The notes under the pieces were generated by a model. The model was not told the DNA's origin and did not search any database. It saw only the letters and a program-made list of their open reading frames with translations. The translations under genes were made by a program, and so were the position numbers. A stretch of DNA of 64,000 nt, taken from a virus (taxonomy: Duplodnaviria > Heunggongvirae > Uroviricota > Caudoviricetes). The stretch lies in the IMG/VR virus record IMGVR_UViG_644736364_000008. One strand, given 5' to 3'. Positions within the stretch are counted from its first letter, which is position 1. Each line of letters begins with the position of its first letter. Shown in pieces: positions 1 through 64,000 of this stretch.

Positions 1-398
1 ACAAACTCACTGGTTTTCAGGGTGATATTGTCGGCAGCCTCAATAACCATGGATTTGATGCCCCTGACATACCAGCGCCCGGTGGCGGGTTCGTATTCAA
101 ACCAGCCACCGTCAGGATGTTCTGTCACGCAGGCGTCCGCCGACGTCGACGGTGGTGCGAACTGATTCGAATAGACAGCGGGCAGCGCAAAGGCGGTCTC
201 CAGATTGCCGCCCAGACTCAGCAGCACCACCTGCTCACCTTCCGATGGTCGCCACCATGTCCGGGCATTCCCGGCACGCAGGGTCAGCCAGCTGATCCAG
301 TTGGTTTCTAAGTCGCCTGTTTTCACCCGACAAAGCCAGTTTTCCCGGTCCACTTCGGTGACTACCCCAGTGCGGATCAGGTTGGTGATAAGGCGCAT
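1..398 (-). CDS. V: Baseplate assembly/spike protein V (3' end truncated by window edge)
   Basis: Minus-strand ATG at 398; translation MRLITNLIRTGVVTEVDRENWLCRVKTGD...TWWRPSEGEQVVLLSLGG resembles P2 gpV; lies downstream of S as in P2. Confidence 0.8.
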   Translation of the reverse strand, partial: MRLITNLIRTGVVTEVDRENWLCRVKTGDLETNWISWLTLRAGNARTWWRPSEGEQVVLLSLGGNLETAFALPAVYSNQFAPPSTSADACVTEHPDGGWFEYEPATGRWYVRGIKSMVIEAADNITLKTSEF

Positions 399-468
399 GA
401 TTTCGGTTAGTTGTGTGTTCATGAAAATAGACTGCTATATCTCAAAATTGAGAAGTAGCTTTGATAGT

Positions 469-486
469 TGTATCACGGCTGTCACA
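469..486 (-). promoter_or_regulatory. Late-promoter activator (Ogr/B-type) site TGT-N12-ACA upstream of V
   Basis: tgtatcacggctgtcaca is an exact TGT-N12-ACA dyad, placed as expected for a P2-type late promoter of V. Confidence 0.45.
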
Positions 487-560
487 AACAACTGGCAAAA
501 AACGACTACTATCTATAAATTATTGAGAGTTATCTCATTAACAAAAAAGAAGCTTGGTAA

Positions 561-2261
561 ATGGAACACTTAAGACAACTGCAAAATAAAACTTCCCTGT
601 TAGAAAAGTACGGGACTAGTAACGCACATCTTTTATGGTCATTAGGTCTTTACTTAGATGAATCCGATTTTGATAAGCTAGCATCTGATGGACTTACTGA
701 TGGTGGAAACGATAAGAAAATAGACTTCATTACCGTAATTAATTCAACGTTATTTATTGCTCAGGGTTACTACTGCAATCAGCAAGCACTTAAAATAGTT
801 GCGCCTGCAAATAAAGCTTCTGACTTAAACACTGCTTTAGCGTGGATTATGGCAGGCTCAGGAGAGTCTCCAAATGCAAAATTAAGAGCAAAAATTTCTG
901 AGGTTAGAAAATTAATTGATGATAACGAAATTGAAGCTGTTGAATTATTATATATCCATAATTGTGCCGAATCTGAGCAGGTTAAAACTGAGCTTGAAAC
1001 TTGTCGTGACTATCTAGCAGGTAGATTTGCAGACAAAGAAATTGAGGTAACTTACAGAGAACTTGGTGTTAATAGTCTTGAAAAATTGTATATTGCGCTA
1101 TCACAACAAATTGTTGTGACTGACAATATAAAGTTCAATGGCGAACTTATAAATTCTGTACAAGGTGATGGCTGGACTTCACATGTTGGCTTTGCAAACG
1201 GCACTTGGCTAAATTATTTATACAAAAATTATGGAGCAGAATTATTTTCTGCTAATTATAGGGGGTTCATGGGATTAAATAAGAGAAGAAAAATAAACTC
1301 ATCAATTAAGAATACCGCAGAAACATCCCCAAAAGACTTCTTTGTCTTTAACAATGGTGTATCAATCCTAACAACAAAATTCAACAAAGAAAAAGGGTTG
1401 TTGGAAGGAGTTTCAATCATAAATGGAGCTCAAACCACTGGTTCTATTGGTTCAGTTCAAGATATACAAAAATTAGATGGCCTAAAAGTCCTTTGTAAGG
1501 TTATTGAATGTAATGATGCGGACAAAGTAAAAAAAATAGTCCAGTATAATAATACTCAGAATCATATTACAACCTGGGATCACTACTCTAACAGCACAGA
1601 ACAAAAACAGGTGGCAGAAGAATTTTCCACTCTTGGTTATACATATTCACTGAAACGCGGCTTCGAAAATACTGGTTCTTTATTTGGCATTGAGTCTGTT
1701 GCTCAACCGCTGATAGCGTTACATGGGGATTATGTTAGCGCCAATAGAGGTAAAAACTACGTTTTCGATACAAAATCAGCCTATGACAATGCCTTTCATG
1801 ATTCGAAAGCCCAGCATATTTTATGTGCTTACACTATTTCAAAAGCTATAGAAAAAGTAAAATCTCAAATCCGTGCAAAAGAGAATAAAATTAAAGTAGA
1901 TGAGGATAACTTATTATTCCTCCAAAATTTAAAGTCTCGATTCTTTTTAATATCCGTCATCGGAGAAATACTTGAAGAATTAACAGATAAACCTTTGAAC
2001 AAGAAGAAAATAAAATATAAATATGATACAGCATTATCTAAAAATAACTCTCTGGATGATTTAATCGACCTTTGGACACCAGTTATAACTGCGATATTAC
2101 CACATGTTATCCGTGTTTCAGGTCAAGATTTAACCACCTACTTATCTGTAACAGACAACCCGTTATCTATCGTATCAAAGGAAGTTAAAAACATATTAAC
2201 ATCCTTAAAAGCGTTCCAACCGATTGAGCCATTAATTACTCTTTCAAATCACCTTGAATAA
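561..2261 (+). CDS. AT-rich cargo gene between V and S; possible AIPR/Abi-like abortive-infection protein (566 aa)
   Basis: Long ORF opposite to the tail operon, markedly AT-rich, own -35/-10-like region and terminator; N-terminal DGLTDGGNDKKIDF motif; sits at the P2 orf30 position. Confidence 0.55.
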   Translation: MEHLRQLQNKTSLLEKYGTSNAHLLWSLGLYLDESDFDKLASDGLTDGGNDKKIDFITVINSTLFIAQGYYCNQQALKIVAPANKASDLNTALAWIMAGSGESPNAKLRAKISEVRKLIDDNEIEAVELLYIHNCAESEQVKTELETCRDYLAGRFADKEIEVTYRELGVNSLEKLYIALSQQIVVTDNIKFNGELINSVQGDGWTSHVGFANGTWLNYLYKNYGAELFSANYRGFMGLNKRRKINSSIKNTAETSPKDFFVFNNGVSILTTKFNKEKGLLEGVSIINGAQTTGSIGSVQDIQKLDGLKVLCKVIECNDADKVKKIVQYNNTQNHITTWDHYSNSTEQKQVAEEFSTLGYTYSLKRGFENTGSLFGIESVAQPLIALHGDYVSANRGKNYVFDTKSAYDNAFHDSKAQHILCAYTISKAIEKVKSQIRAKENKIKVDEDNLLFLQNLKSRFFLISVIGEILEELTDKPLNKKKIKYKYDTALSKNNSLDDLIDLWTPVITAILPHVIRVSGQDLTTYLSVTDNPLSIVSKEVKNILTSLKAFQPIEPLITLSNHLE

Positions 2262-2263
2262 AT

Positions 2264-2290
2264 AACGGGTGGCCTCCTAGGCCACCCGTT
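2264..2290. terminator. Bidirectional hairpin terminator between the cargo gene and S
   Basis: Perfect inverted repeat aacgggtggcc-tccta-ggccacccgtt, followed by a T-rich run. Confidence 0.6.
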
Positions 2291-2316
2291 CATAACTTAT
2301 TTTTAATCTAAAATTT

Positions 2317-2775
2317 TTACGGCTTATTGTTATTAATTAACCATTGATAAAAAACATTCTTAACGTTGTTCTCAATATCATTGTTAATACCCAACAAACG
2401 CCGCTCTGCATACCGTACGTCCGGTCCTTTGCGACTGACGCGATCACGCAGACCGTAATGGTGAACACGGGCAATGCGCTGTACCTTACCTTCAAACTGC
2501 ACGCTGGCAGAGTCGGCGCTGGCGGCAGTTTTCAGGTATTTTGTGGTGCGCAGCTTTGCAAACATCTGACGTTTGATACGGCCTTTTTTACTGCGTGCTG
2601 TTACCCGTCGCGGTTCATAGCTGCTGCCGTCAGGGTTGCGCTGCATCCTGATATTCTGCTGCTGTGTCCGGCGAAGTTCCTGCGCCAGCTGGCGCATCAT
2701 GCGGCTTCTCGAGGCTGGTTCCAGATTCGCCAGCAAGGCACTCAGCCAGTCGTCCACCTTCTGCAGTTCAGCCAC
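2317..2775 (-). CDS. S: Tail completion / virion morphogenesis protein S
   Basis: 152-aa ORF; position and size match P2 gpS; overlaps R stop. Confidence 0.75.
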   Translation of the reverse strand: MAELQKVDDWLSALLANLEPASRSRMMRQLAQELRRTQQQNIRMQRNPDGSSYEPRRVTARSKKGRIKRQMFAKLRTTKYLKTAASADSASVQFEGKVQRIARVHHYGLRDRVSRKGPDVRYAERRLLGINNDIENNVKNVFYQWLINNNKP

Positions 2776-3220
2776 ATTTCACCGTCCACATTTCTTCAGG
2801 TGCATCAGGTTCCGCTATAGCTTCAACGCTCGACACACTGCCGTCAGTGCTGACCAGCACACGTTCCGTCAGTTGCAGGTTCAGGCTGATATCACAGACA
2901 TCGTTGCGCAGAATATCCACCTCAAAGGTGAATAGCTTTTCCCGTAACGCCGGGTTATTGATGGCATCGGGCTGGTTATCCCTCAGCCACAGCAAAACCG
3001 GGGCCATCAGCAGATTCTGGTCGCCGCTGAAATCCTCAATCACCGCGTTCAGTGTGTAACGGTACTCCCACGACATGGAGCTGGCCCCCGTGGCAACCAG
3101 CGAACCGTTATCCACAAACAGATGCAGTTTGTCCGGGTTATTGCGGACATAAGGCACCGCTTTATTGAGGGCGTGGCGCAGGGATTGTGGTTTGTTCACT
3201 GTTTCGCTCCTGACACGCAA
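2768..3220 (-). CDS. R: Tail completion protein R
   Basis: 150-aa ORF; KPQSLRHAL...LHLFVDNGS resembles the P2 gpR N-terminus; synteny. Confidence 0.75.
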   Translation of the reverse strand: MRVRSETVNKPQSLRHALNKAVPYVRNNPDKLHLFVDNGSLVATGASSMSWEYRYTLNAVIEDFSGDQNLLMAPVLLWLRDNQPDAINNPALREKLFTFEVDILRNDVCDISLNLQLTERVLVSTDGSVSSVEAIAEPDAPEEMWTVKCG

Positions 3221-3452
3221 TAATCATGTCCACTTTGTCTGCACAGACCGCCCAGGCGGCCTCCGTTTCATCCAGCAACGCGTTCAGATCACCGTTAGTG
3301 CGCGGCGTTGCCTGATCCAGCCGACACGGCGTCACTCGCGGACAACCACTGACGGTAAGCCATACCTCCGGTGAGTGCCGGACGTTTCCGCAGCCGGATA
3401 ATGTCAGCAGGCAAAGGAGTATCAGCCCAGCGGCGTAAATCCTCGTTCTCAC
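3162..3452 (-). CDS. lysC: LysC-like o-spanin (lipoprotein) overlapping lysB out of frame
   Basis: Signal peptide plus lipobox LTLSGC; embedded in and extending past lysB as in P2. Confidence 0.45.
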   Translation of the reverse strand: MRTRIYAAGLILLCLLTLSGCGNVRHSPEVWLTVSGCPRVTPCRLDQATPRTNGDLNALLDETEAAWAVCADKVDMIIACQERNSEQTTIPAPRPQ

Positions 3453-3723
3453 GTTTCAGTTCCTCGATCCGGTGTTGTCGTTGTCTCAGCAGCGTGCTGG
3501 TCTGTTCTGCTTCGGCATAGAGCCGCGCCTGCTCCCGGTTATTGGTTTCAGTCAGAATGGACAGGCTGATAAGCTGGCTATTGCTCTTTGCCAGTGCCTG
3601 GCTTTTGCTCTGCAGCTCGTCTGCCTGCGTGCTGATGGTCTGGCTGGCATCAGCCAGCCGCCACGTCTGCCAGCCCAGCGCCGCCAGTAATAACGTCAGC
3701 ACAACCAGCAGCAACCGGTTCAT
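3295..3723 (-). CDS. lysB: LysB-like i-spanin
   Basis: N-terminal TM segment then coiled-coil-rich sequence; follows lysA. Confidence 0.65.
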   Translation of the reverse strand: MNRLLLVVLTLLLAALGWQTWRLADASQTISTQADELQSKSQALAKSNSQLISLSILTETNNREQARLYAEAEQTSTLLRQRQHRIEELKRENEDLRRWADTPLPADIIRLRKRPALTGGMAYRQWLSASDAVSAGSGNAAH

Positions 3724-4097
3724 GCTGCTACCTGTTGCGCCATCTGATTACGGGTGATCCAGAAGGCAATAACGGTCAGTAGATAAAAGACCAGGGTAAT
3801 AGCCCACCCCGTCCAGGCGAGACTTACAACAATCAGCAATCGCATCACCCAACTGGTAAATACGTTTTCTTTTCGAGTAATTGTCTTCAGCAAAGATGCC
3901 CTTAACTCCTGCCAGAGCGGGCCATTCTTAATTAACGCAGCCAGTGCTACCGGAATTACCGCCCATGTCAGCAAACAGGCTACCCAAACGCCGGACGCTG
4001 CCAGTACCGGAAAAATCCCCTGCGGATACACCATTGCTGCGATTAACAGCGCCATCCATAACATCAGAAACAGTCCGCTGATTAATTTCTTTTTCAT
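3720..4097 (-). CDS. lysA: LysA-like lysis membrane protein (start chosen at MKKKLISG; ORF extends to 4169)
   Basis: Several hydrophobic helices; SD gggag upstream of ATG at 4097; position after endolysin. Confidence 0.55.
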   Translation of the reverse strand: MKKKLISGLFLMLWMALLIAAMVYPQGIFPVLAASGVWVACLLTWAVIPVALAALIKNGPLWQELRASLLKTITRKENVFTSWVMRLLIVVSLAWTGWAITLVFYLLTVIAFWITRNQMAQQVAA

Positions 4098-4098
4098 T

Positions 4099-4611
4099 TC
4101 AGTTTGCTCCCTGTAAACACCAGGCCATCTCCCGCGCACGGCGGTTATCCAGCCCCTGATTAAAAACACCTTTCACATAAACCCAGCGCGGCAACTGTCG
4201 GCATGCATCCGCCCAGCGCCGCTGATTGAGCAATTTCACCAGCGTGGAACTACAGGCATTGCCCGTCCCCACGTTGAAGGCAAACGACACCGTAGCGTCA
4301 TACACCTTCTGCGGCGGCTGTTGCTTCACACACCTTTCCAACGCCCGCTCCACTCGTAGCACGTTGGAGATCAGCCCTTCAGCTGCCTGTCGTTCCGTAA
4401 TAATTTTGCCGGGAATGACGCCCGACGTATTACCAATGCCGTCGGTCCAGACACCCGCGCTGCACTGATACGGCTGCAGACGACAGCCTTCATAATCAGC
4501 GATCAGTTTCAGTCCCTCCTCGGAGGTGTGAAGCTGCTGAAACCCCGGCAGCGTGGCAGCAATAGCCAGCACGGCCCCGACAAGGCAGCGTTTAACGATT
4601 GATGGATTCAT
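4099..4611 (-). CDS. K: Endolysin (P2 K-like lysozyme, signal-anchor type)
   Basis: 170 aa; N-terminal hydrophobic anchor; EGxxLxAYxCxAGVWT lysozyme-like motif; P2 gene order. Confidence 0.85.
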   Translation of the reverse strand: MNPSIVKRCLVGAVLAIAATLPGFQQLHTSEEGLKLIADYEGCRLQPYQCSAGVWTDGIGNTSGVIPGKIITERQAAEGLISNVLRVERALERCVKQQPPQKVYDATVSFAFNVGTGNACSSTLVKLLNQRRWADACRQLPRWVYVKGVFNQGLDNRRAREMAWCLQGAN

Positions 4612-4807
4612 AGTCCTCCCGCGAGATCTGCCCGTCGCGCAGAAGCTGGTAGGCTTTGTGTTTGTAGTACCAGTTGATAGCCAGCATCAGCACACCGATC
4701 ATCAGGCCGCCCAGCGTTGAGGCATCCTTGATGGACAAATCGCCCAGCCAGGCCAGCACGACGGCGATGCAATACGTGATAAAGGCGCTGATTCGCTCAA
4801 GCGTCAT
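4592..4807 (-). CDS. Y: Holin (P2 Y-like)
   Basis: 71 aa, two TM helices, charged C-terminus; immediately upstream of endolysin. Confidence 0.7.
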   Translation of the reverse strand: MTLERISAFITYCIAVVLAWLGDLSIKDASTLGGLMIGVLMLAINWYYKHKAYQLLRDGQISREDYESINR

Positions 4808-4810
4808 AAT

Positions 4811-5014
4811 TCAGTCCCATAGCTGGACGGTCTGCACGGTGGTGGTGGTCGGAATGTCCGGCAGCTCCACCTGCAGCCCGTGAGGTAAAAAGGGGCCGTA
4901 TTCGGCAAGCCCCGGATTTGCCTTCAGTACCTGCTCCGTGACACCCTGCGTGCGCCCGTAATGACGCCAGCAAAGTGCGTCCACCGTGTCATACTGATGC
5001 GCACGCACTTTCAT
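4811..5014 (-). CDS. X: Tail protein X
   Basis: 67 aa; position between L and Y as in P2. Confidence 0.65.
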   Translation of the reverse strand: MKVRAHQYDTVDALCWRHYGRTQGVTEQVLKANPGLAEYGPFLPHGLQVELPDIPTTTTVQTVQLWD

Positions 5015-5478
5015 CAGATAAGCTCCACTGTGCAGTGCGGCGCATCCTGCACCCGGCTGATGGCCCAGCGGGCGTCACGCCATAAATCACCGCTTGCTTC
5101 CGCCAGTTCCTCGCCTCGCTTCGCACCGGATGCCGTGGCGTCATAGTCCTGGTAACGTTCGTTGAGCATGGCGCGTGCCCAGCAGTAAACCGCGTTGAAA
5201 TAGTGCTGAATGCGCTCGCTTTTGCCGTCCAGTTGTTCCGCCGGGACTTCTGCCAGCGAGGCATACCCCAGCATCTGCTGGCGTCTGCGAAACTCATACA
5301 GCTCTGCGTTGACCTCCGAAATTGCCGACAGGGCAACCTGTTTTAAACGCGGCTGCGTCACCGTGCCGTCAGTGCGCATCACACTGCGAAACTCCGACAG
5401 GTCCACATCAGGCCAGAACGGCGTATTCCTGATGATTTCCGCCTGTTCCGGTGCCTGTTCTGGCGCAACAAACTTCAT
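5014..5478 (-). CDS. L: Head completion/stabilisation protein L (start at MKFVAPEQ; ORF extends to 5541)
   Basis: SD aggag upstream of ATG at 5478; synteny with P2 L. Confidence 0.75.
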   Translation of the reverse strand: MKFVAPEQAPEQAEIIRNTPFWPDVDLSEFRSVMRTDGTVTQPRLKQVALSAISEVNAELYEFRRRQQMLGYASLAEVPAEQLDGKSERIQHYFNAVYCWARAMLNERYQDYDATASGAKRGEELAEASGDLWRDARWAISRVQDAPHCTVELI

Positions 5479-5573
5479 GCTGCTTTCTCCTGAAATAGAG
5501 GGCGGTGGACGGGGTTTTGATGTGGCAGTGCCTTTCGCCACCCCGTGCCGCCCGTGCGCGGGGGCACGTTCTG

Positions 5574-6224
5574 TCAGCGGCTGTCATTGCGCAGTCTGCG
5601 CTCTAGCTGCTGTTTGTCTTTTTTCACGCCACAGCGGGGATCGAGCTGTAACGCATGGTTGAGATGATTAAGGGCAGACGCCGGATTTCTTTCACTCAGG
5701 ACAGCGCCAATCGCTTTATGCAGACGCGCCCGTGACTGGTCCGGCATATCCATACCGTCTGTCAGCTCCAGGGTCTTCAGCAACAGATCGGTATCAAAGC
5801 CGGTGGCGGCAAGCATTGCGCTCTGGGCTGCATCTGCCATTTCCTCTGCCAGCACGGTCTGCACGTTGCGGTTACCTAACGGCATCACCCAGCCATGACG
5901 CAGGGCGTGACGCCCGATCTCCAGCGCCCCGGCATAATCTCCGGCATCAATGCGCCACAGCATCACGTACATCAGCACGTCATCCTGTTGAGCGCCTCCG
6001 GCAGCCAGGACACCCTCCGCCCAGGCGGCGTACTTCGGCAGCAGCTCCACCTTGATTTCCGCTTTTTTGACCGTGGACTGAACGCCCTTGAGACGGCGGC
6101 GGTCTTCCGCCAGTTGCAGCAGCATCAGGTCATAGCCCGACGCGTGGCGAACGCTGCCGCCCTCGCGGGCGGCCTGTTCAGCCTGAACGCGCAGGCGATG
6201 CTGCCGTGCGGGACTCAGGCTCAT
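5574..6224 (-). CDS. M: Terminase endonuclease (small) subunit M
   Basis: 216 aa; position between N and L; P2 gpM-like. Confidence 0.8.
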   Translation of the reverse strand: MSLSPARQHRLRVQAEQAAREGGSVRHASGYDLMLLQLAEDRRRLKGVQSTVKKAEIKVELLPKYAAWAEGVLAAGGAQQDDVLMYVMLWRIDAGDYAGALEIGRHALRHGWVMPLGNRNVQTVLAEEMADAAQSAMLAATGFDTDLLLKTLELTDGMDMPDQSRARLHKAIGAVLSERNPASALNHLNHALQLDPRCGVKKDKQQLERRLRNDSR

Positions 6225-6227
6225 GAA

Positions 6228-7286
6228 TTACGCTCCGGTTTCTGCTGCTGCGGCGCTGAAGTCGCCAATCTGGATGTTTTCCACCAGTGCGGCGCAGCGG
6301 TAGTCCTCAACCACATAGGCTTCGTTAACGGATTCAAAGTTTTCAATCCGGTCACGTTTCGGGTTGTCGATAACTGAGCGGCGGCGGGTGTCTTCCTGCC
6401 AGTAGATGGACAGGTTATCCAGACGGGTGATCAGCAGTGCATTCGGCGGGAAGAACGGCGCACGCACGGCCTGCAGGCCACCCATGCGTTTCTGACTGAT
6501 GATCATATCAGCAGCCAGTTTTTCACTGTTTTCCTGCTCTTTGTTGACCAGCGGGAAATACTTGTCAGACAGCAGTTCACGACCGCAAATCACCACCAGA
6601 TCGTCATCGTCCTGGTAGACCACATCGATAAGCTCATTGACGGCATCCATCACCACGGCGTCCAGGTTGGCATATTCGCCACCTTTCCCGACTTTCACCG
6701 CACCCGGTGTGGTTTCACCGCCCGTGGTGGTGCTGCCCATGACGTGATCCGGTGCATCTTCACGGATTTTCTGCAGCCAGCCTTTGTTCACATCCTGCAG
6801 CAGCGGGTTTTCGCTACGGTTGGAGGTTTTCGCACGCTTCACGCCGTTAAAGCCGATCATGATGCGGTCCAGAGCCTGACGTTTCACGATGGCGTCACGG
6901 ATGCGCACCTGGAAATCCTGAAACTTCGCCCACAGGTCCAGCTTCGCGTAGGTCAGCACCGTGTCAAAGTTGGTCTGCTCGCATTTATATTCCACATCGA
7001 CCATCAGCGTCGGATCGACAGGTTCACGCTCTTTCGCGGTGGTGTCAGTGGTTCCGGCAATGGTGCTGCCAACTCCCAGCCCCAGCAGCTGACCGGACTG
7101 CTCAGTCACTGGCGTGACGTTAATCAGCGTCAGGAAAGCGGCGGACTGCTGGATCTGGTCTTCCAGCGTCTGCTGCACAGACGGCTCCACGGTGAACTTG
7201 CTGGACAGTTCTTCAACTGCCACACCGTTCAGACGCGCCAGCTGCTGCAGGTAAGCGTTAAAAGCAAAGCGGGTATTCTTCTTCAT
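6228..7286 (-). CDS. N: Major capsid protein N
   Basis: 352 aa; P2 gpN-like sequence and position. Confidence 0.9.
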   Translation of the reverse strand: MKKNTRFAFNAYLQQLARLNGVAVEELSSKFTVEPSVQQTLEDQIQQSAAFLTLINVTPVTEQSGQLLGLGVGSTIAGTTDTTAKEREPVDPTLMVDVEYKCEQTNFDTVLTYAKLDLWAKFQDFQVRIRDAIVKRQALDRIMIGFNGVKRAKTSNRSENPLLQDVNKGWLQKIREDAPDHVMGSTTTGGETTPGAVKVGKGGEYANLDAVVMDAVNELIDVVYQDDDDLVVICGRELLSDKYFPLVNKEQENSEKLAADMIISQKRMGGLQAVRAPFFPPNALLITRLDNLSIYWQEDTRRRSVIDNPKRDRIENFESVNEAYVVEDYRCAALVENIQIGDFSAAAAETGA

Positions 7287-7302
7287 CGGGTTTTGTGCTC
7301 CA

Positions 7303-8136
7303 TCAGCAATTGGTCAGAGTGTCAGCGGGGGCGTTACCGCCTGTTGCACGCTGGCGGTAGTCCTGGCGACTGTCTTCATGACTCAGCTTGTCCACCAGTT
7401 CGTTAAAGGCGGTTTGCTGTGCCTGCAGGGCAGTCTCCAGCTCAGACAGGCGTTCTTCCTGCTCAGACAGGGATTTTTCGGTGCGTGCGCTCAGGTTCTG
7501 CTGCTCAGTGGCGACCAGCTCCACGGCCTTATGCACATCAGAGAACCGGGCGTCATCGGACTGCTCTTTTTTGGTAAACAGCGCCGTGACGCGGGCAAAC
7601 AGGGACGGTTTGTCGTCCTGGATTTCTTCCAGTTCGATCACCGTTTCCTCTGCAGCGGTAAAGAGATTGGCAGGATTCTGCTTGCGGTTTGCCAGCAGGT
7701 TATGGGCTGCACTGGCGCTGAATGTCAGCATTTCCGTACCCAGACTGGCAGGGTCATCAGTGGCAGCCAGGCCGACCAGATAGGCTTTGCCCGTATCAGC
7801 GAACTTCGGGCTGACTTCCATAGAGGTGAATAATTTCTGGCCTTTTTTCACCAGTTCCACCAGGGACTCCGTTGGCTCAACGTCGGCATACAGCGCCATC
7901 TTGCCTGCCAGCGGACCTTCCGTGATTTCTTCAGCAAACAGCGCCGTCACCTTGCCGTAGCGGTTAAAGGTGCTGTCCGGCAGATAAGACTTGATGTGCT
8001 CAAGGTTAATCAGCGCGGTATACACCGCCGGGTTGTAGCTGGCTGCCATCTGTTCCAGCCATTCACGCTGGATTTCGCGTCCGTCGGTGGTGGCACCTTC
8101 CACCCCGATGCGAAAACGCTTTGCTTTCACTGTCAT
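7303..8136 (-). CDS. O: Capsid scaffolding protein O
   Basis: 277 aa; coiled-coil/acidic C-terminal half; divergent from P as in P2. Confidence 0.85.
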   Translation of the reverse strand: MTVKAKRFRIGVEGATTDGREIQREWLEQMAASYNPAVYTALINLEHIKSYLPDSTFNRYGKVTALFAEEITEGPLAGKMALYADVEPTESLVELVKKGQKLFTSMEVSPKFADTGKAYLVGLAATDDPASLGTEMLTFSASAAHNLLANRKQNPANLFTAAEETVIELEEIQDDKPSLFARVTALFTKKEQSDDARFSDVHKAVELVATEQQNLSARTEKSLSEQEERLSELETALQAQQTAFNELVDKLSHEDSRQDYRQRATGGNAPADTLTNC

Positions 8137-8214
8137 GAGCCGTGCTCCGTTAGAAAAAACTTACTGGAGCCTTATGGTTGCGGTGATGGGGGCAGTGAAA
8201 CAATGCGCGGTATT

Positions 8215-8232
8215 TGTACCGACAACCACACA
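8215..8232. promoter_or_regulatory. Late-promoter activator site TGT-N12-ACA in the O/P divergent region
   Basis: tgtaccgacaaccacaca, a TGT-N12-ACA dyad in the 142-bp O-P intergenic region. Confidence 0.4.
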
Positions 8233-8278
8233 AACCGCAGGCGGGGAAAGCCTTCATTCAAGGCTGTAGGTTTGTGCC

Positions 8279-18567: not shown

Positions 18568-18810
18568 TTACTTACCAACAATGACGCGGAAGTTGGAATG
18601 ACCGAGGGATTCACGGACCTGATCAGTTTTGTACATCAGATAACGAAGGCTTACGCGGCCTTTATTTTTTTCTTTCTTGACCATGTACTTAGCAAGTTGA
18701 CCATGGTGAATTTTTTGGTAAACAGAGCCACGGGAAATGCCCTCCCACTCTGCGAACTCTGCAGGCGTAGCCATCTCTTTTGGTACACGAATTGAAATAT
18801 CAGTACTCAT
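18568..18810 (-). CDS. apl: Apl/Cox-like excisionase and switch regulator
   Basis: 80-aa HTH protein (WEGISRGSVYQKIHHGQ) as first gene divergent from cI. Confidence 0.65.
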   Translation of the reverse strand: MSTDISIRVPKEMATPAEFAEWEGISRGSVYQKIHHGQLAKYMVKKEKNKGRVSLRYLMYKTDQVRESLGHSNFRVIVGK

Positions 18811-18931
18811 AGTGCAGTATCTCTTACTTTGTGTGCGTGTTAGTTCGTTTTAGCTCGTCTCTTTAACTCTCACATCAAGAGACACGAAGACATTACGATC
18901 TTGATTCAAGATTGTCAAATGGAGATTACCA
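18811..18931. promoter_or_regulatory. Lysis/lysogeny switch region (divergent pR/pL-type promoters and operators)
   Basis: 121-bp AT-rich intergenic region between divergent apl and cI. Confidence 0.5.
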
Positions 18932-19564
18932 ATGTTAAACATCAGAATGGGTTCCGATACGGGAGGTAAGGCAGCTATTGAGAGGCTGCTTGAGGCTTAT
19001 GGATTCACAACTAAGCAGGCATTAAGCGAGCACCTGAATGTCTCAAAAAGTACTATGGCAAACAGAGTGTTACGTGACAGTTTTCCTGCTGACTGGATAA
19101 TTCAGTGTGCACTAGAAACCGGTGTTTCGTTACTTTGGTTAGCCACTGGACAGGGAAGCATGAAAGAAGGATACGAGTCTGAGAAAAGATCTCATAACGA
19201 GAACAAACAAGCAATTAAACCGTTATCCAAACTCATAACTCCATCTATTCCTAAAGGAACCTTGGAAAATGGACAACTCAGTATTGATGAAGAGATTTTC
19301 CTAGACCACAGCATATTACCTGCAGATTATGAAGAATCGATGTTCTTAGAAACCCCTACTGATTGTTATCTCATCGATAAATCAGTTAAACAAGTCAGCA
19401 ATGGATTCTGGCTTATCAATATTGATGGAATGATTATTATTGCAAAAATCATGCGGATTCCCGGCAATAAGATTGTAGTAAATCAAGATGAAGCGTCTTT
19501 CGAGTGCTCTGCCGATGATGTGGAAGTTATTGGGCGTGCAGTCAAAGTAATAAAGAGTATCTAA
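18932..19564 (+). CDS. cI: CI immunity repressor
   Basis: 210 aa with N-terminal HTH; divergent from apl and upstream of int as in 186. Confidence 0.8.
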   Translation: MLNIRMGSDTGGKAAIERLLEAYGFTTKQALSEHLNVSKSTMANRVLRDSFPADWIIQCALETGVSLLWLATGQGSMKEGYESEKRSHNENKQAIKPLSKLITPSIPKGTLENGQLSIDEEIFLDHSILPADYEESMFLETPTDCYLIDKSVKQVSNGFWLINIDGMIIIAKIMRIPGNKIVVNQDEASFECSADDVEVIGRAVKVIKSI

Positions 19565-19566
19565 AC

Positions 19567-20586
19567 ATGACTGTCAGAAAACAGCCAAACGGTAAATGGT
19601 TGTGCGAGTGCTATCCCAATGGACGCAATGGCAAGCGCGTGCGTAAGCAATTTGCTACGAAAGGCGAAGCCATTGCTTTTGAAAGCTTCACAATGGAAGA
19701 AGTGAACAAAAAACCATGGCTGGGGGAAAAGGAAGATCGGCGACACCTATCAGAATTAATTGAGCAGTGGTATTCCCTGTATGGTCAAACACTCGCAGAC
19801 CCCAAGCGCCTCATAGCGAAACTTAGAATTATCTGTAATGGTCTAGGCGATCCCATCGCTTCAGAACTGACAGCCGGTGACTTTACGAAATACCGCGAAG
19901 CACGGTTAAAAGGTGAAGTACGAAATGAAGATGGCACGTTTATGTCGCCCGTTAAGCCCCGCACGGTAAACCTTGAACAGCGCAATCTATCATCTGTTTT
20001 TGGTACACTGAAAAAGCTGGGCCACTGGTCAGCCCCCAACCCGCTTGCTGGGCTGCCAACATTTAAAATTGCTGAGAGTGAATTGGCGTTCCTGACCCCG
20101 GAAGAAATTAAACGTCTGCTGGATGCCTGCGCCGATTCTCAAAGCTCCAGCCTGCTTTTGATTGCAAAAATATGCCTGGCCACCGGCGCACGCTGGAGCG
20201 AAGCCGAAAACCTGCAGAGTCATCAGGTATCAAAATACCGTATCACTTATACCAAGACCAAAGGCAAGAAAAACCGAACTGTGCCTATTTCTAAGGATTT
20301 ATATGAAGAACTGCCTAAGAATAGGGGGAAGTTATTCACCCCATGCAGAAAAGCCTTTGAGCGTGCAGTAAAGCGAGCCGGTTTAGAACTACCAGAAGGC
20401 CAATGTACCCATGTTCTGCGCCATACATTTGCCAGTCATTTTATGATGAACGGTGGAAATATACTGGTACTGCGCGATATTCTTGGACATGCCGATATAA
20501 AAATGACGATGATTTACGCTCATTTTTCCCCAGATCATCTTGAAGATGCAGTAACTAAAAACCCATTAGCAACCTTGATGGATTAA
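19567..20586 (+). CDS. int: Tyrosine integrase (P2/186 type)
   Basis: 339 aa; C-terminal RHTFASH...GH...Y catalytic motifs. Confidence 0.9.
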   Translation: MTVRKQPNGKWLCECYPNGRNGKRVRKQFATKGEAIAFESFTMEEVNKKPWLGEKEDRRHLSELIEQWYSLYGQTLADPKRLIAKLRIICNGLGDPIASELTAGDFTKYREARLKGEVRNEDGTFMSPVKPRTVNLEQRNLSSVFGTLKKLGHWSAPNPLAGLPTFKIAESELAFLTPEEIKRLLDACADSQSSSLLLIAKICLATGARWSEAENLQSHQVSKYRITYTKTKGKKNRTVPISKDLYEELPKNRGKLFTPCRKAFERAVKRAGLELPEGQCTHVLRHTFASHFMMNGGNILVLRDILGHADIKMTMIYAHFSPDHLEDAVTKNPLATLMD

Positions 20587-20590
20587 GCAC

Positions 20591-21814
20591 ATGCGCAACA
20601 TTATCGAATTAGAACAGATATCGGAAGAACTAAAAAAACATGAACTATTGCAACCCCCATTCATTGCCGAGGGAAAACTAATTTCTGACTTTTCTAAGAG
20701 AGTCGAGTGCTATTTAGAATTAATTGACTCCATTAGAAATAAATATCCTGACAACGAGATAATTAAACAAGTAAAGATTCGCACAAAATCAATAATATAT
20801 TTATCTGATAAAATAATAGAAACTCTTAAGCTATTTTTAATAGGAAATGTTAAAGAAGCTTATAAAAAATTCGATTTGGCAATTACCAAGTCATCAATGC
20901 ATACTCATCTTTATAAGATGACTGTTCCTCTAACTAAATTATGCAACCCACACACCCCTTTATTTCGCGTAAGGAAAAGTGAGTGCATCCTAAAACAAAG
21001 AGAAGAATTATTTCATATACCATTTAAAAATAGACATTTAGTTAGCGCACAAAGATTTTCTGTATCCGGTCTTCCATGTTTATATCTTGGAACATCAATA
21101 TTTGTATGTTGGCAAGAAATGGGAAAACCTGACTTTGATAAACTTTACATATCTTCCTTCATATCCGATAAAGAAAATTCAAATATAAGAATTTTAGATC
21201 TTGGGTACAATTTAACATCTGCACTTCGTACAAAACCGGGAGATCTTTGGTATTCATTCGAACAAGGTTCAGATGATGATTACGATCTAAATAATGATAA
21301 TTTCATGGATCAAATTAATGATAAAATTTCAAAGTTGATTGCATGGCCTTTAGTCCTTGCATGTAACTATACAAAAGATAATGAAAACGCAAGTTTTAAT
21401 AAAGAATACATAATACCAAACCTATTAATGCAATGGATTAGTAGTGACAGAAACAAAAATATATCAGGGATATCGTATCGATCAACAAAGATATTAAACC
21501 AAAAAGATAGCGATATTGGGATTAATGTAATTATCCCCCCAAAAATAGAAAACATAGTTGAAACCAATGATACCCACTGTCCTGTTTTAAAAAAAATATT
21601 TAGAGTTACAAACCCTGTTTCCTGGACTGTGTTTAGTACACTAGAAGCCACCCCCTATCTATACAAAAATAATTTTAATTTTTCGACCTATAATCCCGCA
21701 AAAGGATGGATTGAAGACTTTGATGAATCCCTTGTTGAACATTATGAAAATACCACTTTTAGAAAAGTTGAACTCCTTATTCATCAAATGATGAAGTATG
21801 AATATTTAAAATAA
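20591..21814 (+). CDS. AT-rich cargo protein (407 aa) with central RES-like domain
   Basis: Strongly AT-rich ORF between int and att; LFRVRKSE...QRFSVSGLPCLYLGTSIFVCWQE resembles the RES (Arg-Glu-Ser) toxin signature. Confidence 0.75.
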   Translation: MRNIIELEQISEELKKHELLQPPFIAEGKLISDFSKRVECYLELIDSIRNKYPDNEIIKQVKIRTKSIIYLSDKIIETLKLFLIGNVKEAYKKFDLAITKSSMHTHLYKMTVPLTKLCNPHTPLFRVRKSECILKQREELFHIPFKNRHLVSAQRFSVSGLPCLYLGTSIFVCWQEMGKPDFDKLYISSFISDKENSNIRILDLGYNLTSALRTKPGDLWYSFEQGSDDDYDLNNDNFMDQINDKISKLIAWPLVLACNYTKDNENASFNKEYIIPNLLMQWISSDRNKNISGISYRSTKILNQKDSDIGINVIIPPKIENIVETNDTHCPVLKKIFRVTNPVSWTVFSTLEATPYLYKNNFNFSTYNPAKGWIEDFDESLVEHYENTTFRKVELLIHQMMKYEYLK

Positions 21815-21930
21815 GAGTGGCGGCATAATGGCGGCAAAGAGTTAAAAACACATAAAACAAGGTAATACATCGTAAACTTAAGTGATTGAAAATTAACATA
21901 AATAGTTGTTTTGCAACATGTTATAATGGT

Positions 21931-21975
21931 ATGTAGGAATTTCGGACGCGGGTTCAACTCCCGCCAGCTCCACCA
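21931..21975 (+). ncRNA. ssrA: 3'-terminal 45 nt of tmRNA gene ssrA (attachment-site remnant)
   Basis: atgtaggaatttcggacgcgggttcaactcccgccagctccacca matches the enterobacterial ssrA 3' end; upstream sequence is not ssrA. Confidence 0.7.
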
Positions 21976-22103
21976 ATCATGATTGGACGGTGTAAGGACA
22001 ACACCAACAAAAACAGGAAGTTAGAAGTCTCAGCAGGACACCGACCAGACGGTGAGGAGACATAAAAGGATACGCAAAGGAGCCGCGGCTCCGAAGTGAA
22101 ATG

Positions 22104-22129
22104 AAAGCCCGCTGATGCGGGCTTTTTTG
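22104..22129 (+). terminator. Rho-independent terminator
   Basis: aagcccgc-tgat-gcgggctt followed by TTTTTT. Confidence 0.5.
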
Positions 22130-22360
22130 CTTCTTCTCTTTAGCCTGATTCGACACTCTCAATGCGGCCATAAACAACAACCCACTTTTCTTATACCGTA
22201 GCCTGTCCCCCTCTTCCTGCTTTCTAACCATAACAGATGTGAGCGTTTGCTATGAGCGATATATAGTCATTCGTACCCTCCGATACTAATCATCACAGAA
22301 ATTAATATATTCATTCCTTACTGAAAAGCTATGAAGTAGATATATAGGATTGGGGCGCGT

Positions 22361-22558
22361 ATGGCACTGGACAGTTATGCATCTCCGAATATTATTCCGG
22401 AGCTAAGACAACCGAATGCCGCAGCAGGTAAGATCACGCTAGGGGGGCTGGACAGAATGGCTGTTACGCCCAGTGTGAAGAAAAGAAGGCTAAGTATGGT
22501 AGAATTTCCATACGCACAGACCTTGTTATCCGACTATACAGCCTGGAAGGCACTATGA
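22361..22558 (+). CDS. Small ORF (65 aa) coupled to the downstream nuclease-like gene
   Basis: Stop overlaps next ATG (ATGA). Confidence 0.3.
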   Translation: MALDSYASPNIIPELRQPNAAAGKITLGGLDRMAVTPSVKKRRLSMVEFPYAQTLLSDYTAWKAL

Positions 22559-23343
22559 CAAATCTACAACTGGAAGAAAGATTTAGGGCGCTTGAGAAAG
22601 ATTACGATGCGCTCATTTCCACAAAATATACTGCGCAGAACGTTCTCACTCACACTATGGAAACCTATGTTGATTCTGGTAAATATAAAAACTGGATCGC
22701 CAGAGTGAAAAAGTTAATAGAGGACAGCTACGGAAAAGAGTCTGATTATTACAATGACTTCAATACTGTAAACAGCAGGTGGTCTTCTAATTACAATACA
22801 CTGATCAAAAGTTATAAACCGTTGTTTGATGCGGCGAGAGATGATCTTGCGCACTCTGCTGTCAGTACTAATACTCCTCAAGAAGGTTCGCCGCTGAGCC
22901 TCGTACTTAATATTCTTAACAGGTTTCCGACCTTTGTTCGCCAGTTAAAGAGGCGGTACAACGGCCGTGCGCCGCTTGAAGTTAATGATGAGTATGACGT
23001 ACAGGATTTGATTTATGCACTGCTGACGCTTCATTTTAATGATATTAGGGCGGAAGAGTATACCCCCAGCTTTGCGGGCGCGGCCTCAAGACAGGACTTT
23101 CTTTTGAAAAAAGAGAAAATTGTGATAGAGGTGAAGAAAACCCGTGAATCTCTGGGAGCGGGTAAAGTTGGTGGAGAGTTGCTTATTGATATGGCGCGCT
23201 ACCGCGCTCACCAAGACTGCGATACGTTGATCTTGTTTGTATATGACCCGGATTGCTACATAAATAATCCTTTGGGCGTGAAAACCGATCTGGAATCTAA
23301 AGACGCGGAAGGAAAAGTGAAGGTTGTTATTGCGCAGTTCTGA
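22555..23343 (+). CDS. PD-(D/E)xK nuclease-like protein (262 aa) with N-terminal coiled-coil region
   Basis: C-terminal EVNDEYDVQDL ... KIVIEVKK pattern fits a D...(D/E)xK restriction-endonuclease-like core. Confidence 0.65.
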   Translation: MTNLQLEERFRALEKDYDALISTKYTAQNVLTHTMETYVDSGKYKNWIARVKKLIEDSYGKESDYYNDFNTVNSRWSSNYNTLIKSYKPLFDAARDDLAHSAVSTNTPQEGSPLSLVLNILNRFPTFVRQLKRRYNGRAPLEVNDEYDVQDLIYALLTLHFNDIRAEEYTPSFAGAASRQDFLLKKEKIVIEVKKTRESLGAGKVGGELLIDMARYRAHQDCDTLILFVYDPDCYINNPLGVKTDLESKDAEGKVKVVIAQF

Positions 23344-23430
23344 CACGCTTAAGTGTCACCTTACAGGATTAGGTTTGCGGCCGTGCCAGCAGGACGAGCA
23401 TGAAAAAGGCCGCTGGCACGGCCGGATTTG

Positions 23431-23724
23431 TCATCTTTGCCAGGTCAAATCAAAATCTACGTGAAAATCCGCAGGCTTAAGCTCGCAACTGCCACCACGC
23501 CCAATTAACGACGTTATGTTTACAACGTTTGAACCTGTTGAGATGGCAAGTTGAGTGTCATCTGTAAACGTGATGATTAGCATTTCAGTCTGATGAACCT
23601 GTACTCCAGTTTTCTGAAAACCAATCTGGACAGATTTCACCGTTTTCCCAACCATTTCACGGGCTTGATTGATAGAGTAATTAGCTTCAACTTGTAGGTC
23701 ATTCCTGAACTTGGGTAGTGTCAT
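23431..23724 (-). CDS. Hypothetical protein (97 aa)
   Basis: ORF downstream of the GIY-YIG gene on the same strand. Confidence 0.45.
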   Translation of the reverse strand: MTLPKFRNDLQVEANYSINQAREMVGKTVKSVQIGFQKTGVQVHQTEMLIITFTDDTQLAISTGSNVVNITSLIGRGGSCELKPADFHVDFDLTWQR

Positions 23725-23934
23725 TTTACATCCTCTTTAGTGAAGTTTTCGCTATTTAAATCAGCAGCATTCCTTTTAAATCACTGGCATGTCAGCAGTG
23801 GATAGTCTGAGTGTAACGTCCAGTGAGGGGAATAAATATTGGTCAGACTTTGCACAAAAGAGCCAACTATCGCGGGCTCTCTCTCATCATGTGCGAAAAT
23901 TGACCACAATATGAAATCCAGTTCCATTCCGAAA

Positions 23935-24759
<825 letters not shown>

Positions 24760-24857
24760 TCAATTGACAACTTATAATCCCTACTAGTTAGCATTATGAT
24801 TTCCAGAGTGAGGAATATAAAAATCTCTGTTTCTGGCACATAACAGCCCTTAAGATC

Positions 24858-24915
24858 GTAGCTCGCCATCATGGGGTGTCGGGGGGCGGAGGTTCAAATC
24901 CTCTCGTGCCGACCA
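24858..24915 (+). tRNA. 3' fragment (about 58 nt) of a tRNA-Pro(GGG)-like gene; 5' acceptor/D-arm absent
   Basis: ggaggttcaaatcctctcgtgccgacca (T-arm, 3' acceptor, CCA) with anticodon-loop-like tcatggggtg; no complementary 5' acceptor strand. Confidence 0.6.
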
Positions 24916-24928
24916 AAAATCCCTTAAG

Positions 24929-24956
24929 AACCAGCCTATTATGGCTGGTTTTTTTA
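24929..24956 (+). terminator. Rho-independent terminator after the tRNA fragment
   Basis: aaccagcc-tatta-tggctggtt followed by TTTTTTT. Confidence 0.6.
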
Positions 24957-25097
24957 TGATTGTTTTTTATGCGGAGAAATACCGGGGAATAATTGGGGTA
25001 AAACACCTTTAGGCTATTCACTTAGCCTACCACCATCAAAATCTTTCCGAATGTATCCATCTCTTTTTTCTTATGCAGCTAAAACGAAGTCTTGATA

Positions 25098-25141
25098 CTG
25101 TTTATTTACACAGATAAGAATAATACTGTCTACAAACGCAG
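25098..25141 (+). promoter_or_regulatory. Two LexA boxes (one exact, one with one mismatch) upstream of a DinI-like remnant
   Basis: ctgtttatttacacag (CTGT-N8-ACAG) and ctgtctacaaacgcag. Confidence 0.5.
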
Positions 25142-25156
25142 TACAAAAGAAGTGTT

Positions 25157-25335
25157 ATGCGTATTGAGATCTCCATAGCCAAAGACAAAATGACCAAATG
25201 CCAAACGGCGCTGTGGACGCGTTAAAGGAAGAATTAACCCAACACATTGGCAAGCGTTATGACGATGTGGAGATGATCGTAAAAGCCACCAGCAACGATA
25301 GTTTTTCAGTTAGACATACTGCAGATAAAGATTGA
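25157..25335 (+). pseudogene. DinI-family gene disrupted by a frameshift
   Basis: Frame 1 gives [14 protein letters not shown] then stops; a second frame starting at 25198 gives [38 protein letters not shown] (DinI-like core). Confidence 0.45.
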
Positions 25336-25759
25336 GCTAAAACTTTCGTTCAGGAAACTCTGAATGATACCTGAGAGTCTACTGAAGAGTTGTTTGTTCA
25401 CTAGTTAGCACGTAGGAAATCATTCAATACTCGCACTATCGGAAGTTCACCAGCCAGTCGTAGCACGTCCTTGCAAACGACGTGCCTACGGTTTCAATCA
25501 CCTCTCACCATCAATTCTATCAATAATAATTAAACAGCGCCTAGACAAAATAAATAACAACAAGTCAACAACCTCGACAGGATGCCGATGGGATGATGAA
25601 GAGATAAGAAAGAATAACCAGTAAAGCCCTAAAACGTCAGCGTTCAGACGCGTTTTTTACTTAATCGGTAACAAATACGTTGTATCATAGCAAAATAAAA
25701 TGATTGTTCTAAATCAGATTAACTCCTCACTTTTGTACAATGTCGCTTACAGGTATACC

Positions 25760-27649
25760 ATGAAATCCGAGACGCTAACTGTCCAACAACTTTTTCAAGA
25801 CCGCCGACAATACTGTGTTCCATTCTATCAACGTGCCTATGTATGGACTCAGCAAGACCAGTGGTCAGCTCTACTGGAGGATATCCTAGAGAAAGTACAA
25901 TCCCGGCTCTCGGGTACAAAACCAACTCCCCATTTCCTTGGTGCGGTTGTACTGGAACCTCAATCAAAAAAAGGATTATTAGGTGTAGATTCCATACATA
26001 TTATTGATGGTCAGCAACGATTGACCACTCTTCAATATGTTCTGGCATCCATCCGATTAGCATTACGTGCTACGGATCTTTCCAGCTTAGAGGCTCTCAT
26101 TTCGCCTTGCCTGAAAAACTCAAACGAAGACACAATGCGAAATAAAGAAGTAGAACGCTTCAAACTGTGGCCAACTTTTCGGGATCAAACTCATTTTATT
26201 CAAAGTTTTAATGTTGAAAATATTGACGATCTCCGGGACGTATTCTCTGATAGTTTCACGCAGCATGGTACGTTGCGTAAGCATTTTAATCACCCGCCAT
26301 CACTAGAAGCATTATGTTTTTTTACTGAAGCCTTTATAAAATGGATTAAAATAGAAAACCACTCACCACAAGAAAATGCTGTAGCTCTAATTGAGGCTGT
26401 CTTAACAGATCTGAAACTGGTAAGCATATTTCTCGAAGCTGAAGATGATGCCCAAATAATTTTTGAAACATTAAATGGGCGAGGGGCGGAACTTCATGCT
26501 ACGGATCTTATTCGCAACTATATCTTTATGTGCGCTGAGCATGAAAATATTAATGCTATTGAATTATATGAAAATGAGTGGAAGAGCTTTGAAGATAAAT
26601 ACTGGTCGGAAAAACAACGCCGTGGACGTATTAATAAACCACGCATGGAGTGGCTAGTACATGCGACATTGCAATCAGAAAGGCAACGTGAAATTGATCT
26701 GTCTCGCCTTTACAATGAGTATCGTGATTATGTAAGTAAGGACTTGTCTTCACAACGAGCAGATCTGCAAGTAAAGCGCCTCAAACAATATGCATCACAA
26801 TATAAAGAATTGGTTGATGGTTTTGGCACAACCCCCATCTCACACTTTGGATATCGCATCGCAGACTATGATGTGACGACACTTTATCCGCTTGCTTTGT
26901 TCATTTCGATAGCTAACATCGCTGATGATGAGAAAGCAGCCATGTATAATGATCTTGTCTCCTACGTAGTACGAAGAGCCGTATGTGGCCTGACGCCAAA
27001 GAATTACAACAATGTATTTATGAATGTATTGCGGCACTTGGCTAAAACGGAAATTTCCAGTGTTGAGTTACGTAATATCCTCAATAACTTAAATGGCGAA
27101 GCCTCACGTTGGCCTGGTGACTCAGAATTTCTCAACGCTTGCATCAATGCTCCACTTTATCCTGGCAGGCTCGACGCACCGAAAATGCGCTCAATGTTAA
27201 CGGAACTTGAAAGAGAACTTTGTCGCCAAGTAAAGACAGAAAAGCCTGATGTTCCAAATCTTTCTAATCTCGATATCGATCATCTTATGCCTCAAAGTTG
27301 GTATTCCTGTTGGCCTCTCGAAAATGGTCGTATGGTGACAAATTCAGATGCTACGGTATTGAACCAAATTGTTCTGTCTGGAACCGATCTTACCCCTGAA
27401 CAGCTACTGGTAAGGAAACGGCAACAAGCGATATCTACTTTGGGAAATCTAACTTTGCTTAACCTTAGCGTAAACCGTTCTGTTCAGAATGCTGTATTTC
27501 TGAAAAAACGTGATGCTCTCATCGTCCACACCAATCTACGACTGAACATTCCACTTATAGTTAAGGATAAATGGGATGAGGATGAAATCCTGGAGCGGGG
27601 TAAAAAGTTGGGGGAAATTGCATTGAAAGTATGGCCAAAACACGATTAA
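25760..27649 (+). CDS. GmrSD-family type IV (modification-dependent) restriction endonuclease-like protein (DUF262 + DUF1524/HNH)
   Basis: N-terminal IIDGQQRLTT motif and C-terminal DIDHLMPQSW...GNLTLLNLSVNRSVQN His-Me finger; alternative ATG at 25700. Confidence 0.8.
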   Translation: MKSETLTVQQLFQDRRQYCVPFYQRAYVWTQQDQWSALLEDILEKVQSRLSGTKPTPHFLGAVVLEPQSKKGLLGVDSIHIIDGQQRLTTLQYVLASIRLALRATDLSSLEALISPCLKNSNEDTMRNKEVERFKLWPTFRDQTHFIQSFNVENIDDLRDVFSDSFTQHGTLRKHFNHPPSLEALCFFTEAFIKWIKIENHSPQENAVALIEAVLTDLKLVSIFLEAEDDAQIIFETLNGRGAELHATDLIRNYIFMCAEHENINAIELYENEWKSFEDKYWSEKQRRGRINKPRMEWLVHATLQSERQREIDLSRLYNEYRDYVSKDLSSQRADLQVKRLKQYASQYKELVDGFGTTPISHFGYRIADYDVTTLYPLALFISIANIADDEKAAMYNDLVSYVVRRAVCGLTPKNYNNVFMNVLRHLAKTEISSVELRNILNNLNGEASRWPGDSEFLNACINAPLYPGRLDAPKMRSMLTELERELCRQVKTEKPDVPNLSNLDIDHLMPQSWYSCWPLENGRMVTNSDATVLNQIVLSGTDLTPEQLLVRKRQQAISTLGNLTLLNLSVNRSVQNAVFLKKRDALIVHTNLRLNIPLIVKDKWDEDEILERGKKLGEIALKVWPKHD

Positions 27650-27672
27650 TGCAATTAATAAAATGATTATAG

Positions 27673-27692
27673 TGGCCTTACATTAGTAAGGC
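27673..27692. terminator. Hairpin between the convergent GmrSD-like gene and the invertase remnant
   Basis: ggccttac-atta-gtaaggcc stem-loop. Confidence 0.35.
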
Positions 27693-27744
27693 CGCTACTC
27701 ACTATTAAATACTTTAATTTGCATCAAGAACAGCAGTGTCAGCC

Positions 27745-27873
27745 CTAGGTCTCGGACTTTGTACCGCTTATCTTGTCTTCAAAAATCAGCTCGCATCCTG
27801 CACAGTTCAGCGCATTACGTTGTAGATCTGTGTTCTGGTCATTTGTTGACACACGTACATAGCCAATAAGCAT
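27745..27873 (-). pseudogene. Truncated Gin/Pin/Hin-family DNA invertase (N-terminal 42 codons only)
   Basis: Minus-strand translation MLIGYVRVSTNDQNTDLQRNALNCAGCELIFEDKISGTKSET then stop; nearly identical to the Gin/Pin N-terminus including the catalytic Ser; rest of gene absent. Confidence 0.75.
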
Positions 27874-27899
27874 GGTAGATCTCCCTGACAAAAGCAGGA

Positions 27900-28394
27900 A
27901 TGATGCCATTTGCTCGTTATTTCTGCATTTTCATAAACGTTGGTTTGGGAGAAGCGGCAAAACGGAATGTGGGCAACGGGGAAAACCAAATCCCTGATAT
28001 GTCTTTCTGGACGGTTACTGGTGGCAATGGAAATTTTGTGATTCGTCAACCTGACGGGCTAATCATTCAGATGGTTACTGTAAGTATAAGCGGCCCAGTG
28101 GCGATGAATGGAATGACTGATAATGCTTATGCCATCACAGGTTCTAATAAGTCTTATATTGCCACAGCCACATTGCCCTTTGTATTTCCTAATAAGGTGC
28201 TGGGCGTTATCCCTCTGGTATCAACAACAGCTTATGGTGGTGTATCCAGTAATATTACAGGTTCATACGCGACGGCGGTTTGTTCTTTTGCCGCTGTCAG
28301 GGGGAATAATACGATTGTGTTCAAAGTCGACAAACCACTGAATGCAGCCTTTCCTTCAGATACCAGCGTCTCAGCGTTAATCATTGGACGGTAA
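27900..28394 (+). CDS. Alternative tail-fibre variable C-terminal domain (Sv'-like), lacking its own constant N-terminus
   Basis: ORF begins inside the crossover site (encodes NVGLGEAA, paralleling NLGLGEG in the expressed fibre); followed by its own tfa. Confidence 0.55.
   Translation: MMPFARYFCIFINVGLGEAAKRNVGNGENQIPDMSFWTVTGGNGNFVIRQPDGLIIQMVTVSISGPVAMNGMTDNAYAITGSNKSYIATATLPFVFPNKVLGVIPLVSTTAYGGVSSNITGSYATAVCSFAAVRGNNTIVFKVDKPLNAAFPSDTSVSALIIGR
27930..27957. repeat. Inversion crossover site (gix/hix-like), invertase-proximal copy
   Basis: aaacgttggtttgggagaag is the inverted copy of cttctcccaaaccaaggttt at 29855-29874. Confidence 0.6.
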
Positions 28395-28396
28395 TA

Positions 28397-28840
28397 ATGA
28401 ACTCAGTATTCTTTTCACCCGGAAGTAAAAGTTTTTATCTGCAAGAATTGTTTCCAGAATATGAGGATGCGGGAACGCTTCCTGATGATGTTATTGAAAT
28501 TACCAGAGAAACATATGAGCAATTTCTTGGTCTGCATCCAGAAGGGAAAGAAATTGGCGCTGACAGTTCAGGACGGCCAGTATGGATTAATTCCCCACCC
28601 CCTTCAAAAGAGGATGAGGTGTTGACGGCTGAAATGAAAAAAATATCTTTGGTTTCAGAAGTCAATACCTACATCAATACCCATCAGTGGCCTGGCAAAG
28701 CTGCTATTGGTCGTCTGAAAGGCGAGGAACTGGCGCAATATAATTCGTGGCTGGATTATCTGGACGCACTGGAACTGGTCGATACTTCCTGTGCGCCAGA
28801 TATTGAATGGCCTACGCCTCCGGCAGTTCAGGCCAGATGA
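28397..28840 (+). CDS. Tail fibre assembly protein (alternative, U'-like)
   Basis: 147 aa; tail-fibre-assembly-like C-terminus; inverted orientation. Confidence 0.7.
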   Translation: MNSVFFSPGSKSFYLQELFPEYEDAGTLPDDVIEITRETYEQFLGLHPEGKEIGADSSGRPVWINSPPPSKEDEVLTAEMKKISLVSEVNTYINTHQWPGKAAIGRLKGEELAQYNSWLDYLDALELVDTSCAPDIEWPTPPAVQAR

Positions 28841-29414
28841 CATCCGGCGCTGTGCTGGTATTTGTTGCCGTCACCGCGTCAATGTAATCCAGCACAGCGT
28901 TAAGCCGGGTTGTTTCTGCCTGCATCAGCTTCCGTCCGGCCTGTAATTTCAGCTGAATCAGACCGATGGAAGCCATTGCAGCATCAATCAGTGACTGACG
29001 CTGTGCTTCTGCCGCGTCTACTGCGGCGCTATGCTGTGCCTCAGTATCGGTCACCCATTTCTCACCATCCCATTTATCGTATGGCGTTAATGGGGCAATA
29101 GTGGTTGTATTTTCGGGGTAATCACCCGGTGCTGTGATTTGTTTTGATTCTCCCGTTTCGGTGTTATAGACGATTTCACCGCGATGGTCTGGCACATATT
29201 CCCATGAATTTAAATTCACAGAACGACAGATAGCATAACCCGCCTTATGTATACCTGGTGCATCCAGACAGGAATATGCCGGGATACCAACACCAACGGC
29301 AAGATATTCACTTGAAGTGGAAATATATTCCCGAGTTTCACCATCATAGTTATAAACGGTAATATCCCCTGCCTTTGTAGCAACAAGTCCACTATTTAAT
29401 ATTGCTTTATCCAT
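28812..29414 (-). CDS. Tail fibre assembly protein (U-like)
   Basis: 200 aa immediately downstream of the tail fibre gene. Confidence 0.7.
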   Translation of the reverse strand: MDKAILNSGLVATKAGDITVYNYDGETREYISTSSEYLAVGVGIPAYSCLDAPGIHKAGYAICRSVNLNSWEYVPDHRGEIVYNTETGESKQITAPGDYPENTTTIAPLTPYDKWDGEKWVTDTEAQHSAAVDAAEAQRQSLIDAAMASIGLIQLKLQAGRKLMQAETTRLNAVLDYIDAVTATNTSTAPDVIWPELPEA

Positions 29415-30157
29415 TATGCTGCTCTCACGATATAGTTAAATGCAATGTTGCGTGGACGGGTATCGACGGGGTTAACGGCCACTGTACCCGACACGGACTG
29501 GTCATTACCGTTGCTAACGGTAATGTTACTACTGGTTGATCCAATCCCTACTGAATCGGTAAATTTAGCACCTGAGCCGCTCAAAGTTCCCGAGATGATA
29601 GCTAGCTCCACATAAAAAGTACCTACAGTTGGCTCTTGTGTTGACAGCACCGCACGCCTTGAATCAACGCCGCGCCCATCATCCCAGCCACGAATAAACT
29701 CACCACGTAAATCAGGCAATTTATTTGTCGGATAAGCCTTTGCCAGTTCCGGGTATTCTTCAGCAGAAAAAGCCGCACCGTTGCATTTCAGCCAGCCTGT
29801 TGGCGGTGTGGCTGAAGGCCATGGAACAGGCACACCAACAGGTAATGCAGAGCCTTCTCCCAAACCAAGGTTTTCGAGAGCCGTTTTCACCGTGCCGTCC
29901 GATTTGATATCGCTAAACGGATTCTTGCGGCTTAACAGCAGCGCACGAAGCGCGGTAAGCAGCTGGTCGTGCCGCGCCTTCTCCAGACTGGCACCGGATG
30001 CCTCCACCACGCTGCAGAGTTCTTCCTGCAACATGTCAAAGTAGTCATCATCCAGATCGGTGGCAGGCGTGCCTGTCTGGGGGTTACCACGGGTAAAACC
30101 GTTCTTACCCGCGCCGAACTTATCCTTCTGCGCGGTTTTCGTGTCTATACGATGCAT
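29414..30157 (-). CDS. Tail fibre protein (constant N-terminus plus currently expressed variable domain with tail-collar motif)
   Basis: 247 aa; [22 protein letters not shown]...[17 protein letters not shown] tail-collar signature; crossover site inside the gene. Confidence 0.8.
29853..29880. repeat. Inversion crossover site (gix/hix-like) inside the tail fibre gene
   Basis: ccttctcccaaaccaaggttttcgagag; core aaaccaaggtttt matches the hix/gix core and is inverted relative to 27930-27957. Confidence 0.6.
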
Positions 30158-30160
30158 GGA

Positions 30161-30745
30161 TTACTCCGGATATTTAAAAATTACGTAGGTATGCGAAGGG
30201 CAGAGTTTGTTAAGCACACATTCGACGACGGTGTCGCCCCAGATACGCAGCGCGGAATCACAGGGATCGCCACATGTCATCCAGGTGCTGTTGGTGGCGG
30301 CTGGCATGTTGACCTGCCAGTAATACCGCCATTCCGGCGCATTCACCGCGTCAGTACAGGCCGATGAGCAGGTGAACGTGCTTTTGTCGTATCGCGTGAT
30401 GGTGGCGTCTGGTCTGCCCAGGGCAGCAAGCTGTGCAAGGTAAAAATCCTCATTGATGCCGCCCGCCAGGTTAACCTTCGCATCCAGTCGTTGCTGACGC
30501 TGGCGAAGGGTCTGTGTTCCTGCGGGAATACATTCATCCGGCAGGCCGCACAGACGCTCCCAGCGATTTATCAGTTCGGTGGTGGTGCGCGGATCCAGCT
30601 CCCGCATCAGGGCATCCGCACGCTGATGAACGCGGGTTAATGACTGTGCCGCACCGGCAATCGCCGGATCGCTGGCTGACCACGCCGGACCGGGCGGCAG
30701 CAGTGCCGACAACAGACGGATGTAATCATCGTTTGTCACGCCCAT
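30161..30745 (-). CDS. Mu gp48-like baseplate / tail-fibre attachment protein
   Basis: 194 aa between baseplate J-like gene and tail fibre; Mu-like order. Confidence 0.55.
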
Positions 30746-31794
30746 GAAATCGTCCCCAGAACCGCCAGTTCATTTTTTGCAATGGAGATATTTTCCGCCG
30801 GTGCAAGCAATTGATGGCTGTATTCCCCGTTCGCACCGGAAATCGCTTCACTGATACGCGACACCTTCAGTTCTCCCTGCGGATAACCATCACGCAGCAG
30901 GAACGAACGCAACTCCGCGGTGATGGCAGCCCGTATTTCCGGTGTATCCGGCGTCACACGGATATGAAAATCCACCGTATGCGCCACCGGCCTGAACACA
31001 TACAAATCAGAGCCTGCCACCGGGGCCAGTGGCCCGATATGTTGTCTTGCCGCCGTTTCCGTTGATTCTTCCGGAATGGGATTAATCAGGTCACTGCTGG
31101 CAATCATCACACCGACAGTCCCCGTTCCCATCCAGTGACGGTATGCCCATGCGCGGGTAATGCCGGGCAATTCTTTAGCCCAGACAACATAGTCCCCGTC
31201 AGCCCCGCCCTGAGGCGTCCAGTAATACCGCTCAATGACGCGGGCGCGCCACGTTTCCAGCTCTTCAGTATCAAATCCACCTGTCAGAGTGTCTGCCACG
31301 CCGGAAGACGGCAGACCATTAACCGGCGTGACCAGGATTAATGACGTACCGTCGTCAGCGTTACCGACCGCGCCTGCACTTGAGCAGGCGATCGGCACGC
31401 GCAGGACACCACCGGCGCTGGTTGCATCGGCAGTTGCCGTGTACTGAATCAGGTCATCGCGCTGAATAACACTCCCGGCGGTCACCTTCAGGCCATCGCT
31501 GACGCCTTCCCAGCGCATATACCCGCTGGCAGTCGTGGCCCCCTTGCGCGGACACCGTTTCATCGCAGCATGTCGCGCCAGCCAGGACTCATCGCACAGG
31601 TCAGGCAGCATGTTCATTGCCAGATAATCGATGTACCCGTAAACCGTATGCAGCGCCGCCGCATACACCTTTGCCCGCACGTCTTCATCCATGCGCCGGA
31701 GCGTGTCGCTGACGTCCAGCCTGGCGAATAAATCGTTACGGAGCATACTGATATTTTCTGCCAGCGTCGGGCGCTGAAATTCACTGTCCGCCAT
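30736..31794 (-). CDS. Baseplate J-like protein (Mu gp47-like)
   Basis: 352 aa; position and size in a Mu-type baseplate operon. Confidence 0.75.
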
Positions 31795-32209
31795 GCGTTA
31801 TCGCACTCCACAGATCATCTAAAGAAATCATTACCGGTCCGTCACGACGCCAGAGAGTGATACTGTTACCCAGTTCATTAATCCCGGTGCGGAGGATATC
31901 CAGATCAATACGGGACACCACGCCGTCATCAATCATCCATTGCAGGCATTCGCGGATATACCCCCTTACCGTCTGCACCAGCTGATTGGTCAGTTTGCTG
32001 CGCTGAAGCAGCCACAGTCGGGAGCCGTAACGGTCATTCTGTACCGCAGGCCAGGTATCCCCCCACCATCCCATCGGGACGTCGGCGTTGTCATCAGGCT
32101 CCGCCCGCCGCCAGGTAAACAGGGAAATCACCACGGCGCGGGTCAGCGGATCCAGCGGTGCGCTGGCGCAGGTGCGTTTACCGTTCACCGTCAGCCACAG
32201 TTCCATCAT
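31781..32209 (-). CDS. Baseplate wedge protein (Mu gp46 / GPW-gp25-like)
   Basis: 142 aa; synteny. Confidence 0.6.
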   Translation of the reverse strand: MMELWLTVNGKRTCASAPLDPLTRAVVISLFTWRRAEPDDNADVPMGWWGDTWPAVQNDRYGSRLWLLQRSKLTNQLVQTVRGYIRECLQWMIDDGVVSRIDLDILRTGINELGNSITLWRRDGPVMISLDDLWSAITHGGQ

Positions 32210-32754
32210 GCCTCCATCGCTTTATCAGGTTTGTCGGTGTTACTGCCCTGACCGTTCTCTCTGTGACGATGCCCGTTATAGGCAAGCCGCATCGCTGACA
32301 TGGTGGTGCCGCTGGAGTCGCACAGGTCTTTCACCTGTCCTGTCACTTCCAGGTCCATTTCAAAACGTGCTTCAGGTGCATTGCGAAACGTGATCGTTTT
32401 ACCTGCACCGTCCACCACGATCCCCTCCCGGGTCAGCGTCACAGACTGCCCCTGATCGTCATAGACCGCCACCTCACCCGTCTGCAGCCCTTTCAGGCGG
32501 TAGCGCCGGTCCGACACCGTAACAACCACCGCATGAGAACGGTCACCATCCGGAAACAACACCACCGCTTCCGCACCGCTGTTTGCCCTTGCGGTAAAAC
32601 CGTAGGGTTCAAGATGTTCAACCCCGGCTTTGGGTTCACCGGCAATCAGGGACACATCCACGGTCTGACATTTCGTGGCGGCACTGATGCTTTTCACCAC
32701 TGCCCGCCCAATCAGGCCGAGGAGTTGTCGCTGCATGGCTTCAATCGTACTCAT
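32206..32754 (-). CDS. Baseplate spike/assembly protein (Mu gp45-like)
   Basis: 182 aa; synteny. Confidence 0.6.
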   Translation of the reverse strand: MSTIEAMQRQLLGLIGRAVVKSISAATKCQTVDVSLIAGEPKAGVEHLEPYGFTARANSGAEAVVLFPDGDRSHAVVVTVSDRRYRLKGLQTGEVAVYDDQGQSVTLTREGIVVDGAGKTITFRNAPEARFEMDLEVTGQVKDLCDSSGTTMSAMRLAYNGHRHRENGQGSNTDKPDKAMEA

Positions 32755-33833
32755 CAGAACGGGTCCTCCTGTACTCTGGCTTTTTTCTTTTTCCGCGCGC
32801 CGGGGGCTTCGGGTTCAGGCAGATAAGCATCAGGTGGGCCGACACGGATTTCCGTCAGGGTGCCGTTCTGGTCCTGAGTAAACGTGACTTCCGAGACAAG
32901 CAGTTCGGTATTGTCGAAACCACAGACCGGATCGAAGACAATCACCCGCTGGTTGGGCTGCCACAGCGTACCGTTACCCTGTCGCCAGCCCTGCACCACA
33001 TAGGTGGTTTCATCCGTCCGCGCCGCCCGTTGTCGGGCTTCAAAGTCAGCACGCGCAATACAGCCTGCCCCCGTAGCCTGCCCTGTCTGCCTGATATACA
33101 TCGGACGGTAACGGGCAATAAATGCGTCCTCTGTGCGGGCCCGCAGCGCGCTGGTGGTGGCCTCACCGAAATCATCGTCGTTTCCAGCACGCTGCCCCGC
33201 CACCTGGTAAACAGAAAACCGCTCCCGGATACTCTTCTCCGTATCGCAGGAAAGGATGTTTTCCCCGAGTACCAGCGCAGTATGTGCCCGCGTTGAGCCA
33301 ATACCGCCAATCACCAGCCTGCCGTGTGGGTCGTCGTAAGCCAGTGCCTGCTGCTGACCGAGTATTTTGTTGATTACCTCAATCACCGTTTCACCGTGAT
33401 CGGGCTGGACGTCAGGAATAACACCCGACGGCGCACCGTTGTTCACCACCTCAATGCCGAAAGGCGCAGCAAGCGCCTGCGCAATCTGTACCAGCGATCG
33501 TCCGTTAAACTGTGTCGGTTCGGCTGCACAGTCAATCAGGTCAGCGGTCAGACTGCGTCCGGCAATACCGGTGCTGACCGAACGGGCATCGTAACGAACG
33601 GGCGTCGCCTCCACCCAGCCGGTGATCACCAGCTCATCACCAATCAGCACCTCCACTTTTGAACCGTTTTTAATGCGCGGCTGAAGCGTGGTGATACCCT
33701 CATCACCCGGCCACTGGCGGGTGATCTCCACACTGAAATCCCGCGCCAGCCGTTCAATACCGGCACCGATGCGCACCGATGTCCAGCCATTCCACTCCCG
33801 GCCATTTACCCGTAGCGTGACGTTATCGTTCAT
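32754..33833 (-). CDS. Baseplate hub protein (Mu gp44-like)
   Basis: 359 aa; synteny. Confidence 0.65.
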   Translation of the reverse strand: MNDNVTLRVNGREWNGWTSVRIGAGIERLARDFSVEITRQWPGDEGITTLQPRIKNGSKVEVLIGDELVITGWVEATPVRYDARSVSTGIAGRSLTADLIDCAAEPTQFNGRSLVQIAQALAAPFGIEVVNNGAPSGVIPDVQPDHGETVIEVINKILGQQQALAYDDPHGRLVIGGIGSTRAHTALVLGENILSCDTEKSIRERFSVYQVAGQRAGNDDDFGEATTSALRARTEDAFIARYRPMYIRQTGQATGAGCIARADFEARQRAARTDETTYVVQGWRQGNGTLWQPNQRVIVFDPVCGFDNTELLVSEVTFTQDQNGTLTEIRVGPPDAYLPEPEAPGARKKKKARVQEDPF

Positions 33834-35200
33834 TGCACTGGCACCTTCAGAGGGATCACCGGCACAAAGCCGGGATGCGTAATGGCATTACGCCGGATAA
33901 TGTCCGCGTCACGCGCCGCGTTATCAAACCAGGTCGCCGCCAGCACCAGCGCGGGTAAAACCTCATCCGGTGTGCGCTGAATGATCCGTGCAGACTGTTC
34001 AAGGCGCGTGTTGATATCCGCATTCAGATCTGCTTTCACCCGGCGCAGCGCCAGAAACAGCACATCACTGGTTGTACGGGACAACTCCTTATCAATTGCC
34101 GTATTCAGTGTGTCGCGAATGTCGGTCAGTTCTTCCCACGTTGGCAGGTCAACCGTGTTTTTCACCGCCGGTGCATTGTTCAGTGCCGGATGCGTGACAG
34201 AAGGCCAGCCGGTGCTCTGCGCGGGTGTTGTTGACTGCCCCACTGTGGCATTCTGCATCACCGCGGAAGTTGTGGGCGCAGGCAATCGTGTGACGGCATA
34301 CGCCGCTTCGCTGATTGCGGTCGTACGAAGGGTGCTGGCAACCACGTTACGCTGCTGCGTCGCCGTGGCGGTGGTTTTACTGTCCGTTTTCCAGACGCCG
34401 CGCGGTTGCAGATCGCTGCCGAGGCTGACACCGGAAAGCGTTTTGATCATGGTGACCAGGTCGCTGGCGTTACCATAAAGGCGTTTCCCGGTACGCCACA
34501 TTTTCTGCACCTGCTCAACGAAATTTTTGCCTGACGATGGCGGCGGCAGAAGTACCGAGATATCCCCCTGCAACAGCCTGGCGGCATCCGATACGGCAGA
34601 ATCCACCACTTTCATCGCATCAGAAACATACCCAAGCATTGTGCTGGCATTACCGACGACGTCGTTCTGCACAAAATCTGCCACGCCATCGATACTGAAA
34701 CCACTGAAGCTGTCACTGATGCAGTCATCCAGTGCAGAACAGGATGACATCAGCGTCTGCGCCGTCGCCGCACCTGAAGTGGGGTAAGAGAGTTCTCCCG
34801 CTTCGACAAACTTCAGGTCAAAGCGGACAATACGCCCTTCACTCTTCGATGTGCTGACCCGAACTTCCCCGTCAACACAGACTTTCAGCTCACCGTAAGT
34901 CGGATGGACAAGCGTGCCGGGACCGGGTTTATTCAGCGCGTCAATCAGGCGATCGCGCTGGTCAAAGCAGTCATCTCCCACCACATAAGCTGTGATGGAC
35001 GGGCGGAAAGTGATTTTCCCCAGGTCTTCGGTATAGGGTTTGTCGCGGTTCGGGTATTCGTGCGTTTCCACACGACGACCGGTTCCCGCACTTTCTTCTT
35101 CAACCTTAAACGGCACACCGCGAAATGACGCGTCCTGAAGTCTGTCTTTCCACGTCATATAAACTCCGTACATAAAAAATCCCACCGGAGTGGGACTCAT
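33830..35200 (-). CDS. Mu gp43-like tail protein (DNA circularisation protein N family)
   Basis: 456 aa directly downstream of tape measure. Confidence 0.65.
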   Translation of the reverse strand: MSPTPVGFFMYGVYMTWKDRLQDASFRGVPFKVEEESAGTGRRVETHEYPNRDKPYTEDLGKITFRPSITAYVVGDDCFDQRDRLIDALNKPGPGTLVHPTYGELKVCVDGEVRVSTSKSEGRIVRFDLKFVEAGELSYPTSGAATAQTLMSSCSALDDCISDSFSGFSIDGVADFVQNDVVGNASTMLGYVSDAMKVVDSAVSDAARLLQGDISVLLPPPSSGKNFVEQVQKMWRTGKRLYGNASDLVTMIKTLSGVSLGSDLQPRGVWKTDSKTTATATQQRNVVASTLRTTAISEAAYAVTRLPAPTTSAVMQNATVGQSTTPAQSTGWPSVTHPALNNAPAVKNTVDLPTWEELTDIRDTLNTAIDKELSRTTSDVLFLALRRVKADLNADINTRLEQSARIIQRTPDEVLPALVLAATWFDNAARDADIIRRNAITHPGFVPVIPLKVPVQ

Positions 35201-35218
35201 TAACAGATTAATTTTTCA

Positions 35219-37054
35219 TTACCTGCCAAAGCGCGTATAGCCAACATCATGGCTGACATCAAAACCGCTGGATCGCGTTTCCATAACCCGCATACCCGGA
35301 GGTGAATTCACAAAAGAGACCTTGATCTCACCATCAACTTTTGGCGCAGAAGCTTTGTTAATCATGAAGGGATTCGGGCCTGTGGCACCGGAGGCGTTGT
35401 TTGACTGAGCCGGATCCACCGCCTGATAAGGTGTGTATCCCCGTGCCGGTATTCCCGTCCCATAAGCATCATAAGCACCCGCGCCCCACTGCGCAGAGTT
35501 AATGGCATCGACCGTGTCACCGGAACTGTCGGTAAACCACTCAATAATTGGCTTCAGCTTGTCCCACATATCCTGAAACCACTTAACAACCGGTCCCCAG
35601 TTATTGATTACCATCCCCAGCGGCGACCAGGCAAAAACCTTCTTCAGAAGTTCCCGGCCAGCCTCAAAATAAGGACCAATGGTTTCCCAGAGCTTCTTGA
35701 AATAAGGTCCGACAACATCCCAGTTAGTGATAATTAATCCCGCAGCCAGGGCTATCGCCGTCGCAATCATGCCAATCGGCGTCATCGACATGATCCTGCT
35801 GACAATACTGATGGCACCGCCAACGCCCATCAATCCCAGTTTCAGAATCGCAAGACCGGCAGCAAGCCCGACGACGCCGCGAATAACCCGGGGATTTTCA
35901 TCCGCAAACTTCGTGAATTTCTCCCCCAACTCCCCCAGCCATTGCGTGATATTTTTAGCGTCACCAGAAAATGCGCCGCCAATAGCCGCAAGGCCGTTAG
36001 TTGCGGTCCCTGTCATTGCCTCCCACAGGTTGGACAGCGTACCAAGCTGTGCCTGAACACGTTTATTCAGACTGGCCTGTTTATTCATCTTCTGCTGGAT
36101 CTGGTCGTAGCCATCCTTTCCTTTATCGATTAGTGCATTGACCACCTGAAGGGTTTCGGCATCATCACCAAATATTGCCTTAAGTACACCAGTTCGCTTA
36201 ACGTCGGTCAGTTTTCGCAGCTTTGCCAGTTGCCTGAACATGTTATCAAGACCGCCAAAACTCCCTTTGCCGTCAGTAAAATCGAGCTGTACCCCGAGTT
36301 TCTGGCGGGCCATGACTTTATTGACGTCCCTGATTTTCTTAACGCTTAATCCGGACTGGATAACTTTTCGCAGGGCGTTACCTGCCGACTCCCCGTTCAT
36401 CCCCATCTGATCCATCATGACGCTGATGGGGGCAAGGCTCTGTGCAGCCTGAAGACCGTCCTTGTTCACCATCTTCAGAACAGAGCTGGTTTTAGTGAAG
36501 AAGGACAACATGTTGGTATCGTCAACGCCCAGATAAAACGCCTTCTGGATAGTGTCGAACAGCCCCATCATGTCTTCTGACGCCGTTCCGGTAGCATCCT
36601 GCATCTTTGCGGCAAACTCGGCAGCCGCTTCCGGTGTTTTTTTCAGTTGTACCGCAAGATAAGCTGTCGCTTTACCCACACCGCCAAGAATGTTTTCTGC
36701 CGGGATCCCCTGACGCACCAGCATCTGCATCATGTTCTGGAAATCAGCCGTTGTACCGGGTAGCTGGTTACCCAGACCAATAGCCAGTTTATTGATGTCC
36801 TGAAAGCGCTTTCCGACCTCACCGTTCGCATCCATCATGGCAACTTTCAGCCCGGTGGCGGCGTTTTCCTGATCGGCATAAGATTTCAGGGAAAGCGTCA
36901 GACCCGCAGCCAGTCCGCCACCAAGCGCCAGCCCACCCTGTGACGCTTCTTCCGCCTGGCGTTTAAATCCCCGGATTTTCTTTTGCATTTTCGACAGCGC
37001 GGGAGAAAGCCTGTCGACACCGGTGATCAACGCCTTAAGCTCAAATTCAGCCAT
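35219..37054 (-). CDS. Tail tape measure protein
   Basis: 611 aa, Ala/Gly-rich with hydrophobic segments; follows the chaperone pair. Confidence 0.85.
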   Translation of the reverse strand: MAEFELKALITGVDRLSPALSKMQKKIRGFKRQAEEASQGGLALGGGLAAGLTLSLKSYADQENAATGLKVAMMDANGEVGKRFQDINKLAIGLGNQLPGTTADFQNMMQMLVRQGIPAENILGGVGKATAYLAVQLKKTPEAAAEFAAKMQDATGTASEDMMGLFDTIQKAFYLGVDDTNMLSFFTKTSSVLKMVNKDGLQAAQSLAPISVMMDQMGMNGESAGNALRKVIQSGLSVKKIRDVNKVMARQKLGVQLDFTDGKGSFGGLDNMFRQLAKLRKLTDVKRTGVLKAIFGDDAETLQVVNALIDKGKDGYDQIQQKMNKQASLNKRVQAQLGTLSNLWEAMTGTATNGLAAIGGAFSGDAKNITQWLGELGEKFTKFADENPRVIRGVVGLAAGLAILKLGLMGVGGAISIVSRIMSMTPIGMIATAIALAAGLIITNWDVVGPYFKKLWETIGPYFEAGRELLKKVFAWSPLGMVINNWGPVVKWFQDMWDKLKPIIEWFTDSSGDTVDAINSAQWGAGAYDAYGTGIPARGYTPYQAVDPAQSNNASGATGPNPFMINKASAPKVDGEIKVSFVNSPPGMRVMETRSSGFDVSHDVGYTRFGR

Positions 37055-37465
37055 GTGTGCGTTTCTCCTGCTCTATCCTGTTTGCCTGACTGACCAGCAA
37101 GGGAATTTCACTGATCGGCATATTCAGCAATTCGAAGGGATTAATGCGCCAGTAGCTGGCGCAGTCAAAGAAGCGATCAGTGAGGTATTCAGCCGTCAGG
37201 CCTGGAGGAAAAAACCAGCCACAAGCCACGCCGCAGCATTCAGGTCTGCCGGAGACATCTGGTCGACAGAGTTTTGCGGCACTTTCGCCAGCCGCACAAT
37301 GTATTTCGATACCACATGCGCCAGAAGTCTGACGGACTCATCCTGATTCATCTGGTAGGGATACCCCAGCTCGCGGACATCTTTCCCGGTGGGCTCATCA
37401 AACTCCAGTACGGAGAGTGTCTCGCCATGAGCGGTAATCGGTTTCTTTAACTCAAGCTCTTTCAT
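37047..37465 (-). CDS. Tail assembly chaperone, predicted -1 frameshift extended form
   Basis: -1 frame ORF (…WFFPPGLTAEYL…) overlaps the chaperone 3' end and runs to the tape measure start. Confidence 0.5.
37196..37465 (-). CDS. Tail assembly chaperone (short form)
   Basis: 89 aa between tube and tape measure; ends just after a slippery heptamer. Confidence 0.7.
   Translation of the reverse strand: MKELELKKPITAHGETLSVLEFDEPTGKDVRELGYPYQMNQDESVRLLAHVVSKYIVRLAKVPQNSVDQMSPADLNAAAWLVAGFFLQA
37208..37214 (-). promoter_or_regulatory. Slippery heptamer T TTT TTC for programmed -1 frameshift
   Basis: Minus-strand ggt ttt ttc ctc at the end of the chaperone ORF; -1 frame continues for 60 codons. 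Confidence 0.55.
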
Positions 37466-37821
37466 TACTGGTAATCCCCTTCTTCACCGTGGAACTCAAG
37501 ATCAACCGTCCCTTCTTCGGCATTATGGTTCGCTTCGCCGTGCAGCCAGGCAGACGACAGTACATAGACCTGACCGTTCGCCAGCTCGGCAGTGATGGTC
37601 ATCTCATCAGACGAGGTGATTTTGCTCACCGGAAAATTCTTCGGCACCTTGAAGGTCCCTTTAACATAAGGCGCACGGTGAGTTTCCTTGCGGTCCACTG
37701 AACCGTCCAGGCCGATGATGTCATCATTGACCGTCCTGTTCATGGGCACCTCAATGCCGCCGGTCAGCGATAGCTGCTGACCGTCAATTTTGAAATAACA
37801 GGTTCCCCCGATACGGGCCAT
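37465..37821 (-). CDS. Tail tube protein (Mu M-like)
   Basis: 118 aa immediately after sheath. Confidence 0.8.
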   Translation of the reverse strand: MARIGGTCYFKIDGQQLSLTGGIEVPMNRTVNDDIIGLDGSVDRKETHRAPYVKGTFKVPKNFPVSKITSSDEMTITAELANGQVYVLSSAWLHGEANHNAEEGTVDLEFHGEEGDYQ

Positions 37822-39317
37822 TATGCGGACTCCTCTGAATACTGAAGACGGAACTGGTTAACCACGGCAAAGACACGCAACTGGTTAACATAGTCAGGCG
37901 GGAACAGCGTGTTCAGGCGGTTCGGATCGCTGGCATCACGCTCCACAACCAGGTACTGCTTAAAAAGTTCGTAGTTTTCCACGATCCCCGCACGCTCAAG
38001 CTGACGGTAGGTTGCCAGCAGTTCCCCTTTGATCACCGCCGGGGTGACAATCGCCTGACCGGGACCAAAGCGGGTACCGTCGCTGGCAAGCTTGTGACGC
38101 CCGTACTTACTGGTAATGACGGATTTCAGTTTGCGCAGTACATACGCACTGGTATGCAGCGTCTCGCTGTCGAGGTAGCTGTTATCCGCAACCCCGTAAG
38201 CGTTTTTCCTGTACGTGGTGACATCACGCTGAATGCGCAGTACCCCGCTTTCGACATACGCCGTTGCCACGCCATGAGACAGCAGGGTCTTTTGTTCGGT
38301 CATCGTGAACCGTTTCCCCTTCGGCGCAGGCAGCATACCCACCAGCTCACCGGTCTGCGTGGGACGTGCCGGATCGTTGCGGATAAACACCGCTGCGCGG
38401 GCGGTACGGCTTGCCGCCAGCTCGTCGGCAGGCGTCTGGGTGTCTTTTTCGTACCCCGCCAGGGTAATGTGCTGCTGGTTAAACTGGTCACCTGCGGTCA
38501 CCAGTTCTGACAGCGTGCCGGTCTTTGCCGTATACACATGACCATACAGCTGACGCGCATAGCTCCAGCGACCGCTGGTATCGTTCATCTCGGTCACCAG
38601 CGTGTTAACGGAGGCCGTGTCGTTGAACGGCAGGCCGATATAATCAAACGGCTCATCCGCCATTGCAGCCACAGCGCCGGTGAGAACCGGAGCACCCGTT
38701 CCGGCGGTACCCGTCACCACGGCAATCTGTACGCCCGCTGGCAGCACTTCGCCCCCACCAAAGCCGTAGTAATTGAGGCTGACAGGAATTTCATTCCCGC
38801 AAAGCCCCTTATGACGCGCGGTCAGTGTGACCACGCCTGCCGAAGATGAAGCCGTAAACGGCAGGGTCGGAACGGCATTGATGGCATCCTGGATACTGCT
38901 GGCAATCATCGTAACGTTATCGCCGTTAGTCACCGGTACCTGCACGCGGGTACGTCCCACATACACATTCACCGTGCCGGTTTCGGTTGCCGCCCCGGTC
39001 ACCGTCAGCGTAACCGTTGCCGCCGCGCCTGTGGATTCAGGAACGGCAATCACATACAGCTCGCCAAACGGGTCAGTCTGGCGATAAGCCTCGACCATAC
39101 GCGCCAGCTGACTTCCCGCACCACAAATCTGGCGTGCATAGTCTGCCGACGGCATCAGTACCAGACTGTTGGCAACAATCTCTGCACCGTTATTGGCATG
39201 ACCAATCAGCAGCGATGCTCCGCTGTCCTGTGCAGTATTCGCAGCCTGGTTATCCATTTCCGCATAAAACAGCGGAACCAGCGTATTCGACGGAATGGTG
39301 TTAAAGCTTATCGTCAT
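37821..39317 (-). CDS. Contractile tail sheath protein (Mu L-like)
   Basis: 498 aa; position and size. Confidence 0.85.
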   Translation of the reverse strand: MTISFNTIPSNTLVPLFYAEMDNQAANTAQDSGASLLIGHANNGAEIVANSLVLMPSADYARQICGAGSQLARMVEAYRQTDPFGELYVIAVPESTGAAATVTLTVTGAATETGTVNVYVGRTRVQVPVTNGDNVTMIASSIQDAINAVPTLPFTASSSAGVVTLTARHKGLCGNEIPVSLNYYGFGGGEVLPAGVQIAVVTGTAGTGAPVLTGAVAAMADEPFDYIGLPFNDTASVNTLVTEMNDTSGRWSYARQLYGHVYTAKTGTLSELVTAGDQFNQQHITLAGYEKDTQTPADELAASRTARAAVFIRNDPARPTQTGELVGMLPAPKGKRFTMTEQKTLLSHGVATAYVESGVLRIQRDVTTYRKNAYGVADNSYLDSETLHTSAYVLRKLKSVITSKYGRHKLASDGTRFGPGQAIVTPAVIKGELLATYRQLERAGIVENYELFKQYLVVERDASDPNRLNTLFPPDYVNQLRVFAVVNQFRLQYSEESA

Positions 39318-39479
39318 CGGTGTTCACCTTTTTATTCACGCGCCGGATATCACCCGCTGCTTCACGGCGCAGCCAGTAGTTGTTCTCATCAACATTTCGC
39401 CCTTCGGCGGGCAAAAGGTCGCCGCGGGCAGGGTCAGGCACTGACCGCCCTTTAACAGGTTTCACAAACATGATGATCC

Positions 39480-40040
39480 TCAGGAAGGAAGGGGTATTTC
39501 GGTGTGATGTTCGATATCGCCGTCAGACCCGTTACCGGGATCGAGATAATCAACATCAATCGCCAGCGTTCGCAGTTCATCCAGACTGTTCAGGTCATCC
39601 TGCTGGCGGGTATCGTCTTCGGTCAGCTCTCTGATGACCGAAAAATCGAACTGATAAATCAGCTCATGACGATTCAGATCCAGCAGCGTGCCGCCGTCAT
39701 AGGTAATCGGGTTACCGCACGCTTCCGGGTTCCAGCCCAGCAGGGCCTTAAAGAGCATCTGCCGGACATCGTCCACCACATCATACGAGGCAAACTGACC
39801 GCGCTCATCACGTCCGTTACTCAGTATGACAACCACGGAGAAGCCCTCTTTCAGCTCCTGCCAGTAGTCGGTCTGGCTTTTGTTTTCTCCCGGAGAGTCA
39901 TCACCCGGTACCACATATGCCGCCGGGAGTCTCAGCTTTCCGACCTCCGGCAGATTTTTGAACTGTGCCGCGCCTGCCACCCGGTTTTCAAAATACGGGC
40001 AGCGGGCACGCAGCGCAGCAATAACAGGCGTCAGTTTCAT
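39480..40040 (-). CDS. Head-tail joining / tail terminator-like protein (Mu gp37/38-like)
   Basis: 186 aa between head and tail modules. Confidence 0.45.
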   Translation of the reverse strand: MKLTPVIAALRARCPYFENRVAGAAQFKNLPEVGKLRLPAAYVVPGDDSPGENKSQTDYWQELKEGFSVVVILSNGRDERGQFASYDVVDDVRQMLFKALLGWNPEACGNPITYDGGTLLDLNRHELIYQFDFSVIRELTEDDTRQQDDLNSLDELRTLAIDVDYLDPGNGSDGDIEHHTEIPLPS

Positions 40041-40543
40041 CTGCGTCGTCGCTCCGGCTTCAGTGATTTACGTAATTCCCGCGCCAGAAAATAGCGTGTC
40101 CAGCTGCGGTTCTTTTCAAGCGTTTCCACCATAAAGTTATTACGTGGAGCCAGTCGCCAGCCGCTGCCACCGGATGCACCACGATGATGGCTGCGACGAC
40201 GCTTTGCCCCTCGCCTCACGCCATAGAACAAAAAAGCCGGATAAAAATCACCGGTGATACGGCGGTTTCCCTCTCCATTACGCTGGTTAGGGGCTATACG
40301 TGCCATAAAACCAGGGCGATGTTTACTGGCTCTGGGTACCATGTAACCAATCGAACGAGCCAGGCGTCCGGTCTGATAACCGGGGTTTTCACCCGGTGCC
40401 GACCGCGCACGGCGCATCACCAGCCGACGGGCATCACGCATATGACGCTGACCAATCGTGACAAACGCCCGCCGGACACGGGCGCGGTTAAAGCGCATCT
40501 CCGCGGGCTGCTGAAAATCAACGTGCAAAAAGGAAGTCGTCAT
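40037..40543 (-). CDS. Virion morphogenesis / neck protein (very basic)
   Basis: 168 aa, Arg-rich; synteny. Confidence 0.45.
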   Translation of the reverse strand: MTTSFLHVDFQQPAEMRFNRARVRRAFVTIGQRHMRDARRLVMRRARSAPGENPGYQTGRLARSIGYMVPRASKHRPGFMARIAPNQRNGEGNRRITGDFYPAFLFYGVRRGAKRRRSHHRGASGGSGWRLAPRNNFMVETLEKNRSWTRYFLARELRKSLKPERRRR

Positions 40544-40928
40544 TGTTGCCTCCGTGACTCTGCCTACATTCGCCCAGCTCCGTACACTCCAGCAGCAGAA
40601 AGCGCCGCGCCCCGTTCAGATCGCGCTGACGTTTCACCCGGTACACACTGTCACCGCAGACCACCTCATAATCAGCGGTAATCCCCCGGCGGTAACGAAT
40701 GGTGATGTAATGGGTGATGGCGTCCCCGGTCTGCGCGGTTTCCTGCCAGGTGGTGGCACTGGTCTGGATAACCTTCGCCCATGTCCGGAACGTAATCAGG
40801 TATTGAGGCTCCACGCCAAAGTTATCCGCGGGCATATCCACCCGCAGGCGGATCAGGACGCGTTTATTCAGTTCACCGGGGTCCGGCAGAATGTAGGTTG
40901 CGCTGGTCTGCGCCTGACGAATTTTCAT
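40518..40928 (-). CDS. Head closure / head-tail adaptor protein
   Basis: 136 aa; synteny. Confidence 0.45.
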   Translation of the reverse strand: MKIRQAQTSATYILPDPGELNKRVLIRLRVDMPADNFGVEPQYLITFRTWAKVIQTSATTWQETAQTGDAITHYITIRYRRGITADYEVVCGDSVYRVKRQRDLNGARRFLLLECTELGECRQSHGGNNDDFLFAR

Positions 40929-41248
40929 TGCGGAAAGTACCTGTACGGGCCGACAAGCCAGCCAAAACTCTGCGGCATGTCGAGTTTCTCCACTTCCGTA
41001 ACCGACGAGCGGTTTTCGTAAAAATGGCTGATAAGCATCAGCATCCCCAGACGAATATCATCCGGCAGGTGCAGCCCGTCCGGATCGCTGTCCGGAATGG
41101 TTTCATCCGGTGCATAGAGCTTCCGGTTCAGATACGTTTCCGTCCGCTTTTGTGCCGCACAGGCCAGCAGTTGCAGATGGCGGTCATCAGCATCGAAATC
41201 CTCATCCAGCCGGAGTTGGGCTTTAATCTCTTCCATTGTCAGAAGCAT
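40925..41248 (-). CDS. Head-tail connector (gp6-like) protein
   Basis: 107 aa immediately downstream of the capsid region. Confidence 0.5.
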   Translation of the reverse strand: MLLTMEEIKAQLRLDEDFDADDRHLQLLACAAQKRTETYLNRKLYAPDETIPDSDPDGLHLPDDIRLGMLMLISHFYENRSSVTEVEKLDMPQSFGWLVGPYRYFPQ

Positions 41249-41250
41249 AC

Positions 41251-41451
41251 TCAGCCCTCTTTACTGGTCGTGGCTTTTTTCTCTTTTGCCGCTTTACTGC
41301 TTTTTGCACTGATTCCGCGCTCTGCTAACCCGGCCTGAAGTGCAATCTCCTGCACCCGGGCAGGAAGCGCCCCATCGTCATACTCACCGGCCCGAATGAC
41401 CTCAACACGCATACCGTCCGGTGACCATTTCAGATCTTGTTTCAGGATCAT
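41251..41451 (-). CDS. Small head-associated protein (66 aa)
   Basis: ORF between capsid and connector genes. Confidence 0.4.
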   Translation of the reverse strand: MILKQDLKWSPDGMRVEVIRAGEYDDGALPARVQEIALQAGLAERGISAKSSKAAKEKKATTSKEG

Positions 41452-41500
41452 GATTCTTCACCCGTCAGAACAGGGGGCGCGGTTCCGCGCCCCTGAGTGA

Positions 41501-42706
41501 TTACGCCGCTGCAATCTTCAGCAGTTTGATGGCCTGCGAATCGACCAGCATCCCGCCGGTGCGCTTGGTGGTATAAAAACCGACAAACGGTTTATTGGTG
41601 TACGGGTCACGCAGAATGCGGGTGCCGATACGGTCAACGATGGTGTAACCCCGTTTGAAGTTACCAAATGCAATGGCTTTCGCATCAGCGGCGATATCCG
41701 GCATCTGTTCGTTTTCAGCGATACCGTAACCCGCCAGAGAGGACGGCTGCCCCAGTTCCAGCCCCGGACGCCACAGATAGTTACCCTCGCTGTCTTTAAG
41801 CAGACGGATGGCAAACAGGCTGTTGTTGTTCATCATGAACTTCGCGCCAGTGCGGTGTGCCTTACGCAGCGTGTAAATCAGTTTGATAATGGCGTCTGCG
41901 GTCACCGCCGTCGCTTCGCCGGATACAATATGCTGAAGTTTGCCGAACGCCCGGACCTTATCGGTTTCATCAGTGGATTCATACGCCAGGAACCCTTTCG
42001 GCTTCTTGGTACCATCGCCGGTGGTAAAGGCAATTTCTTCCTGTTCGGCAAATTCGGTTGCCAGCTCGCTGTTGATCCATGCTTCCACGTTGAAAAAGGC
42101 ATCATCCAGCATTTTCTGGGTGGCCTGCGGGTTACCGTAGATTTCCCCCATGAAAGGTTCAATCAGGCCCAGTTTTGAGGTGGCAGTCTGGGAGCGCGCG
42201 TCAGTCTCGCCAACCCATCCGGAAGCCGTGCCGCCCAGATTCACCAGTTTTTTGTAGTCGGAACCACCAACGGTGATCACCGTGGCTTCCTGGCGCATCA
42301 CCACTTCATCTTTCAGCAGGGTGAGAATGTTGCGATCCAGTGCTTCCGGCACGGCATAGCCGCCGTCTTCATCGGTGCCCACCTGCAATGCCTTGCGCTC
42401 CAGATCGCGCAGACCATCTTCACGGCCTTTACGCAGGAAGCCCACAAACGCTTCTTTATGCTCGGTGGCCAGTTTATTTTGCGCACCACCTGCCGGACGT
42501 TTCAGCTCAAGCAGCTCTTTTTCAAGATCGCTTTTGAGGTTTTCCAGCTCGCTGAGTTTCCCGTTCAGGGTTTCCACCTGCCCGGCAAGTTTGCCTTTTT
42601 CCTGCTCAATCGCATCCACGCGCTTGTCGTTCTTTGCTTTGAAGTCGTCAAACTTCTGCTGCAGCTCCTGCGCGACCTGTTCGACATCTTTAATATCAAC
42701 CGCCAT
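41501..42706 (-). CDS. Major capsid protein, HK97 family
   Basis: 401 aa; N-terminal coiled-coil delta-like region then capsid fold; follows prohead protease. Confidence 0.85.
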   Translation of the reverse strand: MAVDIKDVEQVAQELQQKFDDFKAKNDKRVDAIEQEKGKLAGQVETLNGKLSELENLKSDLEKELLELKRPAGGAQNKLATEHKEAFVGFLRKGREDGLRDLERKALQVGTDEDGGYAVPEALDRNILTLLKDEVVMRQEATVITVGGSDYKKLVNLGGTASGWVGETDARSQTATSKLGLIEPFMGEIYGNPQATQKMLDDAFFNVEAWINSELATEFAEQEEIAFTTGDGTKKPKGFLAYESTDETDKVRAFGKLQHIVSGEATAVTADAIIKLIYTLRKAHRTGAKFMMNNNSLFAIRLLKDSEGNYLWRPGLELGQPSSLAGYGIAENEQMPDIAADAKAIAFGNFKRGYTIVDRIGTRILRDPYTNKPFVGFYTTKRTGGMLVDSQAIKLLKIAAA

Positions 42707-42720
42707 CGTATTTCTCCTGA

Positions 42721-43407
42721 TTAGAAGTTCAGATTTTTCAGTGCATTCAGTGCAGAGCCCACATCCTCAGCGTCGCGCAGGGACAGTGCGCCATAGCCCC
42801 CGGCCATGAATGCTTTGGCCTGGGTACGGGAGAGTCCGACATCACGCAGGACTCTTTCGATTTTTTTCTGTTCGGGGATTTCCCCGCGGGCCAGTGCGTT
42901 CTTGACGTCGCTGATCCGCGCCTCGTCGTTAGACGGGAACGTCACCAGGCTGACTTCCCAGAGGTCGATTTCTTTCAGCAGAAAGGCTTCTTTGCTCCGG
43001 TCGTATTCCCAGTCTTTCAGGACGTACCCAATAGAAAGGCCGGTTAACGAACCGGCCTTCATGTGTGCATGTGCGCGTTTTGCGAGGGGATCATCATCAA
43101 TAAGCAACCGTCCCCTGACGTAAAGCCCGACATCGTCTTCCTTCATTTCGGTGTAAACACCGATGGGTTCATCCATGCGGTGCTGCCAGAGCAGCGCAGG
43201 TAACGCTTTTCTGTCACTCCACGCCCGCAGGGAAGCAGCAAATGCCCCGGACATCACCACATCATCGTGGCTGTCCTTTACACCAAAGACGGAGCCATAC
43301 CCTTCAAACTCACCGGAGTCACTGACAGATTTCAGACTCAGCGGTACATCAAGACGTTGTTTCGTCTGCATTGGCGTTATCCTTCTGCTTACCGGCTTTA
43401 CTGCCAT
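42721..43407 (-). CDS. Prohead maturation protease, HK97 family
   Basis: 228 aa between portal and capsid. Confidence 0.85.
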   Translation of the reverse strand: MAVKPVSRRITPMQTKQRLDVPLSLKSVSDSGEFEGYGSVFGVKDSHDDVVMSGAFAASLRAWSDRKALPALLWQHRMDEPIGVYTEMKEDDVGLYVRGRLLIDDDPLAKRAHAHMKAGSLTGLSIGYVLKDWEYDRSKEAFLLKEIDLWEVSLVTFPSNDEARISDVKNALARGEIPEQKKIERVLRDVGLSRTQAKAFMAGGYGALSLRDAEDVGSALNALKNLNF

Positions 43408-44590
43408 CGGAGGGTTTCGTGGTCATGTTCATCGGTGTGAGATAGACATCCCCACCGGGACGGGGATTCATATCTTCCAGGTCGCGGCAGTCATTGGGAG
43501 AGTAAATTCCCCAGTTAATCCCGGTGGCGTAGGCTTCAAAACGGGACTTCATATCCCCGCGCAGTAACGCCCCGGCGTTAAATTTGGCGTAATAAACGCC
43601 CTGCTTACTTTTTCGAACCAGTCCGGTGTTGATCCGCTGCTCGATGCGGGTCAGATACGGCACCAGTGAATAGTTGATAAATCCCAGCCCCAGCTCTTCA
43701 ATATTGTTGAAGGTGGCGCGATCGGTGTTCTGCACCATGTGCAACGGCACCCGGAACAGACGACAGATTTCTTCAAGCTGAAACTTGCGGGTTTCCAGGA
43801 ACTGGCTGTCCTCGGCGTTCAGCGCCATCGACTTCCAGTCCAGCCCCATCTCAAGGATCATCGGGCGGTGAGCATTACCAAGCCCGGTGTGACGCTCCTC
43901 AAAATCTTTCTTCAGGCGCTCGTAAGCCTGATCTGACAGCGTCTGCTCTGTACGCAACACACCCGACGTCACCGCACCATTGCTGAACAGTCTGGCCCCG
44001 TGCTCTTCGGTCGCAGCTGCCAGCGATATTGCCTCGCGGGCATAGGCGATGGGATTCAGCCCCACCAGACCGTCCAGCGTCAGCGTGCGCACATGCCAGA
44101 TATCTTCCTGGCTCAGCACATCCGTGGAGCCGTCCGAGAATGTGACCTGATAGACCGGCTCCCAGCTACTGTTAAGCTTCGGTACCACACAGCCAGGATC
44201 GACGGGCAGCAGTTCAGCCACTTCGCCAAATGCTTTCACTTTGTAGGCGTAAAAGTTTCCCCGCAGGCACAGACAGGTGACCACCAGCTCCCAGAACTCC
44301 TGCGGCGTCATATAGCCATTGGGATGCGTGGAGATCAGCTTATGCAGACGTTCGCCGGTGGCCCTCTGTTTCAGGCTGCCGTTCAGGTGATACAGATTGC
44401 AGGGCAACATCCCGACCGACTCTGCCAGCACCCTGACGCAGGAAAAAACCGCCGTCAGTCGCATGGCCCGCTGGCTGCTGATCTGCTTTCCGGTATAGGT
44501 GTCGTATGACAGCCCGATAGCCTCCGCCAGCTCTGCTGGCGTGGTCACCGGCGCGTCACTTTTTCGTTGAAATAATCCCGAAAAGAACAC
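43349..44590 (-). CDS. Portal protein, HK97 family
   Basis: 413 aa downstream of terminase. Confidence 0.85.
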   Translation of the reverse strand: MFFSGLFQRKSDAPVTTPAELAEAIGLSYDTYTGKQISSQRAMRLTAVFSCVRVLAESVGMLPCNLYHLNGSLKQRATGERLHKLISTHPNGYMTPQEFWELVVTCLCLRGNFYAYKVKAFGEVAELLPVDPGCVVPKLNSSWEPVYQVTFSDGSTDVLSQEDIWHVRTLTLDGLVGLNPIAYAREAISLAAATEEHGARLFSNGAVTSGVLRTEQTLSDQAYERLKKDFEERHTGLGNAHRPMILEMGLDWKSMALNAEDSQFLETRKFQLEEICRLFRVPLHMVQNTDRATFNNIEELGLGFINYSLVPYLTRIEQRINTGLVRKSKQGVYYAKFNAGALLRGDMKSRFEAYATGINWGIYSPNDCRDLEDMNPRPGGDVYLTPMNMTTKPSDGSKAGKQKDNANADETTS

Positions 44591-44772
44591 TATTTACCTC
44601 CGCCGACAGACAGCTGTGTACGATCGAGATATCGCGCCACCAGCCACGACCAGAACAGGCACAGCGCCCCGGCAACAACAAAACCCGCCGGGGGATAAAT
44701 CAGCCAGGCACCATATGCCAGCAAAAGCGCACCCAGCACGCCCACCAGAGGCGCGAGAATCAGCATGATCAT
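44590..44772 (-). CDS. Small membrane protein (60 aa)
   Basis: Two hydrophobic helices; ATGA-coupled to portal. Confidence 0.35.
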
Positions 44773-44783
44773 AATTACCTCAG

Positions 44784-46517
44784 TTAAAGCGAGCGGATCC
44801 CGTAGGACTCAATGTGGTCAGACAGCGTGTCTTCTTTCTCGTACAACATGGCTCTGCCAACCGCCATAATCAGCGCAACTGCACCATCGATTTTGTTTTC
44901 CGCCTGCTCTTTGACGGGTTTCACCACATCATCGTTACCCGGAATGGTTTTGCCGACCACGTTGCCGATACACCAGGTCATGATGGGATTGCCATCATGA
45001 TGAAAGCGCCCCGATTCAATTGCCGCTTCCAGCTCTTTCATCGGGTCGGACATGTTGGTGTAGTTCTGAATGATAGTGATGGGGTTCAGGTCTTCATCAG
45101 CAAGGTCATGTGACAACCCGGTCGCCCCGAAGGGGTCGATGGGTGACTCACTGACCGGGCTGATTTTGTTCGCCGCTTTGGCCTCCTCGAGGATGTAGCG
45201 ATAATCCACCTCCGCACCATCGGTAACGGTCAGAACGCCCATTTCCACCCATTTCTGAAAGCGTTCGGCTGTCCGTCGATCTTCATTTTTCTCGACGCTG
45301 TACACCGTGTCATACGGTACCCAGAAACGCGGGGCCACACTGTAGTAATGCGTTTTACCGTCAATCTCGCGGGTATAAAGTCGCGCCATGCTGTTCATAT
45401 CCAGCTTACGCGCCAGGTCAAAGGCCAGAATGCACGGCTGCCCCTCGAACTGCTCAAGGGTCAGTGATTTATCCTCGCAGCTCTGCCAGCTCACCAGGTT
45501 GAAATACGCCGAACGCGCCGACACCCAGATATTGAGGTGTTTTGTTTTAAAGACGTTTGCCAGACGGGCGTTATTTTTCGCACGCTGCTGCTGACTTAAC
45601 AAAAATTCGCGATAAACCGACACGCCAATATTTGGATTGGCTTTTTCCAGCACCTGCGGGTCGGTCCAGTCGTCACCTTCATCAACGGTATAGATGATCC
45701 CGAACAGTTCATCGTTAGGCACCGAGCCATTGAGCATCTCGATGACTTCCCGCCGCTTGTCGTAGCACGGCCCCTCAATGTTGTACCCGGCGGTGGTGAT
45801 AGCCCACATCAGTGGCTGACGTCGCGCCCCCATCCCGGTAAGCATCGTGGTGTAAAGCGCATCGGTGGCGTGCTCGTGATATTCATCCACCACCGCACAG
45901 TGGGGTGATGAACCATCACCGGGGTTACCGATCAGCGGTTCAAACCGCGCGCCATCCTCCGGACGGTTCATGTTTGAGGCGTTAACCTCAATCCCGAACG
46001 CTTCCGTCAGCATGGGTGTGCGTTTACACATCAGTCGAGCCGGGCGAAAGACTTCCCACGCCTGTTTCTCTGTCGTGGCACCGGAATACACTTCCGCGCC
46101 AAACTCGTTATCACAGGCAAAACAATACAGGGCAACACCGGCAGAGATTGCCGATTTGCCGTTCTTACGGGGGATTTCGGTATACACCTCCCGGAAGCGG
46201 CGCAGCCGGGAGCCTTTATTGACCCAGCCAAACGCGCAGCAGATCACAAAGAGCTGCCACGGCTCCAGCGTGATGGGCATCCTCTTAAATGCCCACTCAC
46301 CCTTGGTGTGCGGCAACAGCTGAATAAATTTGGCGGCCCGTTCAGCCAGGTCCTTGTCGAAGCGGTAACGAAACGACTTACTTTTTTCCGCCATCAGGTC
46401 ATCAAGATGGCGCTGGCAGGCCTGAATCACAAACTGGCAGGCCACAATCTTTCCGCGCACGACATCCCGGGCATACTGATTGGCAGCATTTACGTTGGGG
46501 TAAGATTTCCGGCTCAT
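44784..46517 (-). CDS. Terminase large subunit
   Basis: 577 aa; coupled to small subunit. Confidence 0.9.
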
Positions 46518-47017
46518 GATTCGATGATTTTCAGAAACGGGTTAGTGGCTTTCTTCTGCCCCGCCAGGCCAATCAGACGCTGACGGCTGCTGGGGTCGAG
46601 TCCGAGCATTGCCCCCGTGCTGCTCATCTCGGACTCCTGTTCTTTTTTGGCTGTCAGCTCCGGATTTTTGACCCTGCCGCCCATTGCGCCGGTGATGGTA
46701 TTGCCCTGTATGGCAATATTTTTCACAGCACGTCGCCAGAACTCATAGGCCACGCACCACCGCTCAAGCACCGCGAGGTCAGTCACGCACAGCAGGCCCT
46801 GACCGCAGAGTTCTTTGGTTGTCAGTTGCCACATGATCGTGGCGAGAGGGAGATCTTCTTCAGCGAACCACTCCGGTGGCTCAACACCTTTGATGGGCGT
46901 AAAAACAGGTTCATCTTTGTTCAGGGCTCGCTTGCCGGGGTTTCCGGCCAGCGCCTTGCGCGCCGTTGGCTTGGGGCGACGCCCGGAACGCCCCGCCGTT
47001 CCAGCCATATGCGGCAC
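46514..47017 (-). CDS. Terminase small subunit
   Basis: 167 aa immediately upstream of the large subunit. Confidence 0.7.
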
Positions 47018-47133
47018 TCCTGGTTAAATTTCATTTTTCGCGGGTATAAAAAAACGATGGGGCGGGCAGTCCGGAAGACGTCAGGTCACAGGGATTTGAC
47101 CCGCCCCTCCCCTCAGAAAGTTGAGAATTATTA

Positions 47134-47484
47134 TCACTTCAGTCGTTCACGGGCCGTCTTCGCCTTATGACACGGCCAGCACAGGCTCTGCAGATTGCAG
47201 TCTGCATCAGTGCCGCCATGCGCTTTAGGGATGATGTGGTCAACGGTTTTCGCCTCACGCACCACACCGACATGCAGGCACAACTGACACAGGCCTTTGT
47301 CACGCTTCAGCACGCGCGCGCGGATAACATCCCACTTCGAACCGTAGCCGCGCTGGTGACGGGATTGTCCTGGCTTGTATTGTTTCCAGCCTTCGCTTTT
47401 GTGGCTTTCACAATAGCCTGACGGATCAGTGGTGGTTTGGCGGCAGCCGCGAACGCGGCAGGCTTTTGGGGTTCGTGGGGGCAT
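47134..47484 (-). CDS. HNH endonuclease (packaging-associated)
   Basis: 116 aa with CxxC...HIIPKAHGG...CxxCH His-Me finger; adjacent to terminase. Confidence 0.8.
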   Translation of the reverse strand: MPPRTPKACRVRGCRQTTTDPSGYCESHKSEGWKQYKPGQSRHQRGYGSKWDVIRARVLKRDKGLCQLCLHVGVVREAKTVDHIIPKAHGGTDADCNLQSLCWPCHKAKTARERLK

Positions 47485-47586
47485 TTAAAGTGGGATCTAA
47501 CTCTAATAATTTAAAAAATTTAATTGGGTCTTGATATTAATCACATAGACTCAATGCTCTTTAGTTCTTACATAGGTGGTTGTATT

Positions 47587-48027
47587 ATGAGTATCCCCAG
47601 TTTAGATGTTCATAAAGTTGTTAAGTGCGCAGAGCATAAAAAGGCTTTAGATGCAATATCTCTCAAACTTAAGAATAACATTATTGACTCAAGCTCTGAA
47701 TACGATTTTCTTGGCGACACAATAATTTTCAATAAAGATAAAAAAAATAGGTTAACCCTCAAACTTTCAACATATGAACTAGAACTTATTTTCAAAGAAA
47801 CACTGCTAGTCATTGATGAAGCTCCTGTATTGAAGTTTGCTGCCATTGACCCAACCGATGAAAATAACAACGAGCTGATTGATTTATTTTTATCCAAAGG
47901 TGGATTTATTTATATTAGAGAATACAAATCCGAGCCACATTATGAGTATGGCGACACTTCTCTATTTTTACATATACTTGACGCTACTCTTAAAGAGCTT
48001 AAATCTGCAAACAAAATATCCTATTAA
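47587..48027 (+). CDS. AT-rich cargo protein of unknown function (146 aa)
   Basis: Opposite strand to surrounding phage genes, strongly AT-rich, SD aggtgg upstream of ATG at 47587. Confidence 0.6.
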   Translation: MSIPSLDVHKVVKCAEHKKALDAISLKLKNNIIDSSSEYDFLGDTIIFNKDKKNRLTLKLSTYELELIFKETLLVIDEAPVLKFAAIDPTDENNNELIDLFLSKGGFIYIREYKSEPHYEYGDTSLFLHILDATLKELKSANKISY

Positions 48028-48133
48028 ATAAATTTTTGCTAACATAGCCCCGCGCCATGACAAGATTTTCTGTTCTAGATGCAAGGGCTATGTGTGAATA
48101 TCTATAAACAAAAACCCCATCCGGTGATTTTTG

Positions 48134-48385
48134 TCATTTTTTAGCCATCTCAATTGCGGCATCAAAAAGTCGTTCAAGAATAAAATCAGGGTACTGTAAT
48201 TTTTCTTGCTCGATATGAAGCTCATAAATTTTCCCTTCCCACTCCCATTTAAAATTAAATCCAGAAGCAGAAGGTGCGAAATGTGTTTTAGCTTTAGGGT
48301 TAGCGTAACCAGCAACAGTCAACACATCAAACTTAAAATCTTGAGGTTTAATACGCATAATCATATCCTTTGCCAAGTTCATCAT
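48134..48385 (-). CDS. Hypothetical protein (83 aa)
   Basis: AT-rich ORF between the lysis cassette and packaging genes. Confidence 0.45.
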   Translation of the reverse strand: MMNLAKDMIMRIKPQDFKFDVLTVAGYANPKAKTHFAPSASGFNFKWEWEGKIYELHIEQEKLQYPDFILERLFDAAIEMAKK

Positions 48386-48455
48386 TATTCTTCTCGATTA
48401 TAAAACAATGAATAAAATCATTAAAGCATAGACGTTAAATATCCTCAAAATGTGA

Positions 48456-48893
48456 TTAGTTGGGACATTGCGTCCTGATATACTCCTGCAAGTAATTGAC
48501 CTGTGAGGTTATCTTGTCGATTCCACTTCGGAGACGGTAATAATGGAGTTCAGCATCTGCTGTAAGTCTAGGGCTTTCTCCATCGCCCATGCCGCTGGCT
48601 CCGGTCGTTGACTTTGTACAGGTGGCGGCGACTTGCAGGCGCTTATGCCCAGCAGAAACATCAGCACGAAGACTTTCGATAGTCGCATTAGCATCAGCAA
48701 GCTCCTTTGTATATCTGGCATCGAGTTCAGCTACATTACGTTGACGCTTCTGCATATCAGCGATGATGGATGTGGCTTTATCGCGCTGTACTTTGTAGAC
48801 GATGGCGTCATCACGGTAATTATCAACAGCCCATGACAAGCAGACGATGATGCAGATAACCAGAGCGGATATAATCACCGTTACTCTGCTCAT
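48456..48893 (-). CDS. Rz-like i-spanin
   Basis: N-terminal TM anchor then coiled-coil; downstream of endolysin. Confidence 0.7.
48509..48721 (-). CDS. Rz1-like o-spanin lipoprotein embedded in Rz
   Basis: Out-of-frame embedded ORF with lipobox LLGISAC and Pro-rich mature part. Confidence 0.55.
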
Positions 48894-49366
48894 ACCTGAA
48901 TCTCTTTGACCGTTCCGCCGGCTTCTTTGAATTTTGCAATCAGGCTGTCAGCCTTATGCTCAAACTGACCATAACCAGCTCCCGGCAGTGAAGCCCAGAT
49001 ATTGCTGCAACGGTCGATAGCCTGACGAATATCACCGCGATCAATCATCGGTAAAGCACCACGCTCTTTAATCTGCTGCAGTGCAACAGCATCCTGGCTT
49101 TTTGGAGAGAAGTCTTTCAGTCCAAGCTGTTTACGGTATGCATCCCACCAGCGGGAAAGAAGCTGGTAGCGCCCGGCAGCCGTTGATTTGAGTTTTGGGT
49201 TTAGCGTGACAAGTCTGCGAGGGTGATCGGAGTAATCAGTGAATATTTCTCCGCCCACAATGACGTCATAACCATGATTACGTGTCGGTTGTAGCCCATT
49301 ATCCGTTCCTTCTGACCAGGCCACCATATCGAGGAAAGCTTTACGCTGAGGATTAAGATTTTGCAT
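48890..49366 (-). CDS. Endolysin (lambda R-like transglycosylase/lysozyme)
   Basis: 158 aa; AWSEGTD catalytic-Glu motif. Confidence 0.8.
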
Positions 49367-49658
49367 TTTTCACCCCTGTCAGTCGTTCCCAGAAGTACGT
49401 CAGTGCAACCGAACCCATCGCACCACTAATCCCCGCAGTTGCGAGAATCATGTAAATACTGAATCCACTTTCGATACTGATTAGGCCACCAATAACACCG
49501 GTGAATCCTGATACAACTATCTGAGCGAGGGCATTTATCCAGCTCCACGTTGCTTTACTCTGCTTCACATCAATCAGGTAACGGACAAGCCCCCCCCAAC
49601 CTGCGATGATCAGCAAAACAAGCCAGAACGCTCCGGCAAGATTCTCTTTTTCGTGCAT
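49353..49658 (-). CDS. Holin (start at MHEKENLAG; ORF extends to 49757)
   Basis: Three hydrophobic helices, charged C-terminus; overlaps endolysin start. Confidence 0.6.
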   Translation of the reverse strand: MHEKENLAGAFWLVLLIIAGWGGLVRYLIDVKQSKATWSWINALAQIVVSGFTGVIGGLISIESGFSIYMILATAGISGAMGSVALTYFWERLTGVKNAKS

Positions 49659-49809
49659 ATGAATAGCCGCAGTTTCGCCTCCGACAGAAAATCGGAGCGT
49701 GAAATGATATGTTGATTTATTATTAATTCGAAAATTACATTCTAATTCATCAGGCATTGATGATTTTATAATAATAAAGGCCGTTCGTTACGGCCTTTAT
49801 TATTGATAT

Positions 49810-50145
49810 TTATTTTACATCCCAAGGTAGTTCCTCAAGAGAGAAGACTAATTCATTATCAATAATTTCGTATTCTGCATAACCTTCAACCTCTCCTGAG
49901 AAGTTATTGTCAACGCATCCTTCATAATAGCTATATGGTGCTATAAAGTGAAACCCATATTCATCTATCTCTGTGATTTCAAAATTGTAGTAATCGTAAG
50001 AATATCGAATATCATCATCAGAAATAGAACTAAGTACATAGTTATTAAATTTATCGGAATGCTTAACGATAAGTTCTGACAACGCGTCAAGATTCTCTGG
50101 AGAGATATTTCCTAACGGTAATCTGTACTCAACGGCATTAATCAT
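49810..50145 (-). CDS. Highly acidic AT-rich cargo protein (111 aa) between Q/tR' and the holin
   Basis: Low-GC ORF rich in D/E/Y in the late-operon leader position. Confidence 0.6.
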   Translation of the reverse strand: MINAVEYRLPLGNISPENLDALSELIVKHSDKFNNYVLSSISDDDIRYSYDYYNFEITEIDEYGFHFIAPYSYYEGCVDNNFSGEVEGYAEYEIIDNELVFSLEELPWDVK

Positions 50146-50197
50146 ACAACCTCCTTTTTAACTGATATGAGGTTATATAATGTGTTTCAGTACAAGT

Positions 50198-50224
50198 AAA
50201 TAAAAACCCGCTCAACAGCGGGTT
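50198..50224 (-). terminator. tR'-like terminator downstream of the late promoter
   Basis: Minus-strand aacccgc-tgttga-gcgggtt followed by TTTTTAT. Confidence 0.5.
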
Positions 50225-50330
50225 CGTGAAAATTATCAACGGCAGACATACAAAGCCCATCGTTGAGAAAATCTTATCCATATTTTTTGAAAAATGCAAG
50301 CTTCATGTCACTATCTTCGGCGAAAATCAC

Positions 50331-51083
50331 TTATCTCGTCACCTTTCTCAATTGTGTTTCAGCATATGCTTCTTCCTGCCAGCACTTTGTTACTAGTTTA
50401 TCAATTACGTCTGCATATCCTTTGTACCACTGATAATCAGTCAGGTCTGGAACCAGCTTCTGGACATGACGTCGTGCCAGTGTAGTCGGTAAACGGCTAA
50501 ACCGGTTTCCATTGCAACGCCCACAAGTCTTATAAACAGGCGTGCCATGAAGCCGGGTTCTTTTTTCATCCAGGACAATACCTTTACCCTTACACCCTCT
50601 GCACGCCGTGCTGACTTCTCCCTTGCCATGACAATGCTGACACAGTTCCTTCACCCACTCTTCTTTGATAACGGATTCCCCGCTTCTGGAATGTTTCACC
50701 ACTTCGCGCAATACATTATGAAATCCAGTACCAGTACAATGCTCACAGCGAGCCTTACTTGCCGCAGACCTGGAATAATCAGCAAAGGCAAAATTCACAA
50801 GGTAAGGGATGATCTGTAACCGGGTTTCTTCACTCAATTTGTTCAATGTCGGGTTATCCAGTGCCATCGCGTAATTGAGCAGGCCTTCAATCGCAAACTG
50901 AGGATCCTGAACACCAACTTTTGCCAGGAATAAGGCAAACCCAAGCGGTGCTTTCGACTGCACCATCCCCTGCGCAGCCATTACATCCGTAATTGTTAAA
51001 CCACCCGAGCCTGTCGCCGATGCGTCATCGCTCAATTTTGGAGATTTTGGGGAGTAATATTTCGGTAAGGCTTCAAGGTTCAT
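50331..51083 (-). CDS. Late antiterminator Q-like protein (start at MNLEALP)
   Basis: CxxC/HC...CxxC zinc-binding pattern; SD ggaga upstream; directly upstream of late region. Confidence 0.65.
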   Translation of the reverse strand: MNLEALPKYYSPKSPKLSDDASATGSGGLTITDVMAAQGMVQSKAPLGFALFLAKVGVQDPQFAIEGLLNYAMALDNPTLNKLSEETRLQIIPYLVNFAFADYSRSAASKARCEHCTGTGFHNVLREVVKHSRSGESVIKEEWVKELCQHCHGKGEVSTACRGCKGKGIVLDEKRTRLHGTPVYKTCGRCNGNRFSRLPTTLARRHVQKLVPDLTDYQWYKGYADVIDKLVTKCWQEEAYAETQLRKVTR

Positions 51084-51096
51084 GCTCGTTCTCCAC

Positions 51097-52092
51097 TTAC
51101 ACCAGTACGCCAATTGCCAGCGCACGATCGATAAAACGAAATATCAGCTCCAGCTGGGAGCCATACATCTCTTCAAATGCCACGGTATCCGCATGCAGCT
51201 CGTCGTGATGCTTTCTGCACAAAGGCAACACAAAAAGGTCATGCGCTTTTGTACCCATTCCACCCTGTCCGTGGCCTATCAGGTGGTGGGGATCATCAGC
51301 GGGCTTTCCACAACATGCACACGACTGTGTCTTAACCCAGCGCGTGTACTTTTCATTAACCCAGCGGCGACGTTTTGGGCGTAACATAAAAGACTCCGGC
51401 GACTCCGGATCCACTTTCAGCGCCAGCACCTTTTTCGCCTTATCCTGGATGATGCTGGTGGCAGGAACCGAAGGCACAAGGTCACTTTCCCGGGTGACAG
51501 ACGGCACAACAGGCTTCGGTAATCTCAGTGCCTTACGGGCTGCACTTTCCGGTAAGGCATCCGCCAGATCATTACGAACCAGCCACCAGCACAGTTCCGG
51601 CATTGTCACAACGTGACTGTCATCAAAACCGAGATCCCGACGCACGACAGACAACACCCAGCGGGCACAGTTATCCGTTGCCATTGATTCCAGCCGTTCC
51701 GTGAACTGATCGCGAAGCAGGTTATCGCAGTGCCAGCACAGACGGATTGCGCCCGGCGCGTGTCGCATTGTGGTCATGTTCTCGCTGTGCCATCCGGAAT
51801 GAGGCCACTGACAGCCCTTTTCACGAAGTAACCAGCTTTCAAGACATTCCACACCCCCCGCACGACGAATAACTGCCTCATTGCGGAACACGGCCCGAAT
51901 GGCAGGATCATCCGCCAGCGGTTGTGATGCCGCCGGAACGGCACCACTGGCAAAAGATGAATAACGTTCCGGCTCAGGCTCCAGCAGGACACGCCCCTGC
52001 ATAAACAGGGGCATCAGCTCTGAACCGGGCCTGAACAATACGATCCCCATACGCGGGGCAATTTCAGGGGTCAGTAGTGCTCTCACGGTCAC
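51097..52092 (-). CDS. DUF968-like lambdoid prophage protein
   Basis: 331 aa with C-terminal Cys/His-rich region; typical lambdoid nin-region position. Confidence 0.5.
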   Translation of the reverse strand: MTVRALLTPEIAPRMGIVLFRPGSELMPLFMQGRVLLEPEPERYSSFASGAVPAASQPLADDPAIRAVFRNEAVIRRAGGVECLESWLLREKGCQWPHSGWHSENMTTMRHAPGAIRLCWHCDNLLRDQFTERLESMATDNCARWVLSVVRRDLGFDDSHVVTMPELCWWLVRNDLADALPESAARKALRLPKPVVPSVTRESDLVPSVPATSIIQDKAKKVLALKVDPESPESFMLRPKRRRWVNEKYTRWVKTQSCACCGKPADDPHHLIGHGQGGMGTKAHDLFVLPLCRKHHDELHADTVAFEEMYGSQLELIFRFIDRALAIGVLV

Positions 52093-52093
52093 C

Positions 52094-52891
52094 TCAATGA
52101 ACGGTATCGAGCAGCTTTAACAGCTCAGGGAATCGGGATTCGAAGAAATGCGGCTGCGTCTCGCGCGGATTTGCAGGACTGGTGATGTTCTTGCCGAACA
52201 TGCAGCCTTTCGCCGTCAGCGACCAGAATTTTTTGATGTTGTTAATCGCTGTACGGCTGTATCGTTCGCGCTGTTCGACGATCCCCAGCTTCGCCATCTG
52301 GTGATATGCCTGATTAGCCGTAAGGCGGATACCATACTGTTTCAGCAGTGCACTCAGCGACAGTGTCGGGCGACTTGAGCCATCAGGCGCGTCAGCAGGA
52401 GCATCAATGGCATAGCGCGGTGCCAGATTCGGTAAGCCAACAGCCTCCTGAAGCTTCTGACAGGCTCCAAGCACTGATGAGTTAGACAGGTTTAATTCCC
52501 GGCGCATAAAGTCCAGCAGGATCACGCCAGCCTGCATCTTGTCAGCAGCCTGCCCGGATAATTTTTCCGGTGTGCTGGTTACCATATCGAAAGTACGGAT
52601 CACCTTCAGATGGAATGACGGGCTTATCCACATTGCATAGGCATACACCAGTTCTTTGCAGACATACGTCCCCTGGTTATTTCCGCCACGAATAACGTTA
52701 ACTGGCTCTATATTGACCGAGTTGCAAATCTGCAACTCGCTTATTAAACGTTCAGTTTGCTCATTGCGGAGCCAGAATGCAGGCTTATGCTTATCCAGAG
52801 AACCGGCAGCCCTGTGCAGATCGTTCAGGCTGTAACGCCCATAAGCATCACGACGAACTTCAATACCATCAATAACCATCAGATTATTCAT
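52094..52891 (-). CDS. KilA-N domain protein
   Basis: N-terminal MVIDGIEVRRDAYGRYSLNDL pattern typical of KilA-N. Confidence 0.55.
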   Translation of the reverse strand: MNNLMVIDGIEVRRDAYGRYSLNDLHRAAGSLDKHKPAFWLRNEQTERLISELQICNSVNIEPVNVIRGGNNQGTYVCKELVYAYAMWISPSFHLKVIRTFDMVTSTPEKLSGQAADKMQAGVILLDFMRRELNLSNSSVLGACQKLQEAVGLPNLAPRYAIDAPADAPDGSSRPTLSLSALLKQYGIRLTANQAYHQMAKLGIVEQRERYSRTAINNIKKFWSLTAKGCMFGKNITSPANPRETQPHFFESRFPELLKLLDTVH

Positions 52892-52910
52892 ACTTCGTTT
52901 CTCCTCTTAA

Positions 52911-53300
52911 TCAGGCAGCTGCACCCGCCGTTTTCTCGTACTTACTGATAGTGATCTCGACCTTCCCTTCCGGGATAACCGGTCCCCACTCCACCAGCAT
53001 TCTTTTCACCTGACTGTCGTCTTCCCACACACCCGCGTGGGTCAGGGCGTCAAACAGCGCCTTGTTATAGTTGTCCAGATCGCGGATCCGGTTATCCGGA
53101 GGAAACAACACGATCTCCACTGAAGCAGGTGCCGACGTTGGTTTTGGCAGACGACGTAACTGCTCAACTATTGCTGCACACGCCGCGCTCTGGAATTTGC
53201 GCCCCGCCGCGCTTATCAGGCTCTTACCAGCAAACGCCCCTTTGTTGGGGTGTCGCCAGTACGTGTTCACGCTGGGCGGAAACGGCAGAATCAGCTTCAT
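52911..53300 (-). CDS. rusA: RusA Holliday-junction resolvase
   Basis: 129 aa, MKLILPFPPSVN N-terminus characteristic of RusA. Confidence 0.8.
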   Translation of the reverse strand: MKLILPFPPSVNTYWRHPNKGAFAGKSLISAAGRKFQSAACAAIVEQLRRLPKPTSAPASVEIVLFPPDNRIRDLDNYNKALFDALTHAGVWEDDSQVKRMLVEWGPVIPEGKVEITISKYEKTAGAAA

Positions 53301-53623
53301 ACTTTCAGGCCCCTCTCATGTAACCAGTGGGCTGCACGCAGCCTGGCGTTTTCCTTACCGGCAAGCAGTGAGCGGATAATCCCGACCGCCTCGCTGTCGT
53401 CGTCCTTCACCGCGGTATGAAGAGTGATACCCCGGGCCACGCCACGCTTTATCGTGATGACGCCTTTTTTCTCCAGTGCTCGAAGATGCTCCACCGCTGC
53501 ATTCACTGAACGGTATCCCAGCATGGTTGCCACCTCCTGATTGGTTGGCGGGAAGCCACGTTCTTTCTGATAAGAAATCAGCATATCCAGCACCTGCTGC
53601 TGGCATTGAGTTAACGTCGTCAT
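53297..53623 (-). CDS. LexA N-terminal DNA-binding-domain homologue (no protease domain)
   Basis: QQQVLDMLISYQKERGFPPTNQEVATMLGYRSVNAAVEHLRALEKKGVI closely parallels the LexA winged helix. Confidence 0.55.
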   Translation of the reverse strand: MTTLTQCQQQVLDMLISYQKERGFPPTNQEVATMLGYRSVNAAVEHLRALEKKGVITIKRGVARGITLHTAVKDDDSEAVGIIRSLLAGKENARLRAAHWLHERGLKV

Positions 53624-54273
53624 GCCGCCATCTCCCTGAGCAGTTTTTCCGCCTGCTGGCGAACCTGCGCCAGAAACGCCTCACCACATGCCTCAAGTTC
53701 ATCGCGCCCGATGTAGCTGATTGCCGGTCCCTTCCAGGTCTTGTCAAAAACAGCAATAGCACCAGCGAAGAAAGCTCCTGTCGGCACCTGCTTCTCGTCT
53801 TTCGGGATAAACCAGACAGGCAGTTCAAAACCAATACGCCCGCGAATAAAAGCAATATGATCTGCATCTTCCGGCCACCACACTTCGCTGGTGGCAGCTT
53901 TGATCAGGAAAACATAGCGCCCGCCTTTATCACGCATGGCACTGGCATGCTTCATGATGTAACGCATGCCGGTGATGTATTGCCCCTCATGCTGACTGGC
54001 GCGGCTGTATGGGGGATTACCAAAGGCAGCACCTTTAAGCTCCGCAAGACGTTCTGACCAGTCATGCGCCAGCGCATTGTCTTCCGCCGTGTAATACGCG
54101 GCACATTTGGCGTTACCACCGTCGGTGAACAGATCCAGAACAAACGGGCCAAACAGGGTGTTAATTCCCCAGAAAATGTTGTCCGGCGTGCGCCACTGAT
54201 CGCCCACTTCCTTCAGTTCATGGGCTGGTTTGTTCCGCAGCTCCACCAGCGCCTGGCAATATTTATTACTCAT
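53620..54273 (-). CDS. Phage N6-adenine DNA methyltransferase
   Basis: NPPY motif (GNPPYS); start at MSNKYCQ overlaps upstream stop. Confidence 0.75.
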   Translation of the reverse strand: MSNKYCQALVELRNKPAHELKEVGDQWRTPDNIFWGINTLFGPFVLDLFTDGGNAKCAAYYTAEDNALAHDWSERLAELKGAAFGNPPYSRASQHEGQYITGMRYIMKHASAMRDKGGRYVFLIKAATSEVWWPEDADHIAFIRGRIGFELPVWFIPKDEKQVPTGAFFAGAIAVFDKTWKGPAISYIGRDELEACGEAFLAQVRQQAEKLLREMAA

Positions 54274-54767
54274 TAAGCCCCCACGTAATTCCCTGACAGA
54301 TACCACTCTTCACCCGATGCAGCGCGCTTGCTGCTTTTCCGTAAGCACCGCTCACGACGCGCCAGAAAATTGTTTCGTTCTGGCTGGGAGTGGCTTTCAC
54401 GGAATGCCGCCATCCACACGGTTGCAGCACGACGGTATAAACCCCTGGACTCCAGTTCTTCAGCCTGGCGGGTCAGGCACAAAATCACCCGTGGATCGTT
54501 AGTGCCGACATAGAAATTGCGCACAGGTCTGGTTTCTCGAACTGGTTGTGGTTCCGGTTCCTGCGCTCTCTCAGTCAGGCGCGGGAAATGTCTGCGTGTA
54601 TCTCCTTCACAACGGTGAGCCACACGCCCACTCTGACGTAACTTGCTTGCTGACTGCAGAACGCGCTGTCGTGAGTAACCTGCAAAAGCATCCGCAATGT
54701 CACCGGAAGTACACCCCGGATGGGCTTCAATGAATTTCTGAACGTCATTTAACAGACTCATGATCAC
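54273..54767 (-). CDS. Hypothetical winged-helix protein (164 aa), replication-region
   Basis: ORF coupled between the O-like gene and the methyltransferase. Confidence 0.45.
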   Translation of the reverse strand: MIMSLLNDVQKFIEAHPGCTSGDIADAFAGYSRQRVLQSASKLRQSGRVAHRCEGDTRRHFPRLTERAQEPEPQPVRETRPVRNFYVGTNDPRVILCLTRQAEELESRGLYRRAATVWMAAFRESHSQPERNNFLARRERCLRKSSKRAASGEEWYLSGNYVGA

Positions 54768-55705
54768 CCCCTGAATCCTGCCGGGATCTGGCTGTAGTCC
54801 ACGTTGTCGTAACTGGCTTTGAAGTACGGGTCCTCGCGTTTTTCGGTGTACGTACTTACGGACGGCGATAAGCGCAGGGAAAGCTCATCCCATTTTTCCC
54901 GCAGCTTCGACGGGCTGAGCACGTTACGGCACCAGAACGGATCGCGGCTGACGCGGCTGTACATCTCGCAGATTTGTTTGTGAGTACGACCATCCTGCAC
55001 ACACATCAGGCGAATTTCGTTTGCCCAGGCTGTCCAGTTCGGTTCTTTGGGACGAACCACCTCGCCGTCACATTCGGCAGCCTGCTCGTACAGGGCGATG
55101 ATTTTTTTCCAGAGCCACTGTGCGCAGGTCAAATCATCCTGCGTTCCCCACTGGCGCTTTTTAGGGCTGAATACAACAGCATCAGGATGGCGAGTTAAAA
55201 ACTCCTGTTCAGCCGTCTGCGTGTCCGGTTGCGAAGCGTCCGGACGAGAAGTTTTTTTATCTGACGGATCATGTTTTGATTTTACTGACGGATCCCCGCC
55301 AGATTCTGACGGGTGAAAACCCGCTTTTTTGCCAGATTTCGACGCATCAAATTTTGACGGGGCAGATTTTGATGCGTCAGATTTTGACGGGTCAGAATCT
55401 GACAGTTGAGAAAATGCCGCTGCCTGAAGCTTCGCAACGTTAAGCTGATAAACATTCGACGCATTGCGGTTACCCTGGCGACGCGCCTTACGCGTTAACC
55501 AGCCTTCTGCTTCCAGCCGTGCGATAGCCGTTCTGACGGTACTCATCCCCGCGCCAATCTGGCGGGCAATGGTTTCAATTGATGGCCAGCACACACCTTC
55601 GTCATTACTGAAATCAGCCAGGCGGGCCATAATTGCCACGCTGGATAACTTCATGCCTGACGCAGCGCAACCATCCCATACATAGCCGGTTAATTTAGTG
55701 CTCAT
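54764..55705 (-). CDS. Replication initiator O-like protein
   Basis: 313 aa; N-terminal wHTH; iteron array inside the coding sequence. Confidence 0.65.
   Translation of the reverse strand: MSTKLTGYVWDGCAASGMKLSSVAIMARLADFSNDEGVCWPSIETIARQIGAGMSTVRTAIARLEAEGWLTRKARRQGNRNASNVYQLNVAKLQAAAFSQLSDSDPSKSDASKSAPSKFDASKSGKKAGFHPSESGGDPSVKSKHDPSDKKTSRPDASQPDTQTAEQEFLTRHPDAVVFSPKKRQWGTQDDLTCAQWLWKKIIALYEQAAECDGEVVRPKEPNWTAWANEIRLMCVQDGRTHKQICEMYSRVSRDPFWCRNVLSPSKLREKWDELSLRLSPSVSTYTEKREDPYFKASYDNVDYSQIPAGFRG
55262..55410. repeat. Iteron array (about seven degenerate direct repeats), putative origin
   Basis: Repeated (a/g)attttgacgg / agattctgacgg units within the O-like gene. Confidence 0.6.
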
Positions 55706-55714
55706 GACCGACCT

Positions 55715-56053
55715 CTATTTCCCTGAATTTACGACGAAACTGTTCGAGCGGACTGAAGCATTCATGCTCATAGCCTTCGCGGAGGTAGATAACCCGTTGT
55801 GTTTCCGGTTCCCAACGAATGACTCTGACGGGCACTCCGTAGTGATCTTTGAACCAGCGGTTAACTTGTCGCAAAGGACTGTCTCCTTCTGCCGGTTGAA
55901 ATCACCCACAGCCCACTCAGCAAAGCTGTGGGTTACAATTTCCCTGTCACCTGGTACATTTACTGCATAGCAATACTCCACCTTCGCTTTTCCACCCGGT
56001 ACAGGAAGCGCAATCAGTTGCGAGCGACGGTAGTGTGTTGTTAAACTGTTCAT
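55715..56053 (-). CDS. Hypothetical early protein (112 aa; e14 YmfM-like by size and position)
   Basis: ORF between the CII-position gene and O-like gene. Confidence 0.4.
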
Positions 56054-56613
56054 GCGTTAGTTTCTCCACAGTCACGACACGCCACGGCGCCCGGAGCTGC
56101 ACACTCGCGGGCGTCACTACTTTCTGAAACGCAAAAGATTTTGTAGACCAGTGCTGCATGCTCCTGCAGCTTCGAAATTGAGAGGTACAGCTCATCGTTA
56201 ATTGCTGTCTTCTCATGCGGTTCCACTACACCGTCTTCAATTGCTGAACGAATCTGTTTTGAATAACTGCCGATCTGTTCAATGACCTCCAGCAGGCGTT
56301 GGTTGATATCGGCGTTGTCCACATCCTCGACGTCAGGAAGAGACACAAAGACGCCATTTGCAGACTGCGCCACAGCATCAGCAATGAAGTGAGTGCCACC
56401 AGCACGCTGTAAAACCATTGCCCATCCCAGCGGGAAAATCTGATCGCCATCTGCACGAAGGCGGTTGAATAAAGCGTTTTCTGTTACATCGAGCCAGTCA
56501 GCCGCTTCAGCGTAACCACCCGGCAACGCCGCGATCGTTTTTCTGACAGCTTTCACGTACCACTCAGGCTGTTTTTCTATTTTCCAGTGATGCTTACCCA
56601 CGATTAGCCTCAT
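56050..56613 (-). CDS. CII-position regulatory protein (187 aa; e14 YmfL-like)
   Basis: First large gene after cro in the rightward early operon. Confidence 0.45.
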
Positions 56614-56644
56614 CGTTCTGTGGTTAAAAATTGAAAGTGTTCTG

Positions 56645-56845
56645 CTAATCTTTCGGATAGATATCCGGTCTTAAGTCAGATTTCGTAATTGCACCTGACG
56701 TGCATTGCTCAAGTTTTTTAGCCAGCACAAAACTGGCTTTTTTATAGCCATTGAAAACCAGCCGTAAGTAGCCAGGTGTTGAGCCAACTTTTCCGGCCAA
56801 CTCGCCCTGCTGTTCTTTGGTTAAAGAGTCCCAATACGCTTTCAT
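56645..56845 (-). CDS. cro: Cro-like repressor (66 aa; start at MKAYWDS)
   Basis: SD ggagg upstream of ATG at 56845; divergent from the repressor. Confidence 0.6.
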   Translation of the reverse strand: MKAYWDSLTKEQQGELAGKVGSTPGYLRLVFNGYKKASFVLAKKLEQCTSGAITKSDLRPDIYPKD

Positions 56846-56935
56846 ACAATGTGTACCTCCGGTGTACATATTACATGATTGAAATGAACCTTCAAGATAC
56901 TTGTACCTTAACGGTACAAGGGTTTTAATTTCGTT
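56846..56935. promoter_or_regulatory. Immunity operator/promoter region
   Basis: Perfect palindrome cttgtacc-ttaac-ggtacaag and related tgtacc/ggtaca half-sites between cro and repressor. Confidence 0.55.
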
Positions 56936-57610
56936 ATGAAAACAATCCATGACATCCGGCGGTCTAACGCCAGAAAACTGAGAGATGGTGTTGGCGGGAA
57001 TTCTTCCTTTGCCACTATGATTGATCGCGAGCCAACCCAGACCAGCAGGTTTATGGGAGATGGTGCTACTAAAAATATCGGTGACAGCATGGCACGACAC
57101 ATCGAAAAATGTTTCGACCTGCCTGTCGGATGGCTCGATCAAGAACACCAGACAACGAACATCACAAAAAAACCTGATGTTTCAATCACTAATAAACAAA
57201 TCACATTAGTCCCTGTCATATCATGGGTACAGGCCGGAGCATGGAAAGAAGTTGGATATTCTGAGGTTGATTTGAGCACAGCAGAAACGTATCCCTGCCC
57301 TGTACCCTGTGGGGAAATGACTTATATCTTGCGGGTGATAGGTGATTCAATGATTGATGAGTACCGCCCGGGAGACATGATTTTTGTCGATCCTGAAGTA
57401 CCTGCCTGCCACGGTGACGACGTTATTGCATTGATGCACGATACAGGTGAAACCACCTTCAAAAGGTTGATAGAAGATGGGACACAGCGTTATCTCAAAG
57501 CGTTAAACCCAAACTGGCCTGAGCCTTACATTAAGATCAACGGTAATTGCTCTATAATTGGTACTGTGATTTTCTCAGGAAAACCAAGAAGATACAAAAT
57601 CAAAGCCTAA
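56936..57610 (+). CDS. cI: CI-like immunity repressor with S24 (LexA-like) autopeptidase domain
   Basis: 224 aa; N-terminal HTH; C-terminal GDSM (Ser) and FKRL (Lys) motifs. Confidence 0.8.
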   Translation: MKTIHDIRRSNARKLRDGVGGNSSFATMIDREPTQTSRFMGDGATKNIGDSMARHIEKCFDLPVGWLDQEHQTTNITKKPDVSITNKQITLVPVISWVQAGAWKEVGYSEVDLSTAETYPCPVPCGEMTYILRVIGDSMIDEYRPGDMIFVDPEVPACHGDDVIALMHDTGETTFKRLIEDGTQRYLKALNPNWPEPYIKINGNCSIIGTVIFSGKPRRYKIKA

Positions 57611-57622
57611 TCAATGTTTATG

Positions 57623-57646
57623 AACCTGCTTCGGCAGGTTTTTTTA
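57623..57646 (+). terminator. Rho-independent terminator after the repressor gene
   Basis: aacctgc-ttcg-gcaggtt followed by TTTTTTT. Confidence 0.6.
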
Positions 57647-57812
57647 TACTTGACAATGTACCTTTGGGATACATAATGTACCCAAGAGAAACAACAAACA
57701 GGCAGGACGCCCACGAAGTAGCCGCCTGGGGCATATGAAGTCCAGGATGATTCGTTAGCAACAAAAAAGCGCCCTATAGGACGCTTCGCTCTTTAACAAT
57801 CTGGATGACTTA

Positions 57813-58325
57813 TTACTCAGATTTGAACTTTGGTTCTGGCAAAAGAGGAGGAGTTGAGTCCTCGAATCGTAGCCAGTGCTCCCAGATATCGTGGGATTGT
57901 AATTCCAGAAGACCAATTTGACGTGATGCAACTGCAGTGCCAGCTATAGTTCCTCCTGCATAATCAACCTGGACGGACTTTGACGCTTTCTCAATTAATT
58001 CTGTCCAAGCTTCACTTTCCGCGTTAAAAGAAGCAGTTAATTCCTGCAGACGCTGTGGATCATCCTTGTTGTCTTGTTTCAAACGATTCAGGGCGGCCAC
58101 CGAATACTTATTCTTAACCCAACTAACCTGAGCTAACTGAACTCTCTGACAAGCGTCCATATCAGTAGTTGTTTCCTGAGGCATATCAAAGCAGGAAATA
58201 AAAAAAGTCTCAACACCATCATTTAGACTACTGCTCGGCTGGTTCAAAGCATCAGAAGCATTGGATGCTATCGGTATTATCAGTGCTACCGACAGAATCA
58301 AACGTTTAACATAAATCGCTCCCAT
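57813..58325 (-). CDS. Secreted protein of unknown function (170 aa)
   Basis: N-terminal signal peptide; moderately AT-rich. Confidence 0.55.
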   Translation of the reverse strand: MGAIYVKRLILSVALIIPIASNASDALNQPSSSLNDGVETFFISCFDMPQETTTDMDACQRVQLAQVSWVKNKYSVAALNRLKQDNKDDPQRLQELTASFNAESEAWTELIEKASKSVQVDYAGGTIAGTAVASRQIGLLELQSHDIWEHWLRFEDSTPPLLPEPKFKSE

Positions 58326-58793
58326 TTAATTATCCCCTCTAAGAACAGAGTCATCCAGATTAGCCGAATCCTTGTTGTTGGGGAATAACCAGGCCCACCT
58401 CGCCTGATGTGGCTAAAAGCAGGCACATAACAGCTAAGTATTTTCAACCAGAGAGAATCCTTAGCGTTGTGGTGAATGCGGCTCAGCGCACGCGGGTTAA
58501 GGTTGAGGCTGACAGTCGACCTTCTGTGGATACCCACCCGCCTGGTGTGCAACCTTCGCCAGGCACCGGGAGGCACCCGGCACCACAACTTTATGCTGTG
58601 TGTAGTCCTGGCGGTACCAGCTTGTACCCTTGCTTCCGGCTGGTACCGCTCTTTTTACAAAACAGAGAAGAGCATCACCGGACGACGGGCTCATAACCCA
58701 ATCCACCCGGGCGGCTGCCACCGCAGGTGTTCTTCTCTGTTTTGTGGAGAAACCAACCGACCTTGCAGGGTCGATATGATGAGGAGCAGCAAA

Positions 58794-59156
58794 ATGGCTA
58801 GCGAACGCAGTACCAACGTGCAGGAATTTATCGGGGAGCTGGACGGCGGCGTATTTGAAACCAAAATCGGCGCAGTTCTCAGTGAAGTCGCTTCCGGTGT
58901 GATGAACACGAAAACCAAAGGTAAGGTCTCGCTCAACCTGGAAATCGAACCGTTTGATGAGAACCGTGTGAAAATAAAACACAAACTCTCATATGTTCGT
59001 CCGACTAACCGCGGGAAAATTTCCGAAGAAGACACCACCGAAACGCCGATGTATGTCAATCGCGGTGGTCGCCTGACTATTCTGCAGGAAGACCAGGGAC
59101 AATTACTGACTCTTGCCGGTGAACCTGACGGAAAACTCCGCGCAGCAGGTCATTAA
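58794..59156 (+). CDS. YfdP-like protein (120 aa)
   Basis: SD gaggag upstream of ATG at 58794; the long upstream ORF extension looks non-coding. Confidence 0.5.
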   Translation: MASERSTNVQEFIGELDGGVFETKIGAVLSEVASGVMNTKTKGKVSLNLEIEPFDENRVKIKHKLSYVRPTNRGKISEEDTTETPMYVNRGGRLTILQEDQGQLLTLAGEPDGKLRAAGH

Positions 59157-59221
59157 TATCGTTCTTAATTAACTGATTATTTATCTCATCACTGAATATC
59201 TTTATATAGTGAGGACTTATT

Positions 59222-60046
59222 ATGTCTCAGAACTTAGACGCAACCGCAATTAATCAAATCCATGCCCTTATTTCTGCTCAGGGTGTTAATGAAATTATCA
59301 GTAAGATTGGTGCCGACGCAGTGGCATTACCTGAAAATTTCCGCATTCATGATCTGGAAAAATTTAATTTAAATCGCTTCCGTTTCCGTGGTGCGCTTTC
59401 CACTGCCAGCATCGATGACTTTACCCGTTATTCTAAAGATCTTGCGGATGAAGGCACCCGCTGCTTTATCGATGCCGATAATATGCGTGCCGTCAGTGTG
59501 CTTAACCTGGGTACTATTGATGAGCCTGGTCACGCAGATAACACCGCCACTCTCAAACTGAAAAAGACAGCACCGTTCTCTGCTCTGTTGTCTGTTAACG
59601 GCGAGCGTAACTCCCAGAAGTCACTGGCAGAATGGATTGAAGACTGGGCCGACTACCTTGTGGGCTTTGATGCTAATGGTGATGCCATTCAGGCAACAAA
59701 AGCGGCTGCGGCAGTCCGTAAAATCACGATTGAAGCAAACCAGACCGCTGATTTTGAAGACAATGACTTCAGCGGCAAACGCTCCCTGATGGAGTCTGTC
59801 GAAGCGAAGACCAAAGATATTATGCCAGTGGCATTTGAATTTAAATGCGTTCCGTTTGAAGGCCTGAAAGAACGTCCGTTTAAATTACGCCTCAGCATTA
59901 TCACTGGCGATCGTCCTGTACTGGTTCTGCGCATTATTCAGCTGGAAGCAGTGCAGGAAGAAATGGCTAACGAATTTCGTGATCTGCTTGTTGAGAAATT
60001 CAAGGACAGCAAAGTAGAAACCTTTATTGGTACTTTTACCGCCTGA
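59222..60046 (+). CDS. YfdQ-like protein (DUF2303-like, 274 aa)
   Basis: Size and order match the yfdP-yfdQ-yfdR module of E. coli CPS-53 as I recall it. Confidence 0.55.
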
Positions 60047-60173
60047 TTTCATTACTGCAAATGCCCCTGCGGGGGCATTTATGGAAACGTAATTGACTCA
60101 ATAATCGCCGGATGGTGAGGGCTTTCTTTTACCAGAATTCAGCGCGGTGCAGCGCATATACGTGGAGAACAAA

Positions 60174-60698
60174 ATGTCATTTATTAAAACTTTTTCCGGG
60201 AAGCATTTTTATTATGACAGGATAAATAAAGACGACATCGTTATTAACGATATCGCGGTTTCTCTTTCAAATATCTGTCGCTTTGCAGGACATCTTTCAC
60301 ATTTCTACAGCGTCGCCCAACATGCGGTGCTTTGCAGCCAACTGGTACCGCAGGAATTTGCTTTTGAAGCGTTAATGCATGATGCAACAGAAGCGTATTG
60401 CCAGGACATCCCGGCGCCACTGAAACGCCTTCTTCCTGACTATAAACGGATGGAAGAAAAAATAGACGCCGTAATCCGTGAGAAATACGGGTTACCCCCG
60501 GTTATGAGTACGCCCGTGAAATATGCCGATCTCATCATGCTGGCAACCGAACGCCGCGATCTCGGGCTTGATGATGGCTCTTTCTGGCCCGTACTGGAAG
60601 GTATCCCGGCAACAGAGATGTTCAAAGTTATTCCACTGTCGCCAGGCCATACCTATGGGATGTTTATGGAACGCTTTAAAGAGTTAACTGAGTCGTAA
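60174..60698 (+). CDS. HD-domain phosphohydrolase (YfdR-like 5'-deoxynucleotidase)
   Basis: H...HD...D pattern (AQHAVL...LMHDATEAY...D); SD ggaga. Confidence 0.6.
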   Translation: MSFIKTFSGKHFYYDRINKDDIVINDIAVSLSNICRFAGHLSHFYSVAQHAVLCSQLVPQEFAFEALMHDATEAYCQDIPAPLKRLLPDYKRMEEKIDAVIREKYGLPPVMSTPVKYADLIMLATERRDLGLDDGSFWPVLEGIPATEMFKVIPLSPGHTYGMFMERFKELTES

Positions 60699-60806
60699 AA
60701 ATCAGCACGTACGAATTCAAACTCTGCCATAAAAGAACATATAAGTAATTTATTAACATATAGATATAGGTTATATTACAAATTGAAAAATTATTGGAGA
60801 GCAACA

Positions 60807-61673
60807 ATGAATCAAAATCCATTCTCATTCTATGACTTTCTTGGATATTTAATACCAGGTGGTTTTTTTATCCTATTAATGTATTTCTGTGGTTTGACAT
60901 TCGATCTAGATATTGTTATTGACTTAAGTGAATTGCTCAGAGGTCAAAGTCAAATCTTTGGCATTTTGAACTACGCTTCAATAGTTATTATATCTTATAT
61001 AGCTGGACATTTTATTTCTATCACGTCAGCATTTTTTATCGAAAAATACATGAATAAAGAATTAGGATATCCTTCCAAATATCTATTTAAAAAATTGATA
61101 GATACCTCAGAAAGCATTTGTAGCCCATCATGCGATGAGAGAAGCGCTGATAAAAAAACAAAAATAAAGAATCGCATAATCAAATGCGTATTATGTCCAA
61201 TAATACTATGGGATTTTATAACACAAAAACTATGTTATTCTCAATCTCTACCATTTCATTTAGCTAATACAACATGGTTAATGATCAAAGAAGGTTATGA
61301 GAAAAAGTTCATAACAAATCGCCAATTATTACAAGATAAAAACGGACTTGATGATGATCTCTTCAGATTGGCATATCATTATGTTTATGAGTTTTCAAAA
61401 CAACATCAAACAAAAATTCAAAACTATGTTGCATTATATGGTTTTTGCAGAAACATATGTTTAATCTTTATAATTTCATTTTGGGTATCAGTTCCAACCT
61501 TTATTTATCGATTATGTACTCATAGTGATTATCTTTATAGTTTACTTTCAATAATGCTTAGCTTTTTCTTCGTCTATGTTTTCTATGTTGGTTTTGTTAA
61601 ATTTTATAGAAGATATACTTTAGAAGTATTAATGGCATTTGCTGTACTTCAAAGTAACGACACTATTCGTTAA
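60807..61673 (+). CDS. AT-rich polytopic membrane protein (288 aa) of unknown function
   Basis: Very AT-rich ORF with several hydrophobic helices; SD ggaga. Confidence 0.6.
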   Translation: MNQNPFSFYDFLGYLIPGGFFILLMYFCGLTFDLDIVIDLSELLRGQSQIFGILNYASIVIISYIAGHFISITSAFFIEKYMNKELGYPSKYLFKKLIDTSESICSPSCDERSADKKTKIKNRIIKCVLCPIILWDFITQKLCYSQSLPFHLANTTWLMIKEGYEKKFITNRQLLQDKNGLDDDLFRLAYHYVYEFSKQHQTKIQNYVALYGFCRNICLIFIISFWVSVPTFIYRLCTHSDYLYSLLSIMLSFFFVYVFYVGFVKFYRRYTLEVLMAFAVLQSNDTIR

Positions 61674-61714
61674 TAATGTTGCTCCCGTGTGCAGACGGGA
61701 TAATGGAGAAACGT

Positions 61715-61921
61715 ATGCTGAACCTCGATTGTGTTCCTATCTCAACTTATTGCAAAGAAACTGGCGAAACTCCTGAAGCAATAAACAAACGTGTACAGCG
61801 CGGTGTTTGGCGTGAAGGTGTTCAGGTTTTAAAGGTTGAAGGCGTTAAGGAGAGGTGGATTGATCTTAGTGAGGTTGCAAAATGGGCCAGACAAAACTGC
61901 TCAAACTACCGCGCGGCGTAA
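61715..61921 (+). CDS. xis: Excisionase (Xis)
   Basis: Small basic protein (VQRGVWREGVQVLKVEGVKERWIDLSEVAKWARQ) overlapping the int start. Confidence 0.6.
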   Translation: MLNLDCVPISTYCKETGETPEAINKRVQRGVWREGVQVLKVEGVKERWIDLSEVAKWARQNCSNYRAA

Positions 61922-63054
61922 CAATCAGGAAACACCACCAGGGAGAAACGATCAATATAACTTTCACCTACAAAGGAGTTAGATGTCGTGAGCCGCTTTC
62001 CAATCTGGAAGTAACACCAAAGAACATTAAATACGCCGAGCGTACACTCGGCGAAATCCATAATAAGATCGAAAGGGGAACATTCATTTATGCAGAATAT
62101 TTTCCCCGTTCTGCTCGTTTGAAAATTTTTGGTAATGCTGCTGCAAGCAAAACGGTAAAGATGTACCTGGACGAATATCTTGAAATCTGCGAAACAAGAA
62201 AACTTTCACCCTCTACGATTGGTGGCTATAAAAAATGCCGTAGTGCGTTAGCCTCACTTCACATTTGCCCTGCAAGTGAATTAACACCAGCAACCCTGAA
62301 AGCGTGGATTCAAAGCCAGAAAACAACCTTAAAAACCATTCGCAACCAGTTATCTTTCCTACGGTCAGCACTTGATGAAGCCGTGACCGATGGGGTACTT
62401 CAAATTAACCCCGTATCGTTAGTAACAGCTTCGCGCTACCAAAGTGATAAGTCAGAAGCAGAAAGCAGCTATGTGGTTGATCCGCTATCACCAGCAGAAG
62501 TTGATGCATTACTAGCAGCAGCCGGAAACAAACAATGGGAAAATCTGTTCCGGTTCGCCATACATACAGGCCTGCGTAGTTCTGAATTATGTGCCCTACG
62601 ATGGCATGATATCGACTTTGTTGGAAAAACAGCCCATGTTCAGAGCGCAAGTGTTGTCGGAGTTATCAAAGGAACAAAGACAAAAGCCGGTACCCGTAAA
62701 GTTGAACTGACTGAAGAAGCAATGTTGGCGTTGATAAACCAGAAGCCATTTACATTCATGAAGGATGCTACTGTCTTTGAAGATCCAAAGACCAATAAAC
62801 CCTGGGCAAGTGCTGATGCAATTAGGAAAAAAGCATGGGTGCCAACATTGCGAAAAGCAGGTATTCGTTACAGAAACCCATATCAAACCAGGCATACATT
62901 CGCCACCAGCCATATCAGCCGGGGAGCAAACCTGTTTTGGCTTGCGGCTCAAATGGGCCATAAAGGGCCTGAAATGTTATTCAGGCACTATGGACAATAC
63001 TTGAAAGAGTATGATGGGAGGGCAAGTATCAAGGATAAAAAGGCTTTATTTTAA
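61882..63054 (+). CDS. int: Tyrosine integrase (lambda Int family)
   Basis: 390 aa; C-terminal TRHTFATSHI...GH...LFRHY catalytic motifs. Confidence 0.9.
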   Translation: MGQTKLLKLPRGVTIRKHHQGETINITFTYKGVRCREPLSNLEVTPKNIKYAERTLGEIHNKIERGTFIYAEYFPRSARLKIFGNAAASKTVKMYLDEYLEICETRKLSPSTIGGYKKCRSALASLHICPASELTPATLKAWIQSQKTTLKTIRNQLSFLRSALDEAVTDGVLQINPVSLVTASRYQSDKSEAESSYVVDPLSPAEVDALLAAAGNKQWENLFRFAIHTGLRSSELCALRWHDIDFVGKTAHVQSASVVGVIKGTKTKAGTRKVELTEEAMLALINQKPFTFMKDATVFEDPKTNKPWASADAIRKKAWVPTLRKAGIRYRNPYQTRHTFATSHISRGANLFWLAAQMGHKGPEMLFRHYGQYLKEYDGRASIKDKKALF

Positions 63055-63663
63055 GTCATTATGCCAATCGTCTACTGTTTGAAACCAAATTTTTAACCTT
63101 TGCATAAAGGTACGATCCTTTTTGGGAGGGTGGTACCTTTGAAAAGAAGTATGTAACGCTTCGATAACTCCCATACAAGCATCAATTACTTCTTGTGCTT
63201 TAACCGGGCGATCGGCATCTGAAAGCTTGTGAGCGACCTCACAATCCAGAGTTGCTTTCTCTAGTACAGATGAGAACACCTCGTCAGGTATATACAGTCC
63301 TCTGCTTTCCAAAATGCAAATCAGTTTGGAAACTTGTTGAGCTTTAGCCAAGATAGTTAACAAGTATGAAACAGAAGCCTTTGTTCTATCCTTTTGCAAC
63401 CTTAACAATCGATGCTTTGATGCTCTAATTTTAGGTTGAGTTGTCTGACTGAGCCAATAGTTAGAAGAAATATCAGAAATTTCAATAACTAACTTTGAAA
63501 TAGCATCAATAATTGATTTCGATTCAGAACGTGTCGCCAGTTTTACAGAATTATTGTACGCAACTCGCCATCCAATGAAAACTAAGCAGACGCTAACTAC
63601 TGTGATACACCACGAATACTGTCCTATTTGTGCTACTAATGACATTGGTTCCGTACTGATCAA
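63046..63663 (-). CDS. Membrane-anchored protein of unknown function (205 aa)
   Basis: N-terminal TM helix; convergent with and overlapping the int 3' end; AT-rich. Confidence 0.55.
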   Translation of the reverse strand: MISTEPMSLVAQIGQYSWCITVVSVCLVFIGWRVAYNNSVKLATRSESKSIIDAISKLVIEISDISSNYWLSQTTQPKIRASKHRLLRLQKDRTKASVSYLLTILAKAQQVSKLICILESRGLYIPDEVFSSVLEKATLDCEVAHKLSDADRPVKAQEVIDACMGVIEALHTSFQRYHPPKKDRTFMQRLKIWFQTVDDWHNDLK

Positions 63664-63673
63664 CTATCGCCTC

Positions 63674-64000
63674 TTATACTCTTTCTGGTTGTGCTAAATC
63701 AATAAATTTATCAATCTGTTCTTTGTAGAACGGAACATCACTTTTTATAATCAAACGTGCTTTAACGTTGGCTTTAGGTATCCCTTCCTTACGGATGAGA
63801 CCTCCAAACGCCTCTTCTAAGAAAGAGGAACCAACACCCAGTGCTATACCGCGAAAATCAACCACAATCTCCTGTTCAGTACCCTTCAGCGCAGGCACCA
63901 AAAACTCTCTACGAAATCTTTCCGCACTGTGTGGGCTATCCGTTGTGTAACGTCCGAAAGGTGTTCTGGAGAACTCCTTCGCTATGACGATATTTCTCAT
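63674..64000 (-). CDS. STAS-like (DUF4325-like) small protein; start at or beyond the window edge
   Basis: EIVVDFRGIALGVGSSFLEEAFGGL resembles the STAS-like fold signature; ATG at 64000 is the last codon in the window. Confidence 0.45.
   Translation of the reverse strand: MRNIVIAKEFSRTPFGRYTTDSPHSAERFRREFLVPALKGTEQEIVVDFRGIALGVGSSFLEEAFGGLIRKEGIPKANVKARLIIKSDVPFYKEQIDKFIDLAQPERV

What the first reader, a model, noticed from the sequence alone, without database searches (positions are those of the whole stretch)
421..2300. AT-rich single-gene insertion between tail genes V and S of the P2-like prophage
In P2-type phages S and V are adjacent apart from a small variable ORF. Here a 566-aa gene (561-2261) sits on the opposite strand with its own promoter-like region and a perfect bidirectional terminator (2264-2290), and is much more AT-rich than the flanking late genes. 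The late-promoter activator dyad for V (469-486) is intact just beside it. Its N-terminus carries a DGLTDGGNDKKIDF motif that reminds me of AIPR-type abortive-infection proteins, so it is a candidate defence or exclusion gene.
Basis: partly seen in the sequence, partly recalled or inferred. Interest (0 to 1): 0.7.

Follow-up and report, generated by a model that had tools for sequence, protein, structure and literature searches.

The report
AbiU-type defence gene in prophage

Summary
A 566-aa ORF (561-2261, +) lies between P2-type genes V and S, on the opposite strand. Its GC content is 34%, against 56% in the flanks. A 12-bp hairpin (2264-2290) and a correctly placed late-activator dyad (469-486) border it.

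Homologues occur across many phyla as single genes with no conserved partner, and usually at lower GC than their surroundings. They sit on chromosomes, plasmids and other prophage cargo sites.

The locus copies P2's non-essential orf30 site (terminator, opposite-strand cargo, activator site, V). In an evenly spaced sample of 60 E. coli matches, 22 carried cargo, including TIR, SIR2 and AIPR genes. Only 8 of 1049 genomes carry AIPR there, as two anciently diverged alleles under purifying selection.

The most likely function is a lysogen-expressed, single-protein nuclease defence. No experiment exists for this protein, and the mechanism is inferred. I rate it already known and of low-to-moderate interest.

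The parts
3..422 (-). 5' part of baseplate spike gene V (the gene runs off the left edge of the window); conserved flank
   Evidence: TIGR01644 phage_P2_V 1.7e-51 and PF04717. RefSeq names it baseplate assembly protein V. It is 96-97% identical to prophages with an empty S-V site, and that homology stops exactly at 422.
423..2370 (.). Foreign AT-rich cassette (GC 0.34) that replaces the normal ~110-bp S-V junction
   Evidence: Homology to the empty site L003 breaks at 422 and resumes at 2371. In allele L002 this segment is 53-75% identical while the flanks are 91-96% identical.
469..486 (.). Late-activator (Ogr-type) dyad TGT-N12-ACA of the V-operon promoter
   Evidence: Its centre is 55.5 nt upstream of the V ATG in the window, L002, L003 and L004. 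P2 annotates an activator binding site here and places the V transcription start at the first base of V.
492..519 (+). Possible promoter of the AIPR gene: CTGGCA-16 nt-TATAAA (weak, unverified)
   Evidence: Read from the sequence. The consensus scan did not report it. A TATA-rich element sits at the same place in allele L002.
561..2261 (+). AIPR/AbiU-family gene, 566 aa (WP_000400690.1)
   Evidence: Purifying selection against allele L002: pN 0.10 against pS 0.77.
561..1115 (+). N-terminal PD-(D/E)xK-fold nuclease-like domain (about aa 1-185), with invariant T46, D47, D51, D55, Q68 and K85
1116..1805 (+). ParB/DUF262-like core of the AIPR domain (about aa 186-415), with the invariant N288-G-A-Q-T292 motif at nt 1422-1436
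1806..2258 (+). C-terminal all-helical domain (about aa 416-566); the most variable part between alleles
   Evidence: Secondary structure. Amino-acid identity between alleles is 76% here, against 91% in the core.
2264..2290 (.). GC-rich hairpin shared by the converging AIPR gene and the late (O...S) operon; a terminator
   Evidence: 12-bp stem, flagged on the - strand. Folding energy is -22.6 and -23.2 kcal/mol. P2 annotates a terminator for the O operon at the equivalent place.
2317..2775 (-). Tail completion gene S; its last ~18 codons (2317-2370, GC 0.24) belong to the cassette
   Evidence: PF05069 7.6e-41 and TIGR01635. The C-terminal tails differ with each cargo but keep the pattern LLG...WL.

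Best explanation
The gene is horizontally acquired cargo (a 'moron') in the known variable orf30 position of a P2/186-like prophage. It encodes a stand-alone anti-phage protein of the AIPR/AbiU family.

It is transcribed against the late operons, from its own weak promoter. It is boxed in by the late-operon terminator on one side and the activator-dependent V promoter on the other. It can therefore be expressed in the lysogen without disturbing tail gene expression (inferred).

The protein joins three parts: an N-terminal PD-(D/E)xK-fold nuclease-like domain, a ParB/DUF262-like domain carrying the family's invariant NGAQT motif, and a variable helical C-terminal domain (shown by model and fold search).

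My proposed mechanism, which is inferred, is as follows. The ParB-like and helical part binds DNA or a nucleotide and senses an infecting phage. It then licenses the nuclease domain to cut DNA. That blocks or delays phage transcription and replication, which is the phenotype reported for lactococcal AbiU. The outcome protects the lysogen population, and so the prophage, from unrelated phages.

My confidence differs by sub-claim: about 0.95 for family membership and cargo status, about 0.7 for a defence role, and about 0.3 for the specific mechanism.
For: Family:
- Pfam AIPR 90.9 bits against cutoff 25.
- PADLOC AbiU 1.7e-24.
- All 68 aligned homologues hit both models.
- PHROG 1841 matches over the full length, and RefSeq uses the AIPR name.

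Fold:
- AF2 model with pLDDT 84.6.
- DUF262/GmrSD_N and DndB-like proteins are the next neighbours in BFVD.
- The literature agrees. AbiU1/AIPR/COG1479 is described as a ParB-superfamily nuclease domain fused to other nucleases (PMC3632139). AbiUi alone confers resistance, delays phage transcription, and its model superimposes on FokI (PMC13064643).

Mobile single-gene behaviour:
- 80 loci from many phyla.
- The gene's GC is on average 12 points below its flanks.
- No Pfam family is shared by more than 2 of 120 immediate neighbours.
- Copies lie in the gpA-gpQ defence hotspot of Klebsiella Peduoviridae, next to cI in Aggregatibacter phage S1249, at the edge of a Pantoea P2-like prophage, on Klebsiella IncF/R plasmids, and in the Aeromonas chromosome.

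Locus:
- The architecture matches P2's non-essential orf30 site.
- The orf30 position is a recognised site of horizontally acquired genes (PMC3091744).
- 22 of 60 evenly sampled E. coli S-V loci carry cargo, including TIR and SIR2 proteins.
- AbiU is reported in P2-like prophages, and a tail-gene hotspot is described (PMC13586616).

Functional constraint:
- The two E. coli alleles have pN 0.10 against saturated pS 0.77.
Against: - No experiment exists for this protein or any close relative. AIPR cassettes were listed in P4 hotspots but are not named among the seven systems described as validated (PMC9122126).
- The canonical (D/E)xK triad is absent. The strand that should carry it has invariant Q68-G-Y70, so catalytic competence is unproven.
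- The consensus scan found no promoter. AT-rich cargo may also be silenced in the lysogen.
- The PADLOC AbiU model aligns only to aa 115-511.
- Lactococcal AbiU gives only 10- to 100-fold protection (PMC13064643).
- The prophage's replication gene is frameshifted, so any benefit to the phage itself may be moot.
Confidence: 0.7

Rival explanations
1. It is a defence protein that acts as a direct, restriction-like enzyme rather than by abortive infection. It would resemble type IV or modification-dependent nucleases, cutting modified or otherwise marked incoming DNA without killing the host.
Against: The family name and the only phenotype on record (AbiU, delayed phage transcription) come from work on abortive infection (PMC13064643). 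No DNA-recognition domain of the SRA type is seen. This subfamily shows no restriction-modification neighbours. The data here cannot separate this reading from the main one.
Confidence: 0.2
2. The nuclease-like domain is catalytically dead. The protein would work as a DNA- or nucleotide-binding switch, for example by NTP hydrolysis or depletion, or by blocking transcription through DNA binding, rather than by cutting DNA.
For: The (D/E)xK position reads Q-G-Y in all 68 homologues. ParB/DUF262-type domains are NTP-binding switches in other systems (established knowledge). AbiU delays rather than abolishes phage transcription (PMC13064643).
Against: Invariant D47, D51, D55, Q68 and K85 cluster in the nuclease-fold domain, which suggests a conserved active site. 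The nuclease fold is the strongest structural signal.
Confidence: 0.12
3. It is not an anti-phage gene. It could be cargo with another role (anti-plasmid, prophage or host fitness), or a selfish nuclease gene that spreads among P2-like phages by targeting empty S-V sites.
For: No functional data exist. The cassette sits between highly conserved flanks, and two very different alleles occupy the same site. The orf30 site also carries genes of unknown function.
Against: The same protein family occurs in unrelated contexts that lack S-V flanks: plasmids, chromosomes and other hotspots. It is rare at the site (8 of 1049). Known defence genes (TIR, SIR2) share the site. The protein matches curated defence models.
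Confidence: 0.06

Closest known systems
Lactococcus lactis AbiU (AbiU1/AbiUi) and the PADLOC/DefenseFinder 'AbiU' class
   Same: Single protein of roughly the same size. It matches the PADLOC AbiU model (1.7e-24) and carries the AIPR domain. Its AF2 model, like that of AbiUi, superimposes on the FokI nuclease (PMC13064643). AbiU has already been reported in P2-like prophages (PMC13586616).
   Different: Similarity is at profile level only and covers aa 115-511; the first 114 residues are not matched. This copy is prophage-borne in a proteobacterium rather than plasmid-borne in a lactococcus. It has no AbiUii-like HEPN neighbour. No phenotype is known. I could not obtain the AbiU1 sequence or the original paper for a direct comparison.
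Pfam AIPR (PF10592) / COG1479 proteins linked to restriction-modification operons
   Same: Scores well above the gathering threshold. It fits the family description of a ParB-superfamily domain fused to another nuclease (PMC3632139).
   Different: This ~570-aa subfamily shows no recurrent restriction-modification or other partner among 120 immediate neighbours.
MzaE of the MZA system
   Same: Shares the AIPR core (aa 213-349).
   Different: It scores 50 bits against an equivalog cutoff of 1050. There are no MzaA-D genes, because the neighbours are phage genes S and V. It is not a member.
GmrSD / BrxU / SspE type IV enzymes (DUF262 + DUF1524)
   Same: They share the logic of a ParB-like module joined to a nuclease in one polypeptide. 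DUF262 proteins are the nearest non-AIPR folds in BFVD.
   Different: The domain order is reversed. The nuclease has a PD-(D/E)xK fold rather than an HNH-like one. The motif is NGAQT rather than DGQQR (the DGQQR motif is from my own knowledge). There is no detectable sequence relation to the GmrSD in this window.
P2 orf30 locus and the other P2 cargo loci (old/tin, Z/fun)
   Same: The anatomy is identical to P2: S, terminator, opposite-strand non-essential gene, activator site, leaderless V. The position is known to hold horizontally acquired genes (PMC3091744).
   Different: The cargo is unrelated to Orf30, which has no Pfam or PADLOC hit. The papers I read name the gpA-gpQ, Z/fun and tail-cI hotspots, not S-V explicitly (PMC9122126, PMC9519451, 10.1101/2024.10.15.618418). 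PMC13586616 mentions a hotspot 'within the tail genes, downstream of GpL', and I could not map that statement to this interval.

Membership tests
Pfam AIPR (PF10592) | Whole-protein score above the curated gathering threshold | tested here: met
   90.9 bits against 25, E=1.6e-25, aa 229-498 matching profile positions 1-289 of 308. All 68 homologues also match.
AbiU (PADLOC/DefenseFinder class) | Significant match to the AbiU profile, as a single-gene system | tested here: met
   E=1.7e-24, 84.9 bits, profile positions 138-513 of 537. 68 of 68 homologues match. No conserved partner gene.
AbiU (lactococcal prototype) | Confers phage resistance on its own and delays phage transcription | not testable with these tools
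   Needs plaque assays and RNA time courses. The phenotype is known only for L. lactis AbiUi (PMC13064643).
AbiU (lactococcal prototype) | Full-length pairwise homology to AbiU1 | not tested
The profile match leaves aa 1-114 uncovered.
MzaE (MZA system) | Score above the NCBIfam equivalog cutoff, with MzaA-D neighbours | tested here: not met
   50.3 bits against cutoff 1050. The neighbours are phage genes V and S.
PD-(D/E)xK nuclease superfamily | Restriction-endonuclease-like alpha/beta fold | tested here: met
PD-(D/E)xK nuclease superfamily | Catalytic D...(D/E)xK signature | tested here: inconclusive
   Invariant D47, D51 and D55 precede strand 56-60. The next strand carries invariant Q68-G-Y70 instead of (D/E)xK. 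K85 is invariant on the following helix. I had no residue-level superposition.
ParB/Srx superfamily (includes DUF262/GmrSD_N and DndB) | ParB-like fold of the AIPR core | tested here: inconclusive
HEPN | Conserved Rx4-6H motif in a helical bundle | tested here: not met
P2 orf30-position cargo | Lies between S and V, after the O-operon terminator and before the activator site of PV, and is absent from most relatives | tested here: met
   Only 8 of 1049 genomes carry AIPR there.

The most novel reading that the evidence does not exclude
Two readings beyond the routine one are not excluded.

(a) The S-V (orf30) interval may be a bona fide, under-described third defence hotspot of P2-like prophages. 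It is occupied in roughly a third of E. coli copies, with TIR, SIR2, AIPR and many unnamed genes. Cassettes appear to be swapped by recombination inside S and V, so that each cassette brings its own S tail and V promoter.

(b) AIPR/AbiU proteins may be nucleotide- or DNA-gated nucleases built from a ParB/DUF262-type switch fused to a PD-(D/E)xK domain with an unusual D...QxY site. That would make them a reversed-order analogue of GmrSD/SspE. This E. coli allele would give a tractable model for a widespread family with no known mechanism.
Probability: 0.3. Interest if true: 0.45.

Novelty: already known. Interest (0 to 1): 0.25.

Why it matters
The result adds little that is new. The protein is already labelled AIPR in RefSeq and matches PADLOC's AbiU model, so standard defence finders would probably call it AbiU. 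AbiU has been reported in P2-like prophages, and the orf30 position is a known variable locus.

The remaining value is practical:
- It is a clean, single-gene E. coli representative of a very widespread family whose mechanism is still unknown, so it is easy to test.
- The S-V interval looks like a compact place to mine further single-gene defence candidates. Many occupants are annotated only as 'hypothetical'.

Tried and rejected
- A profile search of the 68-sequence alignment against all PDB sequences gave nothing relevant (best E 0.37).
- The afdb50 fold library was not available.
- hhalign of the family profile against the GmrSD/DUF262 protein encoded in the same window gave probability 0.2%.
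- Permissive Pfam scans of all 68 homologues showed no second domain, so no ParBc, DUF262, DndB or HEPN.
- A search for a conserved partner gene found none. Across 120 immediate neighbours of 63 loci, no Pfam family occurred more than twice. I therefore rejected a two-gene or restriction-modification-linked system for this subfamily.
- MzaE membership is rejected.
- HEPN is rejected, because no Rx4-6H motif is apparent.
- The consensus promoter scan found no + strand promoter upstream of the gene.
- The original AbiU paper, the supplements of PMC13586616 and a contig look-up for P0022 were not available.
- The idea of a simple insertion is rejected in favour of cassette replacement. Homology to the empty site breaks at 422 and 2371, inside S.

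Full report
**Where the window comes from.** Bases 1-3300 are 100% identical to the E. coli MS7163 chromosome (NZ_CP026853.1) and to two other genomes. The region is the late-gene block of a P2/186-like prophage integrated next to ssrA, with the late genes on the - strand.

**Check of the observation.** ORF 561-2261 (+) encodes 566 aa. With the local base composition, an open frame of this length has a chance probability of about 3e-20.

Its neighbours are phage genes on the - strand.
- V starts at 422 (TIGR01644, 1.7e-51).
- S lies at 2317-2775 (PF05069, 7.6e-41).

GC is 0.343 in the gene, against 0.56-0.57 in V, in most of S and in the late genes.

The hairpin at 2264-2290 has a perfect 12-bp stem and folds at about -23 kcal/mol on either strand. 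The scan calls it a terminator on the - strand, where it follows S. On the + strand the T-run starts about 9 nt after the stem.

The dyad at 469-486 is a TGT-N12-ACA site. Its centre is 55.5 nt upstream of the V ATG. A dyad sits at exactly that distance in three other prophages, with or without cargo. The P2 reference annotates an activator binding site there and places the V transcription start at the first base of the V coding sequence. The spacing is therefore the expected one.

The claim of an 'own promoter' is the weakest part of the observation. The consensus scan found none on the + strand. By eye there is only CTGGCA-16 nt-TATAAA at 492-519.

**Extent of the foreign DNA.** Compared with a prophage that has an empty site (L003, 68-bp spacer), homology stops at 422 and resumes at 2371. 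The foreign segment is therefore 423-2370. It includes the V promoter region and the last ~18 codons of S, which have GC 0.24.

The S tails differ with each cargo but keep the pattern LLG...WL. My inference is that the cassette arrived by recombination within S and V from another P2-like phage that already carried it, not by insertion into a spacer.

**What the protein is.** The database matches agree.
- Pfam AIPR: 90.9 bits against a cutoff of 25.
- PADLOC AbiU: 1.7e-24, with a weaker MzaE hit.
- NCBIfam MzaE: only 50 bits against a cutoff of 1050.
- PHROG 1841: full-length match at 4e-146.
- RefSeq product name: 'AIPR family protein'.

A database search returned over 1000 relatives. The best 120 are nearly all 565-620 aa and carry only the AIPR domain.

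An alignment of 68 of them has two invariant clusters.
- N-terminal cluster: T46, D47, D51, D55, Q68 and K85.
- Central cluster: N264-N-G, N288-G-A-Q-T292 and N330-N-x-Q-N.

**Structure.** The AlphaFold model built on that alignment has mean pLDDT 84.6.

In the viral structure library the top hit is an AIPR protein (1e-12). The following hits are DUF262/GmrSD_N proteins and DndB-like proteins.

This agrees with the literature.
- The AbiU1/AIPR/COG1479 family is described as a ParB-superfamily nuclease domain fused to other nuclease domains (PMC3632139).
- A 2026 review superimposed the lactococcal AbiUi model on FokI (PMC13064643).

The canonical (D/E)xK triad is not present. The strand that should carry it reads Q68-G-Y70 in all homologues, so catalytic activity is plausible but unproven. 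No HEPN motif is apparent.

**How the gene behaves.** Eighty loci from Proteobacteria, Cyanobacteria, Bacteroidota, Firmicutes, Actinobacteria and an archaeon encode relatives. On average the gene is 12 GC points below its flanks.

Among 120 immediate neighbours of 63 loci, no Pfam family occurs more than twice. This subfamily is therefore a stand-alone gene, without the restriction-modification linkage reported for AIPR proteins in general.

Related copies sit in several kinds of place.
- The classical gpA-gpQ defence hotspot of Klebsiella Peduoviridae (31% identity).
- Immediately after the repressor gene of Aggregatibacter phage S1249.
- The edge of a Pantoea P2-like prophage (80% identity).
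- Beside thrABC in Aeromonas, with no phage nearby (58% identity).
- Klebsiella IncF/IncR plasmids (76% identity).

**The locus.** In P2 the order is S, terminator, Orf30 (non-essential, opposite strand), activator site, V. That is the same anatomy as here. The orf30 position is one of three regions where P2-like phages are known to carry horizontally acquired genes (PMC3091744).

Of the 1049 E. coli complete genomes with these flanks, only 8 carry an AIPR gene there.

An evenly spaced sample of 60 matches gave the following.
- 31 empty sites.
- 22 sites with cargo, annotated as TIR, SIR2, DUF6216, DUF2971, PcfJ, FRG, AIPR or hypothetical.
- 7 matches with only one flank.

A Klebsiella phage carries an unrelated 503-aa ORF at the site, with no Pfam or PADLOC hit.

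**Two alleles.** Five E. coli genomes carry a second AIPR allele at the same site. The flanks are 96% identical. The gene is only 75% identical in DNA and 84% in protein. Synonymous sites are saturated (pS 0.77), while pN is 0.10.

The alleles are therefore old, are kept under purifying selection, and have been exchanged between closely related phage backbones. Divergence is highest in aa 121-228 and in the C-terminal helical domain (76-78% identity). It is lowest in the ParB-like core (91%).

**Most likely function.** Family membership and cargo status are firm. A defence role is inferred from four lines of evidence.
- The family's curated defence models.
- The AbiU precedent: AbiUi alone gives resistance and delays phage transcription (PMC13064643).
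- The mobile, low-GC, single-gene behaviour.
- The company the gene keeps at prophage cargo sites.

The mechanism I commit to is a sensor-gated nuclease. The ParB-like and helical part binds DNA or a nucleotide and licenses the N-terminal nuclease-fold domain. That step is inference only.

Three rivals remain:
- a direct, type IV-like restriction activity;
- a nuclease-dead binding or NTPase switch;
- a role unrelated to defence, or a selfish nuclease gene.

**Novelty.** The protein is already annotated as AIPR, and its match to PADLOC's AbiU model means standard defence finders would probably call it AbiU. A 2026 survey reports AbiU in P2-like prophages and a defence hotspot within the tail genes (PMC13586616).

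AIPR cassettes were listed in P4 hotspots, but they are not named among the seven systems described as validated there (PMC9122126). The papers I read name the gpA-gpQ, Z/fun and tail-cI hotspots rather than S-V explicitly (PMC9519451; 10.1101/2024.10.15.618418). A systematic description of the S-V cargo, and any mechanism for AIPR proteins, would therefore be the only new ground.

**Verdict.** I classify the finding as already known, with interest of about 0.25.

Noticed in passing
window 11127-12536 (-): The same prophage carries a 469-aa 'hypothetical protein' in the classical gpA-gpQ hotspot. It matches PADLOC PD-T7-1 over its full length (E=1.3e-196). The prophage therefore holds at least two defence-type cargo genes at two different loci.
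   Followed up: partly
window 22555-27649: Just beyond the prophage integrase lies a run of defence-type genes. These are a DpnII/MboI-like REase-domain protein (22555-23343, +), PD-T4-3, a LEM-3-like GIY-YIG protein (23935-24708, -; E=7e-137), and a GmrSD-type type IV restriction enzyme (25760-27649, +; full-length mREase_IV). Together they look like a small defence island next to the ssrA integration site.
   Followed up: partly
window 13445-15885 (-) (NZ_CP026853.1 2865965-2868405): The prophage replication endonuclease gene (gpA homologue) is annotated as frameshifted. The prophage may be unable to replicate even though its cargo genes are intact.
   Followed up: no
window 20591-21814 (+): A 407-aa hypothetical protein lies directly after the integrase. 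It has no Pfam or PADLOC hit. Its position corresponds to the 'integrase-att' cargo site described for P2-like prophages (PMC13586616).
   Followed up: partly
window 2317-2370 (-); L002, L003, L004: The last ~15-18 codons of tail gene S differ with each S-V cargo and are AT-rich here (GC 0.24), yet they keep the pattern LLG...WL. The recombination junction of the cassettes therefore lies inside S, and each cassette brings its own S tail and its own copy of the V-promoter dyad.
   Followed up: partly
L002 (E. coli Q5) against window 1-3300: A second AIPR allele sits at the same site. The flanks are 96% identical, but the gene is only 75% identical in DNA, with saturated synonymous sites. This points to cassette exchange between near-identical phage backbones.
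   Followed up: yes
E. coli S-V intervals H69, H112, H96, H111, H113, H86; L004 1049-2560: Other occupants of the S-V site include TIR, SIR2, DUF2971, PcfJ, FRG and DUF6216 proteins and several 'hypothetical' genes. One is a 503-aa Klebsiella phage ORF with no family hit. This looks like a compact source of single-gene defence candidates.
   Followed up: partly
window 422 (V start) and 469-486: The V operon appears to be leaderless, as in P2. The activator dyad centre is 55.5 nt upstream of the ATG, and P2 annotates the transcription start at the first base of V. No Shine-Dalgarno sequence is apparent upstream of the V start.
   Followed up: partly

Follow-up and report, generated by a model that had tools for sequence, protein, structure and literature searches.

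The window, a stretch of 64,000 nucleotides of DNA (IMGVR_UViG_644736364_000008), carries a 186/Fels-2-like prophage of the P2 family (Peduoviridae) in Escherichia coli. Three co-directional genes, for a CI repressor, a tyrosine integrase (Int) and a protein of 407 residues, are followed by a short piece of the ssrA (tmRNA) gene (Table 1). The integrase is 90–96% identical to the Int proteins of about 30 deposited phages. An earlier reading of the same DNA, made from its sequence only (the original prediction), had placed the third gene, here called the RES gene, directly after int and before an ssrA attachment-site remnant; this placement is correct, with a gap of 4 nt between the int stop and the RES start and about 115 nt between the RES stop and the ssrA 3' remnant that forms attR.

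Table 1. Features of the cI-int-RES region and of the predicted RES protein. Positions are counted from the first nucleotide of the window.
Feature	Position	Strand	Location or basis
CII	18026–18535	-	Prophage gene
Apl/Rha-like protein	18568–18810	-	Prophage gene
186-type CI repressor, first gene of the co-directional cI-int-RES string	18932–19564	+	Prophage gene
Tyrosine integrase, Fels-2/Cartapus type	19567–20586	+	Pfam Int_N (1.1e-28), Phage_integrase (6.4e-26)
Predicted long stand-alone RES-domain protein, 407 aa, PHROG 7835 / SPbeta YopC-like family	20591–21814	+	ORF and homology
Residues 1–115: N-terminal helical domain, six predicted helices	20591–20935	+	pLDDT mostly 85–95
Residues 116–205: putative RES core, first half	20936–21205	+	Pfam RES match (141–205), conservation, hhalign
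R126	20966–20968	+	RES core, first half
FHIPF motif (H142)		+	RES core, first half
R155	21053–21055	+	RES core, first half
Y165	21083–21085	+	RES core, first half
E176	21116–21118	+	RES core, first half
Residues 206–250: variable, partly disordered, acidic Asp/Asn-rich insertion within the RES core	21206–21340	+	pLDDT, alignment
Residues 251–350: putative RES core, second half	21341–21640	+	Conservation and predicted structure
N312, in the G-I-N-V-V-x-P-P strand	21524–21526	+	RES core, second half
Residues 351–407: variable linker, then two conserved C-terminal helices (Y385, F390)	21641–21811	+	pLDDT, conservation
ssrA (tmRNA) 3' end, ~45 nt, duplicated by integration; attR core and prophage end	21931–21975	+	Rfam partial match and BLAST
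First intrinsic-terminator-like hairpin 3' of the cI-int-RES string, with a 10-bp stem and a T tract	22103–22126	+	Native sequence downstream of ssrA

The RES gene is an intact open reading frame of 407 codons with an ATG start, located exactly where an AT-rich gene for a protein of this length had been claimed. Its GC content is 0.30–0.32, as against 0.47–0.49 in int and 0.42–0.53 in the remaining prophage. The chance of an open frame of 407 codons at such a base composition is about 1e-14 (a rough estimate from composition), and the product has 296 word-indexed homologues and 2719 representative homologues in a profile search; the open reading frame is therefore a real gene. The protein is identical to WP_001244285.1 of E. 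coli and to UniRef entry B7MJK4_ECO45 (E. coli S88), and is present in E. albertii as well. At least 1000 Salmonella contigs encode, at full length, a protein of 407 residues that falls into the same 90%-identity cluster. At the DNA level, identity is 100% with two E. coli strains, MS7163 and N53, in which the gene is annotated as 'hypothetical protein'; they are the only 2 of 5426 complete genomes to have the allele.

The partial Rfam match to tmRNA has the acceptor arm and the CCA at its end, with the last letters ...GGACGCGGGTTCAACTCCCGCCAGCTCCACCA, and no Rfam family reaches its threshold in the window. Since ARAGORN found no whole tmRNA in the window, the ssrA stretch is taken as the attR remnant; BLAST matches it, together with about 150 nt beyond it, to the locus annotated as ssrA in 5425 of the 5426 complete E. 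coli genomes. The location of attR makes the RES gene the last gene of the prophage, situated in the int-att interval. The replication gene of the same prophage is broken, while the RES cargo is intact. Neither a terminator nor a convincing promoter was found between int and the RES open reading frame. In phage 186, cI and int are expressed from the lysogenic promoter pL, and by analogy the RES gene is probably transcribed in the lysogen together with these two genes. Expression data were found solely for the homologue in phage Cartapus, in E. coli LF82.

The protein matches PHROG 7835 ('unknown function') with an E-value of 4.8e-180. The 2719 representatives, drawn from 50%-identity clusters in an exhaustive profile search, were obtained at E ≤ 1e-3 (1130 at E ≤ 1e-30), and most family members have 350–420 residues and match from end to end. 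A scan of one genome per species confirmed 311 encoding stretches, and the returned loci come from Enterobacteriaceae, Aeromonas, Bacteroidota, Acidobacteriota, Planctomycetota, Paenibacillus, Myxococcota and others. Bona fide phage genomes in which the family was seen are those of Cartapus, RE2010, SopEPhi and SPbeta. The phage members of PHROG 7835 (SopEPhi orfY, the RE2010 gene and CARTA_33 of Cartapus) also lie directly after int in enterobacterial phages, and these alleles of Fels-2-like phages are only 38–42% identical to the window protein, though the Int proteins are 90–93% identical. YopC of phage SPbeta (29% identity, E 4e-34) belongs to the same family and has the same full-length architecture. 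A relative of 611 residues (P0148) has an extra C-terminal domain, for which a PDB sequence search gave no match.

The resemblance to RES domains was assessed on the window protein and on its family. Pfam RES (PF08808) matches residues 141–205 of the window protein, aligned with profile positions 11–75 of 157, at 12.2 bits (E 0.19), which is below the gathering cut-off of 23.2 bits; taken by itself, the protein thus fails the Pfam search by which the RES-like centre proposed in the original prediction was to be verified. NCBIfam likewise gave zero matches for the window protein. At the level of the family, the proposal is supported by matches that are consistent, though sub-threshold. RES is the sole recurrent Pfam family among close homologues (15 of 25 at E < 1), and it matches 27 of 45 diverse homologues at E < 0.1, with a best E-value of 6.3e-6. 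SPbeta YopC, which RefSeq names 'RES domain-containing protein', reaches 22.4 bits over profile positions 17–126 against the same cut-off of 23.2.

The AlphaFold model of the window protein (pLDDT 77.5, pTM 0.80) displays the RES/ART-like β-sandwich fold of the solved RES toxins. Its best structural matches, with their scores, include NatT (6.9), diphtheria toxin (6.5), VPA0770 (6.4), Pseudomonas putida Res (6.0) and ParT (6.0); the six best comprise five RES toxins of solved structure and one classical ADP-ribosyltransferase (ART). Foldseek searches against the PDB and BFVD found nothing useful, so that the RES resemblance is regarded as one between distantly related folds. Two family profiles (A1 and A2), run as HMM searches against the PDB, gave spurious matches only, in which the N-terminal helices were paired with designed helical bundles. 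The family-wide matches, the predicted fold and the conserved Arg and Glu described below support, as the deeper evidence, a core that is modelled as a RES-type member of the ADP-ribosyltransferase fold. The assignment as such is not new: UniRef already names B7MJK4_ECO45 'RES domain-containing protein', and the record of phage Cartapus names its homologue 'putative RES protein, NAD+ binding domain'.

Both peptides quoted in support of the RES resemblance are present in the protein, LFRVRKSE as residues 124–131 and QRFSVSGLPCLYLGTSIFVCWQE as residues 154–176. The protein had also been described as far longer than RES toxins, and it is: its 407 residues are about twice the 144–250 residues of the solved toxins from Xre-RES (COG5654-COG5642) pairs, namely MbcT (Mycobacterium tuberculosis), NatT (P. 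aeruginosa), Res (P. putida), VPA0770 and ParT. Compared with these toxins, it adds an N-terminal helical domain of ~115 residues, an insertion of ~45 residues in the core and ~55 C-terminal residues. Among close homologues, the two halves of the core have median identities of 66% and 55%, and the additions 31%, 22%, 12% and 38%. The first of these additions, the N-terminal domain (31%), is fast-evolving and keeps the motif L-x-G-x5-Y (L83, G85, Y91); it is proposed to be a regulatory or sensor module. The insertion at 206–250 (22%) has pLDDT values below 50 at residues 216–236 and a gap fraction of 0.25–0.31, and its length varies between homologues. In the linker, pLDDT falls below 50 at residues 361–373. 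The second half of the core contains the invariant pair E272-Y273 and the strand G293-x-x-Y-x-S/T298.

Conservation of individual residues was scored in an alignment of 45 homologues that are 24–47% identical to the window protein. H142, R155, S157, G160, P162, Y165, W174, E176 and E272 are invariant in this alignment, and R126, R128, R148, S169, C173, N312 and P316 are kept in 43–44 of the 45 sequences (R126, R128 and N312 in 44 each). MbcT served as the reference toxin (sequence of PDB entry 6fkg), and a 24-member alignment of the MbcT clade was built for profile comparison. The resulting hhalign match is weak (E 0.004–0.006, probability 6–9%) and significant over the Y165–E176 block only, where LPCLYLGTSIFVCWQE is aligned with FPAIYLADSAQACMVE; in this weak match, Y165 corresponds to Y58 and E176 to E69 of MbcT. 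With relaxed settings, QRFS pairs with GRWN, which places R155 at MbcT R47. R155 sits in a low-confidence loop just before strand 164–167, and R47 of MbcT lies at the tip of a loop before strand 2. By the order of secondary structure elements in the model, R126 (strand LFRVRK, 124–129) would be equivalent to MbcT R27, and N312 (strand G-I-N-V-I-I) to the region-3 position, G152 in MbcT. For the C-terminal half, hhalign gave no reliable alignment with the MbcT clade. When spaced from the conserved Trp (W282 here, W136 in MbcT), the equivalent of MbcT S126 falls at the invariant E272/Y273 within this unaligned half, and the column of S298 contains 39 Ser and 6 Thr among the 45 homologues. The Arg-Glu-Ser triad of the original prediction is accordingly retained in part: its Arg (R155, matching R47) and Glu (E176, matching E69) are invariant, and its Ser could not be placed.

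Mutational data on MbcT show that R27, R47 and Y58 are essential for toxicity, that the E69A variant has limited activity only and that S126 is dispensable (Freire et al., PMC6436930). In RES-clade ARTs, an R-Y-N triad replaces R-S-E (Iyer et al., PMC9503650), and N312 is compatible with this arrangement. Judged from these comparisons, the window protein appears to keep the residues matching those required for MbcT activity. The sub-threshold Pfam score, the weak hhalign probability, the empty Foldseek result and the unplaced Ser would also suit a catalytically dead or repurposed RES-like fold, engaged in binding or scaffolding, or a RES likeness too remote to be informative about function; a further point on that side is the Legionella RES protein GndR, which lacks canonical toxin behaviour (PMC12457610). 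Since the putative activity residues are kept, however, the alignment argues for an active enzyme over a dead fold, and we consider the latter very unlikely.

An obvious antitoxin gene next to the RES gene had been noted as missing, and the wider survey agrees. The neighbours in the window are int and att; no plus-strand open reading frame of at least 50 residues, and no plausible small one, was found between the RES gene and att. Among 80 homologous loci, the nearest neighbours give just two recurrent groups, integrases (8 loci) and a protein of ~220 residues, and 64 of these loci, from many phyla, have no recurrent partner. The 133 nearest neighbours at 73 non-enterobacterial loci represent 140 Pfam families, of which only integrases and restriction genes recur. 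No YopB-like or MbcA-like neighbour was detected in the 80 loci by all-against-all BLAST, and a conserved small antitoxin open reading frame was looked for beside the homologues and not found. The Xre_MbcA_ParS_C domain (PF09722) was detected neither in the protein nor adjoining it, in contrast to canonical MbcT loci, where a PF09722 antitoxin gene lies directly upstream. The N-terminal domain was also considered as a fused antitoxin and rejected, with an hhalign probability of 0.2% against MbcA homologues from MbcT loci. The window protein does not belong to an Xre-RES pair, and the family consists mostly, though not always, of solitary genes. The yopC gene of SPbeta is a partial exception, being preceded by the HTH gene yopB, which is absent at the window locus. 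In one Bacteroidota clade, the ~220-residue partner, which has no Pfam or PADLOC match, is present at 8 loci; it overlaps the start of the RES gene by 4–14 nt in seven of them and is separated from it by 1 nt in the other.

Every RES protein of solved structure is the toxin of a two-gene Xre-RES module, and the window protein might accordingly be an addiction or stabilisation toxin that serves prophage maintenance. Another product of the prophage, for instance CI or a small protein or RNA that has escaped recognition, would then act in trans as its antidote, and prophage loss or induction would free the toxin. Such a role is favoured by yopB upstream of yopC, by the translationally coupled partner in the Bacteroidota clade and by the enterobacterial prophages, which always carry the gene in the cI-int string. 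The partnerless state of most loci, the failure to detect PF09722 and the lack of a suitable small open reading frame before att speak against it, as does the 186-type CI, which has no RES-binding domain according to Pfam. A lone toxin in hundreds of unrelated contexts is, moreover, hard to square with a dedicated antidote in trans, and we regard an addiction role as decidedly improbable. Because an enzyme of a toxin family is kept without an antidote gene in hundreds of unrelated contexts, its regulation is more readily sought within the polypeptide or in a trigger.

The gene had been described as occupying a cargo position, and comparison with related phages bears this out: it lies between int and att, its GC content is 0.30 against about 0.47, and the content of the slot varies among relatives. 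Phages whose Int proteins are at least 90% identical differ in what follows int. Cartapus, RE2010 and SE479_1PHIH2, and likewise SopEPhi, have RES-like alleles in this slot whose identity to the window protein is just 42% or 38%, and a Klebsiella phage has an unrelated hypothetical protein of 516 residues. In SEN8 and MLG42, no such cargo is found before attP and the tail genes, only hypothetical open reading frames of 48–160 residues; the Fels-2 record extends just 156 nt beyond int. A prophage remnant at ssrA in E. coli encodes a hypothetical protein of 197 residues in the post-int slot. The int-att interval is reported to be a minor defence hotspot of P2 phages, with 3% of the P2 systems in a 2026 survey of 1511 P2-like prophages (PMC13586616). 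In the prophage of the window, the classical portal-gpA hotspot is occupied by a homologue of PD-T7-1 (E 1.4e-196), and just past attR lie genes for a nuclease with the DpnII/MboI fold, for PD-T4-3 (E 8.5e-137) and for GmrSD, a type IV restriction enzyme. Distant homologues adjoin type I, III and IV restriction-modification genes, DISARM DrmD, BrxH, PbeA, IetA, a STAND-TPR NTPase and a Shedu-like protein. Strong matches to defence models account for about one-tenth of the nearest neighbours of distant homologues, a rough per-family reading made without a matched control, and many neighbours in distant genomes are housekeeping genes. In PADLOC-DB v2.0.0, the window protein has no match at E ≤ 1, and YopC has none either. 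The modular conservation, the low GC content, the hotspot position and the company of the gene are those of defence cargo.

Cargo of a temperate phage may also work for the phage itself. The T4 proteins Alt and Mod modify host proteins, and the RES gene product could, on that model, be an ADP-ribosyltransferase directed at host or competitor proteins; it could equally be a remover of NAD+-derived immune signals, or a factor in lysogenic conversion or virulence. Protein-modifying enzymes are among those with the ART fold, the RES protein ParT ADP-ribosylates Prs, and the family is represented in the genuine phages Cartapus, RE2010, SopEPhi and SPbeta, of which SopEPhi is a virulence-converting phage. 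Most members, however, lie outside phages, beside restriction, DISARM, BREX, STAND or housekeeping genes, and the gene in the window stands in the lysogenic operon rather than a lytic one. No hydrophobic N-terminal stretch is seen by eye in the sequence, and the absence of the gene from the close relatives SEN8, MLG42 and Fels-2 implies that the phage cycle is independent of it. A function in the service of the phage appears unlikely.

The reading that we prefer, with a probability of roughly 45%, is that the gene encodes a single-polypeptide, prophage-borne RES effector acting on NAD+, which is autoinhibited, triggered by phage and effective through abortive infection. A self-contained abortive-infection effector had been raised as a possibility in the original prediction, and all of the results are compatible with it. 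The lysogen would produce the effector from the transcript of cI and int. Its N-terminal helical domain, internal insertion and C-terminal helices would keep it inactive until an infecting phage switches it on. The core (residues ~116–205 and 251–350) would then bind NAD+ and destroy it by phosphorolysis or hydrolysis or, in an alternative chemistry, use it to ADP-ribosylate an essential host protein. Host metabolism would collapse before the invader finishes its cycle, and the population of lysogens would be protected. We infer the NAD+ substrate, autoinhibition, the phage trigger and the defence phenotype; it is the position of the gene and its neighbours that suggest a defence role, and autoinhibition through the N-terminal domain is offered as speculation.

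The proposed logic, an NAD+-destroying domain joined to a variable sensor region, would be shared with the DSR1 and DSR2 SIR2 proteins, Thoeris ThsA, SIR2-HerA and SEFIR. The NAD+-depleting SIR2/TIR systems are carried by mobile elements and found in defence islands, and they kill the cell or arrest its growth when triggered. The likeness of the window protein to them is one of proposed mode only, since its catalytic fold (RES/ART) is unrelated to theirs and the protein lies outside PADLOC. From the Xre-RES pairs it differs in having neither an Xre/MbcA/ParS antitoxin gene nor a detectable antitoxin-like domain, and in its signature Ser, which is not identifiable. To our knowledge, RES domains have so far been understood only as toxins that Xre antitoxins keep in check; whether they serve persistence, plasmid stability or defence is debated. 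Iyer et al. mention, among phage-borne forms, only RES-HTH toxin-antitoxin pairs (PMC9503650). The literature searched yielded no experimental study of any family member, no study of the long antitoxin-less family and none of a RES-based defence system.

The antitoxin-less form is nevertheless abundant, with its 2719 clusters spread over many phyla; its members occupy cargo slots of prophages or neighbour restriction and other defence genes. Tentatively, and at less than even odds, the long YopC-like RES proteins may be one-gene anti-phage systems of a widespread class that has so far gone unrecognised, in which the hypervariable N-terminal domain, the insertion and the C-terminal helices would sense a phage component and free the ART-fold RES domain to destroy NAD+ or ADP-ribosylate a host target. 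The long RES gene is in this respect a good and cheap candidate for a defence screen rather than a new principle. If it is not defensive, it is still a conserved, prophage-borne gene for a putative NAD+ enzyme. If it is defensive, it would account for a recurrent unannotated gene in the prophages of clinically important E. coli, Salmonella and Klebsiella, and would provide a new effector fold for NAD+-depletion immunity as well as a one-gene model of how an ART fold is silenced and triggered. Such a system would be, as far as found in the literature, the first case of a RES-based defence working without an antitoxin, and Xre-RES pairs and long RES proteins would then represent two regulatory solutions for one weapon.

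Members of one Bacteroidota clade share a conserved ORF of ~220 residues upstream of the long-RES gene; its 3' end overlaps the RES start by 4–14 nt in seven of the eight loci and is separated from it by 1 nt in the remaining one (L082). This ORF has no match in Pfam or PADLOC, and may encode a clade-specific antitoxin or sensor. In Bacillus phage SPbeta, yopC, which encodes a 442-residue family member, follows yopB, a gene for a 75-residue Cro/C1-type HTH protein. The layout of these two genes is similar to that of an Xre-RES pair; YopB itself has no Xre_MbcA_ParS_C match at E≤1.

Family member P0148 (611 residues) has an additional C-terminal domain of ~230 residues, for which a PDB sequence search returned no match, and the N-terminus is longer by 80–110 residues in a few other members.

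Behind near-identical integrases, the post-int slot is occupied by unrelated genes of unknown kind in Klebsiella phage ST437-OXA245phi4.1 and E. coli LR-33. Neither product matches Pfam or PADLOC, and both add to the list of candidate cargo proteins with unknown functions.

The window prophage has, in the portal–gpA interval (the classical P2 hotspot), a PD-T7-1 defence protein homologue, which is annotated as "hypothetical protein" and has no Pfam match. Immediately past attR, the chromosomal flank at the ssrA locus contains a defence island, beyond which lie a recombinase fragment and Mu/e14-like tail genes.

The P2 gpA-like replication endonuclease gene of the prophage is labelled "frameshifted" in RefSeq and contains a perfect 26-nt tandem duplication. 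In silico removal of one copy restores a single uninterrupted ORF of 804 residues; therefore, the prophage is probably replication-defective, with its cargo genes still intact.

Coordinates of the features (window positions, or local to the locus named)
Feature	Location	Strand	Match
PD-T7-1 homologue, 468 aa	11127-12536	-	PADLOC, E 1.4e-196
gpA-like gene	13444-15884	-	
26-nt tandem duplication	13809-13860		
Defence island	22555-27649		
DpnII/MboI-fold nuclease	22555-23343	+	also PADLOC "Aga helical-REase"
PD-T4-3 GIY-YIG	23935-24741	-	E 8.5e-137
DinI pseudogene	within 22555-27649		
GmrSD type IV restriction enzyme	25760-27649	+	
SPbeta yopB-yopC	L003 2348-4011		
LR-33 slot protein, 197 aa	L085 4089-4682		
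ST437-OXA245phi4.1 slot protein, 516 aa	L086 5023-6573		
Bacteroidota ORF and long-RES gene	about 4000-5000 in each of L039, L040, L041, L042, L047, L071, L073, L082

Follow-up and report, generated by a model that had tools for sequence, protein, structure and literature searches.

We found that the open reading frame at 25760-27649 encodes GmrSD of Escherichia coli UTI89, an already characterised type IV restriction enzyme against T-even phages, and that the gene apparently lies in a cassette that replaced most of a phage invertase gene, pin. Of this invertase only a 42-codon stump is left in the window, by which we mean the whole 64-kb stretch of DNA that was analysed. The tail-fibre switch beside the stump nevertheless still inverts. 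We consider it highly probable that a known gmrSD gene, one old replacement of pin and a switch that is still flipped by an invertase made elsewhere together explain the whole locus.

Results

The reading frame encodes the GmrSD enzyme of UTI89

25760-27649, + strand: gmrSD, which is UTI89_C2960 / EcoUTI89GmrSD, the 'UT enzyme' (Pfam, PADLOC, published alignment)

The 629-aa product of this gene matches the Pfam families GmrSD_N (PF03235) at residues 8-256 (E = 6.8e-34) and GmrSD_C (PF07510) at residues 451-619 (E = 3.5e-20), and PADLOC assigns it over its whole length to mREase_IV with 1415 bits. A DGQQR motif stands at residues 83-87, and D507-H508-L-M-P together with N522 forms the C-terminal His-Me/HNH motif; D507, H508 and N522 were shown to be essential for catalysis in Eco94GmrSD (PMC4437046). 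A first-pass annotation had recognised a GmrSD-type protein from the DGQQR motif and a C-terminal His-Me finger and had suggested a profile search for DUF262 and DUF1524. Both domains were matched, as the two Pfam E-values above show, and both motifs were found.

The window agrees with UTI89 at 99.993% identity over 28,271 bp that include gmrSD, from 21931 to at least 50201. The RefSeq entry UTI89_RS14420 has the same coordinates as the reading frame and is labelled 'DUF262 domain-containing protein'. Residues 1-117 of the product equal the UTI89GmrSD row in Suppl. Fig. S1 of PMC4437046, where 117 residues are displayed, and the identity to the Eco94-class allele is 93% (587/629), the same figure as given in that paper. 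The DNA of the window is that of E. coli ST95.

In He et al. 2015, UTI89_C2960 appears under the names EcoUTI89GmrSD and 'UT enzyme' as a GmrSD made of one chain; it acts against T2, T6 and further T-even phages, and the T4 inhibitor IPI* does not block it (PMC4437046). Modification-dependent restriction is on record there for Eco94GmrSD as well. The same authors place GmrSD genes in prophages, just past the tail-fibre genes. For GmrS/GmrD of CT596, a phage invertase has been noted as neighbour. The protein would act as a prophage-borne phage-exclusion nuclease that cuts the glucosyl-hmC or hmC DNA of T-even phages, with the N-terminal DUF262 domain serving NTP use and recognition and the C-terminal His-Me finger serving cleavage. 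Between the four allele classes that are described below, the N-terminal half of gmrSD is 87-95% identical and the C-terminal half 97.5-98.6%. This stronger N-terminal divergence fits the known arms race over inhibitor sensitivity.

A cassette occupies the place of most of pin

27745-27873, - strand: delta-pin invertase stump, 42 codons and stop (ORF, Pfam, pinE alignment)
27728-27751, - strand: degenerate pin-like stretch (blastn to pinE of locus L016)
27670-27697, no strand: hairpin with a 12-bp stem between the convergent reading frames (folding compared with shuffles)
about 25497-27751, + strand: gmrSD cargo cassette of about 2.25 kb, comprising an upstream region, the gene and the hairpin (pin-locus sequence on both sides)
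25416-25496, no strand: element that lies directly 3' of intact pin elsewhere (90% identity to ET210 L005 4001-4089)

That gmrSD is convergent with a 42-codon invertase reading frame had been seen in the first pass and holds: the two stop codons lie 95 bp apart, and the short frame matches the Pfam family Resolvase (E = 6.5e-09) at profile positions 2-47 of 145. It translates as MLIGYVRVSTNDQNTDLQRNALNCAGCELIFEDKISGTKSET followed by a stop, that is, 41 residues identical to PinE and one new residue, and at the DNA level 27752-27873 is 97.5% identical to pinE. With 41 of about 184 codons remaining, the stump keeps the catalytic-Ser region only; it has neither a complete resolvase-type catalytic domain and oligomerisation helix nor the C-terminal helix-turn-helix DNA-binding domain. 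In UTI89, RefSeq labels it 'recombinase family protein, incomplete, missing C-terminus'. A tblastn search with PinE across the 64-kb window returned residues 1-44 only, and no other invertase is encoded there.

The hairpin in the gap between the two genes has an MFE of -25 kcal/mol (z = -6.05 against shuffles) and is kept in 4/4 allele classes. Its predicted fold would make it a possible two-way terminator. A consensus terminator scan did not call it, and promoter and terminator consensus scans of 25300-28000 yielded nothing above the shuffled background.

Intact pinE genes (e14 of K-12, ET210 and the ETEC strain L5_E1779) match the window at 95-98%, beginning at the crossover site and continuing to codon 41, and the match to intact pinE of e14, ET210 and L016 breaks off at 27752. 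Beyond this point, the stretch 27728-27751 has about 70% identity to pin codons 42-50, and blastn to the pinE of L016 reaches as far as 27728. Since these 24 bp are still about 70% pin-like, the breakpoint must lie somewhere in 27728-27752. The fall in identity at 27752, from about 97% to about 70%, is sharp and speaks against a simple single break.

On the far side of gmrSD, positions 25416-25496 equal the sequence that runs outward from the stop codon of pinE in ET210 (locus L005, 4079-4633, - strand), the stop itself included (25494-25496, TCA on the + strand). This element of about 80 bp is present in several hundred E. coli genomes. We considered that the missing 3' end of pin might lie beyond the cassette and rejected this: there is no match to e14 pinE, and the element of about 80 bp is 3' flank and not pin coding sequence.

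With pin-locus sequence on both sides, the cassette therefore fills the place of pin codons about 42-184. These alignments support the view that it is a replacement within pin, from codon about 42-50 to the last, and not an insertion beside the gene. The first-pass annotation had proposed that the arrival of gmrSD truncated the invertase, and had pointed to prophages with intact pin as the means of locating the junction. Such a comparison maps the junctions at 27728-27752 and at 25496, and the proposal gains support, as the cassette stands where the lost part of pin would be. No repeats, and no transposase or mobile-element ends, were found at the cassette borders. The cassette was probably put in place of most of pin by one old event of illegitimate recombination. 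Codons 1-41 would then have survived at one border, and at the other the DNA that normally begins with the stop codon of pin.

All E. coli copies share one junction

Among 5,426 complete E. coli genomes, gmrSD is present in 299 and the junction between the gene end and the stump in 300. The identical right-hand junction is seen in four allele classes that share the core 25549-27751 and in which gmrSD matches that of the window at 90-96% identity:

Allele class 1: at ssrA (window)
Allele class 2: near paoCD/ydfV (L006)
Allele class 3, the Eco94 class: at icd in an e14-like prophage (L007), where e14 has pinE and mcrA
Allele class 4: beside retron Ec67; the prophage (L008) has another baseplate module

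A fifth context is the lambdoid prophage L015, in which IS903B removed gmrSD and left 50 bp of the cassette end together with the stump. The occurrence of the same junction in all classes and backgrounds argues for one old event, and with all E. coli copies, from about 300 complete genomes, fused to the same stump, gmrSD seems to have entered the prophage pool of the species once. The delta-pin/gmrSD module would later have reached several prophage types by travelling along with the invertible tail-fibre region.

A genome-contig scan with very specific peptide patterns returned three loci, one of them informative. Enterobacteriaceae bacterium B14 carries a 77%-identical gmrSD with no pin nearby. 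The neighbours of this copy are mltC, a kinase gene and an integrase fragment, in an island that is not a prophage, and the DNA shared with the window is the gene only. By its arrangement, this copy fits an import of gmrSD from elsewhere.

The replacement could also have had two steps, in which gmrSD landed in or beside an intact pin and a separate later deletion removed the rest, so that gmrSD was not the truncating agent. The identity break at 27752 and the degenerate stretch of 24 bp behind it do suggest a junction history beyond one clean cut, and IS elements often hit the locus. Intermediates with a longer pin remnant, however, were found in none of about 300 genomes and five prophage backgrounds, and the cassette sits exactly between the 5' part of pin and the stop-codon flank, which requires an insertion inside the gene that would itself have been inactivating. 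We therefore regard a two-step history as unlikely and favour a single replacement.

The tail-fibre switch still inverts

27935-27954, no strand: left crossover site, pix/gix-like, centre TT 27940-27941 (inverted repeat I2)
29854-29873, no strand: right crossover site, centre AA 29867-29868 (inverted repeat)
27941-29867, no strand: invertible tail-fibre segment, 1.9 kb (precise inversion in other genomes)
27955-28394, + strand: alternative fibre C-terminus, silent in the window orientation (weak Gp53-like_C match)
28397-28840, + strand: tail-fibre assembly gene that goes with the silent fibre end (Pfam Caudo_TAP, 5.9e-28)
28812-29414, - strand: tfaE-like assembly gene that goes with the expressed fibre end (Pfam Caudo_TAP, 4.4e-30; RefSeq tfaE)
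29414-30157, - strand: tail-fibre gene with a constant N-terminus (101 aa, outside the segment) and a variable C-terminus (Pfam Collar domain)

Both crossover sites are intact. Their 20-nt repeats are 95% complementary, and the crossover core TTGGTTTGGGAGAAG is the e14 P-segment repeat given in PMC12529663. When 27941-29867 was inverted in silico, an in-frame fibre of 247 aa resulted either way, with the first 101 residues in common and its own chaperone gene next to it. The fibre of the window orientation has 74% identity to the StfE2 chimera of e14.

A synthetic inverted junction was matched at 100% identity in 24 genomes (PMV-1, IHE3034, APEC O1 and others), and the window form in 78. In IHE3034, the flanks are 100.000% identical to the window over 6,024 bp on the left and 4,547 bp on the right, and the reversed segment of 1,939 bp is the sole difference. 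The orientation differs among O18:K1 strains (UTI89 versus IHE3034) and also among O1:K1 strains (APEC E16002 versus APEC O1), which makes it likely that more than one flip has occurred.

A genome-wide inversion screen of UTI89 found by sequencing prophage inversions at 0.9 and 2.9 Mb that were confirmed by PCR in wild-type cultures, only one of the two adjoining a phage invertase (PMC6458436). The '2.9 Mb' primers map to 27136-27155 (in gmrSD; this primer is printed with one extra A relative to the window), 29001-29020 (in the segment) and 30699-30718 (in ymfQ). With three primers on this locus, the published 2.9-Mb inversion is thus the segment 27941-29867. The three inversions of that study are labelled inconsistently between text and figure legend (PMC6458436).

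The first-pass annotation had gone on to conclude that the tail-fibre switch was destroyed, meaning that the acquisition of gmrSD killed the invertase and froze the switch in one orientation. The state of the stump, with 41 native codons but without most of the catalytic and the whole of the DNA-binding domain, agrees with this, as does the lack of a second invertase gene within the window. A frozen switch is nevertheless contradicted by the two orientations in genomes with identical flanks, the 24 inverted against 78 window-form genomes, the inversion confirmed by PCR in UTI89 cultures, and the intact crossover sites and fibre/chaperone pairs.

A probable source of invertase in trans

As the resident invertase is reduced to its 42-codon stump, the switch depends entirely on an invertase made elsewhere. 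In UTI89, a P2-like prophage at 0.92 Mb encodes an intact Din-family invertase of 199 aa (UTI89_RS04425, 918974-919573), which has 77% identity to PinE. This gene adjoins the inverting segment at 0.9 Mb, and the '0.9 Mb' primers map there. PinQ, PinR and PinE have each been found to invert the e14 P segment, whose repeats are the same as here (PMC12529663). It is likely that in UTI89 the invertase of the P2-like prophage supplies the switch in trans.

A chimeric query of gmrSD and the 3' part of pinE gave a second match in UTI89 and IHE3034 and none in PMV-1 and GN06489; in UTI89 this second match is due to the intact invertase at 0.92 Mb. For the inverted form and a second pinE-3' match the fractions were 7/10 versus 10/26, a difference that is not significant (Fisher p = 0.14). 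PinQ or PinR as the trans-acting invertase of ST95 was also considered and rejected, as a combined gmrSD and pinQ query revealed no pinQ-like DNA in UTI89, IHE3034, PMV-1 and most ST95 chromosomes. PMV-1, GN06489 and GN06758, which carry the inverted form, have no chromosomal pinE-like or pinQ-like sequence at blastn sensitivity. In these strains the inversion may be inherited and historical, or may have been driven by a plasmid or a transient phage.

These three strains are also an argument for a different origin of the two orientations, namely RecA recombination between the short inverted repeats, or assembly errors, in place of site-specific inversion in trans; in addition, the product sequence places the crossover only within 15 identical bases. 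Fifteen identical bases are, however, far below the length that RecA uses efficiently. The repeats are moreover canonical Pin sites at which three Pin enzymes carry out inversion in K-12, UTI89 encodes an intact invertase of the Din family, and the inversion is frequent enough to show in ordinary cultures. We consider this explanation very improbable and retain site-specific inversion by an invertase acting in trans.

Enhancer position and the fate of the stump

In Din-family systems the Fis-dependent enhancer is a cis element in the 5' portion of the invertase gene. That of Hin measures 65 bp, at a distance of about 100 bp from hixL (PMC3798978), and for Mu the title of Kahmann et al. 1985 says as much. 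In the window, the stump lies 67-188 bp away from the crossover centre, so that, judged by position and by analogy to these systems, the site of the Fis-dependent enhancer would be retained in it. Between allele classes the stump is 92-97% identical, the adjoining intergenic DNA 93-98% and the 3' half of gmrSD 97.5-98.6%. Conservation above that of the surrounding DNA, which would be a sign of selection for an enhancer, is not seen in the stump. Among complete invertase genes, conservation is stronger in codons 1-41 than in the remainder, for which a conserved protein N-terminus can account.

A more far-reaching interpretation is that the stump has been kept for a cis enhancer and a promoter-proximal crossover site, that the switch is now run by the invertases of other prophages, and that fibre and nuclease form a two-layer module against T-even phages, consisting of a trans-switched StfE2-like fibre and GmrSD. 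The StfE2-like fibre may then block the adsorption of T2, as has been reported for e14, and GmrSD would restrict the DNA that still enters. We regard this interpretation in its entirety as speculative and doubtful.

The prophage end as a site for defence genes

24857-24915, + strand: 3' fragment of proL tRNA-Pro(GGG), a relic attachment site near an old phage end (K-12 proL alignment)
25157-25374, + strand: DinI-like pseudogene (RefSeq, for the identical UTI89 sequence: 'frameshifted; internal stop')

The prophage is e14/SfV-like and inserted at ssrA. ARAGORN found no complete tRNA or tmRNA in the window; a 45-bp end of ssrA and a 58-nt fragment of proL are all that is present. The proL fragment is identical to residues 19-77 of K-12 proL at 54/58 positions, and proL-like fragments lie about 30 bp from the 3'-flank element of pin in L005, L006 and L008. 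The fragment marks an older phage end. Past it follows an island with PD-T4-3 and a gene for a DpnII-like nuclease domain.

In related prophages, the same slot holds other cargo: mcrA in e14, an OLD/AriA-like ATPase in ET210, retron Ec67 in L008 and, in L016, a GIY-YIG gene of the PD-T4-3 type that immediately follows an intact pinE. The site distal to pin in e14/SfV-like prophages thus presents itself as a slot for defence genes, apparently one that is undescribed in the literature searched.

Discussion

GmrSD is a textbook case in the arms race around IPI* of T4, and its identification in this DNA therefore adds nothing. The reduction of the invertase to a stump, its replacement by the cassette and the universal junction appear to be undescribed in the papers searched; none of those on GmrSD states that the neighbouring invertase is truncated. 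The distribution of the junction suggests that the gmrSD lineage spreads by riding the recombination-prone tail-fibre region. Our data furthermore indicate that a tail-fibre switch can go on working after the loss of its own invertase by using a borrowed one, which is apparently also undescribed in the literature searched. This bears on 'pseudogene' annotations, and on the recent claim that Pin inversions are anti-phage devices.

At the protein level, the enzyme of the window is EcoUTI89GmrSD itself, and nothing differs between the two. Eco94GmrSD and GmrS/GmrD of EcoCT596 are relatives that are likewise prophage-borne and located next to tail-fibre genes. BrxU has the same two-domain architecture of DUF262 and DUF1524, and in this respect the likeness to BrxU drawn in the first pass stands. 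BrxU is, however, linked to BREX, whereas here no BREX genes are nearby, the neighbours being prophage tail genes, the DinI pseudogene and PD-T4-3, and because of this missing BREX context the comparison adds nothing. The closest PADLOC model of the gmrSD product is the stand-alone mREase_IV, and a PDB sequence search at E <= 0.01 returned no BrxU chain and only 9jfl (3.5e-08), a distant DUF262 chain.

The switch follows the plan of Gin/G of Mu, Cin/C of P1, Pin/P of e14 and Hin/H of Salmonella, in which two inverted crossover sites enclose a segment that holds two alternative fibre C-termini along with their chaperones. As in Din-family switches generally, the invertase gene begins just outside one of the sites, at a distance of about 67 bp, but here only its stump is found.

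A close parallel to the locus as a whole is e14, to which the first-pass annotation had likened it through mcrA. In e14, mcrA is a type IV restriction gene carried as cargo past the invertase/tail-fibre switch, towards the end of the prophage, as gmrSD is here, and the crossover repeats are the same. The analogy proves apt even in position, as one allele class, that of Eco94, carries gmrSD at icd at the very position of mcrA in an e14-like prophage, where e14 itself has pinE and mcrA. McrA shares nothing with GmrSD but a nuclease motif of the HNH type. The two loci differ in what became of the invertase: in e14, pinE is intact and mcrA co-directional with it, whereas here the cargo is convergent and most of pin has been replaced.

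Prophage and island left of gmrSD

Window positions 1-21930 hold a 186/P2-like prophage in a tandem arrangement at ssrA, and UTI89 is without it at the same site. A small island (21976-24856), bounded by the ssrA repeat and a proL fragment, follows.

Features between the window start and the proL fragment
11127-12536 (-), 469-aa protein, within the P2-like prophage
13797-15884, GPA replication gene of the prophage
18932-19564, CI-type repressor of the prophage
19567-20586, integrase of the prophage
20591-21814 (+), 407-aa ORF in DNA of ~30% GC, between integrase and ssrA repeat
21931-21975, copy of the ssrA 3' end (45 bp), right boundary of the prophage
22555-23343, 262-aa protein containing a DpnII/MboI nuclease domain, in the island
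23431-23724, 97-aa ORF, in the island
23935-24741, PD-T4-3 GIY-YIG protein (E 8.6e-137)
24857-24915, 3' fragment (58 nt) of tRNA-Pro(GGG) proL, 54/58 identity

The 469-aa protein gave no match in a Pfam search. Because the PADLOC model PD-T7-1 matches it from end to end (E 1.3e-196), its gene is a known defence gene in a P2 cargo spot. The 407-aa ORF, for which neither Pfam nor PADLOC gave a match, may be uncharacterised cargo. In the island, the 262-aa protein has similarity to one part of PADLOC 'Aga_Helical-REase', its nuclease end. A PD-T4-3 gene 75% identical to that of the window lies immediately after the intact pinE of an ETEC strain (L5_E1779).

The proL fragment lies inside a prophage whose own site is ssrA, and in three other loci a distance of ~30 bp separates a similar fragment from the pin flank element: the ET210 locus with intact pinE (L005) and two loci with other gmrSD alleles (L006, near paoCD/ydfV, and L008, beside retron Ec67). 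Together, these sequence remnants suggest an ancestral phage whose attachment site was proL. Many hundreds of E. coli genomes contain the pin 3'-flank element itself (25416-25496, ~80 bp). Several RefSeq records place over it a CDS with the name 'capsid protein' or 'nucleocapsid protein', apparently an artefact of annotation.

Divergence and loss of gmrSD

Between the window and L006, L007 (the e14-like locus at icd) and L008, the 5' 900 nt of gmrSD, its DUF262 half, are 87-95% identical and the 3' 990 nt 97.5-98.6%. Such uneven divergence fits recombination in, or diversifying selection on, the half that serves recognition and inhibitor binding.

In other genomes, gmrSD has been inactivated repeatedly (hits H61, H68, H73 and H75; loci L015 and L019): by insertion of IS3, IS2, ISVsa5+IS1 or an IS3-family element, by IS903B-associated deletion and, in APEC O1, by a frameshift. 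Toxicity has been reported for cloned gmrSD, and the recurrent knock-out may reflect it.

Truncated invertases and the tail fibre

Phage vB_EcoM-606R2 carries, at 3983-4297, a pin-type invertase truncated to 104 codons and adjoining an invertible fibre segment. This truncation is a different event, independent of the window's stump; loss of the invertase beside intact switches may be common.

Of the two fibres, the one expressed when the segment lies as in the window (29414-30157, -) matches the e14 chimera StfE2 along its entire length at 74% identity. StfE2 is reported in a 2025 paper to block T2 adsorption. The fibre of the alternative orientation has only the constant N-terminus in common with StfE2.

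Follow-up and report, generated by a model that had tools for sequence, protein, structure and literature searches.

The window analyzed here is a 64-kb stretch of DNA that contains, in an SfV/e14-like prophage at ssrA of an MS7163/N53-like ST95 strain of Escherichia coli, an invertible tail-fiber region next to a truncated invertase gene (Table 1). Besides the fiber region, the prophage has a Mu-type baseplate (gp44-48 homologues, upstream of the segment), an HK97-type head, an integrase, a LexA-like repressor, and a lambdoid early region. With integrase, repressor, replication, lysis, head, and tail genes all present, it looks complete. The holin frameshift annotated in MS7163 is absent from the window. 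The first 25,979 nucleotides (nts) of the window (1-25979) match MS7163, and also N53, with 0 mismatches. Because the left 21.9 kb is a 186/P2-like prophage that occurs in MS7163 and N53, UTI89 was rejected as the source of the window. Only the 45-bp 3' end of ssrA is in the window (21931-21975), and ARAGORN found no tmRNA there.

TABLE 1 Features of the invertible tail-fiber region and its flank, with positions in the window
Feature	Position	Strand	Description
GmrSD / type IV methyl-directed restriction enzyme gene	25700-27649	+	GmrSD_N + GmrSD_C; PADLOC mREase_IV, 1415 bits
pin stub	27745-27873	-	ATG at 27873; homology ends ~27751; 41 PinE-homologous codons, one foreign codon, stop
Predicted Fis-dependent recombinational enhancer	27789-27852	-	Inside pin stub; motif scan
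Left crossover site (pix), 26 bp	27928-27953	-	TTCTCCCAAACC-AA-CGTTTATGAAAA; identical to pinE-proximal site, K-12 e14
Invertible segment	27942-29866	.	1925 bp between central dinucleotides (~1.93 kb)
Silent alternative fiber tip	27942-28394	+	Without constant N-terminus at present; weak gp53-like C-terminal match
Chaperone of silent tip	28397-28840	+	147 aa; 54% identical to e14 TfaP; Caudo_TAP 5.9e-28
TfaE-type chaperone of expressed tip	28812-29414	-	200 aa; 90.5% identical to K-12 TfaE; Caudo_TAP 4.4e-30
Expressed tail-fiber gene	29414-30157	-	247 aa; Collar domain
Right crossover site (pix), 26 bp	29855-29880	+	TTCTCCCAAACC-AA-GGTTTTCGAGAG; identical to stfP site, K-12 e14

The segment is bounded by paired, inverted 26-bp sites with conserved half-sites and the same central dinucleotide, AA, at 27940-27941 on the left and 29867-29868 on the right. 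Inverted-repeat arms of 20 nt each (27935-27954 and 29854-29873) are complementary at 19 of 20 positions. The 15-mer CTTCTCCCAAACCAA that the sites share is found at exactly two places in the 64-kb window, one on each strand, and no copy is expected by chance (100 shuffles of the window, one mismatch tolerated); there are no further copies of the site in the window. Thus, the two inverted crossover sites proposed in the first-pass annotation are real, and the match between them survived realignment. Both proved to be exactly the pix sites of e14. A shufflon, with the Rci tyrosine recombinase and multiple sfx sites, was ruled out because there are two sites only and the adjoining remnant belongs to the serine (Resolvase) family.

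Between the sites are two convergent tip-plus-chaperone modules. The constant N-terminal part of the expressed fiber (30157 to ~29869) lies outside the segment and its variable, StfE-type tip with the Collar domain lies inside; the right pix site falls within the fiber codons for ENLGLGE. Amino acids 1 to 105 of this fiber are 95% identical to StfP, and amino acids 96 to 247 are 60% identical to StfE. The match of the silent tip to PF21882 (gp53-like) has an E value of 5e-5, just under the cut-off. As read, the open reading frame (ORF) of the silent tip is 27900-28394 (+) and contains ...INVGLGEAAKRN, the start at 27900 reflecting only read-through of flanking DNA. Inverting 27942-29866 in silico gave an uninterrupted 247-codon fiber fusion ending in ALIIGR and a stop, so that the alternative fiber C-termini, with their chaperones, can each be brought in frame with the one constant N-terminus. 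In IHE3034 the silent tip is annotated as just such a 247-aa fiber fusion, which bears out the in-frame tip swap that had been predicted from the window.

No functional small serine invertase gene adjoins either site; what remains is a stub of pin, MLIGYVRVSTNDQ...GTKSE, with 41 of about 184 codons left, the 3' three-quarters of the gene having been replaced. Over its first 123 nt, the stub agrees with K-12 pinE at 119 positions, and the translated stub matches Pfam Resolvase (E = 6.5e-9) over profile positions 2-47 of 145. It keeps the catalytic-Ser motif VRVSTNDQ and has lost the remaining catalytic domain, helix E, and the DNA-binding domain; RefSeq labels it "recombinase family protein, incomplete, missing C-terminus." The truncation noted at first pass is therefore genuine, although the 42 codons counted then are 41 Pin-homologous codons plus one foreign codon. 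Elsewhere in the 64-kb window, tblastn (E ≤ 10) gave no Pin-like match. Judged from its sequence, the prophage's cis invertase is dead. The GmrSD gene is convergent with the stub and has the same position as mcrA in e14. This cargo beyond pin varies among relatives, being mcrA in e14, two large ORFs in MLI104K1, and GmrSD in the window. The defense genes on the flank of the stub are those for PD-T4-3 and GmrSD.

Invertase genes of the Gin/Cin family contain a Fis enhancer. A scan of the stub found two Fis-like 15-mers (G-N13-C) at coding nt 22-36 (27838-27852) and 71-85 (27789-27803), with ATCTA...TAATG between them and with their centers 95.5 and 144.5 bp from the pix center. These are predicted sites only, 49 bp apart; the spacing of the hin Fis sites is 48 bp. 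The stub itself reaches to ~190 bp from the pix center. The hin enhancer has been described as 65 bp long, ~100 bp from hix, with a Fis site at either end and ATTTA/TAATG between the Fis sites, and the geometry predicted here matches the published one. We infer that the stub may supply the Fis enhancer for the segment.

On sequence grounds the locus is the direct homologue of the P segment (Pin/pix) of K-12 e14, not of Mu G. In addition to the identity of both 26-bp sites, YmfQ is 98%, the StfP N-terminus 95%, and TfaE 90.5% identical, and the gene order is that of e14: ymfQ, fiber, tfa, inverted tfa, inverted tip, pin, and restriction gene. The differences from e14 are that pin is cut to 41 codons and mcrA is swapped for a convergent GmrSD gene; that one tip is gp53-like instead of the StfP tip, with a Tfa just 54% identical to TfaP; and that this prophage is complete and occupies ssrA, while e14 persists as a remnant at icd. 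The locus resembles Mu G (Gin/gix) and P1 C (Cin) in having the constant 5' part of the fiber gene outside and two convergent tip-plus-chaperone modules inside, 26-bp sites, a serine invertase gene abutting one site, and, here, Mu-type baseplate genes upstream. However, the segment is 1.9 kb long and that of Mu G is 3 kb, and the prophage, with its integrase and lambdoid early region, is not a transposable phage. Orthology to Mu S/U and S'/U' with Gin and gix is not supported: the best matches are to e14 and SfV-family prophages, and only the baseplate genes are Mu-like. The earlier label "Mu G-segment-like" was thus right about the anatomy, which is that of invertible segments of the Gin/Pin/Cin/Hin type, and wrong about the nearest relative, since the sites are identical to those of e14. 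The biology of the e14/Mu-type fiber switch has been known since the 1980s, and the present system is unremarkable apart from a modest twist.

The segment is present in both orientations in the lineage. The same pin stub was found in 90 complete genomes with the window's orientation and in 24 with the predicted inverted form, and the stub-GmrSD junction is the same in both groups. Compared to the full in silico product, 22 of the inverted genomes are 100.0% identical, PMV-1 is 99.0% identical, and PA45B is 97.5% identical. The product in IHE3034 equals the in silico prediction, and the annotation of that genome shows the same pin pseudogene. Native and inverted loci differ by 0-1 SNP per 20-29 kb (UTI89, IHE3034, and the window). 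Because the locus is almost SNP-free, it gives no resolution on repeated inversion in the ST95 tree, and a locus tree to count inversion events was given up. In ST95 trees from the literature, APEC O1 is separate from UTI89 and IHE3034, a placement that needs only one inversion event.

Inversions at 0.9, 2.1, and 2.9 Mb of the UTI89 chromosome were first picked up in short-read data of ordinary cultures and were then validated by PCR in wild-type UTI89, without an overexpressed recombinase (PMC6458436). The three primers published for the 2.9-Mb inversion (CGCTTGCATCAATGCTCCAC, CTGTGCTTCTGCCGCGTCTA, and CGTCTGTTGTCGGCACTGCT) map on the window to 27136-27155 (+), 29001-29020 (+), and 30699-30718 (-), with predicted products of 1718 bp for the reference and 1672 bp for the inverted orientation. 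All four UTI89 assemblies (4/4) have the reference orientation, and so flipping in this strain is probably a minority event. The first-pass annotation had taken the switch to be frozen by loss of the invertase. At the level of the lineage this is contradicted by the population evidence, that is, by the 90 native and 24 inverted genomes behind the same stub and by the published UTI89 PCR.

The reading that we favor, at a probability of roughly 0.8, is that the locus is an orphan P-segment switch of an e14/SfV-like prophage, its pin destroyed by GmrSD, which flips with a Pin-family invertase acting in trans. The GmrSD restriction cassette would have replaced all of pin past codon 41. Since both sites and the first 123 bp of pin survive, and the enhancer of this family lies there, the segment would have become an orphan substrate, inverting once a Pin-family invertase is supplied in trans. 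Dimers of the serine invertase would bind the two 26-bp sites with the Fis-bound enhancer acting in cis, and cleavage with a 2-bp stagger at the central AA would be followed by subunit rotation. The crossover would fall in the LGLGE codons, and inversion would swap the tip-plus-chaperone pair joined to the constant part of the fiber. We infer that the tips differ in receptor specificity.

Inversion of the segment in this lineage is probably carried out by the invertase of another prophage. The P2-like prophage that UTI89 carries beside serS encodes an intact 199-aa Pin-family invertase with 78% identity to PinE (UTI89_RS04425, 918974-919573); we reached it via the 0.9-Mb coordinate of PMC6458436. 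The gene adjoins its own gix-like sites and is 2 Mb from the segment, and its product is a candidate for the enzyme that flips the pix segment in UTI89. The proviso attached to the frozen-switch claim, that an invertase might act in trans, therefore appears to be the operative case. The inverted state was found in 8/23 with an extra pinE-like locus and in 3/34 without one (odds ratio, 5.5; P = 0.02, uncorrected for phylogeny). In three of the inverted genomes (PMV-1, GN06489, and GN06758), no second pinE-like or pinR-like chromosomal locus was found at the sensitivity of blastn; they must either have inherited this orientation or owe it to a plasmid, to a phage, or to an enzyme of greater divergence. 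The second pinE-like locus of IHE3034 lies neither at serS, which is unoccupied there, nor in the P2 prophage at pflA, which has a tyrosine-integrase fragment only and in which tblastn found no invertase. PinR/PinQ as the general trans enzyme was rejected because pinR-like sequence is absent from most chromosomes, including those of UTI89 and IHE3034.

There are precedents for inversion in trans. Fin of Fels-2 acts on hix in Salmonella LT2. An H region with hin inactivated was inverted by plasmid-borne hin. In K-12, PinQ shares only 38% identity with PinE and yet inverts the e14 P segment at the repeats that PinE uses (PMC12529663). These cases are like the present one in that a paralogous small serine invertase from elsewhere flips a segment with its own gene absent or inactive. 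The resident invertase there was intact or laboratory inactivated, whereas in the present locus the gene was lost naturally, the loss is fixed in a clone that has been successful, and what remains is just a stub spanning the predicted enhancer.

Thus, a dead invertase beside an invertible segment does not imply a frozen phenotype. Paralogous invertases of co-resident prophages can keep orphan switches active, so phase variation cannot reliably be called "locked" from annotation. In the ST95 ExPEC clone (UTI89, IHE3034, APEC O1, and others), the orphan switch accounts for one of the two unexplained UTI89 prophage inversions, and it offers a natural system for asking how much of the invertase gene (the enhancer) inversion in trans requires in cis. 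A more elaborate version can be put forward only tentatively, and we doubt that all its parts would hold together. The stub would be a retained Fis enhancer and the host-range switch would be outsourced, flipping only in lysogens with a Pin-family invertase such as that of the serS P2-like prophage. Tip choice, or an StfE2-like receptor-blocking defense, would then depend on co-resident prophages, and the truncation would derive from a GmrSD-for-mcrA swap at a cargo hotspot bounded inside pin.

The alternative that survives best concerns the window's strain only, in which, if it had no suitable invertase, the StfE-type tip would be permanently expressed and the silent tip and its chaperone would be decaying cargo. 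The search for an intact paralogue, positive in UTI89, gave a different result with MS7163, the strain that the window matches: its chromosome has no second pinE-like locus and no prophage at serS, its two P2/186-like prophages are without an invertase, and no invertase was found in the first 50 kb of pMS7163A. However, MS7163 does have one pinR/pinQ-like locus, and PinQ inverts these very sites in K-12 (PMC12529663). Moreover, the tips, chaperones, and sites, two of each, are all intact and do not differ from those of the flipped genomes, with no sign of decay. We consider a permanently locked switch in this strain unlikely. As the strain is without the UTI89-type P2-like prophage, its switch may be slow or locked.

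An alternative compatible with the orphan-switch reading is that the switch is kept for the benefit of the host, the fiber-derived protein of one orientation blocking the receptors of other phages as part of a defense island. Inverting the homologous e14 segment is reported to block T2 adsorption, through StfE2 (PMC12529663), and defense genes flank the stub here. On the other hand, the prophage looks complete, so a plain phage host-range role suffices, and the effective chimera in e14 starts at the stfE leader by pinE, the counterpart of which in the window (27900-28394) is only putatively expressed. We regard a role of this kind as improbable.

The crossover can be placed no finer than 15 identical bases, and consequently, had the 15-20-bp repeats recombined by a RecA-dependent or illegitimate route that needs no site-specific invertase, the products would look the same as those of site-specific exchange. 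Repeats of 15-20 bp are too short for efficient RecA recombination. These repeats are, moreover, bona fide pix sites, identical to those that PinE and PinQ use. The inversion in UTI89, where there is an intact invertase, is frequent enough for short-read detection, and the inverted state is enriched with the extra pinE-like locus, all of which makes such a route very improbable. Least credible of all is that prophages already differing in orientation acquired the stub-GmrSD module by homologous recombination, with no inversion after the truncation: the cargo beyond pin does differ among relatives, so the region has been exchanged horizontally, but native and inverted ST95 loci are identical bar 0-1 SNP over 20-29 kb on both sides, the right-hand crossover would be confined to the ~190 bp between stub and pix site, and the in-culture inversion of UTI89 occurs with the stub in place.

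The serS P2-like region of UTI89 is similar to the locus in the window in having a Pin-family invertase (78% identical to PinE), 26-bp sites with similar half-sites, and alternative tips with chaperones. It differs in that the invertase is intact, the site sequence is another one, and the prophage belongs to another family; the central dinucleotide is GA in its gix-like sites and AA here. An aberrant inversion of the FI-U tail block of this P2-like prophage was considered and dropped because the order is the same in 76 genomes. The UTI89-type P2-like fiber region is also found in phages such as "Escherichia phage P2" from O157:H43 T22, and some P2-like phages have ~89% DNA identity to parts of the segment.

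The region from 27.7 to 30.2 kb holds what the first-pass annotation described: inverted crossover sites bracket alternative fibre tips and their chaperones. The inverted repeat is 20 nt long and complementary at 19 of 20 positions (arms at 27935-27954 and 29854-29873). Its 15-nt core, CTTCTCCCAAACCAA, has two exact copies in 64 kb, one on each strand; no such pair is expected by chance in a 64-kb window, with one mismatch allowed. The central dinucleotide is AA in the left and right sites alike, and the inversion reaction requires that these dinucleotides match. The first ~96 codons of the expressed fibre gene lie outside the invertible segment, and the silent tip has a weak gp53-like C-terminal match. 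Reverse complementing 27942-29866 in silico gave an unbroken fusion ORF ending IIGR*, so the proposed in-frame swap of tips is real.

Features of the invertible region, its surroundings, and the UTI89 P2-like prophage (L007 is the UTI89 stretch 880000-929999)
Feature	Position	Strand	Details
GIY-YIG protein	23935-24741	minus	PADLOC PD-T4-3, E=8.6e-137
DinI-like pseudogene	25157-25374		in defence cluster
pin stub	ATG 27873	minus	starts MLIGYVRVSTNDQ, 67 bp from left site centre
Left 26-bp invertase site	27928-27953	minus	TTCTCCCAAACC-AA-CGTTTATGAAAA
Silent tip ORF	frame open from 27900; coding sequence proper, crossover to 28394	plus	
Second tail-fibre chaperone	28397-28840	plus	
TfaE-type chaperone of expressed fibre	28812-29414	minus	
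Expressed fibre gene	29414-30157	minus	247 aa, Collar domain
Right 26-bp invertase site	29855-29880		TTCTCCCAAACC-AA-GGTTTTCGAGAG
UTI89 P2-like gix-like sites	L007 39629-39654 and 42307-42332		TTCCTGTAAACC-GA-GGTTTTAAATAA and TTCTCGTAAACC-GA-GGTATTCGATAA

Among known systems, sequence comparison places the region closest to the P segment of e14, a cryptic prophage of K-12, and not to the G segment of Mu, after which it had been labeled. Both 26-bp sites are identical to those of e14. Identities to the e14 proteins are 95% for the constant part of the fibre (StfP), 60% for the expressed tip (StfE), 90.5% for TfaE, 98% for YmfQ, and 54% for the second Tfa (TfaP). Gene order is also the same, and in both systems pin is followed by a gene for modification-dependent restriction, which is mcrA in e14 and GmrSD in the window; only the silent tip has no counterpart in e14.

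The adjacent invertase gene is dead, as had been claimed. Homology of the stub to K-12 pinE extends over 41 codons (119 of 123 nt identical), after which the sequences diverge totally and a stop follows one codon on. Its Pfam match covers only positions 2-47 of the 145 in the Resolvase domain, and RefSeq classes it as a recombinase pseudogene that is incomplete. A 12-codon upstream extension of the stub ORF (MASFLLLSGRST, ATG 27909; ORF 27745-27909) was rejected because, by alignment with pinE, it is noncoding sequence upstream of the gene. A tblastn search with PinE found no other Pin-like sequence in the window. The remainder of pin has been exchanged for ~100 bp of spacer that includes a terminator-like hairpin, plus a convergent gene encoding a 649-aa GmrSD protein (Pfam GmrSD_N and GmrSD_C; PADLOC "type IV methyl-directed restriction enzyme," 1415 bits). 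The cargo in this position is mcrA in e14; in MLI104K1, pinE is intact and is followed there by two different large ORFs. A cluster of defence genes, made up of the GIY-YIG protein gene, the DinI-like pseudogene, and GmrSD, occupies the prophage end (23935-27649), directly beside the stub. It seems to be a hotspot for cargo genes with an inner boundary that can encroach on pin.

The loss of pin had been taken to freeze the switch, which is wrong at the level of the lineage. An inverted query (27000-27941, the reverse complement of 27942-29866, and 29867-30800) was run against 5,426 complete E. coli genomes. The predicted inverted state was found over the full query in 24 genomes, including IHE3034 and APEC O1, at 100.0% identity in 22, 99.0% in PMV-1, and 97.5% in PA45B. 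Because these matches include the stub and the 3' end of GmrSD, all 24 share the truncation. Ninety genomes, among which UTI89 appears four times, hold the native orientation as a contiguous match. Flip aside, native and inverted loci differ by 0 to 1 SNP per 20 to 29 kb. The inversion junctions in IHE3034 are exactly as predicted; its annotation has the same recombinase pseudogene and a 247-aa protein in which the gp53-like tip is joined to the constant part. The shared truncation and near identity of these loci indicate that at least one inversion postdates the truncation of pin.

Inversion has already been seen in UTI89, but was not explained there. A study of structural variation in this strain reported inversions at 0.9, 2.1, and 2.9 Mb that did not depend on the Fim recombinases and were confirmed by PCR in wild-type cells; one of two prophage inversions was said to adjoin a phage invertase, "pin" (PMC6458436). 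The "2.9 Mb" primers (the first printed with one surplus A) map to the window at 27136-27155 (plus, GmrSD), 29001-29020 (plus, inside the segment), and 30699-30718 (minus, ymfQ). Together they form the classic three-primer assay for the segment, with computed products of 1718 bp (reference) and 1672 bp (inverted). The mapping settles the identity of the locus despite panel letters that are inconsistent between text and legend. Thus, the segment flips in UTI89 populations although the cis invertase is dead. The architecture and the dead invertase stand, and the kind of system is long known; of modest interest is a naturally orphaned switch still working, probably with a borrowed enzyme.

The trans source of this enzyme in UTI89 may be the P2-like prophage adjoining serS, to which the published 0.9-Mb coordinate leads. 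It carries, at L007 38975-43596, an intact invertase of 199 aa, 78% identical to PinE over 183 residues, and the adjoining invertible fibre region; there, gix-like sites with a central GA flank alternative tips and chaperones. This region is the "0.9 Mb" inversion. The order tape measure, U, invertase, fibre is also present in 76 genomes. Invertases of this family are well known to cross-react, and Gin, Cin, Pin, and Hin are interchangeable. H regions with inactivated hin are routinely flipped by hin on a plasmid. The P segment of e14 is inverted, at repeats identical to those in the window, by PinQ, which shares only 38% identity with PinE (PMC12529663).

We counted extra pinE-like loci per chromosome with a chimeric query (a GmrSD anchor plus full-length pinE). 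At least one was present in UTI89, NU14, IHE3034, and others, and none on the chromosomes of MS7163, ATCC 11775, PMV-1, and others. With a pinR control query the anchor was single-copy, and pinR/pinQ-like genes were not found in most of these genomes. Among the 57 genomes listed, the inverted state was commoner with an extra locus (8/23 versus 3/34; odds ratio, 5.5; P = 0.02), but this association is only suggestive because the genomes are not phylogenetically independent.

Invertases of the Gin/Pin/Cin/Hin type require a Fis-bound enhancer in cis. That of hin is 65 bp long with a Fis site at either end, lies on the hin gene ~100 bp from hix, and remains active kilobases away. The stub extends to 190 bp from the site centre and spans two Fis-like 15-mers (G-N13-C) centred 95.5 and 144.5 bp from the crossover, with ATCTA...TAATG between them (ATTTA/TAATG in hin). 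The truncation thus removed the enzyme but probably spared the predicted cis enhancer. Inversion in trans would use this element; an enhancer 2 Mb off in the P2-like prophage would be unable to serve. In APEC IMT5155 (L003 1118-3947, the comparison stretch from that strain), ISCro1, an IS66-family element, separates the stub from the left crossover site of a segment in the inverted state, which fits an enhancer acting at a distance but is no proof of it. Another IS66 interrupts GmrSD in IMT5155; in N66 and MS20654, IS3 elements have inserted in this gene or close to it.

The first 26 kb of the window are identical to MS7163, and the match of N53 to the left junction region is just as good; these two ST95-type ExPEC strains are related to UTI89. 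In MS7163, serS is free of prophage, and the chromosome has one pinR/pinQ-like locus and lacks a second pinE-like one. No invertase was found in the 186/P2-like prophage that this strain has at ssrA, in the initial 50 kb of the ColV-type plasmid it carries, or in the P2 prophage at pflA, for which the complete IHE3034 copy was read. Therefore, the claim that the switch is locked unless served in trans may come close to the truth for the window's own genome, doubtful as we consider this. In the IHE3034 pflA prophage, the genes for the fibre chaperone and the sheath are separated by a DUF5677 gene and a tyrosine-integrase fragment of 51 codons (L014 15741-16794, in the IHE3034 stretch 975000-1003000). 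The morons of P2 itself (Z/fun) occupy this slot.

The surrounding element is a complete-looking prophage of the SfV/e14 family at ssrA, with a Mu-type baseplate, sheath, tube, HK97-type head, terminase, lysis genes, antiterminator, LexA-like repressor, and integrase. Upstream and in tandem at ssrA, a 186/P2-like prophage fills 1-21930 (CI, CII, and Fil-type early genes; integrase at 19567-20586); among the 5,426 genomes, only MS7163 and N53 have it at full identity. Because the duplicated part of ssrA (21931-21975) comprises only its 45-bp 3' end, ARAGORN reported no tmRNA. Between baseplate gene V and the morphogenesis genes of this prophage is a moron-like AIPR-family ORF (566 aa, 561-2261; PADLOC AbiU-like, E=1.7e-24) on the strand opposite to its neighbours. 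The holin gene (49352-49657) is intact in the window; the MS7163 assembly has one base fewer there and is annotated as frameshifted. An extra A at 47740 relative to UTI89 opens an ORF of 146 aa, which the MS7163 annotation includes and that of UTI89 does not. Both may be homopolymer sequencing differences.

Follow-up and report, generated by a model that had tools for sequence, protein, structure and literature searches.

A strongly acidic protein of the phrog_13663 family encoded by a moron-type cassette in the late-operon cargo slot of an Escherichia coli prophage

The gene ORF111 (49810-50145, minus strand; 336 nt) in the 64,000-nt stretch of tailed-phage DNA analysed here (the window) encodes an acidic cytoplasmic protein of 111 aa and is best read as part of a self-contained, moron-type accessory cassette lying between the late terminator tR' and the lysis genes. 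We class it as a moron that occupies the Q-to-lysis cargo slot; its protein family has no characterised relative. As to its role, our leading proposal, to which we assign a probability of roughly 40%, is that the product of this cassette is expressed in two ways, in the lysogen and after induction, and would serve as a stoichiometric acidic inhibitor of another protein. The region around ORF111 is found with 100% identity in a prophage of E. coli UTI89, ATCC 11775, IHE3034, APEC O18 and other strains. The identical protein is encoded on at least 1,000 public contigs and has never been named; its RefSeq entry (WP_000606308.1) is labelled 'hypothetical protein'.

The late switch, the cargo slot and the lysis genes

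On the minus strand, the genes for RusA, a KilA-N protein, a DUF968/HNH protein and the antiterminator Q are followed by a 185-nt leader, ORF111, a hairpin, and then the genes for the holin, a GH24 lysozyme and Rz/Rz1. The Q gene (50331-51125, minus strand) is of the Q82/QuuD type (PF03589, E 3e-54; phrog_127, E 1e-108); the UTI89 annotation calls it 'antitermination protein', with a RefSeq version of 753 nt. Downstream of its reading frame we read from the sequence a putative late promoter, pR' (50256-50299, minus strand), that consists of a -35 hexamer TTGCAT (50299-50294), a 17-nt spacer and a -10 hexamer TAAGAT (50276-50271), followed by tttctc-AACGATGGG. Since the lambda pR' (TTGACT-17-TAAATT-tgactc-AACGATGGG) has the same spacing and the same sigma70-dependent pause element, we take the window element to be pR' and predict a start near 50264, inside the pause element AACGATGGG (50264-50256). 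A terminator scan placed the intrinsic terminator tR' at 50196-50225 (minus strand), with a stem-loop at 50225-50204 of the sequence GAACCCGC-TGTT-GAGCGGGTTT and a T tract reaching to about 50198. The tR' hairpin would lie about 40-65 nt into the pR' transcript, giving a predicted leader RNA of about 65-70 nt. A preliminary description of this DNA had proposed a Q-like antiterminator upstream of ORF111 and, between the two genes, a late promoter and a tR'-like terminator at 50198-50224; all three elements are borne out by the PF03589 match, the lambda-like hexamers at 50299-50271 and the stem-loop with its T tract.

ORF111 occupies the cargo slot of the late-operon leader, downstream of Q, pR' and tR', upstream of the holin gene and on the same strand. 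From this location behind pR' and tR', in the slot used by Stx cargo, Q-dependent late transcription of the gene is expected. The segment 50202-50400 of the window holds the 3' end of Q together with pR' and tR'. It matches Stx2k and Stx2c phages as well as SfV and mEp460 at 89-90% identity, and ydfT of Qin in K-12 at 85%; in each comparison the similarity breaks off at the terminator. Beyond tR', phage phiSTEC1575-Stx2k carries regulators, tRNAs and stx2AB, and SfV carries orf47/orf48 and another terminator. That ORF111 lies in the 'Stx position', as had been stated in the preliminary description, therefore holds in the sense that the same Q-tR' module also precedes stx2 in Stx2k and Stx2c phages. 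With stx1/stx2 and with orf47/orf48 of SfV, ORF111 has in common both the slot, behind Q, pR' and tR' and before the holin gene, and the variable presence of an indel. It differs from these cargoes in that its protein is unrelated and devoid of a signal peptide, in that it forms a single gene with a terminator of its own right behind, and in that its family keeps the slot across four Q families. Other cargo known from the Q-to-lysis slot includes DLP12 nmpC and, behind ydfT, the csp genes of Qin. In phiSTEC1575-Stx2k, which has the Q-tR' module in common with the window, an IraM-type anti-adaptor gene is annotated just past stx2B (L002:32-355).

The next gene after ORF111 is indeed a holin gene, as previously described: a LydA-type holin (49353-49658; PF16083, E 1.5e-21) opens the lysis cassette and is followed by the GH24 lysozyme (48890-49366) and Rz (48456-48893), all on the minus strand and given here with RefSeq coordinates. 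Rz1 (48509-48721, minus strand; lipobox LGISAC) is out of frame within Rz, and such nesting of an Rz1-like lipoprotein ORF is the usual spanin arrangement; PF03245 was also matched in the lysis cassette. The mechanically called holin ORF (49353-49757) exceeds the RefSeq holin by 33 codons (49659-49757). This extension falls within the AT-rich cassette described below, past the homology limit at about 49690, and is probably not translated. Between Rz and the HNH/terminase genes, a second AT-rich island (47450-48450; GC 29-36%) contains ORFs at 47524-48027 (plus strand, 167 aa) and 48134-48385 (minus strand, 83 aa), neither of which had a Pfam or PHROG match; the island is probably another moron slot.

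The AT-rich cassette and its cis elements

Leader, ORF111 and terminator together make up an AT-rich insertion cassette of about 510 bp (49691-50201, minus strand), as delimited by similarity breakpoints and GC content. On the left, the similarity of the holin module to other E. coli prophages ends at about 49690, and on the right, the similarity of the Q-tR' module to other E. coli and phage modules ends at 50191-50202. The GC content of the cassette is 33%, against 45-55% in the neighbouring genes and 49% in the window. Compared with related prophages the cassette is an indel, and ORF111 within it stands between tR' and a second intrinsic terminator that belongs to the cassette. The latter, a bidirectional hairpin (49769-49805, minus strand) with the core AAAGGCCG-TAACGAA-CGGCCTTT, begins about 10 nt past the ORF111 stop codon. 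About 130 of 5,426 complete E. coli genomes contain the cassette, while the Q-tR' module occurs in about 2,300 of the 5,426 and either the Q-tR' or the holin module in about 3,000. Many E. coli genomes have the holin module without the ORF111 cassette, and the flanking modules likewise occur without it in other prophages.

Variable presence, deviating GC content and an own downstream terminator are among the marks of a moron, and ORF111 bears these three. Like lambda bor and lom and HK97 gp15, morons in the sense of Hendrix and Juhala, it is an extra gene amid conserved neighbours, and the deviating composition, the downstream terminator and the upstream promoter-like element of these genes were seen at ORF111 as well. 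Whereas known morons mostly code for envelope proteins whose expression in the lysogen has been demonstrated, ORF111 is soluble and acidic, and both its promoter and its expression are putative.

This promoter-like element (50172-50200, minus strand) consists of TTTACT (50200-50195), a 17-nt spacer and TATAAC (50177-50172); an alternative -10 would be TATATA with a 15-nt spacer. The TTTACT and TATAAC hexamers are kept in the Salmonella and Citrobacter loci, with a diverged spacer; three loci conserve the pair. The element was not called by a consensus scanner, and its -10 lacks the T at position -7. The window's subgroup of the family has a different and weaker promoter-like element than the larger, P0031-like subgroup, where TTTTTTcATTTCTGAnTTAAAAAaCATTTTTGACATAAc, 11 nt and TAnnnT are found between tR' and the ATG. 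The block of the larger subgroup (L004:5915-5985, with equivalents in L010, L011 and L033-L048) fits TTGACA, 15 nt and TAnnnT, with TG.CATAA and TA...T invariant, and holds a 9-nt direct repeat. Although noncoding, it is more conserved than the protein, the proteins of those loci being only about 45% identical. A degenerate pattern of the block matched 17 contigs among 2.9 million IMG/VR contigs; since all 17 carry the family gene, the block is a component of the cassette rather than of the late leader of the phage. On its sequence, the block is most readily taken for a sigma70 promoter whose -35 is perfect and whose spacer, at 15 nt, is unusually short, but it could be a regulator binding site instead. 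Readings as a sigma54 or an extended -10 promoter were discarded, as the invariant bases fit TTGACA...TAnnnT better. Together with the cassette's own terminator, the conserved promoter-like element indicates that ORF111 expression may not be confined to lytic growth.

The leader of ORF111 may in addition form a 13-bp hairpin (50141-50181, minus strand; arms 50181-50169 and 50153-50141) that would bury the strong Shine-Dalgarno sequence AGGAGG (50155-50150) and the AUG (50145-50143). Its minimum free energy is -13.7 kcal/mol, with a z-score of -1.5 upon full shuffling and of -2.7 when the upstream part alone was shuffled. The hairpin is kept in three related loci, including those of Salmonella and Citrobacter, with one compensatory pair. 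It was rejected as a family-wide feature, being significant only in the window's subgroup and one other locus and weak by the standard shuffle. No known RNA was found in the leader with Rfam, all matches lying below the gathering scores. If a cassette promoter started inside the hairpin, the cassette's own transcripts could, hypothetically, be translated, and read-through transcripts from pR' less so.

The phrog_13663 family and its genomic setting

ORF111 matches the phrog_13663 HMM over its entire length (residues 1-111 of 111; E 9.4e-54), and all of 21 more distant relatives match the HMM too; PHROGs lists the function of this family as unknown. A word-indexed search returned relatives only in E. 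coli, Salmonella (72% identity) and Citrobacter (69%). The profile search added members from Enterobacter, Duffyella and Erwinia, and an exhaustive HMMER search of 1.84 billion representative proteins yielded 26 proteins, nearly all of about 110 aa. Two long proteins from that search, P0019 (DUF11 repeats) and P0029 (low complexity), were set aside as compositional matches, not domain fusions. Overall, the homologues in Salmonella, Citrobacter, Enterobacter, Duffyella and Erwinia are 26-72% identical to ORF111, which on this sequence evidence is a real gene. Phrog_13663 is a small Enterobacterales family, found so far in prophages and viral contigs only. Scans of ORF111 against Pfam, NCBIfam and PADLOC returned nothing, a Pfam scan of 25 relatives gave isolated chance matches only, and sequence-profile searches of the PDB produced nothing significant. 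A tblastn search with two family members against 50,697 GenBank phage genomes gave no match, and no match of ORF111 to a catalytic family was found in any library searched. Searches of the literature by identifiers or by topic retrieved nothing on phrog_13663 or ORF111.

The composition of the protein is as the preliminary description had it. Its claims of a highly acidic 111-aa product, rich in Asp, Glu and Tyr and without a hydrophobic segment, agree with a computed pI of 4.05, a net charge of -19 (24 D+E versus 5 K+R), 12 Tyr residues, and a highest 19-residue Kyte-Doolittle mean of 0.59, from which we conclude that there is no membrane segment. A signal peptide was not found. Acidity is a family trait: all 25 members examined have a net charge between -9 and -20. 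At just 7 positions of the alignment do 70% or more of the members have an acidic residue, which speaks against a conserved phosphate-like charge array. Phe33 is invariant and Tyr48, Cys77, Tyr92 and Trp108 are nearly so; the family motifs are RYS, YFxGCxDxN and a C-terminal LDETxW. ORF111 is a soluble acidic protein, conserved and under selection, and its cassette is a mobile one with a single gene.

To view the gene in its setting, we collected 55 loci, whose neighbouring genes were labelled by BLAST against Pfam-annotated references. The family gene lies between Q and the holin gene on the same strand in 50 of the 55, usually starting 129-340 nt past the Q stop codon and ending 31-204 nt before the holin. 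The Q genes fall into four unrelated groups (Q82/PF03589, Q21/DUF1133, Q-lambda/PF06530 and a 204-aa Duffyella type), the holins into at least four types (LydA-type, holin_8 plus holin_3_7, and holin_2-type among them) and the endolysins into GH24, GH19 and Phage_lysozyme. In nearly all loci, the ATG is preceded at a distance of 57-83 nt by a tR'-like terminator, and another terminator follows 10-24 nt past the stop codon. An N6_N4 methyltransferase gene follows the family gene in the Q-lambda-type loci and some others; it was seen between the family gene and the holin at L011:5516-6568 and in L014, L043, L044, L046 and L047, separated from the family gene by a terminator. The prophage of Citrobacter freundii that carries the 69%-identical homologue also encodes (L022:1181-2275), on the opposite strand and upstream of RusA, a protein of 364 aa with the PF01024 domain of pore-forming colicins.

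The exceptions to this arrangement are a degraded prophage of Erwinia tracheiphila (L006-L009, L025) and an orphan locus near sbcB (L017). In both, the family ORF is intact although the late operon is gone; the E. tracheiphila prophage contains Q fragments and IS elements, and the ORF is intact in all assemblies seen. This suggests that the family gene was retained after loss of the phage. That the ORF has stayed intact where the late operon no longer works speaks for expression independent of Q and for a gain to the host; its survival in a decayed prophage makes such a gain, for instance through lysogenic conversion or defence, more likely than a role in lytic growth alone.

Predicted structure and possible function

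AlphaFold modelled ORF111 with a pLDDT of 74 when given four sequences and of 86.7 (pTM 0.77) with 25 family members. The model has the topology beta1, alpha1, alpha2 and then five antiparallel strands. Its nearest likenesses are alpha+beta rolls of the NTF2-like, cystatin-like and VirB8-like kinds, with scores at the noise border and 4-10% identity; no family HMM of these roll proteins matches ORF111, and VirB8 proteins have a membrane anchor and a periplasmic location, neither of which applies to ORF111.

We infer from composition, size and genomic context a mechanism of inhibition by binding. In the lysogen, a promoter of its own would give ORF111 weak transcription, and after induction the gene would be carried along in the Q-antiterminated pR' transcript. 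The soluble, strongly acidic and Tyr-rich alpha+beta protein would then act stoichiometrically, binding and blocking a protein with positive charge that is made by the host or by a competing phage and probably binds nucleic acids. ORF111 would thereby be a conflict protein, engaged in defence or counter-defence by way of charge complementarity, rather than an enzyme or a part of the lysis machinery or the virion. We also considered, as a rather improbable elaboration, that phrog_13663 represents a new class of conflict proteins inhibiting host defence or rival phages, with the leader hairpin gating translation according to transcript origin: a private promoter starting in or just after the 5' arm of the hairpin would give a translatable lysogen mRNA, while the pR' read-through mRNA would contain the full leader, so that Shine-Dalgarno sequence and AUG would be occluded.

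The composition had initially been taken as reminiscent of DNA-mimic anti-restriction proteins or of immunity proteins. In the first case, the protein would present an acidic surface resembling the DNA backbone and so titrate out DNA-binding defence proteins such as type I restriction-modification systems, BREX or RecBCD during lytic growth. T7 Ocr is of similar size and strongly acidic, its pI of 4.05 equals that of ORF111, and its computed net charge of -28 over 117 aa compares with -19 over 111 aa; acidity is kept in 25 of 25 relatives examined, one face of strand beta5, as read from alignments, displays an E-x-E-x-E stripe with E or D in the relatives, and a DNA methyltransferase as the next gene at some loci hints at a restriction-modification-related neighbourhood. 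The Ocr fold is all-helical, whereas ORF111 is modelled as a beta-rich alpha+beta roll. The search for Ocr- or ArdA-like folds that the preliminary description had recommended thus turned up a beta-rich model and no known DNA mimic among its structural matches; hhalign against T7 Ocr gave a probability of 0.06%, and neither an ArdA domain or fold homology nor any sequence or profile similarity to Ocr or ArdA was found. ORF111 is not a homologue of Ocr or ArdA. It also differs from these immediate-early proteins in its late genomic position: a gene behind tR' would be expressed too late to shield incoming DNA, which makes it a poor fit to classical anti-restriction. What stands of the earlier functional reading is the acidic composition, shared by the whole set of examined members; neither the Pfam, NCBIfam and PADLOC scans nor the Ocr comparison lent it anything further. 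Homology, fold and timing all fail to support DNA mimicry of the classical anti-restriction kind, and we regard a DNA-mimic role as unlikely, with charge mimicry as a possible physical mechanism of ORF111. The nearly invariant Cys77, together with Arg47, Asp45 and Asp79 on the NTF2-like cone of the model, could equally mark a ligand pocket or an active site. ORF111 might then be a small-molecule sponge or a small enzyme whose NTF2/cystatin-like cone holds an immune signal or another metabolite, a serious rival proposition of low probability that draws on the conservation of Asp45, Arg47, Tyr48, Cys77, Asp79 and Trp108 as the putative pocket lining.

The position behind the same Q-tR' module as stx raises the question of lysogenic-conversion or virulence cargo that, like Stx, would be amplified by induction, freed by lysis and active outside the cell. 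In line with this, the gene is enriched, among the listed matches, in extraintestinal pathogenic E. coli (UTI89, IHE3034, APEC O18) and has been kept in the plant pathogen Erwinia tracheiphila after prophage decay. However, the protein lacks a signal peptide and resembles no family of toxins or effectors, many prophages of non-pathogenic Enterobacterales encode homologues, and the strain bias may reflect clonal spread of one prophage; we consider this role very unlikely. Small acidic proteins are typical of immunity proteins, and in most loci the family gene is immediately upstream of the holin, so that an immunity or antitoxin partner, or else a regulator of the lysis genes (antiholin, endolysin inhibitor), might come to mind. 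Yet no conserved toxin gene adjoins the family gene, its neighbours being Q and the holin or methyltransferase gene (50 of 55 loci), which speaks against the immunity-protein idea of the preliminary description. A lysis regulator would have to cope with at least four unrelated holin types and three endolysin types, sometimes with a methyltransferase gene in between, and would have to do so without a membrane segment, while related prophages with the same lysis cassette manage without ORF111. Because the neighbours vary in this way, both roles appear highly improbable.

The stoichiometric binding inhibitor remains the reading we prefer; if ORF111 were neutral cargo, it would be just one more hypothetical moron. 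The slot between tR' and the lysis genes holds highly consequential cargo in lambdoid phages, such as Shiga toxin, and induction hugely amplifies the genes placed there. That the family has kept this slot across four unrelated Q systems and several lysis cassettes, with a cis element and a terminator of its own, and survives in a decayed prophage, points to a selected function that has not been described. ORF111 is a compact candidate for a new defence or counter-defence protein in prophages of uropathogenic and avian pathogenic E. coli.

Follow-up and report, generated by a model that had tools for sequence, protein, structure and literature searches.

A LexA-type DNA-binding head with a helical hairpin in place of the protease domain: a candidate RecA-independent operator binder in the early-right operon of an SfV-like prophage

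LexA dimerises via its C-terminal domain, and the base-contacting residues of its helix 3 are listed as S39, N41, A42, E44 and E45 (PMC3091678). Across LexA lineages, the sequence of helix 3 tracks, and determines, the motif specificity of LexA (PMC4951493). The only characterised truncated-LexA protein from a phage is gp6 of the Bacillus thuringiensis tectivirus GIL01, a truncated LexA homologue. The palindromic site bound by gp6, GaCACAnnTGTGaC, differs from the host LexA box and overlaps the -35 element of the late promoter P3, which gp6 activates (PMC6182141). For the enterobacterial family of proteins built on a LexA DNA-binding domain (LexA-DBD), a literature search found no functional study, only annotation-level mentions; a comparative Stx-phage paper merely lists a pfam01726 pham labelled 'LexA family transcriptional regulator'.

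A member of this enterobacterial family, 108 residues long, is encoded in a 64,000-nucleotide stretch of viral DNA (IMG/VR record IMGVR_UViG_644736364_000008), the whole of which is referred to here as the window. The gene belongs to an SfV-like prophage that spans roughly 28.8-63 kb of the window (Table 1). In a Pfam search, residues 1-65 of the protein aligned with positions 1-65 of the 65-position LexA_DNA_bind profile (PF01726) with an E-value of 2.9e-19 and 69 bits, so that the whole domain is covered at a score well above the gathering cutoff of 23.7 bits. The top PDB sequence match is the DNA-binding domain of E. coli LexA (1lea, E 7e-16), and full-length LexA is also among the best matches (E about 1e-15). 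The NCBIfam LexA equivalog TIGR00498 is matched only over positions 1-91 of 203, with 69 bits against a cutoff of 111. The same Pfam search gave no match to Peptidase_S24, the chain ends at residue 108, and both the Ser/Lys catalytic pair and the S24 dimerisation domain of bona fide LexA are absent.

The presence of a LexA winged-helix head and the absence of the S24 protease domain are thereby confirmed, with a match far beyond chance. The original prediction, which had described by eye a LexA-type N-terminus that stops before the S24 domain, is upheld by the formal alignment, which is strong and shows 51% identity to the E. coli DNA-binding domain. The accompanying picture of a bare domain is correct as to a LexA head that lacks the protease, but it leaves out the C-terminal tail, about 33 residues that form a conserved helical hairpin. 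The whole protein, residues 1-108, aligns with positions 1-106 of the 106-position profile PHROG 362 ('transcriptional repressor') with an E-value of 5.9e-59.

An AlphaFold model of the monomer, built from an alignment of ten family members, has a mean pLDDT of 82 and a pTM of 0.58. The winged-helix elements of the model are helices 6-22, 28-35 and 40-52 and wing strands 56-58 and 66-68, and this N-domain superposes on the LexA-DNA complex 3jso with an rmsd of 0.9 Å over 67 residues at 51% identity (Foldseek). In the tail, modelled helices 75-87 and 91-103 form the hairpin, for which a fold search returned no counterpart; searched by sequence, the 32-residue tail had zero PDB matches up to E 10. 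In family alignment A3, hairpin residues A97 and L101 stay unchanged in every member, down to 39% identity. It is proposed from the model that the hairpin serves as a dimerisation or partner-binding module, and the placement of the winged helix relative to it is uncertain at a pTM of 0.58. A winged helix joined to a small helical module is a common layout of dimeric repressors.

The segment 'LLAGKE' of the phage protein aligns with 'VAAGEP' of LexA, which holds the Ala-Gly cleavage site. A LexA cleavage site in the tail, cuttable in trans by LexA or CI, was considered and rejected: the Ala-Gly pair varies among distant family members, and the model makes the segment helical. Elsewhere, three proteins (P0126, P0135 and P0138) carry two tandem LexA DNA-binding domains per chain, without an S24 domain. 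These would in effect be covalent 'single-chain dimers', an arrangement that fits heads acting pairwise on palindromes. A fourth two-domain match, P0144, contains an internal repeat that is exact, and this protein may result from an assembly error.

Helix 3 is the segment of the protein best conserved with LexA, with 10 of 14 positions identical to the E. coli helix (sequences in Table 1) versus 51% over the whole domain. Four of the five base-contacting residues (S39, N41, A42 and E45) are kept, and E44 is replaced by Val. Because these four contacts are kept, binding of SOS-box-like sites without RecA control is plausible, and the residues make recognition of a CTGT-type half-site plausible as well. 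Alignment A3 contains no Glu at position 44 and has invariant wing residues R64 and G65; of the 26 LexA-sized proteins closest to the family profile, 12 have Glu at position 44. In some distant members of the family E45 or A42 is altered too, so that binding specificity may have shifted.

Across 51 distinct alleles, pN/pS is 0.045 for the whole gene, 0.009 for codons 1-69 and 0.12 for codons 70-108. The coding sequence is under strong purifying selection, which is extreme in the DNA-binding domain and constrains the tail as well. Of 5426 complete E. coli genomes, 2232 (~40%) contain the same DNA, and the gene occurs in phages SfV, SfII, SfIV, mEp460, mEp390 and cdtI and in several Stx2a, Stx2c and Stx2k phages. 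A profile search of 1.8 billion representative proteins recovered full-length relatives with the same tail at 39-48% identity; relatives fall in a length class of 104-118 aa, with some called longer. Matches in BFVD show that LexA-domain proteins of the stand-alone kind are common among phages.

The LexA-DBD gene is thus genuine and very widespread, and it is not a new discovery: thousands of genomes already have it annotated, under public labels such as 'LexA-like protein', 'LexA family transcriptional regulator' and 'LexA DNA binding domain protein'. What is new here is the linker and conserved hairpin, the purifying selection, the 4-bp overlaps with both neighbours and the placement in the early-right operon. 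Among public records, several phage entries mislabel the protein as 'SOS-response repressor and protease LexA', and the adjoining Dam-like methylase is mislabelled 'phosphoadenosine phosphosulfate reductase' in RefSeq phage records.

The gene lies between the replication genes and antiterminator Q and is translationally coupled to both of its neighbours. The TGA stop codon of the methylase gene overlaps its ATG by 4 bp (ATGA, 53620-53623), and the rusA ATG overlaps its stop codon by the same margin (ATGA, 53297-53300). Q is followed downstream by a promoter-like site and a terminator, and no promoter-like site was seen directly upstream of the LexA-like gene. Because of this operon structure and the lack of such a site, the gene is most likely delayed-early: off in the lysogen and switched on once the phage is induced or infects. 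Given its position in the repressed early-right operon, any occupation of LexA boxes by the protein would therefore most likely be confined to those stages and would not take place in the resting lysogen. The order LexA-like, (RusA), (KilA-N or Ant), DUF968, Q is held in relatives down to 39% identity, and the upstream neighbour is variable.

Table 1. Coordinates of the LexA-like gene and its parts, of its prophage neighbours and of candidate SOS-controlled sites. Positions refer to the window unless a locus is named.
Feature	Position	Strand	Basis or remark
Integrase	61882-63054		
S24-type repressor, the prophage's own	56936-57610		
CII-like gene	56050-56613		
Replication protein	54764-55705		
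PerC-like gene	54273-54767		
Dam-like N6-adenine methyltransferase, upstream neighbour	53620..54306	-	PF05869, E 6e-45
GGAG Shine-Dalgarno	53632..53635	-	8 nt upstream of the ATG, within the 3' end of the methylase gene
LexA-DBD-plus-hairpin gene	53297..53623	-	ORF, ATG to TGA, 108 aa; stop TGA at 53297-53299
LexA-type winged helix-turn-helix	codons 1-68 = 53420..53623	-	AlphaFold model, Foldseek, pN/pS
Recognition helix SVNAAVEHLRALEK	codons 39-52 = 53468..53509	-	alignment with E. coli LexA SPNAAEEHLKALAR
Flexible acidic linker	codons 69-75 = 53399..53419	-	pLDDT below 50 at residues 71-75
Family-specific helical hairpin	codons 76-108 = 53300..53398	-	AlphaFold model, family alignment
RusA Holliday-junction resolvase, downstream neighbour	52911..53300	-	PF05866
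KilA-N	52094-52891		
DUF968	51097-52092		
Antiterminator Q	50331-51125		
Tandem SOS boxes	13332-13351 (23.5 bits) and 13317-13336 (14.0 bits)		upstream of DinI-like ORF; putative target
DinI-like ORF, P2-like element	12858-13163	-	PF06183, E 1.3e-22
Tandem SOS boxes	25096-25115 (19.1 bits) and 25124-25143 (11.7 bits, just under the training range)		putative target
Frameshifted DinI-like remnant, downstream of the 25096-25143 boxes	about 25156-25335	+	
Distant-clade SOS-box cluster regions	L011:4530-5357; L120:4297-5327; L116:1503-2512; L136:3536-5393		

SOS boxes were sought with a position-specific scoring matrix (PSSM) made from 28 E. coli LexA sites, the lowest training score of which is 11.9 bits, and with the pattern CTGT-N8-ACAG. 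Only four PSSM sites in the window score at or near the training range, and all of them lie before its two DinI-like genes. The original prediction had placed LexA boxes at these genes, and tandem boxes do precede both (13317-13351 and 25096-25143). The first DinI-like ORF, just downstream of a P2 gpA-like replication gene (13797-15884), appears to belong to a P2-like element and to be an SOS-inducible gene of the DinI or Tum kind. A local similarity of 18 bits links this ORF to the LexA-like profile (helix 3, wing and tail); it was set aside as chance, as the three other DinI sequences compared do not show it. Around the second pair of boxes, a GIY-YIG protein gene lies nearby at 23935-24741, and a GmrSD-family type IV restriction gene (25700-27649; PF03235, PF07510) follows the DinI-like remnant. 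This region may be a defence hotspot beside an SOS-controlled promoter.

Within the SfV-like prophage itself, no SOS box scores in the training range; the best candidate (52472-52491, 9.0 bits) is inside the kilA-N gene. Similarly, in the clade of the window an SOS box lies within 900 bp upstream of the LexA-like gene in 0 of 80 viral loci. If SOS boxes are what the protein reads, its targets would therefore be host genes or other prophages. Window positions 49800-58400 hold no convincing or notable intergenic inverted repeat of the operator kind.

A de novo palindrome search over 14 diverged module loci recovered the SOS box ACTGT-N8-ACAGT in six of them, compared with at most four in shuffled controls, and no other non-coding palindrome recurred across these representatives. 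This lack of other shared palindromes speaks weakly against a separate phage operator. Two further repeats from the search were discarded: one that recurs in the replication gene is not non-coding, and 'CAGCA-N5-TGCTG' lies inside the LexA-like gene and reflects coding conservation.

In the distant clades P0131 and P0137, an SOS box of at least 17 bits lies 466-677 bp upstream of the LexA-like gene in 26 of 29 loci, and many of these boxes are near-consensus (27-29 bits, e.g. TACTGTTTATTTATACAGTA). The box is placed within a sigma-70-like promoter; in locus L120, TTGACC is followed by 17 nt and then the box, and in L011 a terminator is followed by the promoter and SOS box. Behind the box, a cluster on the same strand comprises a DinI-like gene, an ORF of ~80 aa that is conserved and has no Pfam match, the LexA-like gene, a 67-aa ORF, (RusA), DUF968 and Q. 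In the L127, L135 and L136 clusters, a RecA gene replaces the DinI-like gene. The truncated LexA of these clades is thus apparently SOS-induced and travels with known SOS modulators, an association seen in loci that are mutually related, come from few lineages and do not count as independent observations. The layout would fit RecA-independent feedback on SOS promoters. In L011, Q may itself be under LexA control, since the terminator precedes the SOS-box promoter.

SOS boxes were also seen at two other kinds of gene in related phages. In phages of the window clade (L081:1546-1565 and L077:2429-2448), a 24.7-26.4-bit box lies in the coding sequence of a 230-aa CI-type repressor, at the part that encodes its linker; another repressor, without this internal box, is found in the window prophage. 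At an N6/N4 DNA methyltransferase gene downstream of Q, a 21-23-bit box, TACTGTAAAAATAAACAGTG, overlaps or directly precedes the start codon (L072:9918-9937, L081:11000-11019, L011:7739-7758). This arrangement is found in ~20 related phage loci and is absent from the window.

The explanation that best fits these observations, with a probability that we put at about 0.4, is a working phage gene whose product, a dimeric LexA-type operator binder immune to RecA, re-occupies SOS-box-like sites during lytic growth. The 108-aa protein would be produced after induction or infection, as the operon suggests. Judging from the monomer model, the hairpin would pair two subunits, and the dimer would then grip CTGT-type SOS-box-like palindromes in the fashion of LexA. 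Because it has no cleavage domain, the protein would persist on these boxes while RecA* destroys host LexA. As a result, repression would probably return during lytic growth to the SOS promoters of the host and to genes under SOS control in other prophages of the cell, the candidate examples in the window being the two DinI-like genes at 12858-13163 and 25156-25335. Counting against this explanation are the replacement of E44 throughout alignment A3, the lack of an SOS box near the gene in its own clade, and the example of gp6, which reads a site unlike its host's LexA box and acts as an activator.

A more far-reaching version of this explanation holds that ~40% of complete E. coli genomes carry a natural 'uncleavable LexA' that re-occupies SOS boxes under RecA* and so blocks both the host SOS response and rival prophages. 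In the distant clades, an SOS promoter would then drive its gene along with DinI-like or RecA genes. The rivals blocked would be prophages, the P2-like element of the window among them, whose induction goes through an antirepressor or DinI-like gene under LexA control. Such a protein would give a phage direct, DNA-level control over the SOS regulon. This broad version is rather unlikely.

The alternative that competes most closely with SOS-box binding is a phage-specific transcription factor with an operator of its own, comparable to GIL01 gp6, which might for instance time the late, kilA-N or Q genes without any involvement of SOS boxes. Besides the precedent of gp6 itself, a truncated LexA homologue that activates late genes from its own site, this alternative draws on the family-wide replacement of E44, on the variable recognition helix of distant members, and on PHROG 362 and GenBank records that speak of a transcriptional repressor or regulator. 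Yet the recognition helix of the window protein has stayed near that of host LexA, the SOS box is the sole recurrent non-coding palindrome over the diverged loci, the prophage shows no notable intergenic inverted repeat in the region searched, and the late region is already served by the Q antiterminator with its promoter-like site and terminator downstream. A dedicated phage operator is therefore possible, if doubtful. A DNA-binding accessory that works with RusA in recombination or replication, for example by targeting or modulating the resolvase, and that is not a transcription factor, would be suggested by gene order: rusA lies directly downstream, usually with the 4-bp overlap, in relatives of 39-48% identity, the adjacency is kept in most family clades, and it was seen in 115 loci among those examined. 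Weak matches to winged-helix replication proteins point the same way (DnaD_N, E 0.15; PHROG 678, O-like, E 0.0085). However, nin-region genes of lambdoid phages are often packed with overlaps without sharing a function, so the overlap need not mean joint action; RusA is missing from the module in the L116, L120, L136 and L140 types, in which the LexA-like gene persists; and a structure-specific role would have no need of the conserved base-reading residues. A partnership with RusA is accordingly improbable.

The remaining explanations have still less in their favour. The protein had also been suggested to act as a dominant-negative partner, which would form mixed dimers with host LexA and poison or alter it. 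The shared DNA-binding domain is the only support for this suggestion. LexA N-terminal fragments reportedly cooperate on DNA (Kim and Little, 1992), and if they do, mixed occupancy of a single box is conceivable. Against it, the tail of the phage protein matches no solved structure by sequence, and the family does not preserve the Ala-Gly pair that lines up with the cleavage site of LexA. Because the C-terminal domain by which LexA dimerises (PMC3091678) is missing from the 108-aa protein, the suggestion is unsupported and a dominant-negative role is very unlikely. Finally, the shortness of the protein relative to LexA, and records that over-annotate it as the complete repressor and protease, might suggest that a full-length repressor gene of the LexA or CI type is decaying here to a remnant without function. 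Such a remnant would not be expected to show the low pN/pS given above, a length and architecture conserved down to 39% identity, translational coupling, a good Shine-Dalgarno sequence and presence in the viable phages SfV, SfII and mEp460. On account of the selection and conservation data, a pseudogene is effectively excluded.

Should the protein bind SOS boxes, as favoured here, the induction of these very common E. coli and Shigella prophages (SfV, SfII, mEp460, cdtI and several Stx2 phages) would rewire the SOS response from within, with a possible reach that includes mutagenesis, filamentation, colicin release, SOS-linked defence genes and prophage competition in multi-prophage strains. 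It would also provide a natural test of how much LexA function resides in the DNA-binding domain alone. If an operator of the phage itself is bound instead, the protein would be a second, independent case, after GIL01 gp6, in which a phage has turned a LexA head into a regulator. Under either reading, the label 'SOS-response repressor and protease LexA' is wrong for this gene.

Compared with E. coli LexA (1lea, 3jso), the phage protein has a winged helix that is 51% identical and superposes within 0.9 Å, with S39, N41, A42, E45, R64 and G65 common to both, and a flexible acidic linker follows the wing in each. In contrast, LexA continues into an S24 domain with Ser119 and Lys156, whereas the phage protein has a hairpin of ~33 residues in its place and Val instead of E44. 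Moreover, the gene is part of a phage's early lytic operon and lacks its own SOS box.

By analogy, the closest characterised counterpart of the 108-aa protein is GIL01 gp6, which, as described, likewise has a truncated LexA-type head without an S24 domain. The two proteins come from different phage and host lineages and are set side by side on the description of gp6; tectivirus LexA-domain proteins gave a weak fold match to the model (E 5e-3, 30% identity). The C-terminal extension of gp6 is 14 residues long, forms the wing and contains no helical hairpin. Unlike gp6, the phage protein has a recognition helix near that of host LexA, no phage site was found for it in the window or across the 14 diverged loci, and the late genes of its prophage are under the Q antiterminator.

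LexA(Ind-) mutants such as G85D and S119A (1jhf, 1jhh) would offer a functional analogy, as RecA*-proof LexA-type binders that keep SOS genes off. They are full-length point mutants with normal C-terminal dimerisation, whereas the phage protein is natural and short and has a different tail. In BlaI/MecI-type repressors, too, a small all-helical module lies C-terminal to a winged helix, and 1okr and 1xsd appeared as weak full-length Foldseek matches. They nevertheless belong to a different winged-helix family, with no significant similarity in sequence or structure (rmsd 7.5-9.6 Å).

DinI-like proteins and GIL01 gp7 are comparable in the proposed outcome, in which a mobile element damps the host SOS response, and in the distant clades the LexA-like gene lies beside DinI-like or RecA genes. 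The point of contact would differ: DinI-like proteins and gp7 contact RecA* or LexA, whereas the 108-aa protein would act directly on DNA.
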